Below, one piece after another: positions 1 to 64,000 of a stretch of DNA of 64,000 bases. The DNA is taken from the NCBI GenBank assembly GCA_951406725.2, contig OX597833.1, positions 50,902,001 to 50,966,000 of the forward strand, given 5' to 3'. Position 1 is the first letter of the stretch; each line of letters starts with the position of its first letter. Position numbers and translations under genes: made by a program. The DNA is from Octopus vulgaris (lineage: Eukaryota). A model generated the notes under the pieces. The model had not been told where the DNA came from. It worked only from the letters and a program-made list of their open reading frames with translations, and made no database searches.

Positions 1-146
1 ATCTCTCGTCTCCATTTTTATTACCTTTCACTTCAATCTACCCCCTTCACTATTTCTGTCTGTCTAATCTACTACTTATATTCCCTTCATGTAACTGATT
101 TCTATCAGCCAGCCAGTCTGTCTGTCTGTATCTCTCTCATCTCTCA

Positions 147-206
<60 letters not shown>

Positions 207-399
207 GCTTCCTCTCTTTTTCTTGTCTTACAATATCGTTTCACGATTTTCTCTCGAGCCGAGTCTCTTTTCTTACTATTTACTTTGTCCGACCATCTTA
301 AAGTATCCTTCAGACTTGAATTTTATTCCAGCATTTCAACCAGTCAATCCCTTTCTCTTCACATACATCAAACATCATATATATATATATATATATATA

Positions 400-536
400 A
401 GCTTCCTGAAGATTTCTCTTGAATGAAACAGTACTAGTCCTGTAGAAGCTCCTTCTATATAATAAATTAATTTTACTCTGCTATGTATTGAGTACCTTAC
501 TTACTGTGGTTAACCCCGAATCAACCCGGGAACTAC
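400..536 (+). mobile_element. Short (TA)n-flanked element with a degenerate hammerhead-like motif (probable Penelope-type terminal fragment)
   Basis: CTGAAGA(406-412)-TTTC TCTT GAAT-GAAA-CAGTACTAG-TC. The downstream ~100 bp recurs in reverse at 33752-33846, and both ends abut (TA)n. Confidence 0.5.
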
Positions 537-1168
537 ATATATATATATATATATATCTTTCTTTCTTTCACCATTTCTACACCTCCCTCTTCTGTCTCCT
601 ATCAATTTTTTTTATCTCCTTTCTTTTTCCCCTCCCAATCTATCATCACAAATCTCTCCTTCCTCTATTTTATCTTTACCACTATCTCCATCTCAATATA
701 ACATTTTCTCCTTATTTTCTTCTCACCCATTTCGCCATTATCTCATACCTGTCTATCTGTCTCTACGACACTCGACTCGCATCTCCACCACACATCTACA
801 AACGCAATACATATCTAACAACATAGGTATATGACAGTCACTCAGCAACCATCAGAAAATGCCACAAAACCCTTTAGGGAAAACTGATATATAAAATATA
901 TTTTATTTACTTCGCGTATAAATGAGAAAGCAAAAATGCACCGCCATAAAACCTCCTACATGATAAGTCAGGGTATCAAGTCTCACGTTCAAAAGAAAAC
1001 TAAGTTAATCCAGGACGTGTTATCTATGGAATCAACGAAAGGTTTTTTCCTATTTCGGGTCCCCATTTTGTAGCATTCTTTGGTTATATCACACAAACAC
1101 ACATTGACGGCTATGCGTCTATATATATATATATATATATATATACACTGTACATCATCTCTAAACCT

Positions 1169-1675
<507 letters not shown>

Positions 1676-1689
1676 TCAAATTTAGGGAA

Positions 1690-1800
1690 AACAAAAGAAT
1701 AAGGCAGGTGCAGGAATAGGTAGGTGCGTTAGTTTGACGCTCGGGAAGAATGGAAAAGTCTTTTACGCTTCGAGCCTCTGCTCTTCGACAGAAAGGCTTA
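1690..1800 (-). mobile_element. Penelope-type terminal fragment with mutated minimal hammerhead
   Basis: Minus strand reads CTTT-CTGTCGA-A-GAGC AGAG GCTC-GAAG-CGT-A-AAAG. Homologous to the PLE terminus at 10080-10190. Confidence 0.6.
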
Positions 1801-1879
1801 AGAGGATATAAAGGAAAGTGAATGAAAAAATTAAAGAAAGGGTTGTATTTGTAGAACTTCAGTCTATAAATTAATCACA

Positions 1880-2044
1880 GGCGCGGGAGTGGCTGTGTGG
1901 TAAGTAGCTTGCTAAACAACCTCATGGTTCCGGGTTCAGTCTCACTGCGTGGCATCTTGGGCAACTGTCTTCTGCTATAGCCCTGGGCCAACCAATGCTT
2001 TGTGAGTGGATTTGGTTGACGGAAACTGAAAGAAGCCTGTCGTA

Positions 2045-2104
<60 letters not shown>

Positions 2105-2334
2105 CGTGTGTGTGTGTGTGTTTGTGTGTCTGTGTTTGTCTCCCTAGCATTGCTTGACAATCGATGCTGGTGTGTTTACGTCCCCGTCACTTAGCGGTTC
2201 GGCAAAAGAGACCGACGATAGAATAAGTACTGGGCTTGCAAAGAATAAGTCCCGGGGTCGATTTGCTCGACTAAAAGGCAGTGCTCCAGCATGGCCGCAG
2301 TCAAATGACTGAAACAAGTAAAAGAGTAAAAAGA
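1880..2334 (+). mobile_element. tRNA-derived CORE-like SINE (group 1), full length with internal (TA)n(TG)n
   Basis: Pol III head, MIR/CORE-like GTGGCATCTTGGGCAA segment, internal microsatellite, and tail CCAGCATGGCCGCAGTCAAATGACTGAAACAAGTAAAAGAGT. Confidence 0.88.
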
Positions 2335-2683
2335 ATATACACTTAATATTCTAATACTACTTTTCAAACGTTCGTCAATTTACACTAGTAAACTTTTAGC
2401 AAAGCATGAAGAATCAACGTTAGAAATCTTTGTGCAAAAACCACCGCAATTAAAGGATTAATCCACATTCAACTTGTTACACACGTATATGTGTGCATAT
2501 GTATGTATGCGTACATACACACACACACACACATATATATATATATTTGTATAAGAATATGTATACATATATATATATATATATACGTATGCATGTGAAT
2601 ATATAAGTGTTACAATATGCGTGTGTATGTATATGTGCATATGTTTATATATATGTATATACATGTATATATATGTGCATATA

Positions 2684-2743
<60 letters not shown>

Positions 2744-2788
2744 TAGATAGATAGATAGGTAGATAGATAGGTAGCTAGCTAGATAAAT

Positions 2789-2831
<43 letters not shown>

Positions 2832-3359
2832 ATGATAGACAGATAGTTACATATATACATATGCGAGCATATACATACGTACACACGTGCAAACACCGAT
2901 GTGCGTGTGTATGTGCGCGCGCATGTGAGTGTATGTATGTTTATACACATACTACTGATATATACATTAATATTAATTTCTGGCATAGCACAGGCATTAT
3001 ATTTTGTTAAAGAACATAATCGATGTAAACAACCCCACGACTTAACTGCTATCTTTTTATCGCCCCCATAATAGTGAGGCTCACATCTGCGAGATTTCCC
3101 CTCACAACAGACACCGGACGAGGAAGTAATTACAAATGGTAAGCTCTTTTATCCGATGCTCATCAGTTTCTGATAATCAACCGGAATAAATTTACGTGAA
3201 TATAAAATTTAATCCTGTTCGAATTCAGTTGGGGTCTGATTTCGTGTTGAACCTTTCTGGGACTCGATAATATAAAGCAGTAATGAAGTACAAGATTAAA
3301 AAAATTTATTATGATCTTTCTAAGAAATAACGTATGTTATCTCTTATTGATTTCAAATT

Positions 3360-3700
3360 ACATCGATCCCCAGCGTTTGACTGGTACCTATTTTATCGAC
3401 TCGGAAAGAATGAAAGGTAGAGTCGACGATAGCAGAATTTGAACTCTGGATCCAAAGACCAACGAAATACCTATTTCTTTACTACCCACAAGGGGCTAAA
3501 CACAGAGAGGACAAACAAGGACAGACAGACGGATTAAGTCGATTATATCGACCCCAGTGCGTAACTGGTACTTATTTAATCGACCCCGAAAGAATGAAAG
3601 GCAAAGTCGACCTCGGCGGAATTTGAACTCAGAACGTAGCGCTAGACGTAATACTGCTAAGTATTTTGCCCGGCGTGCTAACGTTTCTGCCAGCTCATCG
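3360..3700 (-). mobile_element. tRNA-derived SINE (group 2), dimeric
   Basis: Two copies of the body ATCGACCCCGAAAGGATGAAAGGCAAAGTCGACCTCGGCGGAATTTGAACTC (one decayed), joined at GAAATAC|CTATTTCTTT. Confidence 0.85.
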
Positions 3701-3722
3701 CTCTATATGTTGTCACATAATA

Positions 3723-3865
3723 CGGCGAGTTGGCAGAATCGTTAGCACGCCGGGCGAAATGCTTAGCAGTATTACGTCTGGCGTTACGTTCTGAGTTCAA
3801 ATTCCACCGAGGTCGACTTTGCCTTTCATCCTTTCGGGGTCGATTAAATAAGTACCAGTTACGAA
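3723..3865 (+). mobile_element. SINE group 2, inverted relative to 3360-3700
   Basis: GGCGAGTTGGCAGAATCGTTAGCACGCCGGGCG...GAGTTCAAATTCC...GCCTTTCATCCTTTCGGGGTCG. Confidence 0.85.
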
Positions 3866-3932
3866 CTTAGTAGCTTAGAGTCGGCTCGAATTAGACATTA
3901 TTTTTTGTGGCTCATGGCGTGAGCCCTGGTTG

Positions 3933-4110
3933 GAAGAAGAAGAAGAAGAAGAAGAAGAAGAAGAAGAAGAAGAAGAAGAAGAAGAAGAAGAAGAAGAAGA
4001 AGAAGAAGAAGAAGAAGAAGAAGAAGAAGAAGGAGGAGGAGGAGAAGAAGAAGAAGAAGAAGAAGAAGAAGAAGAAGAAGAAGAAGAAGAAGAAGAAGAA
4101 GAAGAAGAAA
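3933..4110. repeat. (GAA)n microsatellite
   Basis: Long GAA tract with a short GGA interruption; explains the poly-E/K/S/L ORFs. Confidence 0.97.
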
Positions 4111-4527
4111 CAACAGCAACAAGAACAGCAACTGCAAAACTATAAAATCCTCTCATACGATGCTGTTCCACATTTAGAAACAAACGTGCGTGGTTAGTAG
4201 TTTAAATAGCAAACCATTTTCATGAGGCATATCTACAAATTTCTACATTGCCAAACGACTTGCACAGATCTCGTTACACAATTGCATAAATCGATTTGTT
4301 CCGATATGGAGTTACAAAGCAAAACTTACTGGTATCCAACAGTAATCTGATGTCAGAAGAGGTCACCAAATGTGATTTGACAGAATCTGAAATTGTGACA
4401 GATTCCAGGCTAAAAACCAAAACATTGCAATTTCTGCCATCGATTGAGTTGTTCTTTTTGTTTTTGCTTTTTGTCCGTATGATAGTTGTTGTGAGAGTGT
4501 ACATAAACACACACACACGCATACACA

Positions 4528-4631
<104 letters not shown>

Positions 4632-6109
4632 TATATACATATATATACATATATATATATATATAATGCAGTAAGCGGCGAAGTATTGATGAATATGCGT
4701 GCGTAAAAAGAGTTCTAAGAATATGGAAATTTGACTTTTCGTTGGAGAAAGAACGCCGGAGGTCCCCACTCCCCAGGCTCGACCAAAAAACTGCCAGGCA
4801 GTGGCTGATACTTTGACAGTTTATCCTTCTCAGCCTGACGAGCAGGGAAGCCTGGGTGAAGAGTTGAACAGCCTTCTTGGTCCCCGGACCATACCCCCGC
4901 TAACCGCAATCGGGGTGGAGATAACTTTCTGAAATTATGAGCCCCATGCATCAGAGTATATTTTCCAGCGCGTCTCCCACACCAGCTTCCGTTGAATCGC
5001 CTTTTTCATTTTATCGCCTGAGACCATGAAGCTGGGACAAGCCTTTCTATATATTACTCGTTACCTATTGTTTTATTTCCAAGTTATTCTCACTGGAAAA
5101 ACATCCTTCTTAATTTCCAAATTCATTTTGCAATTGGTTACATTTTCAGTGTTGGAGAAAGTATGCAAAATCTCAAAGGCAAACATTAGCGACAGATAAG
5201 GCCTAACAAAATGGAAAAATCTCATTCTTTCTGAGCAACTATCACATTCCCTACGAAGCATAGTAATTCAGGTTTCTACAACAATTACAATAATTACAGG
5301 GGGATGGAGGAGAGATGGTTAGGGGACAGCAGTATTGGAGGATTAGAAAAAATCAGAGACAAGACATAGGGACAACTTACACAAGATTATATGTAAAGAA
5401 CTATATACATCTATTTATCGATCCACCTACCTACCTACCTACATACCTACCTACCTACCTTCCTACCTACCTACATACCTACCTACCTACCTACTACCTA
5501 CCTACTACCTACCTACCTACCTACCTACCTACCTACCTACCTACCTACCTACCAATCTACCTACCTACCTATCTATCTATCTCTTGAACACATTAATATA
5601 TAATTTAATATTTATAAACATACGCGCGTAAACGTGTATGTGAATATTGTCTGCGTCTCTGTGCAATTGCGCGCACGTGAGCGTGCGAGTGTTCGTGCGA
5701 CTTTGCATGTGTGTGTGTGTGTGCATGTGTGTACGTGTGGATGAGTGTGTGTGTATGTGTTTGTGGGTGTGTGTGTGGTGGTGGGGTGCGTGTGTGAGTG
5801 CGTGCATGAGTATGTATGTGTGTGTTTGTGTGATGAAAATATGGCGCTCTAAATATATCACATAGGAGATAAATATTACAAGACGCTACTTTTTAAGTAC
5901 CTTTTAAAAAAATAATGCACAACACCCAAAGAATGTAGATCTAAGAGGGGATTAAAGGAACAGATAAGTCGGGGTAGGCAGGGCATCCAGCCTTGTAACG
6001 TTATCTGACAAATACCCTCCCCGAGACGTAAATATCTTCATCTCAGTTTTGTGTGACTGTATGTGTCTGTCTGTATGTATATATGTGTGCGTGTATATAC
6101 GGATATATA

Positions 6110-6300
6110 TCCTTTCACTTTTTTATTTGTTTCAGTCATTTGAATGCGGCCAGGATGGAGCACCGCATCTAGTCGAAAAGAATCGACCACAGGACTTATT
6201 CTTTGTAAGCCTAGTGCTTATTCTATTGGTCTCTTTTTGCCGAACCGCCAAGTTACGAGGGCGTAAAAGAACTAATATTGGTTGTCAAGCGATGGTAGAG

Positions 6301-6355
<55 letters not shown>

Positions 6356-6517
6356 TATATATATACATATATACAACGGGCTTCTTCCAGTTTCTATCTA
6401 CGAAATCTACTCACAAGGCTTTGATCAGCCCGGCTATAGAAGGTGTCACGCAGTGGCATGGAACCCGGAACCATGTGGTGGTAAGCGAGCTACCTACCAT
6501 ACAGCCACTCCTGCGCC
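6110..6517 (-). mobile_element. SINE group 1
   Basis: Reverse complement of the group 1 head, body and tail with internal (CA)n. Confidence 0.85.
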
Positions 6518-6634
6518 GGAATATATATATCTATATATATGTGTGTGTGTATGTGTGTGTGTGTTTACAAATATATATATATATGGCGATTTTTTTCCTC
6601 CGTCTTCCCTTCTCTGGATCTTTCCTTTTCCTAT

Positions 6635-6669
6635 GTTTCTGACGAAGAGCTCCGCTCGAAACGTAAAAC
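6635..6669 (+). ncRNA. Minimal type-I hammerhead ribozyme motif (Penelope-type) within a ~185-bp (TA)n-flanked element (6584-6770)
   Basis: GTTT-CTGACGA-A-GAGC TCC GCTC-GAAA-CG-T-A-AAAC. Stem I is GTTT/AAAC, stem II is GAGC/GCTC, and stem III is the palindromic ACGT. Confidence 0.7.
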
Positions 6670-6766
6670 CCTTCTTCTTCTCTTCCTTCCTGAGCGTCCA
6701 ATAATACTATACTTGTTCCACGTCCTCGCGTTGTTGTGTTTTCTCTTTGTGTTTTCATGTTTGGAT

Positions 6767-6801
<35 letters not shown>

Positions 6802-7099
6802 TTCATCTTTTATTTGTTTTAGTCTCGAAGAATTTTTAGTCGAATGTATCGCCCTCTGTACTTATTTCTCTATTAAACCTGGTACGTATTCAATCTGGCT
6901 TTTTTGCTGAAACACCATATTATGGGGAAGTAAACACAAAACCACAGATTGTTAATTTGTGGGTGTGCAAACACAGACACAACAGTGACATGTTGTACGG
7001 CTTGGCATTCTCACCGGAAGTTCCAATACGAACATTTCAGCGTGCTTGGGTAGCAACCTGAGGACATAGCGATCTAAGTACATGTACCGAGAGTGATAA

Positions 7100-7300
7100 A
7101 CACAGACACACAGACACACACCCAAACACAAAAACACACACACACAAAAGGGCTTCTTTCAGTTTCCGAGTACCCAATGTACTGACAAGGCTTTTGTTGG
7201 CCCGAGGGTATAGTAGACAAAACTTGCCTAAGGTGGCACACAGTGGGACTGAACCCCGAACTATGTGGTTGGGAAGCAAGCCTTTTACCACTGAACCACG
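7100..7300 (-). mobile_element. SINE group 1, 5' half, diverged
   Basis: CTTCTTTCAGTTTCCG...CTTGCCTAAGGTGGCACACAGTGGGACTGAACCC. Confidence 0.75.
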
Positions 7301-7329
7301 AATAAACGTTGAAGGAATATAAACGTTGA

Positions 7330-7486
7330 AGGAGTGGCTGTGTGGTAAGTAGCTTGCTAACCAACCGCATGGTTCCGGGTTCAGTCCCACTGCGTGGCAC
7401 CTTGGGCAAGTGTCTTCTGCTATAGCCCCGGGCTGACCAATTCCTTGTGAGTGGATTTGGTAGACGGAAACTGAAAGAAGCCTGTC

Positions 7487-7560
<74 letters not shown>

Positions 7561-7775
7561 TTGTGTGTCTGTGTTTGTTCCCCTAGCATTGCTTGACAAC
7601 CGATGCTGGTGTGTTTACGTCCCCGTAACTTAGCGGTTCGGCAAAAAGAGACCGATAAAATAAGTACTGGGCTTACAGAAAGAATAAGTCCCGGGGTCGA
7701 GTTGCTCGACTAAAGGTGGTGCTCCAGCATGGCCGCAGTCAAATGACTGAAACAAGTAAAAGAGTAAAAGAGAGA
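7330..7775 (+). mobile_element. SINE group 1, full length
   Basis: Close match to 1880-2334. Confidence 0.88.
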
Positions 7776-8316
7776 GAGAGTTACTAACAACATAAGTTTT
7801 AGTTCGGAACTCTTTTGCATAGTCTTTGTCTTCTTGTACGACCTAATTTGTTTACCGGCAGTCTGTATTTTTTTTTTCAATTTTTTCTTTATTTTATGCT
7901 TTTTGTCTTTAGCCACCGTTTATCTTACTGCAAGATCACCGAGGTGACAATATCCCACAGGTTTACTGATATCCAATAAAGCTGCCTCCCACTATTTATT
8001 AAGCAAGTGTTGATGTGTTACCACCTGGATATTTTATCAAATACGCCATCAACGCTGTCAATTAATTTAGTCACGAAATATATTGAAACAAGGCTAAGCA
8101 GCAAGGCATTTAATAGATCTATACGCGTTTTAGTTTAATGATTTTAGCCTAGTCTGAACATTTATTAGTCTTGTTAATGATGGAGATTCATGTTGAGTTA
8201 AGTATATTTATGTAAATATATTGCTCTTGGAGTAATCGTTGTAATGGTTCTCGCTTTATATAAAATCAATCAATACGTCGCCACTTACTGCAGTATATAT
8301 GTTATGTCCCACGAAG

Positions 8317-8745
8317 GCGTTAGCACGCCGGGCGAAATGCGTAGCCGTATTTCGTCTGCCGTTACGTTCTGAGTTCAAATTCCGTCGAGGTCGACTTTGC
8401 CTTTAATCCTTTCGGGGTCGATTAAATACGTACCAGTTCACTGGGGTCGATGTAATCGACTTAATCCGTTTGTCTGTCCTTGTTTGTCCCCTCTATGTTT
8501 AGCCCCTTGTGGGCAATAAAGAAATAAGAAAGGTTAGCACGTCGGGCGAAATGCGTAGCCGTATTTCGTCTGCCGTTACGTTCTGAGTTCAAATTTCGCC
8601 GAGGTGGACTTTGCCTTTCATCCTTTCGGGGTCGATAAATTAAGTACCAGTTACGCACTGGGGTCGATGTAATTGACTTAATCCCTTTGTCTGCTCTTGT
8701 TTGTTCCCTTTGTGTTTAGCCCCTTGTGGGTGGTAAAGAAATATA
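8317..8745 (+). mobile_element. SINE group 2, tandem dimer
   Basis: Two ~210-bp head-to-tail units, each ending TTTAGCCCCTTGTGGG...AAAGAAAT. Confidence 0.88.
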
Positions 8746-8980
8746 TATGTTATGTCCCTCGCCATTCTCCGAGGCAAAGCTTTTCCATTTTATCGGCTGG
8801 AACCTTGAGACAGACTAACAAGCCGTTTTATACATTTCTTGTTACCTATCATTTTTTTTCCATGTTATTTTCACTCAAAGAACATCCTGCGTAATTTCCG
8901 AATTTTGCGAAAGCTTATATTTTCAGATTTTCAGTTTTGGAGGTCATATTCAAACTCACTGGCAAATATTAGCGAGTGAT

Positions 8981-9363
8981 GGAAGCACTCCGTCGGTTAC
9001 GACGACGAGGGTTCTGGTTGATCCGAATCAACGGAACAGCCTGCTCGTGAAATTAACATGTAAGTGGCTGAGCACTCCACAGACACGTGTACCCTTAACG
9101 TAGTTCTCGGGGATATTCAGCGTGACACAAAGAGTGACAAGGCCGGTCCTTTGAAATACAGGTACAACAGAAACAGGAAGTAAGAGTGAGAGAAAGTTGT
9201 GGTGAAAGAGTACAGCATGGATCACCACCATCCCTGCCGGAGCCTCGTGGAGCTTTAGGTGTTTTCGCTCAATAAACACTCACAACGCCCGGTCTGGGAA
9301 TCGAAACCGCGATCCTATGACCGCGAGTCCGCTGCCCTAACCACTGGGCCATTGCGCCTCCAC
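8981..9363 (-). mobile_element. tRNA-derived SINE (group 3) with target-site duplication
   Basis: Head GTGGAGGCGCAATGGCCCAGTGGTTAGGGCAGCGGACTCGCGG...GGTTTCGATTCCC. AGCGAGTGAT is repeated at 8971-8980 and 9364-9373. Confidence 0.9.
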
Positions 9364-9647
9364 AGCGAGTGATAATGTCTAACAATACTCAAACATGCCA
9401 TTCTCTCCAAGCAGCTATCACATTTCCTGCCAAGCACAGAAATTCAAGTTTCTGCAAAATTTAATTTTCAATTTTTTGAATTCATCTCTTCTGTTCTTTC
9501 CGATTTTTGTATTCTTTCCTTTATCAAGGAACACATTTTAATGAACTATGTCCGTTTTCTCGTCTTGCTTTTTATGCACGCACTCACACACTAACTAACA
9601 CACACTATCTGCAAAATACATATATACAATTATAAGAAGGAGTTTCT

Positions 9648-9830
9648 TATTTCTTTATTGCCCACAAGGGGCTAAACATGGAGGGGACAAACAAGGACAG
9701 ACAAAGGGATTAAGTCGATTACATCGACCCTAGTGCGTAACTGGTACTTAATTTATCGACCCCGAAAGGATGAAAGGCAAAGTCGACCTCGACGGAATTT
9801 GAACTCAGAACGTAACGGCAGACGAAATAC
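9648..9830 (-). mobile_element. SINE group 2, headless unit
   Basis: Group 2 body and tail, ending at GACGAAATAC. Confidence 0.85.
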
Positions 9831-10013
9831 TGTTATATATAAGGGAGGTATAATTATGTATATCAGAATATATATATATATATAAGTGGAAACAATTTGT
9901 TGGCCTTTTGCGGTTTTTATAATTATTTATGTTATATATTATATTCATAGTATTTAATGCAATATTGTAATATAAATAAATTATTGGACTGTCAATAATA
10001 TCTTTCTCTCTCT

Positions 10014-10049
<36 letters not shown>

Positions 10050-10146
10050 CGGGAAGCTATATGAAAAAAAACAAAAGACGAAGGCAGGTGGAAAACACAC
10101 ACACAATTGTATTAGTATGGCGCTCAGGAAATATAAATAAAACAAG

Positions 10147-10184
10147 TCTTTAACGTTTCGAGCCTACGCTCTTCAACAGAAAGA
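10147..10184 (-). ncRNA. Minimal hammerhead variant (CUGUUGA core) in the PLE 3' terminus
   Basis: TCTTT-CTGTTGA-A-GAGC GTAG GCTC-GAAA-CG-T-T-AAAGA, with a perfect 5-bp stem I. Confidence 0.6.
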
Positions 10185-10360
10185 TACACAGAGAGAAAAA
10201 AAACACAGAAAGAAGGAGAGAAAAAAATGCGTGCAGTAACTAACGAATCAACATGGCGATCTGATTTCGGCCAGAGGTCAAAGATCAAACATGAGACGCG
10301 AGAGCGAAATAAGGGGAGATAATAGGGTTGATAATAGGGTTGAATGACCAGCTATTAAGG

Positions 10361-10700
10361 CGTAGGAGAGGTCTGGACGTGTGTATGTATTGGGTTGGTG
10401 TATGTATTAGTATGTATTAGTATGTATAAGGGTGTGTGTGTGTGTGTGTGTATGAGAGAGTATTAGTGCGTAGGATAGGTCTGGACGTGCGTATGTATGG
10501 GGTTGGTGTATGTATTAGTATGTATTAGTATGTATTAGTACGTATTAGTATGTATAAGTGTGTGTGTGTGTGTATGAGAGAGTATAAGTGCGTATGAGGG
10601 GTCTGGACGTGTGTATGTATAGGGTTGGTGTATGTATTAGTATGTATTAGTATGTATTAGTAGGTATTAGTATGTATTAGTTGGTGTATGTATTAGTATG
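10361..10700. repeat. Three ~110-125-bp tandem units in the PLE 3' region
   Basis: GTCTGGACGTG...GGGTTGGTG(TATGTATTAG)n recurs at about 10371, 10479 and 10601. Confidence 0.85.
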
Positions 10701-11041
10701 GAACATCATATATGATGTGATGTGTAAAGTCGTGTGGTGTAGTGAGGAGAAGAGGGGGGGAGAAGAGGGGGGGATAAGGGGAGGGGAAGAAGAGGGGGAG
10801 GAGGGGGAAGGGGAGAGGATGGGGCGGGGGAGGGGTGAGAAGGAAGGGGAGGAGGAGGGGGAGGAAGGAGGAAAGAGGGAGAGGGGGAGAGAGAAGGGGA
10901 GTGAGGGAGCAGAGGGAAGGGGAAGAGGGAAGGAGGGAGGGAGAAAGAGGGAAGAAGGGAAGGGGAGTAGGGGTGAAAGGATGAGGGACTGAAGAAGTAG
11001 GGGTCGGGGGGAAGGATAAGTGAGGAGGGGGGAGAGGGGGG

Positions 11042-12135
11042 TTAGATGAGGAGGGGGGGAGAGTTGAGACCAAATGGCGTATAAGAGCGAAGAGAGAAGA
11101 TTAATTCCTGTTCACGGCGCAAACGGGAATCCGGATGGCCTCTGTGTAAGGACAAACCGAACACAGATAGGTGTTGCAAGGAGTGACCGGTGGAGCGGAA
11201 ATGACGTGAGACCGGTGTGTCGTTCGCAAGGTGGATGTCACGAAGGTGTTCCGCGAACCGGTCAGCCAAGCGGCGTCCCGTTTGTCCGATATACAAGGAA
11301 TGGCAGAGAGAGCAAGAGACGCAATAGATAATATTGCTGGAGGTGCAGGTGAAGGAGTGGATGATGGGATAGGGTCGATGGTGGGTGCTAGTGAGGAGGG
11401 TGGTGTTGGAGAGGTAAGGGCAAGTGCGGCAACGTGGGCGGGAGCAGGGGAACGAGCCGGGTTGGGAGGTAGGGTCAGGGAAGGAGCTATGGACCAAAAG
11501 GTCTCGAAGGTTGTGGGCTCGTTTGAAAGAGGGGAGGGGTCGGTTAGGGAAGAGGTGTGAAGTGGACGGGTCGGACTGGAGATGACGGAAAGCTCGAAGA
11601 ATGGTGCGTTGGAGACGTAGGGCCGTGGGGTGGTAAGTGAGGGGAAAAGGGAGGCGGGAGACTACAGGGCGGGTTCGGGGAGAGAGAGCAGATACACGGT
11701 CCACGGACCGTGCTCTGGCAAGGGCGGTGTGGATAGTGGTGAGGGGGTATCCACGTAGGGTGAAGTGGTGAGCCATACGTTGAGACTGAGTCTCAAAGTC
11801 ATGGTCGTCACTACAGAGCCTACGTAGACGGAGGAACTGGGAATAGGGGATGGAAAGCTTGGTGTGTTCTGGGTGGGAGGAAGAGAAGTTGAGGTATGAG
11901 TGTGAGTCTGTGTGTTTGTAGTGAATGGAGGTGGTAAGAGTGGAGTGAAGAATGCTAACCGAAATGTCGAGGAAGGAGACAGAGGTGTTGGAGATAGTGG
12001 AAGTGAAGTGGAGGGCTGGATGGAAAGATTGGACGAAAGAGAGGAAGGAATCTAGATGTTCACGGGAGAGTGAGGTGGCACCGATAATGTCGTCAATGTA
12101 ACAACCATATAGTTCAGGAGTGGGACCAGTGAAAT

Positions 12136-12136
<1 letters not shown>
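11042..12136 (-). CDS. Partial Penelope-like ORF: RT C-terminal half, thumb, Cys linker and GIY-YIG endonuclease
   Basis: Motifs YIDD, FLD, YKHTDSHSYL, HP..IPYSQFLRLRRLCS, C..PRCRTC and IIYCVSC..C..LYIGQTGRRL..RF.EH. No stops over ~360 codons. The annotated start lies in the flanking microsatellite and is artefactual. Confidence 0.9.
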
Positions 12137-12171
<35 letters not shown>

Positions 12172-12534
12172 CACACACACATATCAGAACCATATTGTTT
12201 ATGTTAATATCAGTGGCTTAGCATGCGTAAGTGGCGATGTATTGATTGATTTTATAGAAAACCGAGAACCATTACAACCATCACTCCAAGAACAATATAT
12301 TTGCGTAAATATGCTTCACTCAACAGGAATCTCCACCATTAACAAGACTAATAAATGTTCATACTAGGCTAAAATCATTAAAGAAAAATGTGTATAGATC
12401 CATTAAATGCCCGGCTGCATAGCCTTGTGTCAAAATATTTATTTCGTGACTAAATTAATTGACAGCGTTAATGGCGTATGTGATAAAATATATTTAGCAT
12501 ACCGGTACTGCTTGTTAGTAGACTTAATTATTAA

Positions 12535-12822
<288 letters not shown>

Positions 12823-12899
12823 ATATAAATACAATTGTTCGTTTGTTTTCCACCTGCCTTCGTCTTTTGTCTATTTTCATAAAGCTTCCCGTTATATAT

Positions 12900-12995
<96 letters not shown>

Positions 12996-13040
12996 ATCTC
13001 TGAGCAAGATGTAAACAGTAGCAGCACGGAATCGTGAATT

Positions 13041-13282
13041 GTATTTACCACCTAAATGTGGCCGACCCATAGGGGACGATGCTACTGTTGTTCACAGTCC
13101 CAGGAAGACATCTCCTCCATCTGGCTAAAGACACACCATCAGTGTCCGATTAGTATTTGCGAAGGAAAATCATCGGTTGAAAGTGTGTCATTCGCCAGCT
13201 GGAGGCGATGAGTCTTCCTGGGGCAACAAACAACAGTAGTATCGTCCTCTATGTGTCCGCCACATATAGGTGGTAAATATAC
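13041..13282. mobile_element. Imperfect palindromic (foldback/MITE-like) element
   Basis: Arms of ~95 bp: GTATTTACCACCTAAATGTGG...CCCAGGAAGACATC...GACACAC versus GTGTGTC...GTCTTCCTGGG...CCACATATAGGTGGTAAATATAC. Confidence 0.65.
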
Positions 13283-13508
13283 TTCGCGATATATATTATA
13301 TATATATATATATACTTCGCGATATATATTATATATATTTTTTTTTTCTTGGGGCTGGCCGAGTTGGAGCAAATATCAGAATTGAACAGCCGAAATTTGC
13401 TATGATGATTCGGTGTCTGACTGAAGATTGAAGGCTTCGAATGATTTGTCTGTGTTCCGTGTTTGTCCCTTCCTGTATTTCACGTTCTTTATATATAAAA
13501 CATTTGTT

Positions 13509-13581
<73 letters not shown>

Positions 13582-14004
13582 TTAAATAGTAAGTGTAGAA
13601 ATTGATATCAATCAATGAAAACCAGTGGCTTAGCATATTAAGAAAAGTCGGAAGATTAAAAAATTGTTACACACAAAATTATGAGGAATGACCACTAAAG
13701 TGGACACCCTATATGCTAAATATAGACGTCAAATCGTCATTAATTTTACATATATATATACATAGCTATAGATGAAGTCACCTGCACCAGGTACAATGCA
13801 GTGCGAATGAAATCTAAACCATGTGGTTGCGAAGCGAACGTCTTAACCACACAGCCACGTCTTGGCCAGTTGATTAGATCGACCTCAGTACGAAAGTAGT
13901 ACGTAATTTATAGACCCCGAAAGGATGAAAGGCAAAGTAAATTTTTTTTTTCTTTATCTATGCGCAAGGAAAATCTTGAGGCTTTATGTTAGGTGACTGT
14001 TTAT

Positions 14005-14578
14005 TCTTTCCTACTCTAGGTTCAAGGCCCGAAACTTTTGTGAAGGAGGCCAGTTTAGTAGATCGACCCCATTATGCGACTGGTACTTAATTTATCGACC
14101 GTGAAAGGATAAAAGCAAAATCGACCTCGGTGGAATTTGAACTCAGAACGTAACCGCAGGTGAAATACCTATTTCTTTACTACACACAAGGGGCTAAACA
14201 CAGAGAGGACAAACAAGGACAGACAGACGGATTATATCGACCCCAGTGTGTAACTGCTACTTATTTAATCGACCCCGAAAGGATGAAAGGCAAAGTCGAC
14301 CTCGGCGGAATTTGAACTCAGAACGTAGCGGCAGGCGAAATACCTATTTCTATTTCTTTACTACCCACAAGGGGCTATACACAGAGAGGACAAACAAGGA
14401 CAGACAAACGGATTAAGTGGATTATATCGACCCCAGTGCGTAACTGGTACTTATTTAATCGACCCCGAAAGGATGAAAGGCAAAGTCGACCTCGGCGGAA
14501 TTTGAACTCAGAACGTAGCGGCAGGCGAAATACCGATAAGCATTGCGCCCGGCGTGCTAACGTTTCTGCCAGCTCGCC
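14005..14578 (-). mobile_element. SINE group 2, tandem trimer
   Basis: Three bodies joined at GAAATAC|CTATTTC (about 14168 and 14343). The last unit has a different tail. Confidence 0.88.
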
Positions 14579-15024
14579 ACCAATATTTGTTGGGAATATT
14601 ACTAGCAATGATAGTTGCTTTCTGAAGTAGGTTAAGAAAATAATGAATTGAGGATTACTGTTCAAACATATCAGTGATTTTATAGAGTTGTTTTGCAAGG
14701 TTGTAGGATTGAAATGACGTTGCGGTTCCCATGTTTTCAAGCTTTATGTGAAGAGAAGCCTGACCTCTATGTGATCCTGTTTGTTGCTTTCAGAAGATCA
14801 TATTTCTATGATGTGGATATCTTGTTGATGTCAGAATATTTTGAAAGCTATTTGTTAAGGGATTATTAAAGAAACTGTGTTAGACACTTGAAAAGAAAAA
14901 AAAAATCGCGTAAACATCTGCAACATCAAATAAAAAAAAAATGCCGCTATCGATTAGTAAGTCTGAAAATCATACTTTCAGTATAATCTGAGTTCGATTA
15001 TATTGATTTCGTTTTTAAACAATT

Positions 15025-15239
15025 CTTTTACTCTTTTACTCTTTTATTTGTTTCAGTCATCTGACTGTGGCCATGCTGGAGCACCGCTTTTAGTCGAGCA
15101 AATCGGCACCTGGACTCATACTTCGTAAGCCTAGTACTTATTCTATCGGTGTCTTTTGCCAAGCCGCTAAGTTACGGGGACGTAAACACACCAGCATCTG
15201 TTGTCAAGCGATGTTGGGGGGACAAACTCAGACACACAA

Positions 15240-15298
<59 letters not shown>

Positions 15299-15464
15299 TA
15301 CGACGGGCTTCTTTCAGTTTCCGTCTACCAAATACACTCACAATGCTTTGTTCGGCCCGAGGCTATTGAAGAAGACACTTGCCCAAGGTGCCACGCAGTG
15401 GGACTGAACCCAGTACCATGTTGTTCGTAAGCAAGCTACATACCACAAAGCCACTCCTGCGCCT
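15025..15464 (-). mobile_element. SINE group 1, full length
   Basis: Reverse complement of the group 1 consensus. Confidence 0.88.
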
Positions 15465-15535
15465 ACATACTACAAGCTCAATGACAGAAAGAACTCTTTC
15501 AAAACCGGAATTATAATTAATTCCCTTAGTCTTAT

Positions 15536-15907
15536 GATGGAAGCACTCTGTCGGTTACGACGATGAGGGTTCCGGTTGATCCGAATCAACGGAACAGCCT
15601 GCTCGTGAAATTAACGTGTAAGTGGCTGAGCACTCCACAGACACGTGTAGCCTTAACGTGGTTCTCGGGGATATTCAGCGTGACACAGAGAGTGACAAGG
15701 CCGGTCCTTTGAAATACAGGTACAACAGAAACAGGAAGTAAGAGTGAGAGAAAGTTGTGGTGAAAGAGTACAGCAGGGATCACCACCATCCCCTGCCGGA
15801 GCCTCGTGGAGCCTTTAGGTGTTTTCGCTCAATAAACACTCACAACGCCCGGTCTGGGAATCGAAACCGCGAGTCCGCTGCCCTAACCACTGGGCCATTG
15901 CGCCTCC
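15536..15907 (-). mobile_element. SINE group 3
   Basis: Near-identical to 8981-9363, with imperfect flanking repeat CCCTTAGTCTTA/CCCTTACTCTTA. Confidence 0.88.
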
Positions 15908-16568
15908 CCTTACTCTTAATGACCTTCAAGACTAGTATGAGTGTTAAATGAATTAAAATATCTGGATTAACGCTTACCTATGCAGGACAGTACAACCAAA
16001 TAGAAGCGATGGCACCCTATGTACGACCAGATAGAACTAATAGCACCTAACACGGGCATAGCAGAGCTTCCACCTAGAGGGTTCTTAATTATGAAAATAG
16101 ATCCACAATTAGCTATTTAAATTGCCGTAGTAAGTATAAGTATGAGTATATCCCATGCACACATGTAGCTCAGGAGGAAGTCATCTGAACATGTCAGCCT
16201 CCCTACAGGTAATGTTGGTAATACATGTGTGCAAGATTAAGCAATTACTACAAAAAAATCCGCATATTTAAAATCCTAAATGTAACATAGTAACTGAATT
16301 TTATTTAATCCTGTTTATAATTTAATCTGAACAAATTTTATGCTAAACTGCTAGATTACAAAACCAAAAGCTTATCAGAGTGTTTTCAGTCTGTCTGTCT
16401 CTGTCTCTCTCCCCCTCTCCCTATCTCTCCCCCTCTCTCTCTCACTCTCTCGCTCGCTCTCTGTGAGTACCAGGGTGTCTGAGTCGTGCTGAGAAAATGC
16501 ATGTAAATATGAAATAACTTAAAGTTGATTCAACTTATTCAATGGCTGCTTCATGAACTGACAAACTT

Positions 16569-17405
16569 CAGGGTGGTGGGGGTGTTACTGTTGCATTTAG
16601 CCCCAGGCGAACATCGACGTCACCAGAAAGGCTAGACACCGTCACGGTGCCCTTATCCTGCAAAGGGAGGTAATTTCCCGATGAAGCGGAAACCACACAC
16701 GGACCATGGTTTCAAGGTGTATTGCCTATCGTCGGCGTGTGGTAGGCTTCCGCTTCCTCGACGAATTCTCACTCTGCAGGATATTCATATATAGATTTTC
16801 AAGCAAAATACATTTGCTGATCTCAAGCCTACCACACGCCGACGATAGGCAATACACCTTGAAACCATGGTCCGTGTGTGGTTTCCGCTTCATCGGGGAA
16901 TTACCTCCTTTGCAGGATAAGGGCACCGTGACGGTGTCTAGCCTTTCTGGTGACGTCGATGTTCGCCTGGGGCTAAATGCAACAGTAACACCCCCACCAC
17001 CCTGCCCTGTCCCTAGCCATATTCAGATGGCTTTAGTCCCTTATGTTATCGAGCAGTTACTGTCTATATCTCTTTTAGAGAATTATTATTGCTTTCGAAC
17101 AGATTTTCGAGATCAGCAAATGTATTTTGCTTGAAAATCTATATATGAATATCCTGCAGAGTGAGAATTCGTCGAGGAAGCGGAAGCCTACCACACGCCG
17201 ACGATAGGCAATACACCTTGAAACCATGGTCCGTGTGTGGTTTCCGCTTCATCGGGGAATTACCTCCCTTTGCAGGATAAGGGCACCGTGACGGTGTCTA
17301 GCCTTTCTGGTGACGTCGATGTTCGCCTGGGGCTAAATGCAACAGTAACACCCCCACCACCCTGCCCTGTCCCTAGCCATATTCAGATGGCTTTAGTCCC
17401 TTATG

Positions 17406-17409
<4 letters not shown>
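16569..17409. repeat. Inverted plus partial tandem triplication of a non-coding element
   Basis: 16569-16824 is the reverse complement of 17109-17364. 16825-17049 is a direct copy of 17184-17409. The copies are nearly identical and the structure ends in (TA)n. Confidence 0.9.
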
Positions 17410-17481
<72 letters not shown>

Positions 17482-17920
17482 GCACGCACACACGCATAGA
17501 TAATTTGATAGACAGACAGACAGATAGGTAGATAGATAGATTCCATGTTCTTTTCTCTCATTGATGCGGTCTTTATGATATGTGCTAGCCCTCCTTTCAG
17601 CGCTTAGAACCATTTGTGATGAAGCAACGCTGAGTGTTTCGTACGATTAAAAGTAAGAGCTGCAACCCGGGCACAAGGCCAGCAAGCTTGGAGGTGGGTA
17701 TCAAGTCGATTACTTTAACCCAAGTTTTCAACTGGTACTTATTTTATCGACACCGAAAGTATGAAAGGCAAAATCAACCTCAGCAGAATTTGAACTCAGG
17801 ACATAAATATAATAAAACAAAACCAGACGAAATGCAGTTAGGCATTTTGTCCGCAACGTACCAACGGTTCTGCCAGTTACCCGCATTAACCTGATGGTGA
17901 TATTATCGCGCTGAAGGTCG

Positions 17921-18131
17921 CTGAGCTGGCAGAATCGTTAGCACGCCGGGCGAAATGCCGAGCGGTATTTCGTCTGCCGTTACGTTGTGAGTTCAAATTT
18001 CGTCGAGATCGACTTTGCCTTTCATCCTTTCGGGGTCGATTAAATAAGTACCAGTAACGCACTGGGGTCGATATAATCAACTTAATCTCTTTGTCTCCTT
18101 TATGTTTAGCCCCCTGTGGGCAATAAAGAAA
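17921..18131 (+). mobile_element. SINE group 2, head-to-head with an older copy at ~17670-17890
   Basis: Group 2 head, body and tail. Confidence 0.85.
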
Positions 18132-18175
18132 TACATATTACCTCGCTGAGTGCATTCATTCCTACATTTTAAATA

Positions 18176-18208
<33 letters not shown>

Positions 18209-18735
18209 ATGTATGTATGTATGTATGTATGTATGTATGTATGCATGCATGCATGTATGTATGTATGTATGTTTGCATGCATGTCTCTACGTATTTATAT
18301 CTATGTTGTGTATGCGTGTATGTGTGAGTGTGTGTTATTTTCATCGTATAACTTATATGATTAATTAATATTCCAGAGGTTTTCAATTGAATGAACGTAA
18401 TAGCCTATCGTCAGAGAAATACATGAAATCCTTAAATATAAGCTTCGGCATAGCTTAGTGTAGAGATTTAAAGCAAAAAATAAAAAATTAATTGACTATG
18501 AAGAATAGAAAGTGGATATGAAGATACAAGAAGCAATCAATACGAAGAGAAGAAATATGAATCGGTTATTTAATTCCATTTAATTCGAATTATTCCAATT
18601 ATTAATTTAGTTAGCATCTAAAAAATATTCGTTATCAATGTTAGATTTTAACATGCGTTTGTATGTGTGTCTATGCGCATGCGTCTGTTTGCATACACAC
18701 ACAGACATACATGCTCATATATATATGTAAGTTAG

Positions 18736-19057
18736 GAGCACTCCGTCGGTTACGACGACGAGGGTCCCAGCCGATAGATCAACGGAACAGCCTGCTCGTG
18801 AAATTAACGTGCAAGTGACTGAGCAATTCACAGACATGCGTACCCCTAACGTAGTTTTTATGGAGATTCAGCGTGACACAGAATGTGACAACGCTGGCCC
18901 TTTGAAATACAGGTACAACTCATTTTTGCCAGCTGAAGGGACTGGAGGAACGGCAAATAAAGTGTCTTGCTCAAGGACACAGCGCGTCGCCGGAAATCGA
19001 ACTCACGACCTTACAATCGTGCCCGAATGCCCTAACCACTAAGCCACGCGTCTTCAC
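18736..19057 (-). mobile_element. tRNA-derived SINE sharing the group 3 tail but with a different head and body
   Basis: AGCACTCCGTCGGTTACGACGACGAGGG...GCCTGCTCGTGAAATTAAC is shared. The head differs: GTGAAGACGCGTGGCTTAGTGGTTAGGGCATTCGG. Confidence 0.75.
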
Positions 19058-19547
19058 ATATATGTAAGTATATGCATACAGATAGATATATAGATAGATA
19101 ATAGATAGATAGATAGATTGACAGATAGATAAGAGAAATAAGAAACGTTAGCACGCCGGACGAAATGCTTAGCAGTATTTCGTCTGCCGCTACATTCTGA
19201 GTTCACATTCCGCCGAGGTCGACTTTCATAAAGTCAGATCGCTGACATAAAATTGAAGATAGAGACGAAAAAAGAACGATTTCTAGCTTATAAGATAAAT
19301 TCTTGATTCACTGAAATTCTCATCGCATCCAGAGAACGTAAACACACGCAAGGTGGCAACTGCAAACGAGTCTGACTATAGAAAATAATTGGAGAATGAA
19401 AATTCTCCGGGATTGACATCACATTAAGGACAAGACAACCTTACTTTGTTTTAGAGACAAGAACACAGCTATAGTTAAGTGTTTCTGCCTCAGGAAACAT
19501 CATCGGCACAGCAGTTGTTCTATATTAACTATATGTATAGCTACTGG

Positions 19548-19793
19548 TCTGTCGTCCTTGTTTATCTCCTCTGTGTTTTAGCCCCTTGTGGGTAGTAAAG
19601 AAATTGGTATTTCGTCTGTCGTTACGTTGTGAGTTCAAATTCCACCGAGGTCGACTTTGCCTTTCATCCTTTCGGGGTCGATAAATTAAGAACCAGTTTC
19701 GCACTGGGGGTCGATGTAATCGACTTAATCCCATTTTGTCTGTCCTTGTTTGTCCCCCTCGATGTTTAGCCCCTTGTGGGCAATAAAGAAATA
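19548..19793 (+). mobile_element. SINE group 2, tail plus headless unit
   Basis: Junction GTAGTAAAGAAATTGGTATTTCG. Confidence 0.82.
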
Positions 19794-20586
19794 GATATAT
19801 GCTTGCGCGCACACACGAACACACACGTGTATGTTGAACCAGTATAGCACGTACAACGCCATTCCATTGTCTGCCTTTCTCTCTCATTCATTCCTCTTTT
19901 CCTGCTTATCTGCACATCACACACACACACACACAAACACACACACAAACTCACACACACACACACACACACACACAGGCACATACATTACACAGTAGAG
20001 TCAGTATATATTCCTTTTTTTATAGTTTATCAACACACTGTCAGCCCCGATCGAGCATACTTAAATCCAAAGGGATTAACACCATTATTATCCCGTTGGT
20101 TTTCCAAGAATTTCCGAACTACATGATCCGATATGTCTTAATGAACCGAAAGTTGTTTAGACTGCTATTTCTAGCAGGCCGGTCAATTGTGCTTACGCTC
20201 CCTCTTGGGCTTGGATTTATTTCTATTAAAAGGCAGAACTAAATGTATTTATTTATTCAATGAATCACCGCATAACATTCTTTACTCTTCATGTATTTCT
20301 CTTCATCCCTTCATTTGTATTGTTCTCTGTCCTTCATTCGTTCCATCAATCATATTTCTCCTTTCCAGAATTCTTTCTTCTCTCTATTCCTGTCCTTTCC
20401 TTTATTCTCTCTATATCTTGTTCATCCTTTCTTTCTTCTGTCTATTCTTGCCTTCCCTTATTTGTTGCTTGTTATTGTTTCCAGCTTATTATGAATATGC
20501 AAATACTTCCATGTTTTATTAATGTCTTACGTAAAAACAATTTACATTTAATTAACGCCCGTACCTGCTTGCCTACTCTTCAACAC

Positions 20587-20690
<104 letters not shown>

Positions 20691-20760
20691 CTATCTATAT
20701 ATATATATATCTATCTATTTATCAATCTATTTATCTATCTATCTATCTTTTTCTTTTCAG

Positions 20761-20888
20761 ATCCCTTTTGATCGGATTTTACATTTGTTTCCCTTTTTTT
20801 CCTTTTTCTTATTCCATCATCGAAAAGAGAAGCTCTACATTTGTATTTGTCTTCTCCGTGTTCAGCCCTGCGTGGCCAATAAAGAAAG
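20761..20888 (+). mobile_element. LINE-like 3' end fragment; homologous copy at 37505-37636 (-)
   Basis: TTTGATCG...AAAAGARAAGCTCTAC.TTTGTA.TTTGTC...GTGTTCAGCCCTG.GTGG...AAAGAAA is present in both copies. Confidence 0.55.
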
Positions 20889-20920
<32 letters not shown>

Positions 20921-21169
20921 ACATACATACATACATTCATACATACATATATAACACACAAGAGTTTGTAACTAGCGAATGTACATGCGTGTGTGTGTGT
21001 GTACATAAATACATCATACACACATGCACACATATATAGATGTGTATGCATGTATTAGTGTATATACGTATATGACTATGTGCATATATTCTCTCAGCGG
21101 GAATGCGTCCATTTACATTCATCCTTGAACGGGTGGCTATAGGCTTGTGCATGGGTTTTCATATATATT

Positions 21170-21368
21170 TCATTACTGCCCACAAGGGGCGAAACACAGA
21201 GGGAACAAACAAGGAAAGACAAAGTGCGTAACTGGTATTTAATTTATCGACCCCGAAAAGATGAAAAGCAAAGTCGACCTCGGCGGAATTTGAACTCGAG
21301 ACGTAACGACAGACGAAATGAGGCTACGCTTTTCGCCCAGCGTGCTAACGTTTCTGCCAGCTCGCCGC
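21170..21368 (-). mobile_element. SINE group 2
   Basis: Reverse complement of the group 2 consensus. Confidence 0.82.
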
Positions 21369-21778
21369 CTATGTGTTTTCATATATTCGTATATATTCCA
21401 TAAGTGTGTACATGCGTGCTTGTGCGACTATTTACTTGATGTTGCCGTGTGCATGTACGTGTATGCATGTGTGTGCGTGTGTGTGTATGAGTATCTGTCT
21501 AAACTAGGGATTTTCAACGTTTTTTTTTGTACCATGCTGGTCTCTTTCACTGAGTGGTGTCGTAGAAGTGATCCCTCCGCATGATTTACAAGATAAGTTT
21601 TAAAATAAATAAACATAGGCGCAGATGTGGCTGTGTGGAAAAAAGCTTACTTCGCAGCCACATGGTTCCGGGTTCAGCCCCACTATGTGGCACATTGGCC
21701 AAGTGTCTTCTACTATAGCCTCGGGCTGACCAAAGTATTGTGAGTGGATTTTGTAGACAGAAACTGAAAGAAACCCGC

Positions 21779-21814
<36 letters not shown>

Positions 21815-21816
<2 letters not shown>

Positions 21817-22475
21817 TGTGACTACTCAGTGGGATCTGTCTAGTAGGGAGGTTTCGTATTTTTTGTCGGTGAATAGTCAGTCTGTTTCTTAGAGTAAGCG
21901 TCATTTGACCTATGTAATCTCCATTACATCCTTGACAGTTGATAACGTATATTAAATTGCTTGAAGAACCTGTAAAGTAAATTTTAACGGTAAAAGTCTG
22001 TCCTGATTTGAATCTTCATGTTGTGTCTTCAATAAGTGTGATGCAGGTCTCGCTATTGGGGCGGCCACATTTTTTGACCGTTGGTGTATGAATTGTGAAA
22101 GGTAATTTAAAATTTGTGGGAATACTTTTAGGGACTTTGATTGTATTTTACTTTTGATCATTTTGTGTATTTCAAAAGCTTGTTTCATTCTTGGGTCTTG
22201 TTTTAGTAGTGCGATGTTCTGATGGATAATATTGTAAATCTCTGTGTTTCTTGTGTTATGTATTGTAATAAGGGGTAGATTAATGGATTATCTGGAGCGT
22301 TTTTCGTTTTTCGTAGTTCTTCGATATTTATTGCCTTGGCACGTTCGACTCCGTTGTCCATTAGCATTAATGGATAATATCTTTTAAGTAGTACTTGTTT
22401 TACTTCTCGGAGACTTTTATTGCGACTTTCAGGGTTTGATACAGTTGTGCAGATTCTACTTGTTAGATTGAAGAC
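21815..22475 (-). pseudogene. Decayed Penelope-like ORF fragment (thumb + GIY-YIG)
   Basis: Minus-strand peptides NLTSRICTTVSNPESRNKSLREVKQVLLKRYYP and YVINCQGCNGDYIGQMTLTLRNRLTIHRQKIR, interrupted by frameshifts. Confidence 0.75.
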
Positions 22476-22544
22476 ACAACATATAAATTCAAATCAAGGC
22501 AGACTTTTACCGTTAAAAATCACTTTACATGTTCTTCAAGCATT

Positions 22545-23100
22545 CTGTGCCTGACTGCTGCCACTAACAATGATTCCCTAATCTCGGGGCGTTCACTGCC
22601 AATTCTTACTCTGGCGACGCGTTTGTCACAGTAAGTCGGCAGAAATACCCATTCCTGTGTCCTTATCGGCACAATCGAATGGTTTATTGCGTCTTCTTCG
22701 TTGCCAAACCTTACTTCCAGGCGTATAAAATGTGGTCAGCCTTTTTACGTTCTCGAGGCACTCCTCTATTGCCTCTACTGGAGCCACCTCTATTTTTTTA
22801 GAGGACGTGAATAGCGTTCTGCGCACCACTGTCCTCTTCGTTACATTGTTAGTCAAATCTTGCGGTGGAGTCAGCCTCAAGCTGGCTTTTCCCTTTCTAT
22901 TAATTTACTGCCCTCCTTCCACTTTCTGGGCTCTATCTTAATTTCTCATACTTCCAGGGCGTTGGTAGATACTCCTTTAATCGTGGCTGATGCATAGCTT
23001 CCAGCTGGTACATTTTCCATCTCCCCTCTCTTCTCCACTTCACCCATAAACCCTCGTTCCTGTAGAACCCAAAGCTATGAGGAGATCATTTCCTGAGATA
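22545..23100 (-). pseudogene. Probable decayed LINE (L1/Tx1-like) ORF1 fragment
   Basis: Coding-like peptides LFTSSKKIEVAPVEAIEECLE and RFGNEEDAINHSIVPIRTQEWVFLPTYCDKRVARVRIG in shifted frames. The family assignment is from recalled resemblance only. Confidence 0.4.
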
Positions 23101-23175
23101 ATGGAAAGTGAAGAATTTCACATGCTTGTCAACATTTGTTCAAATATTGCTTTCCATGAGGACACCGAAAAGCTA

Positions 23176-23340
23176 GGCGTAGGAGTGGCTGTGTGGTAAG
23201 TAGCTTGCTTACAAACCACATGGTTCCGGGTTCAGCCCCACTGCGTGGCACCTTGGGGCAAGTGTCTTCTACTATAGCCTCGGGCCAACCAAAGCCTTGT
23301 GAGTGGATTTGGTAGACGGAAACTGAAAGACACCCGTCGT

Positions 23341-23428
<88 letters not shown>

Positions 23429-23828
23429 ATCCAAAAATGAAAGCACAAAGAGAAAACATAACAACGCGAGGACGTGGAACAAGTATTGTGTTATTCGACG
23501 CTCAAGAAAGGAAAGAAAGAAGAAAGATCCAAGAAAGGGAAGACGGAGGGAAAAAAATCGCCAACGATACACACGCGGTCACGTATGTATGTGTGTATGT
23601 ATGCGTGTGTGTATATGTTTGTGTGTCTATGTTTGTCCCCCAACATCACTTGACAACCGATGCTGGTGTGTTTACGTCCCCGTAACTTAGCGGTTCGGCA
23701 AAATAGTCCGATAGAATGAGTACTAGGCTCACAAAAAATAAGTCCTGGTGTCTATGTGCTCCACTAAGAGGCGGTGCTCCAGCATGGCCACAGTGAAATG
23801 GCTGAAACAAGTAAAAGAGTAAAGAGTA
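23176..23828 (+). mobile_element. SINE group 1 with a ~155-bp insert (23428-23582) in its internal microsatellite
   Basis: Group 1 head and tail. The insert is the reverse complement of the 6584-6770 element. Confidence 0.85.
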
Positions 23829-25320
23829 ATCTTATTTGATTCAGTGGGTTATAGTGTTCAACTTAATCCAAATACTTAGGTCGCAATTTATTGTAAATAT
23901 TTTCTCGTAGTCAGAAGTCTTCAGGAGAATGGATTTAGAAACAAAAAAAAAAAATGAAATTTCATTGTATCAAACTGGGACGATTTTACTGAATGACCGG
24001 TTTTCAAAGTCAGAAACTCAGTTAACAGATGCACTGTTGTTCCATAGTTTTTGTCTTGTTTCATTTCTAATGTTGAGATTAACTGCAACGGAAATGTCAT
24101 TGCTTACTAATCAGTCAATGTGCAAACTTTATTTATATTCATGTGTTCTTCCTTATTTACTTGATTCTCGCTAACGCTATCTGTTGTTAAACCGTGCAAG
24201 GTATTTCGAGATTGGGAATTCTGTTGTCAATTCTCAGATGCCTTGTTCTGTGTGTTTCTCAAGCATTGTAAATGGAGATTTGTGTTTAGGTATACTTATC
24301 CGTACAACAGTAGAGATTTTTACCTATAGAGTGATTTCAAAGCAGCTATGCATGAAGTAAATTTGTCTTAGCATATCCGTGTAACTAAGTTCGTATTATT
24401 GCCAATGTATTTTTGCCCCCGATTCCGTAGGCAAATATATTTTGTTGACAGCTGTTGAGCAAACTCCTCTGAGTTTAATTTCGTGAGAATAACATTGAAT
24501 ACGTAACAGAAGAATGCTGGTTTATTCATAGCTTAACAGCTTTCAAGGGCTAAATCACAGCAAATACCGCATCATTATTATAAGGCAGTATAGCTTGCTG
24601 AATCTGTTCATAAACTGTTCGCCTTCTAAATTTGCGTTTCACGAGAACCGACAATGCATTTCCTCTAACTCGGCTTCCATAAAAAGAAGCAACAATGGAT
24701 ATATATATTTAGTTGAATTCCATCGGCAAAATCCGGCCCCTGCAAATATGTGGTTTTGTGTCAAATTAAGATGATTACACTAACGATTAACAGTTTAAAA
24801 CTTCTAACTTCTAACCATCTCATCCAAATTTCATCATCTATAGTTCACACTTTGCCTTCTTCTCTTCTGTTTCGAATCAGGAGATGGTTAACCCTTTGGA
24901 GACTGATTGCATTCATCTCTATGCAAATATGATTTATTAACGTACAATTGAATGCTATTATATTTCGTATAATGATTTCGTTTTATCCTGAATGGATGGA
25001 CACCTATGGATTCTGTAGTACGTTTAACCCTTTGAACTCAACATGATATTTGTTCGTGTGTAAATGGTCTTGGAGCATTGTAAATCAATTTCAACGTTAC
25101 ATTGTAGCTAATGATTCTTTGTCTCCTTTCTAAACGAATCTCCCTCTCCCCCTTCTCTCTCTCCGTTTCTCTCTATCTCTCTATTTCTCTCTCTGTCTCC
25201 CTCCATCTTCTGTCTACTCCCTTCTCTCATCTCTTTCTCTTTATTGCAATTTGTTTCTTTTCTATCATCCGGCAGTCTATTTAACTCCTTCAGCTAAATA
25301 GACTACGGGGAATTACATAA

Positions 25321-25381
<61 letters not shown>

Positions 25382-25422
25382 GTGTGTGTGTATGTATATA
25401 TATGTATATATATGTATGTATG

Positions 25423-25454
<32 letters not shown>

Positions 25455-25506
25455 TATGTACATATATATGTATATATATGTGTGTGTATATGTATGTATA
25501 GAAATC

Positions 25507-25551
<45 letters not shown>

Positions 25552-25634
25552 GTATACATGTAGACATGCACGTACACACACATATATATATATATACGTG
25601 TATAAACATCCAGAATGCACATATATATGTATAC

Positions 25635-25666
<32 letters not shown>

Positions 25667-26499
25667 ATAAATTTATACTCCTATCAATACATATAATGAC
25701 GTATACATGCATATATGTGTATATGTGTATATATATATACCCATACATGCACACAAACACACACTCCCCGTAGTCTATTTAGTTCATTGACTCCTCTAAA
25801 TTCCATCTTAATGTAAATGAGATTGCATTATTCAGGTTCAGAATAACATTATAACATTATATTACAGTTAATGTACCGTCCATTGTTTCCATGACCTACC
25901 ATAATCTCCGCCATATTCAAAAGACTCTTTTCATGAAATACCTTAGAAAATTGTTTGATGGTTCAGTGTAGTAATATCTGGGAAATTCTATCGTCGGAGG
26001 AATCTATTCTGTCATTCCGGAATAGTTACACTGGTTAAGAAATATTTAAGCACGTCTTAGAAAAATATTTGATCTGAAAAGGCTTATCTTTTTTCCTTTT
26101 TTATGTTCAAGGAAAATATTGATGCCAGGTAACTGTTTATTGACGAATCAAGGAGAGAGATTTTACATGGTGTCAGTACAGCTAATGCTCTCCAATACTT
26201 CCACAAGAGATATATCTGTTATCTTTACTATTTATCTTTGATTCATGTTGATCATTGGAGAACGGCCATGTTGTGGCAATATTTCAAAGAGCTTATTTGA
26301 AAAAATTCGAATTCTGTTTTTTTTTTCTTACATTGTCTCACCGTTGTAGGGATATAAAAAAAACCAAAACTGATTGTCAATTGCTAGGAATACAAATACA
26401 AAAACAAACACACACACACACACACACACACACAATCACATTCGACACTACATATGTATGTGTGTATGTATGTATGTATGTATGTATGTATGTATGTAT

Positions 26500-26537
<38 letters not shown>

Positions 26538-26736
26538 ATGCATGTATGTATATATTATATATTCGTGTGTATGCATGCATGGTGGGCAGCCAGATAATTT
26601 TTGTGAACCAAATTCACAGACAAAAAAGGTGATCAGACTGCAATTAAATTAGATGAGCATTACCTAAAACAGGACTGAAACCGAAACCACGAGGTTACTA
26701 GATGAAGTTGTTAACGGCAGAGCTATATAAAGATCA

Positions 26737-27322
26737 GGCGCTGATGTGACTGTGTGGTAGACATTTCCTTCGTCTCCACATGCTTCTGGATTTAGTCTCA
26801 CAACGTGGCACCTCGGGCAAGTACCTCCTACTATAGCCTCGAGTCGACTAGATCTTTGTGAGTGGACAGGTAGACGGAAACTGAAAGAAGCTCCTGAACG
26901 GGACGACACCGCATAGTGCCAAAAATGCCAGCAACGTCATCGCGTTTCAGCAATAGCCTGGGTTTCAGGGGCCCACAGATTTTTAATATTCTCCCAAAGA
27001 GCCTTAGGAACACGCACCAAGTAGATGTAGGGTTTTTCAAAGCTGGACCTCTTCCTGTCGAGAGTCCCAGATGAACCTACCTCACGGCAAGAGGTGCAAA
27101 TGAGGAAAGCTGCATCAAACGCCATTCTTCACCAAGTGCCACATATTAGAGGAGGCTCTCAGTAATAACAGTGTAGCGAAACGGCGGTGCATCAGTATGG
27201 TCACAGCTCTGAGCTGAAACTAGAGAGAATATATATATATATATATGTATATATATGTGTGTGTATGTATGTGTGTATGTGTGTGTGCGTGCATGTGTGT
27301 GTGAGAGAAAGAGAAAGAGATT

Positions 27323-27362
<40 letters not shown>

Positions 27363-27510
27363 CTTCGTGCATGTGTTTGTCCTCCATCACCACTTGATAA
27401 CCGGTGTTGGTGTGTTTACTTGAGCCGATTCGTTAAAGAAACAATTTATCAAGGCGGTGTTCCAGCACAGCCGCAGTCTAATGTCTGAAACACCTACAAG
27501 ACAAAAGATA
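26737..27510 (+). mobile_element. Diverged SINE group 1 interrupted by a LINE 3' fragment
   Basis: Head and body at 26737-26895; tail at 27370-27510. Confidence 0.65.
26900..27222 (+). mobile_element. CR1-like LINE 3' end fragment
   Basis: Peptides NSLGFRGPQIFNILPKSLRN and KLDLFLSRVPDEP; homologous to 42110-42550. Confidence 0.7.
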
Positions 27511-28096
27511 CAAGACCTTTTTATCATTTTACGATTCCCGCATATAAAACTGAAATAATATATATCTAAATAAGTATGAACTTCATTGTCCAGCCGACTA
27601 TAAACTCCAATCTTCATGAACGAACATGTGACTTTTATGTAACTACAAAGAAAAAAATAGGTGATAGCTTCTACACAAATAAATAATTTAGGGTATTTTA
27701 ATGACTTAAATAATCTAATTTCTATTTTATAACTTCACAGGTTTTCTATACTTCTCGAATCCGAACCGTTTTTATGTTCTTAAACGTTTCTCTGTTTTAT
27801 ATTATGGTTATTTTTATATTATGAAATAATTAACAGTTGATACATTTAATGTAAAAAAATTATTATATTTGGCACTAATTTTTAGGACTAAGTAAGTATG
27901 GCTAGATGAGAACTCTGAAGTTAACGGTTTAATCCCACCACACTGCAACTGGGTGAGTGTCTTTTGCTGTAGCCCTGGGTTGACGAATACTTTGTAAGTG
28001 AATTTGTAGACGGATGTATAAATATATATATGTATATATATATATGTGTGTATGTATGTGTGTGGGTGTGTTATGTGTATGTGTGTTTGTTTGTAC

Positions 28097-28135
<39 letters not shown>

Positions 28136-29677
28136 CATACATATATATATATCATATATATATATATATAAATAAATATGTATATGTATAAATATATATA
28201 TATATATATTTATTTATCTGTAAATATAATACGAATTCCTCTATTTACATATTTACTCCTCATTGCCCTAATTATATTTGCATACTATATCTTGCCCACA
28301 ACAAACTTGTATACACTCGCCTAGATATATACCATTACTAATCATAAACAGTATTATTCAGTCTGCAGTGATTATTCAAAAGATAACACACAGAATATCT
28401 AAGGGTATATTTTTCTGCCTCTGAAGAGATTATTAGCGGTTCGGCATAAGAGACCGATAGAATAAGTACTAGGCTTACAAAGAATAAGTCCTGGGGTCGA
28501 TTTGATTCGACTAAGGGCGGTGCTCCAGCATGGCCGCAGTTAAATGACTGAAACAAGTAAAAGAAATAAAAGAATAAAGATGATAATAATTTGCAATAGA
28601 ATCCACGGTTCTTTGCTTATTGAATTAAAATATCAGCTCTTAAGTGCTTCTGGTTACATGTAACAGTGTACAAACTGTCGCATGATCGGTTGATCGGTGA
28701 CTAAACTGGTAACCCCACCAAGCTTGCTGCGTATGGAGTGTGATTTATTGGATATCCTGCGGGACGAAAAATACAACACGTCCGACGGTGGAGGAATTCA
28801 AAAGAGTGAACAACCGTCAAATGTGTGAAGGCGCGTGGCCTGGTGGTTGGAGGTGTAATACGCCAACCACCGGGGCACGATCACAAGATCACGGTTTCGG
28901 TTCCCTGACCGGCTGTGCATGGTATTCTAGAGAAGTGTACTTTATTTCACGTTGATTCATTCCACTGTGAACGAGTAGCCTTGAGATGGATTGGCATACA
29001 AGACTAAGATGGTGACTCAGAAAATGACACGAACCGAGATCTCGCGAGCCATGCTTTATATTTAACAACCGAAAGGATGAATAGTACATCCCGCACTGTA
29101 GATGCCGACTGGTTGGGATTGGTTGATCAACCACAACGAGGGATGGTGGCATTGATGACGACAACGACGACGATGATGATGAAAATCCCTTCCTGGTCAA
29201 CTGCGCTTTCATTTTCTGAGGGTCGATTCGATAAGATATTATAAAAACCAAAGTTGAAATTGCTAGGATTTGGACTAGTGTCAATTCCATCGGGTAATCC
29301 TCTCCTCAATAATTTCAGACACATAACTATATTAGAAGAAAAATTAGTATTTAAAATTATTGGTATTTAGCATATAATCATGCAAATTATTTATTGTCTA
29401 ATATATCAGCCATTTTGCTTTCCATTTCGACGATTAGATTTTAATCTTTTAATGATTGCTTTACGTAATATGATTATTTAATTATTTTTTCATCATTTAT
29501 GAGTAGTAAATAAATAATTCATCGTTTTGTAAATTATTATTTCATCCGTACACCACAACATTGTAACCGAATATGACGCAAAGAGCAGCAGTATCACGAG
29601 TGATCGAAATCTCATAAACACTACAAACGTTAGATCTGGCAATGAATTTGCATATTTGCATTGATATCTCGCAAAAA

Positions 29678-30061
29678 TCTCTTTCTATATAAACGGCAGT
29701 TTGTCTGTGCGTTTTCTGTGTGTCTGTTTTCTCGTACCCTCACTCTGACCACGGCTTTCAACCGATTCTGATGAAACTTGACACACACATAGCCCAATGT
29801 CATAATTCAAAACTAACGCAGCGAAAATTTTGAAAAGTTCCCCCAGTTCTGAAAAAAATCGATAAATTCGACATGGGGTCGAGAATCAGAAACCCAAACC
29901 ACAGACCGTCTAGGGGACGCAACTCCACCTTTTTTAACTTTCAAAAAAAATTTACCATTATTTTTTTTCCATTTTTTTGCTATTTTTTGGCTATAACTCT
30001 CTAAAAATGCTTTATAGTTATTTCCCTTACAAACCTGAGCAACGCCGGGCGATACTGCTAG
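29678..30061 (+). mobile_element. Non-autonomous Helitron
   Basis: 5' A|TC (TCTCTTTCTATATAAA), subterminal hairpin CCTGAGCAACGCCGGG, 3' CTAG|T, and no TSD. Confidence 0.75.
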
Positions 30062-30475
30062 TTAATAATAAAACAAAACAAAAAAACAACAACTGTAAAG
30101 ATATGTATAGAAGGCTTATATCGATAAACCCACATTTTTAAGGCAAGCGTTTCCAAAAGGAACTGATTGTAACCTCGAAATGAAATACAGGAATCCATCC
30201 TCTGTCAATGGCTACGTGCGTTCACCCTTATCTTAATCTCTGTTTTAGCCAAGTGTCACAGAGAGGGAACTTCAGAAAAGGACTGGAATATTTTAAAACT
30301 GTGATAGATTAAAATTGCATCCGTTTTCTAGTCGTTGTTGCTGTTGCTACTGTTGTTGTCGTTTTCTAATATCTGGGCGACACTGATCAACTGCTGAAGC
30401 CGATTTATGATCAAAGGAATTCCAGCTCTATTAATTAGGTCTTTTTAGGGATATGCAAGGCATATACTATCTCAT

Positions 30476-30780
30476 GTGGAGGCGCAATGGCCTAGTGGTT
30501 AGGGCAGCTGACTCGCGGTCGCAGGATCGCGGTTTCGATTCCCAGACCGGGCGTTGTGAGTGTTTATTGAGCGAAAACACCTAAAAGCTCCACGAGGCTC
30601 CGGCAGGGGGTGGTGATCCCTGCTGTACTCTTTCACCACTCTTTCTCCCACTCTTTCTTCTGTCGGCCCGTTCGCTTAGCCAGCGGGGTGGCGTCATTCG
30701 AAGGCTAAAACAATGCGAACGCATTGTGACCAGCGATGTGTAACTACATCTGATGGTCTGGTTGGTCACGTGATCACGTG
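30476..30780 (+). mobile_element. SINE with the group 3 head and an alternative tail
   Basis: Same head and body as 8981-9363, ending GGTCACGTGATCACGTG. Flanked by ATACTATCTCAT/ATATTATCTCAT. Confidence 0.85.
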
Positions 30781-30974
30781 ATATTATCTCATATTGTCAT
30801 TTACATATTTGAGACAGCAGACTGTGATTTAAGAGATACATATTTCGCTATTATTTTTTAATAGGTAAATCGAACCACAAACTTAGACGCTCCATCGTTG
30901 GCGGGTTTCGTTGAAGGTTAAGTGATGTGGATGAGTTGTTTAATGCTTGGTAATAATTTAGTTAGGAAAGCAGT

Positions 30975-31079
30975 AATAGTGGTGGTGGTGGTAGTGGTGG
31001 TGGTAGTGGTGGTGGTAGTGGTGGTTGTAGCGTGAGAGGTATAGTTATAATGGTGGTGGTTATAACTGTTGCTGAGTTT

Positions 31080-31119
<40 letters not shown>

Positions 31120-31750
31120 CAGCAGCAGCAGCAGCAGGACGGGTAGAAGGTGGGGAAGAGGTGGTGGTGGTGGTAGTGAGCAGCAGATGATGGAGTGAGG
31201 AAGAGGGGAGGGGTGAAAATGGGGTGAGGAACGGGAGGGAAGGTAAGGAACGAGAGGATGGGGTGTGGAAGAAGTGGAGGATATGAGGAGGGAAAGGGTG
31301 GGTTGAGGAAGGGTAGGGTGTGGGGGTGAGGACGAGGGTGAGGAGGAGGGTGAGGAGGAGGGTGAGGAGGAGGGTGAGGAGGAGGAGGAGGAGGAAGAAG
31401 AAGAAGAGAATGATGGAGGAAGGGGAGGAAGAGATGGGTGTCAGGTAAGGAGGTGGAGAAGTAAGAGGATGGGGTGAGGACGAGGAGGAGGGTGAGGAGA
31501 AGGAGGGTGAGGAGGAGGAGGTGGGTGAGGAGGAGGAGGAGGGTGATGAGGAGGAGGAGGAAGAAGAGAATGATGCAGGAAGGGGAGGAAGAGATGGGTG
31601 TCAGGTAAGGAGGAGGAGAATGGGGATGAAGATGATGAGGATGAGGATGGGGTGAGGAGGAGTAGGAGGAAGAGGAAGTGGAAGTGGAAGACGACGAAGA
31701 CGATGTCGACGGCGACGGTGACGATGACGAGGAGAAGGAAGAGGGAAAGG
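30975..31750. repeat. Low-complexity GGT/AGT/GAG tract with internal duplications
   Basis: Trinucleotide runs; the block AAGAAGAGAATGATG.AGGAAGGGGAGGAAGAGATGGGTGTCAGGTAAGGAGG occurs twice. Confidence 0.9.
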
Positions 31751-32309
31751 TGTTGGAGAGAGATTGCAGCATCACCGGATGTTTTGACCGAAGACAACTC
31801 TGGCTAAGCAGACTTATGATCGCAAACATTCCAACACTGACAAGCCCCATGCATCACGTGACTTCGACTACGTCATACATTGGCTCTCTTACGGAGATGG
31901 TAGGGCTAGAAGTTTCCAGAGATTTCGCCGTTAGATAGCTACTTCGATCAGGTTGAGAGATACTTATAAGGGATTCTATAGGTGACTGCTATTCTTTAGC
32001 CCTAGGTCAATTAATGGAGATAATGAAGATAATGATGACGATGACGATGAGGAAGAGGAGGAGGAGGAGGAGGAGGGGGAAGGGAAACGATAAAGGATTG
32101 ATGTGCTGTGTATGTGGAGTGGGGTGACCAGCTAAATATCAGATGGGGCAATGAATTCTCGCTGCTGCATCACTTATTCTATATATCCGGTGTATACAGT
32201 CTAGATGTGTATGTGTAGAGAGAATGTACGGAGATCGACCGAGAGGAGGATCAATATACTACAGATAGAGATAGGTGCGATGAGTATGTGTGTGTTGTGT
32301 GCGTATATA

Positions 32310-32368
<59 letters not shown>

Positions 32369-32569
32369 ATATATGTATGTAAAGGGTGTGAGGAAGGGGA
32401 GGATGTGGGATGAGGATGAGGATGTGGGTGAGGAGTGGGAAGGAGGAAGGAGAGGAGGAGAATGGGGATGAAGATGATGAGGATGAGGATGGGGTGAGGA
32501 GGAGGAGAAGGAAGAAGAAGAAGAAGGAGGAGAAGAAGAAGAAGAAGAAGAAGAAGAAGAAGAAGAACA

Positions 32570-32606
<37 letters not shown>

Positions 32607-33519
32607 CGTACACACACAGACACACAGCATATATAATGTACATGTGTGTGTAATTATATAGTGTGTATATGTGTATGTATATATATACATATATACATAC
32701 ATACACACTTACATACATGCAGATATACATATACATATACGTATACATAGAGAAGAGTGACACATACTGGCAGACAGGCCGACAGACACAGCCATAGAAA
32801 GAGAGAAATTTGGTGAACGACAGATCGATACAGGAATGTAGGAAGCGAGTGTTTTCATAACGGACAGGTGATCAGATAGTGTCCAATACAAATTTAAATG
32901 TAGATCGCTCGATCAGTATTCGAACGTTATGGAAAGGTTGTAGTGGTGGAAATAGCGAGAGGGTGGTGGCGGGAGTAAAAATAAACACTGCAGGATGAGG
33001 AAGAGGAGAAGGAGGCAGTGAGACTGTGGAAATGTGCTAACGTATGGAAGGTAGGAGGCGTATAGCGTACGTCGTTCAGTAAACATGTAGATATAACGTC
33101 TGCATGACAGTTAGCTATTAAATGCAGATCTGAGTAATAAATGGTTTGGAAAAGACTTTTATCCTTCTAAACCATTCCAGCGGATCGCTGAACGACCATC
33201 ATGGGATGGACTGAATCGTTATCACTGACTGGTTAGCTGGCCGGTTGTTTGGTTACTTAAACACACAATGCACGCACACAGACACATACACATACACACA
33301 CACACACATAATACACGCATGTACACATACATATATACAAACGTTTGACACCAACTGTAAATTAAATTCGAAAACATTTGTTGTGCATTTACACCTTTTA
33401 ATTTATTAGATAGTATCGATTGTTCGTGATATCAACTAGAGGGATAAATATTATATAGTATATAAAATAATATACGAAAGGGATTTCTGTAATCTCTAAA
33501 CAACTTTTTTCTCTTTCCG

Positions 33520-33670
33520 CTTTTATCGTTCTCTCTCCATTTCCCCCCTTTTTAACTCTTTGTATCGAAGAGCGTTGGCTCGAAATGTGAAGACTTTTCC
33601 ATTCTTCCTGAGCGTCAAACTAATACACCTTCTTGTTGATCCCTCGCCTGTCTTCGTCTTTTGTTTGCTG
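33520..33670 (+). mobile_element. Penelope-type terminal fragment with decayed hammerhead
   Basis: GTATCGA-A-GAGC GTTG GCTC-GAAATGT...CCTGAGCGTCAAACTAATACA; homologous to the elements at 1690 and 10080. Confidence 0.6.
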
Positions 33671-33752
<82 letters not shown>

Positions 33753-33877
33753 GGTCCCGGGTTGAGTCGGGGTTAACCACAGTAAATAAGGTACTCAATA
33801 CTTAGCAGAGTAAATTAATTTATTTTATAGAAGGAGCTTCTATAGGAGTTCTAGTCCTGTAGAAGCTCCTTCTATAA

Positions 33878-33913
<36 letters not shown>

Positions 33914-33950
33914 CAAGATAATATATATATATATATACATATATATATAC

Positions 33951-34019
<69 letters not shown>

Positions 34020-34233
34020 CATACACACACACATATATATATATAATTATAGAGTAGTGGTACAACAAAGCACCAAAATTTACTGGAAATAGCAGTCGAT
34101 AAATTTACGACGGTACAGTCAAACTTCACTGTGTATATACTGGCAAGGACGTGTGAGGGCAGCTAACATAAAAAAATTTCGTCTTACCTCTAGGAAGAAC
34201 ATTAGATAAATGGACAACCCAGAATCTGATAAT

Positions 34234-34303
34234 CTAGTGCCTGGGTTTCGGACTCTTCAAATACGTTTGTCATCGTGAATTTGATTAGTCTTCTTCAGCT
34301 GGA
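34234..34303 (-). ncRNA. Degenerate hammerhead motif with extended stem II
   Basis: TCCAG-CTGAAGA-AGACT..TCAAAT..ATTTGA..AGTCC-GAAA-CCCAGG-C-A-CTAGA, about three substitutions away from a complete fold. Confidence 0.45.
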
Positions 34304-34649
34304 TTTACCTGGACAATATTACAAATGTTGCTACGTTATACTCGCCTGAAATATTTCAAATCTTGCTACAGTATACTCGCCTGAAAGCTTAGCCGTTAAC
34401 AGACCGAGAACAGTGAAAAGATTTCAATGAAAAATAAAATATTGCAATACAAATGTATTACTTTCTAGTAATATAAGTCACCGTAGAAATATAAATATAT
34501 AATCTCAAGAGGACATCTCCTCTAGCTGGTTAACGATGCACAGGTGTGTGTATAATTATATATATACAAAATTAAAAGGAATGACCACTAAAGTGGACAC
34601 CTAATATGCTAAACGTAAACGTCAAATCGCCATTACCATGAAGAGGTAG

Positions 34650-34833
34650 GAGGAGTTCTGAAAAGTTCCTGGTTTGAAGTGTTCAAGGGTATCGCAAAAG
34701 GCCAGGATGGAAGCCCAGACTTCCAAGTTCATTTTCAGAATTGAAGAACAGCTGTGAGTCGAAGAGTGGTATATGTTGAATATGAGCCTCCTACATCTTT
34801 TTTATCCAGACTTAGAACTTTTCAGCACGTCCC
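34650..34833. mobile_element. Mariner-type MITE, decayed
   Basis: Imperfect TIRs GGAGTTCTGAAAAGTTC / GAACTTTTCAGCACGTCC. Confidence 0.5.
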
Positions 34834-35671
34834 CATCATACATACATATATATATATATATATACATTCCTTTGGAATAATACCAGTGATATCTTCGAAA
34901 CATGTGTCGGAAGTAAAAGAATTCGAATAACACCTGCGTTTAACTCCATTTTTATATATATATATATATACATATATACATACATACATACATACATACA
35001 TACATTCTTATTAATATTTAGTAGAAGGAACGGAGTGACTCAAGAACTGAGAGTTTCGTGCGTTAGCACATATCAAACTAGTTACAGACTGACGACTATC
35101 CATAACTAGTTTGATGAGAGTTCAAGGACGAAATTATCGCCCTTCTGTTACTTTTACTAAATATCGATATATATATATAACATAACCGTAGACCGTTACA
35201 AATACTCACATGATACACTCTGAACCGAACCACAACCTATCCATATATTCATACGCATACTTGCGTGTATGAATATATACATATGTTGCGTGCATCACAT
35301 TACATACAGACACACTTTTAAACATACATGTATGTGTGTGTGTGTGTCAGTGTTCGTGCGCGCGTGTATGTCAGCGTATGATAAATATTGATACTTATTG
35401 AATACAAAACGGAAAAGAATGAGATGAAATGGTATTTGAAGGAATATACAGAACAGAAAGAAAACTAAATAAAGAGTCAATTTATAATATTATGAGAAAG
35501 GGAAAACGAAAAAGAAAAAAAAAGGAAAGTGTAAAATGAACGGTAAGTAAAATCGATGAAATAATAAATGACAATTAATAGATTTATAAAAATAAGGAAA
35601 TTGGAAGCAAATATCGAAATAAATGCACTGAGAGATGGATATATCGATAGGTTGTTAGATATATCGATTGG

Positions 35672-36352
<681 letters not shown>

Positions 36353-36575
36353 TATATTAAGTTCGATAATTGAGAACATAACAGATGATGGGATGTTTGT
36401 CTTCTAGATCCGAAAAGAGGACTCGTTTGTGTAAAGAATTGATTGATTTTATTCGATTTTTTGTACGTATATACGTAATGCACCCTAATATAATGTGTGT
36501 GCGTGTGCGCGCGTTTGTGCAAGTGTGTGTGCGTTTGTGCAAGTGTGTATGTATGCATATCTATGTATGTATATA

Positions 36576-36683
<108 letters not shown>

Positions 36684-37994
36684 CATGTATATACGTATGC
36701 AAATATGTATGTATGTATGTTTTCATGTACGTATCTTTGTATGGACAGAAGTGTGTACGCTTGCAAGAGTTGTCTTCTCGCTGATGATGTCGACATCGGG
36801 TGAGTGTCCAAAAAAAAAAAATAATAATAATAATAAATCGATGTTTATCTTATGTATTCGGCTGCCTTCTCTTTTATATGTGATAATAATTTCAATTATC
36901 GTCATGTGATTATCGGATCATGGTGATAAACGACTGTGCAATATTTATGCCACTCTCTACCTTTATATATAACATGAGCGTCATTGCGAATGGCAAGCAC
37001 AGATACTTAACTGTATATGAAGATGTCTCATAGTTTACTGTATTAAATTTTTTTTTTTAGTGCGCCTTTTTCAAGCCTAGCCAGGCTCATGAGCCCGGTT
37101 TCCCGGTTTCTGTGGCTTATGCGTTTCCCCTCTGTTCCGTTTTTGTATCTTTATTTTCGTCGGGATTTTATGTAACATCAACAATTGCGTTTGGTTACTA
37201 TTTCATTCTTGATAGTTTCAGTTTTTCGAAGATTTTCGAGCCCCCATATTACATATAATTACAGAATATTGAGTTTATTTTTACCTTTTGTTCTTTTAAT
37301 TGTGTTTCACCCGTAGGACTGCAGCCACGCAGAAACACCACCTTAACTTATTTACTATCGGTTTCGAGGTCGTTTCTTGGCCAGCAGTTAGCCTATGATT
37401 GGGTTTGCAGTAGCTGATCTTCCCTGCGTGTAAACTTGAATGGTTGGCTGGTTTGGTATCGTCGTTAGGAGTTTATTCCATTTTTTGAAGGACGTCTAAA
37501 TATGTTTCTTTTTAGCCACCCAGGGCTGAACACAGCGGGGACAAATTACAAAGTAGAGCTTTTCTTTTGGGAGAGAAAAAAAATAAATAAATAAAAAATA
37601 AAAAGGGGGGTAGGATTTCGATCAAACGGAATCGTAAAAAAAAAGCTCATACCCCAAAGTGTTTTGCCCGTTTTGAAGGTGGTACATATTCAAAATAAAT
37701 ATTTGATAATTCCTTAGATAATTTATAATTTGCATACGTTTAGATATTGGGGAATAATCAAATAAATTATTCCATTGTACGATAACCTTTTCCTGTGGTA
37801 TATACACAAGAACAGATTCAGGCATAAGAAAGAAAGCGAACACAGCGACTATAATGACTGAAATCTAATATTTTATATATTCGGCTGTTTGAATATTTTT
37901 TTAAACACTTTTTCCTGTCCTGTATACACTGTCCACAATCCTTTTCCTATCGTGCTTTTTTCTTTCTCTTACTACTGTGAAGTAATAGGAATGA

Positions 37995-38166
37995 CGGAGA
38001 AGAAGAAGAAGAGGAAGAAAAAGAAGAAGAAGAAGAAGAAGAAGAAGAAGAAGAAGGAGAAGAAGAAGAAGAAGAAGAAGAAGTAGGAGTAGTAGTAGAA
38101 GAAGAAAAAGAAGAAGAAGAAGAAGGAGAAGAAGAAGAAGAAGGAGAAGGAGAAGTAGGAGTAGTA

Positions 38167-38198
<32 letters not shown>

Positions 38199-38448
38199 AG
38201 AAGGAGAAGTAGTAGTAGTAGAAGAAAAAGAAGAAGAAGAAGAAGAAGGAGAAGAAGGAGAAGAAGAAGAAGGAGAGGAGAAGTAGTAGTAGTAGAAGAA
38301 GAAGAAGAAGAAGAAGAAGGAGTAGAAGAAGAAGAAGAAGGAGAAGAAGAAGAAGAAGAAGAAGGAGAAGAAGAAGAAGAAGAAGAAGAAGAAGAAGAAG
38401 AAGAAGAAGAAGAAGAAGAAGAAGGAGAAGAAGTAGAAGAAGAAGAAG

Positions 38449-38480
<32 letters not shown>

Positions 38481-38581
38481 GGGAAAGAAATAGTAGAAGA
38501 AGTAGTAGTAGAAGAAGAAACTAGGAAGAAGACAATGATGATGATAACGATGACGATAACGATGATCACGACGACGACGAC

Positions 38582-38612
<31 letters not shown>

Positions 38613-38835
38613 TTGTTGGTGATGATGTTGTTGGTGGCGGTGGTGATGTTGATGATGGTGGTGGTGGTGCTACTGGAAATGATGACGATGATGATGATGG
38701 TGATGTTGATGGAGAGGACAAAGAAGCACAAGCAGTGGAGTAGCAGTAGTATCAACGGTAGTAGTACTAGTAGTAGTTGTTGTTGTTGCAGTAATAGTAG
38801 TAGTAGTAGTAATAGTACTGGTGGTGGTGGTGGTG

Positions 38836-38866
<31 letters not shown>

Positions 38867-38918
38867 CAGTAGTAGCAGTAGTAGTAGTAGTAGTAGTAGT
38901 AGTAACAACAGCAGCAGC

Positions 38919-38953
<35 letters not shown>

Positions 38954-38985
38954 CAGTAGCAGCAGCAGCAGTAGTAGTAGTAGAA
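37995..38985. repeat. (GAA)n/(GAT)n/(AGT)n compound low-complexity tract
   Basis: Continuous trinucleotide repeats. Confidence 0.95.
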
Positions 38986-39561
38986 TAAGAAAGCAAACGA
39001 AAGAAAGTTTAAAGCGACTCCTTCGGGAGATAAATTTCTGACAGTGTTATCGGCATTATATTTTGGAATGTTTGTTTGTCAATAAAATGTCTCATTAAAA
39101 AAAGGAACTGGAAGCGGTGGGTGTGTGTCGGGGGTGAAATTTAAAGGAAAAAACAAAAGCGGGGGGGGGGGGGGTATTCATAGAAATATAATCGGCGAGA
39201 AAATACAGCAGTTGAAACAATGTTAAAGGAACCAGACAGTACCAGCAATGAGGTTTAACAGAAATGACTATTTGTTTTTTGGTGGGTTTTTTAAATTTTT
39301 TAATTCGTTATTTATTGTCTTTTTTTTCTCTCTTTTTTTTTTTTTTAGCAAATTTTAATTTACGAGAATCGTATGGCATTATGTTCTACTTAATCTCTTG
39401 TAACTATTTGTCGTTTTTTTTGTATGTATGTATGTGTGTATGTATGTATGTATGTATTTATGTATGCGTTTATGTATGTATGTATGTATGTATGTATGTA
39501 TGCATGTGTGTATGTATGCATGTATGTATGTATTATGTATGTAAATATGTATGCATATATG

Positions 39562-39595
<34 letters not shown>

Positions 39596-40047
39596 TGTAT
39601 GTATGTATGAATGTATGTATGTATGCATGTATGTATGTATGTATTTATGTAAGTATGTATGCATGTATGTATGTATGTATGTATGTATGCATGCATGTAT
39701 GTTTGTATATATATGTATGTATGTAAATGTGTATGCATATATGTATGTATGTATATATGTATGCATGTATGCGTATATGTAGGTAGGTATTCGTGCATGT
39801 ATGCATGTATATATGTATGTATATATATATATATGTATGCATCTATCTATGTATGAGTGTGTATATATATATAGGAGACAGAGACAGAGACAGACAGACA
39901 GCCAGACCGAGAAAGAGAGAGAGAGAGACAGACAGACAGATAGATAGATACATACATACATACACACATACATACAAACATAGACAGACAGATATGTATA
40001 CACATACCCATACAAAATAAATGCACATACTAAAACAAATATCTTTC

Positions 40048-40085
<38 letters not shown>

Positions 40086-40103
40086 GTATATCTATCTCAC
40101 TAA

Positions 40104-40224
<121 letters not shown>

Positions 40225-40469
40225 CACTCCGCTCCGGTCTTACTCTTTCTATGTGTGCACGATTGTGTGTGTCTTTCTAGAATCCTTGTGCATTTTGCGT
40301 GCATAGATTCGAATATATAAAAACTTCACATAAATTTTTCAGTGCACACGCGCACACACCCACGCACACACAAGCATGTAATCATATGCATGTTCGTGCA
40401 TATGTATGTGTAAGTAAGTTTTCATACATGCACATACAAACACTTCCACTCATAATCACAGGCTCATAC

Positions 40470-40513
<44 letters not shown>

Positions 40514-41679
40514 GTGGTTGTGTACATGTTTTCAAATATATCTAAAGAAAGGCATCTGAAACTTTATCCGCCATTCTCTAAGGAACTATTTTAGCGGTTT
40601 AACATGAATTTAATTTTATTGCAGTTGTAATCACGATCGTCATTGTTCAAATTATTACGTGACATACATACGTCCATGGCAAACGCAAACACACTCACAG
40701 TTGCATCACGAACAGCCAAACACACACGCATACACGCATACATACGCACACAAACACACAAATACACACATATACAAGCAAAGACACGCACATTCACAGA
40801 TGTTTAAAAAATGTATTTAACGTGTGTGTGTTCTAGTTTGTAGAATATGTTCAACATTGAAGAAATATTTATGTGGATAAGGAATTTTATTAGGGATTAA
40901 ATAAGGAAGGAAATAGAATGAGATTGTAGTCAGGGTAAAATTGGAGGAGCAGTGTGAGAAATAGTTTTATATGCAGCATTGGTCGAGTCCGGACTCTGAT
41001 CACAAATTCTTATATTTCAGTTACAGTAATATTAAAACAGCTTTTTTCTGAATTTTAGATTTGCAATATTTGGATCGTGTATAGCAGAAATTTGAGTAAA
41101 GAAACTTTACTTCCGAAAGTAACATCAGCTAATAACGAGTCCCCGAACAGATTAGCTGACTCAACTAAGGAACAATACATAAACTTATTCACCCTAGGGA
41201 TACAAGAATATCAAGACTTAACTAACTAACTAACTAACTTCGGTTAAGCGCGTAAGACACAAATGTTTCGCAATGAATGAAAATTCGAATAAAAATTACA
41301 GAAACAGGAAACAAAACTAAATACAAACTCATAATTATATCATACTCTCAGAAAAAAAATTTAGAAAGTTTCTCAACAAAACGAAATCCGATATTTTGCA
41401 AGACATTATTAATGTAAACATAAAAGTTGTAAACTTCATGACTCAGACTGTTGTACCGAACATAGAAGTATGACAATTTCCATCGGGTGAGTTTGTGTTC
41501 ACAACAAGGAGCTCATTGCAGTGTATAGAGTTGACGAAACGATACTGTATGGAAAAGCGTTAGTCTACATCACTATAAACCTATACAGAATTCTAAAAGT
41601 CAAAAGAAAACGTTAAGATTATCCATATAAAATTTATTTAAAACAAAATACAAACCAAATATCAAAACAGAGATAATAA

Positions 41680-41870
41680 ACACGTGAAAAAACACAGTGA
41701 AGAAAGGTACCAGGATCTAATAGTTCTTCACTGTTTCCTTGGGAACATTTCCTTGATCTTGGCCACAAGCTTAGCTTTGATGCTTCAGGAAGTTCGTTTG
41801 GTGTCTTTCTCAACAATACCCACACATAGTAATCAGCTCTCCACCCGCTAAAAGCCATCGTTTACGGAAT
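41680..41870 (-). pseudogene. Tc1/mariner transposase C-terminal relic
   Basis: DYYVW motif followed by VEKDT-like and LVAKIKEMF-like residues in shifted frames. Confidence 0.45.
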
Positions 41871-41947
41871 GGGGATAACATTTCAACTTAGAGTAAAGCA
41901 TGAAAAATAATTAAATTGTGGGAAGATTAAATGAAGAAGAAGAAAAA

Positions 41948-41982
<35 letters not shown>

Positions 41983-42106
41983 AGAAGAAGAAGAAGAAGA
42001 AGAAGAAGAAGAAGAAGAAGAAGAAGAAGAAGAAGAAGAAGAAGAAGAAGAAGAAGAAGAAGAAGAAGAAGAAGAAGAAGAAGAAGAAGAAGAAGAAGAA
42101 GAAGAA

Positions 42107-42555
42107 GCCGCCTTTACATCCTGTAGTGAAAGCAATAGAAATATACGTTTGGAAGATCCTGTTGGGTTGGTATCAAACTCTGGGATGCTAGCAATACTAG
42201 CATCAGAACTGGACATCACTGCTCAGCTTCAAAGGTTCCAACTATCGCGTCGAGAGTGAGGGTCATATGCTGCAATAGCTTCAGCTTGAAGGGTCAACGG
42301 CTATTTCATATCTTGCTAAAATACCTGAGAGATATTCATGGAGCACGGATAGATATTTTCAAGAAACAGCTTGACTTCCTGCTGTCAAAAGTGCCAGATA
42401 AATCTACATCACGGCAACAAACTCAAAAAAGAGCAGCAATATTGAACTCCTTTCTTCACCAAAAGCAAAATACAACAGAATTGTTTTTGAAAAGGTGGCA
42501 ATACTGGCACTGCCCCAGCATGGCCACATTCTTTGGGCTGAAATGCATAAAATGA
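42107..42555 (+). mobile_element. CR1-like LINE 3' end fragment
   Basis: IYVWKIL...NSFSLKGQRLFHILLKYLRDIHG...FKKQLDFLLSKVPD. The 3' UTR is CCCCAGCATGGCCACA...GCTGAAA. Confidence 0.75.
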
Positions 42556-42609
42556 TATAAGAGAAAAGAATAAAAGAATGCATGTATACCTTCATATATA
42601 TATATATAT

Positions 42610-42842
42610 TTTCTTTACTACCCACAAGGGGCTAAACATAGAGGGGACAAACAAAGACAGACAAAGGGATTAAGTCGATTACATCGACCCCAGTGCATAA
42701 CTGGTACTTAATTTATCGACCCCGAAAGGATGAAAGGCAAAGTCGACCTCGGCGGAATTTGAACTCAGAATGTAACGACAGACGAAATACGGCTACGCAT
42801 TTCGCCCGGCGTGCTAACGTTTCTGCCAGCTCGCAGCCCTTT

Positions 42843-42924
<82 letters not shown>

Positions 42925-43200
42925 TGTGTATAAAAAAAAGGAAAGATATTTTGTTCGGGGGGCGAGCTGGCAGAAAAGTTAGCACGCGAGGCGAAATGCT
43001 TAGCAGTATTTCGTCTGCCGCTACGTTCTGAGTTCAAATTCCGCCGAGGTCGACTTTGCCTTTCATCCTTTCGGGCTCGATTAAATAAGTACCAGTTACG
43101 CACTGGGGTCGATATAATCGACTTAATCCCTTTGTGTCTCCTTGCTTGCCCCCTCTGTGTTTGACCCCTTGTGGGTAGTAAAGAAATAGGTATCTCGTTC
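42610..43200. mobile_element. Inverted (head-to-head) pair of SINE group 2 copies around (TG)n
   Basis: 42610-42835 (-) and 42959-43200 (+). Confidence 0.88.
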
Positions 43201-44014
43201 GGGGCGAATAAACCCAAGTTTTTTTTTGTTTTTTTTTATGTCAGAGAGGACAAACGAACAAAAGTTTATTTATACACAAACACATATAGACATCCAAGTC
43301 TTTTCCGTTTTGCTGCGTTGTCCATATATTTAGAAATCCATGTCAGTACACATCTTGCTATCAGCGTCTTCCTTCTTCTTGTTCTCCAATCAATTTCCAA
43401 GTGTAATTTTAACTCTGTCCACGAGAATGAGTTAATGTTCTACATGCATACGCACACATGCATACACCCATTCTTCCTTTCCTTCTCTCATTCATTCTTT
43501 CTTTCTTTCTTTCTTTCTCGCTCTTCTATATGTCCCTCTCTGCAACTCCTTTCCTTTCGATTCCTCTGTGCATCTATCATTCTCACATTCTCCATTAACT
43601 AAAAGCAACAAACACTTAAAATACAGCTTGCTCTCAACAAATACCGAAACGAAGCAAATTGAATTTCCAGCAAATATTTAATTTTTCACAGGAACAAGCT
43701 GAAATAATATTGATGCGTTTAGATAATCGATTAGTGGCGAAGGTTTCATTTTCAATAAGTCTTCAGTTTGTGCCAAAAATGTGAATGCTTCATTCGTTCA
43801 AGTAGGTTAAATTCTACGAAATATCTTGATGTAGGATTTTTGTTTATTTTCATTCTCTTCATTATTTTCAGTTGCAGACATTACTCTAATGAGGGACCAA
43901 TTTGTAAACCGAAATCAATTTACTTGGAGCAAGAACACGAAGAGTTGCTTCTATTTTTATTTATACTAAAGCAACTACAGAAATCAAAAGAATGTTTCTC
44001 TTTATTGCATCCGG

Positions 44015-44069
<55 letters not shown>

Positions 44070-45038
44070 GAATGTATAAAAACACTATGCCTTAGGGTGT
44101 TTGGGAATTACCTTAGTTCGTTTACGTATGTAAGTAAATGAAGTTGGACATTTATAAAAAGATGCGTTAGGAGACCTAGCAAGGAGCTTTATTTTTCTTT
44201 TTTTTTAATATCTTGTTTTAACTTGACTACCTCCAGAGTATCTCGTATCAATTTTCTTGTTTTCCTACCATTATCTGACTGGCAAACTTCAATAGAATAT
44301 AGAGCGAATATCTCTACACCGCATCATCATCTATATAAAACGAGCTAGTCCAAACGTTGATTTACTTAATAAGAAATAAAGAAAACGTTGCTGCCCGATA
44401 AGGATTTGGTCATTGGACTCATTAGTGCTTTGTTGTTGAGCGATGTGGCTATAAGCAATGTGATTCATCGTAAATGTTTCACCCTGCGTAATTGGAATGC
44501 AAAATGGAGAGGAATACTATTGACCACGATGAAATCTATAACAGCAACAGGTTATAAATAACCAAAATACTAAACTTGTAAAAGAAATAGAAGTAGTAAC
44601 ATAATTTAATAAGTTCCGTCTGCATGTAATTGTAATATCATTATGGCAGAGAATACCGCATTCCAAGAGATACTCGAAGAACAGTTTTCCTTTTTCTTTT
44701 TTCTTTTTGTATTTTTCAGACTAATAGTTAGACTTGATCGGAATAGCAGCTGAATCTCCTTGAAACGAAACCCAACTATCTTCCGAATACTTGCCCTCAC
44801 GTAGCTGCTTGCCACTGTATCTATCATTAAATTAATCAGTCAACATATCTACCTACTTGAAAGGCAGCGACCTGGCTGAATCGTTAGCTCGCCAGACAAA
44901 ATGCTGCGCGGCATTTCGTCCGATTTGATGTTCTAAAGTTCAAATTCTGCCGAAGTCGACTCACTGTTCATCTTTATGGGGTCGATAAAATAAATAGCAT
45001 TTGAGCATTGGTGTCGATATAATCGACATACTCTCTGC

Positions 45039-45453
45039 GGAACTTTTCGGTTTGAACGGCAGTTTTTAACATAATTTCTAGGTAACTAAACACTTTTAAA
45101 CTTCGTATACTGGTAGAATGTGTTTATAAAACATATTTTTCTCTTGGCTTTATTGAGAAAAGTCTATAGTTTGTAAGATATTTGTTGTTTTTTTTCTTCA
45201 ATTTCTGCAATTTCAACTAATCAATGACGTGTATTGAGGTAATAAACATTCTGTGCCGTATGAATATGTCCCTCGTTTAAGAAACAGATTGGGTTTATTT
45301 ACATTTGTGAAGAAAAAAATACCCTTCCCCCCACCCCTAACTCTAACCCTAAAATAGATTGAAATGCAATAGATCGATACTAGGGTCATAATAATGGGTG
45401 GCAATTTCATATGACACCGCTAGAAAAAACTGCCGTTCAAACCGAAAAGATCC
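45039..45453. mobile_element. Non-autonomous DNA transposon (Merlin-like MITE) nested in an old group 2 SINE
   Basis: TIRs GGA(A/T)CTTTTCGGTTTGAACGGCAGTTTTT and a perfect 8-bp TSD CTCTCTGC (45031-45038, 45454-45461). Confidence 0.85.
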
Positions 45454-47004
45454 CTCTCTGCCACAAAATAACTGGCCTTGTACCAAAATCTGAAATCAAT
45501 ATTATATAGGCAGTACGTGAGAATATACATTAAGCGCATAAGTAGCGGCGAAGTTATACAACTAATGTGTTTCGTTACATGTTCGAGTCCACCGTCATCA
45601 ATTCTTCGCAGAGAAAGTTCACCGTCATTAGTTCTCTGAAGGGAAAGTTTACCGCATCAGTTCACAACAGGATAAGTTCACCGTCGTCAATTCACCGTTT
45701 TCTTCTCTTTTTCAATAAAGTAAATACATTGTATATATTTCCACGGTAAACTTCTTCGTGGTAAATTGGTGGCGGCTCGCCACCTTTAAAATATTCTTTT
45801 CTACTCTAGGCACAAAGCACTAAATTTTGGGAGAGGGGGGGGCAATCGATTAGATCGACTCCAGTACTCAGCTGATATTTAATTTATCGACCCTGAAAGG
45901 ATGAAAGGCAAAGTCGACCTCGGCGGAATTTGAACTACCTATGTAATATTAAGTGAAGCAAGGAGTGATTTAGTGAATATAAGATTTTATTATCAGTTCG
46001 GATATATTTAGTTCAGGAAGTAACATCACATATAATAAACTGAGATCTAGTCGCCAGATATATTTATCTATGGAATCATATGAAACCATAACTCTATCTA
46101 CAAGACTAAGATTGTGTTGAGACTAAGAAAAATGGTAATTATACCAGTGAGAATAATATGCGGTGCGATGGACCATATAGATAAACTGGAGATATGAAAC
46201 GCCAAGCTTATATTTTACATGAACCAACAGTGATACCAAAAATATAAATGAGAAATCCTAGATCCAAACACTCCGTTATACAATACCTCCGTCTAATTAA
46301 GAACAATAACGAATACTCTTAAATACAAGGATAAATCTTGTGGGCTGAAGCGTTACAATGTAGAAACCTAGCACCCTCGGGTTTATATCTATGTACCGGT
46401 TAAATGGGGAGGAAAAAATTAAACTAGAAAAGAACATCACAGATACGGTTCCCCTTGATTTATTGTTTGTGGCGTGCGCCCCAGAAAAGTGTTATGAATT
46501 GTGAGCTTCTGGATATTACAGCTATCTTATGCGCTTATATTACTTGTGTGTGTCTGTGTTAAATTGGTGAGATGGTATTTTTGAGCTGCTGATGTACAAA
46601 TGATAAGGCATTGTAATACGAATGTTGCAGCTTTTTTTTACGTATAATTAGAAGCATGTCTATGTTAAATATGTCAAACAGTATTTTTAACATGCTGTTG
46701 GAAAAGTACCCTGGTTTGTAGAAGATGTGTTTTGATGCTTTCTTTTTTGAACCTGTGTGATTTAAAGCCGTTTCCTCGCCAAAGTGCGTCCTTAAATGAC
46801 CGAGTAGTCTATCAGTTTTAATACTTCTATTTTATTCCATCGGGACAAAAGAGAAATGATTGTTTGTACATTATCTGCAAGTCAAATGCAGCACCTGTGT
46901 TTGTTCTAAATGTGCTACAGTATCGTTTTGGTTTCTTTACGAATTTTTCACGGTTGTGTACATTTAAGAGACATTCTGTACAATTTTTGACATATTTTTA
47001 TCCA

Positions 47005-47400
47005 GGCAGCGAGCTGGCAGAAACGTTAGTATGCCGGGCAAAATGCTTAGCGGTATTTCGCCCGTCGCTACGTTCTGAGTTCAAATTCCGCCGAGGTTGA
47101 CTTTGCCTTTCATCCTTTCGGGGTCGATAAATTAAGTACCAGTTACGCACTGGGGGTCGATAAAATCAACTTAATCCGTCTGTCCGTCCTTGTTTGTCTC
47201 CTCTGTGTTTAGCCCCTTGTGGGTAGTAAAGAAAAAGGTATTTCTTCTGTCTTTACATTCTGAGTTCAAATTACGCCGAGGTCGACTTTGCCTTTCATCC
47301 TTTCGGGGTCGATAAATTACATACCAGTTACGTACTTGTGTTGATCTAATCGACTTGCCCCTCACCAAAAATTTCGATCTTTGTACCTAGAGTAGAGAAG
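47005..47400 (+). mobile_element. SINE group 2, dimer
   Basis: Junction GTAGTAAAGAAAAAGGTATTTC. The second unit ends with the alternative tail TTGTACCTAGAGTAGAGAAG. Confidence 0.85.
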
Positions 47401-48476
47401 GATGCATATTTTATAGACTTCGGCATATATTCAGCGGGATTTGAACAGAAATCTTAAATTTTTGCTACTGAACATTGACTTGGTATTTTGCTCTTCCCTC
47501 TATTTATCTTACCGCTTATTACTTATGATTGTTTACCCTCGGAGCAGCTTGGGACTGCCGTTTTCGTGGTGCTAAAATATGGTAACTCGAGTAATAAGAG
47601 GATTTGAAATATATGCAAATGTGAATTTATGGAAGTAACAATTATTTTCAGTTAAATTTTTTAAGCTCTTCTTTTTCTCATTGTTGCACGAGGAGAGTTA
47701 TGACAGAGAAATCTCTTGAAATTCATAAAATTTGCAACATCAACTGCACATGTTCCACCTAGGCGGCGCTAGGAATAATCGATAGCAAAGTACAAAAAAA
47801 AAAAGGAAATAAAATAAAAAAAACAAAAAAAAAAACAACTGTAGAAACTATAGAAGTGAGGAAGTAATTTTAGGATTGCCGGAAGAGTTATTATCACTTA
47901 GCTTGATATTAATTTATTTTTATGCGATAAATAGCATTTTGCATTTTTTTTGTGGTTTTTTTTCTTGTATTTTAAAAAAAGACTTTTTTTTAGTTAATTA
48001 AAATTTCATTATTTGTCAAGTTTACTTTTCTGTTTGCGAAAAAGAGAAAATAAACAAAGAAGATACAGCAACCGAAATATTCGTAAATGATACGAAAATA
48101 AAGCGAGAAAGAAGAGGGGCAAGAAAAAGAAAATTGTACTTACTGACTAAAGTATAAGGTAATTAATTATTTTACAATCACAAGCTACTACTTCTACGCA
48201 GTTTGTGCTCAGTTCTCAGTTCTTCTTCTGCTCTGTCTGAAATCGATTCCATCCTGGTAACATCTGAACCAACATAAACAAAACAATTTCAAATTATAGT
48301 TTTTTTTCTTGAACATTTTACTTTAGGCAATACATATGTTGTTATGGTTTTGTATTTTTGCATCTTATTTAGCAATTGCTTTATAAATCATTACAGAAAC
48401 TATGTGCGCGTTTATTTACACTGCGTACCCACATTTTTGTACGCAAACAAACACAAAACAGACATAGAAACTTGTG

Positions 48477-48540
<64 letters not shown>

Positions 48541-48674
48541 TAGATAGATAGATATATATGTATATGTATGTACATATATATATGTATGAGTATATCGACA
48601 TATATATATATGAATATATAAACATATATATAGATACCTACATATATATGTATATATATATATATGAATATATA

Positions 48675-48730
<56 letters not shown>

Positions 48731-48782
48731 GTATATGGATATATAAACATTTTATTTATCTCTATATGTTTATATATATGTT

Positions 48783-48815
<33 letters not shown>

Positions 48816-49699
48816 GTATGTATATATACATATATATGCATATACATATCCTGCATGTGTGTTTGCTAAAGGGAACGTGGTGTAGATATTTACCGGGTAC
48901 TGCACAAATAAACACGCTAATTAAATTCCACAATTTTTTGGTGCAACACAGTTTATACGCAGGTAGGAAGACAGCCAAAAACATTAGGCGTAAGATATGT
49001 ATTCACGTGGTAAGTTGCATACGAAAATAGATGATATCATGAAGCCTGGTCTTTACTGCTGTTTTGAATAAATAATGACCGGTGGCATAACAATATGTAC
49101 TGGGTAGGAAGTTCCAATAATTTTGTAGGTGTAAAGACTAGTGCAGATATTGGGAAAAGAGCTATTTGCTAGAATTTTCCGGCGAGAATAGCGTGATTTC
49201 GCTTCACAGGACAAATCTATGCTAGCCCATACAATATTTTTGGACGTATCACCTAATATAGAAGGTTATAGGAACATCCTTAGCTTATACGAAACAGCTG
49301 TAAAGATTAGACTTGAAGACACCATTCATCTTTTAACGCAACATTCTATGTGAATACATTCCTCAAGTCTATCTTTGGATATGGAAAATATCCTTCCTAA
49401 AATCGGTCCAAGGCTAGCAATTTTCGTGAGGAGAGGCGAAGATGTAAACAAACCAGATACAGTCGATAATACACACACACAGACACACACATACACACAC
49501 ACTCAGACACACACACACACGAGCAATTTCAAGAATAATCAACCGAAATTGTGAGGATAATCTGGTGCTTGACTTAGGATAGAGGGCTTCGAATTACCCG
49601 TCCTTGTTTTCGTTGTATCGTCTATCTGGATGTTTTGTTGTCCCTTTTTTATCACTTAGTTGTCCGGATGTTTTGCGTTCTTGTCCCGTTTTGTATTTC

Positions 49700-49783
<84 letters not shown>

Positions 49784-50765
49784 ATATATATATATACATA
49801 TATATACATACATACATGTATATATGTATATACATATATATATATATACACACACATACACATATATACATAGGTGCATGCATGTAAATATATATGTATA
49901 TATATATACATATATATACATATACATAAATACACACACGCATATATATAAATACATAGATATAAATAAACACATGTATATATGTGTGTATGTGCATGAG
50001 TGTGTGTGTGTGTGTGTGTGTGTGTATTAGAAACATGTGAAAGCGAGAGCGAATGAAAATGAGAGCCAGGAAAGAGAAGACAAAAGAGAAAGAAAGAAAG
50101 AAATTATTAGATTGAGTTAATTTCAAGGAAAATGATAGTTAAAATAAAATATTTTTGAATTTGCTCCAAGAATTTAGATATATATTCCTCAAGAATTATT
50201 CCGATGTTGTAAACCGTTCAATCAGAATGAATTAAACTCTTAAGAAAGCTTCTTGTTAAGTGAGTTAGCATCCAGCTTGGCAATTTTCTCCTAATCACAC
50301 AATGCCCAAAGATTGGCAGCTGCAATGAAACGACCACGTTGGTCAATTACACATAAATATCAGCTGTCAAAGACAATCTACATAAATGGAGTTATATTTT
50401 TAAATCACGGCCAAAATGTCTCGAATACAGGAAGCTTCTAGAACACTATTCTCTTATCGTGACACTTTGAAGTATCGGTTTGTTCCTATTTTAGAGTACG
50501 CGTTTCACTGTTTGTAGTCATTAGCAGAGACTCATGTACTTAGCAGTAATTTGCTCTTGCTAATAAATTATCATCTTCGTTGGTTTATAATACGTATCAC
50601 AATGTAATTGGATAACCATTGTTCCATATGGGATGGCGGTCGGTGAGAATCGGGGGAATCACAATAGATTCAAATAGATTTCTTTCTTTTTCTTTTTGCC
50701 TATATATTTCCCTCAACTTTTTTCCGTCTCTTCCCTATATGCATATATACATACATACACATATA

Positions 50766-50850
<85 letters not shown>

Positions 50851-50877
50851 GCCTGTGTGTATGTATAAGTATATATG

Positions 50878-50923
<46 letters not shown>

Positions 50924-51245
50924 CATATATACGCACATCATTATCGTCTTTATCGTCATCGAAATTCAAACGAACATATACTCGCCTGCAGTTAAGCATG
51001 TTTGCATGTATGTATGTATGTATGTATGTATGTATGTATGTATGTATGTATGTATGTAGGTAAGTAGGTATGTATGTAGTATGTATATATGTATGCATGT
51101 ATGTAGGTATGTATGTATTATGTATGAATGTAGGTATGTATGTAGTATGTATATATGTATGTACGTAGGCATATATGTATATATACACACCGACACATAC
51201 ATTCAGACACTTATACTCATACACTGTGTTTGTTTAAAATATAAA

Positions 51246-51295
<50 letters not shown>

Positions 51296-51362
51296 TTTAT
51301 ATTCTTATATCTTTGAGAACATGAGAGTTAGTGTGTGTGTGTGTCTGCCCCTTTTTGTGAGC

Positions 51363-51403
<41 letters not shown>

Positions 51404-51920
51404 TTCATAAATAGAAATATGACATAAGCAGCTGTACAATAGCCATTAAAATAAAAGTATTTCATTCCAACGATGCATTCACCGTGTTAGTTAATGTTTT
51501 TATTTTTTATATTGTATGTCATGATTCTCACGATGTAATTGAACAGTTTACAGTAAATTGATAGTTAAACTTTCCAAAAAAAACAAAAGACACACTTTCA
51601 CAAAAGACACAGAAACGATTAATATTAATTCTTTTACACATCTATATTAGAATTATGGACCACTACAGTTTTATACCATCCACTGTTATGGAAATGCCGT
51701 CTTGCACATATACACAGACACGCACGGTAATGCGCGCGCATACTCACACACTCACATACAGATGCATATTCATACATGCATATATTTGTTTTGCAAGATC
51801 CTTCATGATAAAATATGTTGTATTTTAAATTGTTATGTTTGCAAATTGTAGTTACACACACACACACAGTGTATGTACTTTATCATTAGCAAAATAACAC
51901 TCGCAAGATACACCAATATA

Positions 51921-52324
51921 CAGGGTGGTCGCTAGGAAAGCGGAAACTCTGTGAAATGCCGATTTATATTTTCATAAGATCTCTCTGTGGTAAACAATAA
52001 GCGTCACAAAGCGTGATATAATATTAACACACACAAATGTTCAAACTGTCTTCCGTGCACTTCATAAAGAGTGTTTGTTTTAATCGAGGAATCCAAGCTT
52101 GTGAGGTATTTTGATGTGTAACTCGAAGGATGTCATTCCAAGCTTTTATGAAGCACGTTTTCAATTCATTAACGACGGTTATATGCCATGCTTGGTATGA
52201 TTACGAGCTCATTCGATAACAGAAACTACGAATCAGAAACCAAGTATCACACAGTTTGTTGATGATCTAATTAACGCTTGTCAGTTTTGCCTTTAACTTT
52301 TCCGCTTTTCTCGCGACCACATTG
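51921..52324. mobile_element. Tc1/mariner-derived MITE
   Basis: TA|CAGGGTGGTCGCTAGGAAAGCGGAAA ... TTTCCGCTTTTCTCGCGACCACATTG|TA. Confidence 0.75.
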
Positions 52325-52549
52325 TATATATTACCAATCTTCTCCTGAAGAGGGCAGCCTGACATACTGTGATACCTCCTGGCAGTGGTTGCATACTCAT
52401 TAAAGTTTTTCATATACCACCTGCAAATTATAATTATTAAATAACTCTTGGCTTCCGGAAATAGAAATCGAGATACAACATTGCAAAATTTCTTTCTATA
52501 TCAATTTTTTCATTTATTTCTATTCTCTATTAATCGTACTCCATGTATA

Positions 52550-53806
52550 TACTTTAAAGAAATCTTTACAATTTCAAAGATTTATTACGAAAGCAAATAA
52601 ATAGTTTAATTTGTGGAAATTATTGCTAAATGAGGAATAGATATTGAAATTTTTTGCCTCATTTAAAACGTCTCTATGTGGGCGCCATCAAGACGGTAAT
52701 CAATTTCTTGCCATGTTCGCTCTAGCATTAGTCTTATGAACAGTGGCAATGGCATCATTGCCACTGTTCGTTGATGTCCCGTATCTGTTCGATACACGAT
52801 GTCTTTAACATAACTCCATAGAAAATAGTTCAGATGAGTGATATCCGAGGAACGGCCTGGAAATGTCCCATCGAATCCACAGGTTTGGAAATGTTTAATT
52901 TAGGAACCAACGAACATGCAGTCCTTAATGTGGTGGTACACCATCTTGCTGGAAAATGGTTGTTGGTTGAAGATCATCCAGTTGTAGTACTACATATTCA
53001 GTCAATAGGTCATGGTAAACATTTTCAGAAATTGATCTCTCTGCAAAGAAAAATGATACAATGATTCAACAGCACATCATCCACACCAGACATTCACCTT
53101 TCGTCTATCTCGTTGAAGTTCTCTAATCACATGGGGGTTTTCTGCTCCCCGAGTCCTCCCTCACATTATATATAATGTGTGTTCAGTTTCCCCGTAACAT
53201 GAAAGGTTGCCTCATCACTAAAATAAACTCGAATGCCGAACGCTGCATACAATTCTTTCCAGCACGATAACTGCAAATTCTTTTCGTCTTGGTTTATCAT
53301 TCGGTGAAAGAGTTGCACTTTGTAAGTGTGCAATTACAAGTTGTTTTGTAGGACGTTGTGCACTGTTTCACATGATAACTGTCTGACAGGACTTTATATG
53401 TGAACTAGCAAAGTCTTATCTTATACGATCGATGTTTTCCGCAGATAATTTTGGTCGTCCACTGTCCCCTTTATACAACACTGTTCTTGTTTCCATAAAT
53501 TTCTTGTGCCATGTACACATTGACGGTGGATGTCCTCCATACTTAATCCTGTAGTTTCTTTGGGTCTGCGTGTCCGATTTTGCTTCAATAAACCACAACA
53601 TACATTGTGCCTTTATTTGAGGAGTAGTCATTTTTATATGGTTTCATTTAACAGAACATTGTTCATCAACTGGGTACCTCAAAAATACAAATGCAATGCG
53701 GTTAGAACCTTTGATGACCACTGTATCCAAATCTTATAAATACATTCCATTAATTGCCTTTATAATAAATTTTTGAAATTGTAAAGAGATTTTATGGACA
53801 CTCTGC
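52550..53806 (-). mobile_element. Decayed Tc1/mariner transposon with transposase pseudogene
   Basis: N-terminal HTH MTTPQIKAQCMLWFIEAKSDTQTQRNYRIKYG...GRPK (53416-53631), plus FQQDGVPPH and SSDITHLNYFLWSYVKDIVY motifs. TIR-like ends TCTTTACAATTTCAAA..TTTATT on both sides. Confidence 0.85.
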
Positions 53807-54645
53807 ATATATACATACAGAAATTAATATTTCAGCCATCTTTCTTTCTCTCTGTCAGAGCTTGTACCTCCGCGTTCACCAGCTCAAATTTTTCAGGCTT
53901 AGCAGCCCTTCCTGCTTGTTTTCACTGTCCTGTTTGTGTTACTAAATTTGACCCTCCGCAAAATCTCAAATTTTATTTAATTTGCTTTGTGGGGGCAATT
54001 GTTATGCCGAAAACGTATCTTGTCGTCAATTACTCGAAATACGAAGTAGAAAAACAGCCGACAACTGATGTTGCTTGTTTTGTTTTCCTTTTGTTTCTTT
54101 CGATGTACGAATAAAAAGTTCGAATTCCATGTTTTCGTTTTTCATGTTGATTACGTTCTGTTGTGTCCTGTGCCCATATATGCATGTGTATATACATACA
54201 TATATATGTACATAAATGTATGTATATGCATTTATATATTATTTTATTTTTTATATTATATATATATTATGGCGATTTGTTTCTGATTGCTGTTAACCAG
54301 TGCAGACGAAGAACGCCCTCTTTTTACCTCGATTCACACATGAAGGTCAAGCTTCTGAAATGTTGAATTTTTTCCCTCCTCTACGTAATCAAAATTATCA
54401 ATATTTGAAATATGTGTGAGTCTGCTCCAATATCTCGTTTGATGCTAAATCAGTTGCCTTTATCAGAGGGCATAGCTGATTTGAGGTGAAATCTCTATAT
54501 TTCCATAGGATGTGAAAAACAAAACATCTCCTCTTCCCTTTTCTTCATCTTGTTCTTCTTCTTGTTATTCATTTTTGCTTTTTGTTGTTGTTGTTGTTCT
54601 CCTTCTTTTTCTTCAACTTTGTCTTTTTCTTCTTCTTTCCGTTAT

Positions 54646-54676
<31 letters not shown>

Positions 54677-57600
54677 TATGTGAGAAATATATATTGTTTA
54701 TCTTTTACTTGTTTCAGTCATTGGAATGCGGCCATGCTTGAGCACCGCCTTGAAGAATTTAGTCGATATTTTAATATTCTACACATACCCAGTCACGACC
54801 CTCAAATTTATATCTGCAATCTGTTTAGGCAACGCAAACAATGCTTGCATGTTTATTCGGTGATTAGAATTCCATCTTGCTCACTAGCAAGTCACTCGTA
54901 AATTCGTCAGTGCTCCTGATAATTTCAGCATCGTTGTAAGCTACTTAGTCTATGATATTGCAACGTTTTACATGTCTGTGTCGTATTGCATGCTGCGTAC
55001 CACCAGAGATATTTGGATTGGTAGCACAGTATCCTTTCATTCATTCGGCCACCGGCTGTTTTTCCACTCTTTCTGCTATTCACGTACATACTTACGTTAG
55101 TACGTACCTGTGTACGTTCACATATCTGTATAAGTGCATGTGGTCGTTTGTCTATCTGTGCGTGATGGAGTGAGTAGTGTAAACGTGTTGTGTGAGAGTG
55201 TAATACTGTGTTACAAAAATATAGATGATACTTGATTAATATATATTGAAACATAAAAAAATCGTGTGTGTCTTTCAAGTGTCTTTGAAGTCTGGTACTG
55301 TTACATATAATATTTTTTGTTTTTGCACATAGATCAATGAGGAATTTCACAGTGGCGTCAATCGCATGAAAATCAATAGTTAAGTTGTTATTAACTTATA
55401 TGTTATAGTGAGAAATTAATAGGTATTTGAAAATGATATTGCAGTAAATAAAATATAACATCAGCTAAGCAACGAATACGATTTTAATTATTTCGGCAGT
55501 ACATGGGTCAACACTAAACTTGTTTTAATATTAATAGTCCTTATCAGTTTCGCATAGATATCAATATATTTGCCTAAGAAATGATAGGGGAACCAGTTAT
55601 TAAATCTGCAATATTATACACCATCTCGCTTCAGTTTACTGTTCTTCCACGTGAAGATATTTAGCCGTTTATATTTATTTTACCATAATTTCATGGATGA
55701 AACTAATTTTATGCGCCCAGGATTTAAACGGTTTAAGAATACAAATTTTAGATGATGAACAGCGTAGCGTAAATTGTATATGACTCGAGGTTACAATCAT
55801 GGTTTCAAATAAATGTACAAGGCCAGTAATATAAGGAGAAATGCTAGTTGATAAACCGACCCTGGTACCTCGCTGGTACTGATTTTATTGACGCCACTCT
55901 CTAAGGATGAATGAAAAAAATCAATCTCGGCAGCATCTGAATTCAGAACTTAAAGAGCTGGAAGAAATACTTCCAACATGTTTCCCGACGTGGTAATGGT
56001 TCTATTAGTTCTCTGCTCTAATGAAAGAAATAATAAAATTTCTAAATGCATTTGTATATGTGTTTTTGTAAGTGTTTGTGTGTGTGTGCTTTTTACGCGT
56101 GTGTTTGTGAGCACGTAAGTGTGTATTTAGTTTCTAAAAGCTACATTTTGACTTCACTACACGCAATGATTTGTGGTCAAGTCTCATGTCAAAATAATTA
56201 AAAATCGGAATATAGGAATGGCGTTTAAAAGAGAAGAGAAAAAAGAATAGAAATGGGGAAATATGGGAGAGGTAATTGTGCGCTAATTGTAATTGAAAAG
56301 AAAATTTAACAAAAAAAACAAGACAAAAAAAAATAATAGCAAACAAGAAACGTTCAACGTAGCAGCAAAAAGAAAGAAAATTTACTATTCGGAGCAATCT
56401 TTAAACAGAATTTATAGAAGAAAGAATTGACGCTGAAGACGTGATGGAATAGAGAAAATGAAGAATAATGAACCATTAAAAAAAAACGTACGCAGGATAA
56501 TCACAGAAGGGAGCACAAAAGCGAATAAACATCAATATGCAAAGATTGATATTTATAGGGGAGGTTAATTGGGAATTGTTATGATGAGGGAGCATGCGTT
56601 GGAATTAAGGTGATCAAATATAGCCATCAAATTCAAAGAGAGATTAATTTAAGTATATTTCCATAAATCATTGTAACACCAGTTAATATTCGATTCATCG
56701 CATATTTTTCAAGAAATAAGTTTAGAGAACAAGTCAATGCCATCTCTTCCAGGTTTTTCATGACTGTCGGACATAAAAATAGAAGTCAAATCATAAATCG
56801 AACATACCTAAAGATTCAAAGCGAGTGTCAGAAGCACATAAGTAGTCAAACCGAAATTCAAAAGTATATGAGGATTTAATACTTAAACCCTTATTTACTT
56901 TCTATAGATTTTAAAACGTAACCTGTTGTCCTCCTGAGAGGAATTCTATGCGGAAACTACGTAGAATCCCATTTAAAATAGACGAGTATATGTATGAAGC
57001 TACTACATCGTAGAAGAGCTATTTTTCGCCATCTTAAAATCTTACAAAAACAGAAATTTTCTCTTCATTTATCCAATGAAGTGTCGAACTCCTTTGAAGT
57101 ATTTAAAGATTTCGTCAAATATAAACATTCAAAATGGAAATCCCAAACAGCAAATAGTGGAAACTTAAAAGGTTGATGAAGATATTTAATGCCATGTTAT
57201 AAACTGCAGGCTGAAGGATTAGGAAGTTCTCTTCGTAAGCACAAAATCCTTGGGTTCCATAATTTTCTATAACCTCGAGCCAATCCATAGCTTGCGAGCT
57301 AAACTGGGTAGACGGAGAATAGATAGAATTCCGACGGGTGGATTGTATCGTATGATGCTCACATGAGGCCTCTGATCTCCTATGTTCAAAACTATTGCAA
57401 TATTTCAAGTGATTATATTATGATCATAATGAAGGCGGCAAGGTGGAAGAATCGTTAACAGACCTGGGAAAATGCTTAGCGGCATTTTGTTCGCCTTCAC
57501 GTTCAGGGTTCAAATTCCACCGAAATCCTCTTTGCCTTTCATCCTTTTGGGGTCGATAAAATAAGTACCAGTTAATTACTGGGCCTGATGAAATCCACTA

Positions 57601-57986
57601 TCTCTTTCTCCCAAATTTCAGGCCGTGTGCCTATAGTAGAAATTATGATCACAATGATCAATATATTAAATAGTTCATAAAGGGGGATAATCGATTTTGT
57701 TAGTGTGGCGTTTTTCTTACACTATTGAGGGATTATTTATTTAGACGACGCTAGTATAATCAACGTAATAAACCAAGAAATTTGAAATATTTAAATAAAA
57801 TTGCACCTGTTTGGATGAGAATCTTATATAAAAATAGCTAGCTTTGAAAAAAGCGGAAGATGGCGTAGAATTGTTAATTGATTCCCATTAGTTGAATATT
57901 CAATGGAGTGAGACATGATGACAAATATGGGAATTATTTAAACTCCTGAAGAAAGCAAAGTGTAAAAACTTAGAATAAATACAATA

Positions 57987-58238
57987 CAGTAGTCTCTCGT
58001 CGATCGCGAGTGTTAAATTCCAAAATCCCCGCGATTGGTGAAAATCCGCGAAGTAGAAACAGTACTGTACTGTATATATTTTTTAATTATTTTTATAATT
58101 TGTATATATTTATATTATTATAAATGCAAAACAACACCACGCAGGAATCGACGCAAGCTTAACTAATAAACTGCCATAGGTGAACCGCGATAGGTGAAAT
58201 GCGATAGGTGAACCGCGATGTGGTGAGAGAGTTATGTG
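57987..58238. mobile_element. Tigger/pogo-like MITE
   Basis: TA|CAGTAGTCTCTCG left end, repeated CCGCGA(T/A)..GTGAA subterminal motifs, 3x14-bp ATAGGTGAACCGCG-like repeats, and a decayed right TIR. Confidence 0.6.
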
Positions 58239-59248
58239 AATACATAATATTTTCAGTATGAACACTGGCGGGTTTAAAATATGAAAAGTATAACCTAGGA
58301 AAATATTGCGCTGAAGTTACACTTTTATATACAAGAGCACAATGACAGCTTACATTTTGATTTCAGACACTGTATTTAAACTGAACTGAAACTGTTTGCA
58401 ATTTCGTTGGTTGCAAGTTCTCTGCTATCCCGTTGTTGTTTTCTGTTTCTTTCTTGTAAAATATAAGTGTGATGTATGATGAGTTGATTGACTTCGGCTT
58501 CTTGACATCGGTCATTATTATTCAATTCCAATGGGGGTGAGCGAGGTTGATATGGACATCTCTAGAAATAGATGAAAAGAGAATTTCAGAGTTTTCGTAT
58601 GACTTTAAGGTGGCAAAAATTGCTTATATAGTGTCTTATAGTATCTTCCACATCAACACTTACGTATATTCATAGGGAATTCGTATCCAAAATTCCTTTT
58701 CAAAAGGAAATGTCGCATTTTAAAATGTAGCTAACTGAGTCATAAGTGCATCAGAACATGAGAATACATGGCTATAAACTAATAGTTTTAACCTCAGAGC
58801 TAAGACTATGAGTGGTTTTTCCAAAGGATTGCAAGCCAGTATTCTTTAAATGGTCATGTACGCTGACATACATAATTTACCTTCGAAAGTGAATTTGATT
58901 ATACATGAATATAGTTTCGGCATACCTGTACATAAAACCGACCTTCATATTATTGAAAACACGATAATAATATATTCATACTGGCAATCAGCATCTTGAA
59001 ATAAAAAAAATTCTAGACCTATAAATTACAAGTAAATTAATAAAAGAAATTTAATTGGAAGATTGATTGCAATTTATTATCAATATCTCCCATCTTTCTT
59101 TTCTCTCTGAAAACAAGATTTAAAAAATATATTTTTAAACCACGAAAATGGTTCAAACAAAATTGTACGAACCATTTGGAAGATTCATTGTGATGATAGA
59201 GTCCACTAAAGGCAATCGAATTCTGTACAAGGCAAGTATGTCTTCAGG

Positions 59249-59654
59249 AGGCGCAGGAGTGGCTGTGAGGTAAGTAGCTTGCTTACCAACCACATGATTC
59301 TGGGTTCAGTCCCACTGCGTGGCACCTTGGGCAAGTGTCTTCTACTATGTCCTCGGGCAGACCAAAGCCTTGTGAGTGGATTTCATAGACGCAAACTGAA
59401 AGAAGCCCGTCGTATATATGTTTATTTATATACATGTGTGTGTGTTTGTGTGTCTGTGTTTGTCCCCCCACCCCAACATCGCTTGAAAAACCGGTGCTGG
59501 TGTGTTTACATCCCCCTAACTTAGTGGTTCGGCAAAAGAGACCAATAGAATAAGTCCTAGGCATACAAAGAATAAGTCCTGGGGTTGATTTGCTCGACTA
59601 AAGGCAGTGCTACAGCATGGCCGCAGTGAAATGACTGAAGCAAGTAAAAGAGTA
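59249..59654 (+). mobile_element. SINE group 1, full length
   Basis: Group 1 head, CORE-like body and tail. Confidence 0.88.
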
Positions 59655-60900
59655 GGTTGGATTGTCCAAGGAGACTTGCTATGGAAAGGAAAAAAATTGT
59701 TTTTCAAAGCTGCACATCACCATTCTTCATACTACCGACGTTGTTCAAAGGTAAAGCACTGCCTGGATTTAGCGCCAGTCTCGTCCCAGGTAAATTCCTT
59801 GGTTTCCGAACACTGCAATGTGTCAAATAAATGTTGTTAGACATCGTTCCTCCCGCGATTTAATGATGCTACGAATCCATCAGCCTGAGCTTGAACTTTT
59901 ATTTTATGGATCACGGAAGGACGAATGCCAAGGTTAAATTCAGTAGGATTTGAGCCGAAAATAACGACCCAGGAAAAATCGAAGGGTATTTTGTCTGGTA
60001 TTGCAACGATTCTGCTAATAGCCTGCCCGATATAGTACTGTGTATAAATAAGATATTCACTTCATTAAAACGTATTTAATTTGAATACAATCAAATCGTT
60101 TGAGTGTATCTAATTTTTGTTGGAAATTATAAGGTCATTATATGAAGAGATGAGGTTTGAAAAAATATTTAATAGATATGGTATCGATTCTTCGAGCCTT
60201 AAGGCGGTTGCCCAACATTTTGTTACTTTTTCCAATGTAAAGCCGAAAAAAATGCTCACACACACAAACACAACTAACACGTGTGTGTTTGTGCGTCTTA
60301 AATTGATTTTATAACATGCGATATTATAAACTGATTAAGCTGTACGTGAAAAAAGTTTTTTCACTGTTTTGTGGTAATCACAATACCTCCTCTACCTTCG
60401 GTATTTTACCTTTATCGTTATACACTGCATTATACGAATATGTTTTATAAATTTCTTACGCTGATATTTCTTCGTGTAACATTTTAACGTTTCAAATATT
60501 TTTAACGATTCATGTTCTCAAAGTTTTTTTTATTTTTTCTAAGCTGAATTTGCAATATCAATTAATTATTCCCTTGAAGTTTTCTTTAAAAATAAAATAT
60601 TTCATTCATACAATTTTTATAAGAGGCGTAGGAAGACATCGAAATCAATATTTGTTTAAAATTTCATAAATCTTCTTCCATTCTCGTTTTTCAGCCGTTA
60701 CTTCGTACGATATAATCCAAAATAACACAATTTGGCTGATGTACCATCAATATATGTACACATTACTATTCACTGCAAAAGATATGCAATATGTTGTAAA
60801 TATGTCCCTTATTATATGCTGGGAAATAAATGTAGTCAGTTATATGTATATTTATATATGTGTGCATGTGTATGTATATGTGATTGTGTTTTGCGTGTAT

Positions 60901-60970
<70 letters not shown>

Positions 60971-61017
60971 ATGAATGAAAGAATGGAATCGAACGATGAT
61001 TTAACAAAATTCCTTTA

Positions 61018-61100
61018 TTCTCGACATAGGTTTCGAAGACTGCATATTCTCAATTCCGAAGGAATAAAGGGTGCATTATGCCGCCTTCTCATCAGGAAAA
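61018..61100 (-). ncRNA. Mirror-image hammerhead in the left arm of the palindrome
   Basis: Same motif on the minus strand. Stem III reads ACCTATGT (one substitution). Confidence 0.72.
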
Positions 61101-61239
61101 ACAAGGAACTTATGCCAGCATCATGACGAACAAAAACTTTTAGATGACTGCCCACACGGAGTCCATAGTGATAATGGACTCCGTGTGGGCAGTCATCTAA
61201 AAGTTTTTGTTCGTCATGATGCTGGCATAAGTTCCTTGT

Positions 61240-61322
61240 TTTTCCTGATGAGAAGGCGGCATAATGCACCCTTTATTCCTTCGGAATTGAGAATATGCAG
61301 TCTTCGAAACATATGTCGAGAA
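61240..61322 (+). ncRNA. Type-I hammerhead ribozyme with canonical core and long stem II
   Basis: TTTTC-CTGATGA-GAAGGC...GTCTTC-GAAA-CATATG-T-C-GAGAA, with a GUC cleavage triplet at 61315-61317 and palindromic stem III ACATATGT. Confidence 0.8.
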
Positions 61323-61522
61323 TAAAGGAATTTTGTTAAATCGTCGTTCGACTCCATTCTTTCATTCATTTATAATAAAAAAACACACAAATTTCCTCAC
61401 AAAAGCACGTGATTTCTACCCTTGGCATGTAGCTTCAACCGTGATTTCTGACGTAAATTTGCTACCCGGGTATCGGTTAACCGAATTATCCATACTAGGA
61501 TAATTCATTCAACTACTTAAAC

Positions 61523-61555
<33 letters not shown>

Positions 61556-61556
61556 T

Positions 61557-61609
<53 letters not shown>

Positions 61610-61610
61610 T

Positions 61611-61655
<45 letters not shown>

Positions 61656-61837
61656 CAGATACACACACACATACATATATTTATGTATGTATATATATAT
61701 ATATATATATATAATTTACAAGATAAGGGCAGAAGAAAAATTCTAATGCCAGATACGCCGATGCAAAATATTGTCGATAACCATTAAATTTATGCGTCTC
61801 GAAACAAACCGATAGAAATCTCTAAATAATACGTTAT

Positions 61838-61896
61838 TACCATATTGGTCCAATTTCGGGGTTAATTCACAAGAAATTTTCCCCTCTTCAGCGGCA
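61838..61896 (-). ncRNA. Type-I hammerhead ribozyme with canonical core
   Basis: TGCCG-CTGAAGA-GGGG..19 nt..CCCC-GAAA-TTGG A CCAA-T-A-TGGTA. All three stems pair; stem I includes two G-U pairs. Confidence 0.72.
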
Positions 61897-62000
61897 CATA
61901 CGAGAGATATAAATTAAATACTTATTCATACCCATGGAAGAAGCAAGCACCAAGTCCCGAGGAAGACTTAAGTACCCTAAATATAAACAAAATAAAAAAA

Positions 62001-62169
62001 TCTTCGGCGCACCTCGAGACACGTGTGATTCGAACCATTGATAAAATTTTTTTCCCGAAAAAATTTTTATCCTATATTAATTATAAATAGATTAGTGTTC
62101 ACTTCCGGATTCTATCACTCTGTGAAAGTTTCTAGTTCGAATCACACGTGTCTCGAGGTGCGCCGAAGA
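62001..62169. repeat. 35-bp perfect inverted repeat with ~100-bp spacer
   Basis: TCTTCGGCGCACCTCGAGACACGTGTGATTCGAAC / GTTCGAATCACACGTGTCTCGAGGTGCGCCGAAGA. Confidence 0.9.
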
Positions 62170-62234
62170 TTAGAACTAGTTCTTTCTCTCTTAGTAAGAA
62201 ATCTAGGAATAAATCTGAATAACTAACGTGATAA

Positions 62235-62286
<52 letters not shown>

Positions 62287-62884
62287 GGGACTTTGTGCGC
62301 GTTCGTATGTCTGTATGTATGTGTGGGAGTATGTACATCTCTGACGTTGTGTTTGTCCCCCATCAATCCACCACGGTTCCTGAGATATTTATGCGCCTTC
62401 TAAGCCAGTCGTTCGGTCAACAGAGTAAGTACGAAGTATCAAAGAAGTATTAGAGTAGATTTCTTCGACAAATCCCTTCACAGCGATACCACAGCATGGC
62501 CACTTTCCGATGAAGGAAATAAGTAAAAAAAAAGGAAGAAATAAACATTACAAAACATACACACACACATAGACACACACATAGACACACACGTACACAC
62601 ATGGCTATGTGTATACTTACATGCACAGTTATTCATATACATACATAATTATATGAATAAATATATATACTTACATACATAATTATATATATATATATAT
62701 ATACATAATTATATTATATATGTATATGAATAACTATCACTTTTCCATCTTCCTAGAGATTGAAGACTTTAAACTTGGAATATAAATTAGAAAAGTTTTC
62801 AGCTTTCACGATAATTAGGTTCGTGTGTGCATATGATCAAGTGTTTTGTGTGTGGGAGGCGTTTCTATATATGTTTGTGCATAC

Positions 62885-63170
62885 AGTACTCACCAGGTTC
62901 ACCTGGATCAACCAGGCAGTCTGGTGCCGAGTCGTCTCCGGTGGCCACAGCATTCGCTCTATTGCCCTCGTGCTCTCGCCATTCTCCTCCACGTTGCTCC
63001 AAACATTTTGCTTAAATCATCTCCCAATCTGCCTAAATGTATCCTGCTTGCCCGGGTACTACTCGACAACTACACGGGTCCACCGGTTGTCTATGACCCT
63101 TGCAACATGACATGCCCACGTCGACGTCCTTCACTCCAGTTTTATCCCTGATCTCTTAGCAAGATTCCTA
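62885..63170 (-). mobile_element. RTE-like LINE 3' end relic
   Basis: Minus-strand WACHVARVIDNRWTRVVVE*YPG matches the WAGHVAR..DNRWT....EW.P motif of RTE-type ORFs. Confidence 0.7.
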
Positions 63171-64000
63171 GCACCGAACGTGATCAGATGTTGAGAAGAC
63201 AGGAGAGAGAAGAACAACATCTGCTTACGGCATACAGTAATACGAACCTGTTATATACTATTTCTCAGGCCAATTAAATACTCATTATGAAGACTGAAAT
63301 TCGTTTGCTCATATGTGGAATAAAGGGTTTTATGCAGAGCCCACTAACCAGCGCTGTAGGCCTAAAGGCAAAGTCTAGTAACAGAGCCTTATAGCATTAC
63401 TTTATTGTCAGCAAGCCACAGCATACATGGTTTTACAGATCAGCTTTGAGCTCCGAGATCCGTGGTTGCTTCTCGCAACTGTTCATTGTACTTATGTCTA
63501 AACAGATCACATATTATAACTAGCCAAGTAATGATTCTACATTGAACATTATTGTTGAGTTATTCGAAGTCAAAATTTGTTGCATATATTGTTATTCATG
63601 ACGCATAATTATTCCTGCCTTATTTCACTTATCAGTTTGAAATAAGAGCCAGTCTTAATAAACAAACGTCAATTGTTATTGTCTTAACCATTTACTGAAA
63701 TAACTATTGTTCATTTAACAACATGGCGCCAGAAACGTTCGAATCATTGTTGCGTATACATGATAACTAATTTTCGTAACAACTCCAATAATGTCATAGG
63801 CATGGTCAGTATATATGTATCTGGGATCGACGCGGGGAATCAGTTATTTAGGGATTTATCTAATCAGACTTCCAGCCGATTTCTTCTTTGATACAAATCC
63901 ATTTTGAAAATAGAGGAAAATTATAAAGTTCCTTTTTTTCCTTTTCGATATGTTTTCAAGAAATATTACAAGACAGCACACATACATGCATGTATGCATG

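What the first reader, a model, noticed from the sequence alone, without database searches (positions are those of the whole stretch)
60971..61369. 399-bp palindrome encoding a hammerhead ribozyme on both strands
Seen: a near-perfect inverted repeat next to (TA)n. Each arm holds a complete type-I hammerhead (CUGAUGA core, 6-bp basal stem II extended by GCAUA/UAUGC and a possible cUUCGg loop, GAAA, GUC site), both pointing outward. Known: Penelope-like elements carry hammerheads in their terminal repeats and form inverted termini, and loopless palindromic stem III is associated with dimeric cleavage. Inference: this is a young, protein-free, ambisense ribozyme element. A transcript of either strand folds into a ~200-bp rod in which the ribozyme lies downstream of its own antisense copy. 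That could be a self-locked ribozyme, a dsRNA source for siRNA or ADAR editing, or a viroid/retrozyme-like unit. It may instead be a one-off inverted duplication of a PLE terminus.
Basis: partly seen in the sequence, partly recalled or inferred. Interest (0 to 1): 0.8.

Follow-up and report, generated by a model that had tools for sequence, protein, structure and literature searches.

The report
Penelope-type head-to-head ribozyme repeat insertion
The 399-base palindrome and its two hammerhead motifs are real, but they are part of a lopsided 552-base insertion of a very common repeat, most likely a routine head-to-head footprint of Penelope-type jumping-gene enzymes whose mirror centre likely marks where the repeat's RNA begins, and whose ribozymes are predicted to be locked in any read-through transcript.

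Summary
The palindrome (60971-61369, 3 mismatches, 7-nt loop) and a type I hammerhead motif in each arm are real. Only the right arm has the palindromic helix III. The element is larger than reported: the right copy runs about 153 nt further, to a second (TA)n, giving a 552-bp insertion. It belongs to a high-copy repeat held under four species labels. Contigs crossing this centre, or centres a few bases away, occur in 4 of 4 runs, so it is neither an artefact nor a one-off. Many copies end at 61173-61175, about 28 nt behind a TATA-like box, so the centre likely marks the RNA start. Best reading: two short cDNAs of the RNA's 5' part, joined head to head at a 2-3-nt microhomology during a Penelope-type insertion. 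Inverted copy, one-sided tail and hammerhead are published PLE features (PMC3846280, PMC8557442), and this scan noted the pattern before in this and other genomes. No coding parent was found, so PLE end versus non-coding retrozyme is open. Cleavage and expression are unshown.

The parts
60926..60970 (.). left (TA)n flank, the inferred target
   Evidence: sequence
60971..61175 (-). short inverted copy of the repeat, inferred RNA positions +1 (61175) to +205 (60971)
   Evidence: family contigs follow this copy through the loop to 61176
61007..61111 (-). left type I hammerhead motif: core from 61095, GAAA from 61034, predicted cut after 61023; helix III carries a change at 61029 that breaks its palindrome
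61167..61173 (.). 7-nt loop; it is family sequence (+9 to +3) belonging to the short copy
61174..61176 (.). 2-3-nt microhomology shared by the two copies at the head-to-head joint
   Evidence: loose ends behind 61176 and before 61174
61174..61522 (+). long direct copy of the repeat, inferred RNA positions +10 to about +358
61229..61333 (+). right type I hammerhead motif: helix I, core 61245-61251, long helix II 61252-61305, GAAA 61306, palindromic helix III 61309-61316, predicted cut after 61317
61370..61522 (+).
   Evidence: contigs of other copies bridge 61369/61370 (records 12, 13, 20)
61523..61655 (.). right (TA)n-rich flank
   Evidence: sequence

Best explanation
This is a 552-bp insertion in a (TA)n tract made of two head-to-head copies of one high-copy hammerhead-bearing repeat, and it was likely built during a single Penelope-type integration, when two short cDNAs of the likely 5' part of the repeat's RNA were joined at a 2-3-nt microhomology. 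Shown: a short copy (60971-61175, minus strand) and a long copy (61174-61522, plus strand) overlap by 2-3 nt; both cross the predicted cut site intact; many family copies end at 61173-61175; others end near 61358-61374 in TA repeats. Inferred steps: (1) a PLE RT/GIY-YIG protein nicks both strands of (TA)n; (2) each 3' end primes reverse transcription at one of two internal start regions (about +205 and +358), which leaves the tail on one side; (3) both cDNAs run to near the RNA 5' end (+1 and +10); (4) their 3' ends anneal and prime each other's second strand. The centre recurs because the RNA start and the nearest microhomology are fixed. The template was uncut or re-ligated at the ribozyme. 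A read-through transcript would form a 196-bp rod in which neither ribozyme folds, so the copy is probably a dead end.
For: High-copy family: 2601, 1268 and 1258 contigs laid from runs X1, X2, X3; held under four species labels. The arm-tail joint is bridged with 31 or more letters on both sides by 3 of 32 listed pieces, which differ from the window at 6-19 letters and so are other copies. Centre: 12 of 32 listed rows cross it, in 4 of 4 runs; 7 without gap, 5 with net +4, +4, +4, -6 or -1 letters; record 17 of X6 lies twice with about 20 letters between. Preferred 5' boundary: among 24 listed loose-end rows, 24 contigs stop at 61173-61175 with mixed or TA flanks (agreement 0.54-0.77, 4 of 4 runs) and 26 go on into shared upstream sequence. 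That upstream sequence has TATAA starting 28 nt before 61175 in 5 of 7 listed consensus rows, and one letter off in 2 (read by hand). The loop belongs to the short copy, so a plain fold-back of that strand could not give the longer arm. Literature: inverted 5'-truncated copy, tail at one end, hammerhead in the pLTR (PMC8557442); head-to-head junction palindromes, TATA plus Inr in the pLTR (PMC3846280); both strands cut and extended, two internal RT starts, uncut RNA as template (PMC11167929); (TA)n targeting and canonical hammerheads in Hydra-clade PLEs.
Against: No RT or GIY-YIG ORF is linked to this family in anything I could see; no genome was held. The tail is 153 nt, not the published 30-40 nt. 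No target-site duplication can be read in (TA)n. Only 3 of the 12 centre-crossing pieces meet the tool's 31-letter bridging rule (X3 records 9 and 10, X8 record 24), and gap positions were not printed. Two centre contigs in X3 have depths of 93 and 161 against 6-17 for the lowest in that run, which also fits copying of ready-made palindromes. Both arms share letters that are rare in the family (61225, at most 0.9% of depth; 61367, at most 1.3%), which a fold-back or a master palindrome explains as easily. The TATA observation is post hoc in AT-rich DNA, and I looked for it after reading earlier scan notes. D. virilis Penelope has an internal TATA-less promoter (PMC2377424), so the short copy might still be transcribed.
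Confidence: 0.6

Rival explanations
1. Same family and enzymes, but one strand: a long antisense cDNA (or antisense RNA, as Arkhipova et al. proposed) reached the RNA 5' end, folded back on its own microhomology, copied itself, and one arm was trimmed by about 150 nt when the intermediate was resolved.
For: The top strand reads antisense, loop, sense with the 3' end able to pair 7 nt back, which is the fold-back polarity. It explains the rare letters shared by both arms. Self-priming is the published reading of PLE junction palindromes (PMC3846280), and endonuclease resolution the published reading of the tail (PMC8557442).
Against: It needs an extra trimming step that lands on the family's common short end (loose ends at 61358-61374 followed by TA). 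In vitro, a PLE protein extends both strands and starts at two sites that match the tail (PMC11167929).
Confidence: 0.22
2. One reading: the palindrome, with its tail, is a non-autonomous unit copied whole from a master, with the ribozymes on both strands playing a part.
For: The same gap-free centre occurs in at least 7 contigs in 3 runs under 2 species labels, some at high depth. The arms share rare letters. An earlier scan note on another genome reports signs of whole-hairpin copying (e1-7858790, unchecked).
Against: Several other centres cluster within a few bases and other inverted joints occur further along. The family also has non-palindromic 5' ends at the same place. The copy lacks the upstream TATA-like box, both ribozymes are predicted locked in read-through RNA, and the left helix III is degraded.
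Confidence: 0.12
3. A DNA-level event after insertion: a single copy was duplicated in inverted form by replication template switching at the microhomology.
For: Shared rare letters in both arms; the window holds several other palindromes made of unrelated repeats.
Against: Centres recur at the family's 5' boundary in 4 of 4 runs, and the outer end of the short arm matches a common family end; a random DNA event would not respect both.
Confidence: 0.04
4. Assembly fold-back artefact.
For: No long read of this locus was seen; no listed piece spans the whole stretch.
Against: The arms differ at 3 sites and in length. Centre-crossing contigs occur in 4 of 4 runs from 4 studies, one identical to the window over 52 nt.
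Confidence: 0.02

Closest known systems
Complex insertions of endonuclease-bearing Penelope-like elements: inverted pLTR, tail, head-to-head junction palindrome (PMC3846280, passages read; PMC8557442, passages, section 11 and one supplement search)
   Same: Head-to-head inverted 5'-truncated copy, extension at one end only, hammerhead in the repeat, (TA)n target, TATA and Inr-like motifs near the repeat's 5' end.
   Different: No ORF in this insertion and none linked to the family here; tail 153 nt against 30-40; no readable target-site duplication.
PAc (Poseidon of Anolis carolinensis) in vitro (PMC11167929, parts 1 and 2 of 4 of the text read)
   Same: Two internal RT start regions downstream of the hammerhead would give a short and a long end; uncut RNA is the template; AT-rich target; both strands extended.
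   Different: In PAc the ORF starts inside the hammerhead and the two starts are 30-40 nt apart; here no frame shows a coding signal (9 of 30 synonymous in each of three frames). The parts I read do not treat head-to-head joints.
Metazoan non-LTR retrozymes (PMC7229834, passages; bioRxiv 10.64898/2026.07.22.740005, part 1 of 5 and passages)
   Same: Short, non-coding, high-copy, type I hammerhead with a weak palindromic helix III; proposed to derive from and ride on PLEs.
   Different: Defined by direct tandem units and circular RNAs; this locus is inverted, not tandem, and no RNA was shown. One direct-repeat joint was seen in one contig.
PLE hammerheads that work as dimers (PMC4209133, passages)
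   Same: Type I topology, large helix II, small palindromic helix III; predicted monomer helix III probability 0.02.
   Different: Helix II here is extended to about 54 nt; the two copies face apart, so they cannot form the tandem dimer on one strand.

Membership tests
Type I hammerhead ribozyme | Core CUGANGA, GAAA and NUH in order | tested here: met
   both arms
Type I hammerhead ribozyme | Helices I and II form around the core | tested here: met
   predicted pairing 0.78-0.97 for helix I and the helix II base in single-copy transcripts; 0.0 in read-through
Type I hammerhead ribozyme | Helix III, as monomer or palindromic dimer | tested here: inconclusive
   monomer 0.02; dimer duplex -7.0 kcal/mol for the right arm, +0.4 for the left
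Type I hammerhead ribozyme | Rfam RF00163 gathering score | tested here: not met
   22.7 of 34 bits, E 0.0017; the long helix II is an insert to the model
Type I hammerhead ribozyme | Self-cleavage | not testable with these tools
   no assay and no raw RNA reads
EN+ Penelope-like element insertion | RT plus GIY-YIG ORF linked to the repeat | tested here: inconclusive
   none in the insertion; only about 30 nt upstream seen; no genome; no motif match in the supplement of PMC8557442
EN+ Penelope-like element insertion | Inverted 5'-truncated copy, head to head | tested here: met
EN+ Penelope-like element insertion | Tail at one end only | tested here: met
   153 nt on the right, longer than the published 30-40 nt
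EN+ Penelope-like element insertion | Hammerhead inside the terminal repeat | tested here: met
EN+ Penelope-like element insertion | AT-rich or (TA)n target, target-site duplication where readable | tested here: inconclusive
   (TA)n on both sides; a duplication cannot be read
Non-LTR retrozyme | Direct tandem units, each with a hammerhead | tested here: not met
   not at this locus; for the family only one direct joint in one contig
Non-LTR retrozyme | Non-coding | tested here: met
   for the 350 nt seen: no frame is enriched in synonymous variants
Non-LTR retrozyme | Circular RNA intermediate | not testable with these tools
   only contigs were available
Viroid-like ambisense ribozyme RNA (definition recalled) | Circular RNA with an active ribozyme in each polarity | tested here: not met
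   genomic insertion with unequal arms; both motifs predicted locked; left helix III degraded; activity itself untested

The most novel reading that the evidence does not exclude
Same-centre palindromes of this family are a self-propagating subfamily: a host or internal promoter makes a 196-bp hairpin RNA with a free 153-nt tail, the PLE enzyme starts in that tail and copies the whole locked double ribozyme to new sites, seeding the genome with perfect dsRNA cassettes that could feed small-RNA silencing of the family or A-to-I editing.
Probability: 0.12. Interest if true: 0.6.

Novelty: new member of a known kind. Interest (0 to 1): 0.25.

Why it matters
As a locus it is ordinary retroelement debris. 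Its modest value is mechanistic. How PLEs make inverted ends is listed as open in PMC8557442, and this family gives a countable test: centres pinned to the apparent RNA start, two discrete outer ends, and a loop that belongs to the short arm. I did not find the start-anchored, two-cDNA reading in print, but earlier notes of this scan propose it for other genomes. If whole palindromes are copied as units, that would be a new way for genomes to spread perfect dsRNA cassettes.

Tried and rejected
No whole genome was held, so no genome-wide copy catalogue could be made. No RNA holder listed; runs guessed to be RNA are not evidence, including the centre-crossing piece in X7 (record 25). Metagenome scans: 0 matches and 1 match, which lies in a GC-rich bacterial transposase-like frame and is a chance 22-nt hit; dropped. 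My first idea that the arm begins with the last codons of a PLE ORF (MDSVWAVI*) was dropped: the upstream family sequence does not read as a recognisable PLE C-terminus (by hand; motif recalled). Coding in the arm and tail: 9 of 30 variants synonymous in each frame, no Pfam hit, no Atlas hit. Selection on the ribozyme fold: 9 of 12 family variants in helices keep a pair (simulation P 0.30), two pairs vary on both sides (P 0.24), 0 of 25 variable arm sites fall in core or helix III (P 0.065); none is significant. A-to-I editing as source of the shared rare letters: three or four transitions, too few to test. Host gene context: 1 of 120 open frames hit Pfam, below cut-off and opposite a PLE frame; no host gene is identified. 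Rfam microRNA hits are hairpin and microsatellite artefacts below gathering scores. The sigma-70 scan does not apply to an animal. Sequence and near look-ups in earlier findings returned nothing. Only the one supplement of PMC8557442 was searched; bioRxiv supplements are closed, and Repbase entries for this family could exist unseen.

Full report
Observation. The window is AT-rich, repeat-dense animal DNA; earlier scan notes call the genome an octopus, which I did not check. The inverted repeat is real: 193 of 196 positions pair between 60971-61166 and 61174-61369 around a 7-nt loop, and the strand folds at -355 kcal/mol, z -43. A structure scan of the whole window on both strands returned 3 hammerhead-like hits; two are these arms, and the third (61891, minus) has a 4-bp helix II and was not followed up. 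Rfam gives Hammerhead_1 at 22.7 bits, E 0.0017, under the gathering score of 34. One of the three arm differences falls in helix III of the left copy and removes its self-complementarity: predicted dimer duplex -7.0 kcal/mol for the right copy, +0.4 for the left, -2.6 mixed.

The element is larger than the palindrome. A run search with 61160-61510 listed 24 runs, 20 of which hold part of it, from 9 studies and four species labels. I laid 6 of those 24. On 61137-61510, runs X1, X2, X3 and X7 gave 2601, 1268, 1258 and 256 contigs, covering all 29 bins; depth there is no copy number, but the family is clearly abundant. Cover continues right of the palindrome. Of 32 listed pieces (5401 not shown), 3 bridge 61369/61370 with 31 or more letters on each side and differ from the window at 6, 15 and 19 letters, so the extension is a family feature. 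It ends where (TA)n starts, at 61523. Other copies stop at 61358-61374 and pass into TA repeats within about 20 nt, and summed depth falls there in 4 of 4 runs. The left arm's outer end mirrors 61369, so it is this short end. The insertion is therefore (TA)n, short inverted copy, long direct copy, (TA)n: 552 bp.

The centre. Family contigs follow the left copy through the loop to 61176 and then leave into a shared upstream sequence. The loop is thus family sequence belonging to the short copy, and the two copies overlap by 2-3 nt at 61174-61176. Laying 61137-61210 on X1, X6, X3 and X8, 12 of 32 listed rows cross the centre (609 not shown; I left out X3 record 16, which has only 4 letters left of the loop). 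Seven have no gap (X1 records 4, 6, 7, 8 with 2, 1, 0, 3 other letters; X3 record 10; X6 records 22, 23). Five have net -1, +4, -6, +4, +4 letters; where the gaps lie was not printed. X6 record 17 lies twice in opposite orientation with about 20 letters between. Only 3 of the 12 meet the 31-letter bridging rule; the rest are 45-63 nt, about what junction-specific contigs can reach in a high-copy family (my reasoning). The window's tail letter at 61397 had no depth in 4 of 4 runs, so the identical centre in X1 may be another locus, though only about 80% of X1 was read. One search lists 13 joints, most linking the inverted copy to direct copies at other positions, one a direct repeat. The artefact and one-off readings both fail.

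Why the centre recurs. Of 24 listed loose-end rows (20 not shown), 7 rows with 24 contigs stop at 61173-61175 with mixed or TA flanks, in 4 of 4 runs, while 26 contigs continue upstream. Read on the element's strand, that upstream consensus has TATAA beginning 28 nt before 61175 in 5 of 7 listed rows, and 61175 is the A of an initiator-like TCATT (consensus recalled). I looked for this after reading earlier notes, and it is a short motif in AT-rich DNA, so it is a lead and not proof. With 61175 as +1, the long copy starts at +10, the predicted cut follows +153 and the two outer ends are +205 and about +358. Both copies cross the cut site intact, so the template was uncut or re-ligated.

Mechanism. 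Published PLE insertions often carry an inverted 5'-truncated copy and a tail at one end, with the hammerhead in the repeat (PMC8557442, passages). Head-to-head junction palindromes are common and were read as self-priming; the repeat holds TATA and Inr-like motifs (PMC3846280, passages). A purified PLE protein cuts AT-rich DNA, extends both strands, starts internally at two sites that define the tail, and uses uncut RNA; its hammerhead needs protein (PMC11167929, parts 1 and 2). I infer two target-primed cDNAs from +205 and +358, run to near the RNA 5' end and annealed at the microhomology (0.6). A plain fold-back of the short strand cannot make the longer arm, but fold-back of a long strand followed by trimming can, and it explains equally well the rare letters that both arms share (0.22). 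Whole-unit copying of a master palindrome stays possible (0.12) because of the repeated gap-free centre and the depths of 93 and 161 in X3. All three arm differences appear to be changes in the left copy, since the right copy has the family's common letter at each.

Ribozyme function. In a single-copy transcript helices I and II are predicted to form (0.78-0.97 for helix I and the helix II base) and helix III not (0.02), as for dimer-dependent metazoan hammerheads (PMC4209133, passages). The copy lacks the upstream TATA-like box, but Penelope of D. virilis has an internal promoter (PMC2377424, passages), so a transcript of the short copy from +1 is not excluded; it would carry the degraded ribozyme. 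Family variation is compatible with selection on the fold but not significant.

Membership and novelty. The layout meets the PLE insertion features that could be tested, except tail length; the defining ORF was not seen, so I say it works like a PLE insertion and leave open whether the family is a PLE end or a non-coding retrozyme moved by PLE enzymes (PMC7229834, passages; bioRxiv 10.64898/2026.07.22.740005, part 1 and passages). The window holds a separate PLE-like RT/GIY-YIG frame at 11042-12217 (Atlas 0.96 to clusters with GIY-YIG in 13-18% of members; no Pfam hit), with nothing tying it to this family. The scan has 54 earlier findings with these words in at least 16 genomes and many in this genome; they are unchecked notes and not independent support. 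Verdict: real, recurrent, ordinary in kind; interest 0.25.

Noticed in passing
window 11042-12217 (-): 391-codon stop-free frame with RT C-terminal part, a CxxxxCxxC linker and a GIY-YIG-like end: a 5'-truncated Penelope-like element, Neptune/Nematis-like by recalled motifs; Atlas 0.96, no Pfam hit.
   Followed up: partly
window 21713-22287 (-): Frameshifted GIY-YIG-like remnant of another Penelope-like element; no Pfam hit.
   Followed up: partly
window 34865-34953 (+): Older relative of the arm's 3' part (72% over 75 nt), with palindromic helix III but no CUGAUGA, between TA repeats.
   Followed up: partly
window 16569-17004: 436-bp palindrome with near-perfect arms of about 190 nt and a short centre, each arm with CCGATGA and a nearby GAAAC; no convincing hammerhead; family unknown.
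   Followed up: partly
window 3556-3867, 17700-18086, 42610-43186, 7151-7482: Inverted pairs of two abundant SINE-like repeats forming 310-580-bp palindromes.
   Followed up: no
window 13031-13290 and 33805-33940: A decayed 260-bp palindrome next to (TA)n and a small hairpin between TA tracts; possibly older insertions of the same kind.
   Followed up: no
window 61999-62035 and 62135-62171: Perfect 37-bp inverted repeat 100 nt apart, MITE-like.
   Followed up: no
window 61843-61891 (-): Weak third hammerhead-pattern hit (CTGAAGA core, 4-bp helix II), probably chance.
   Followed up: no
window 61462-61500: Summed contig depth rises again near the far end of the tail, which may mean related families share this part.
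   Followed up: no
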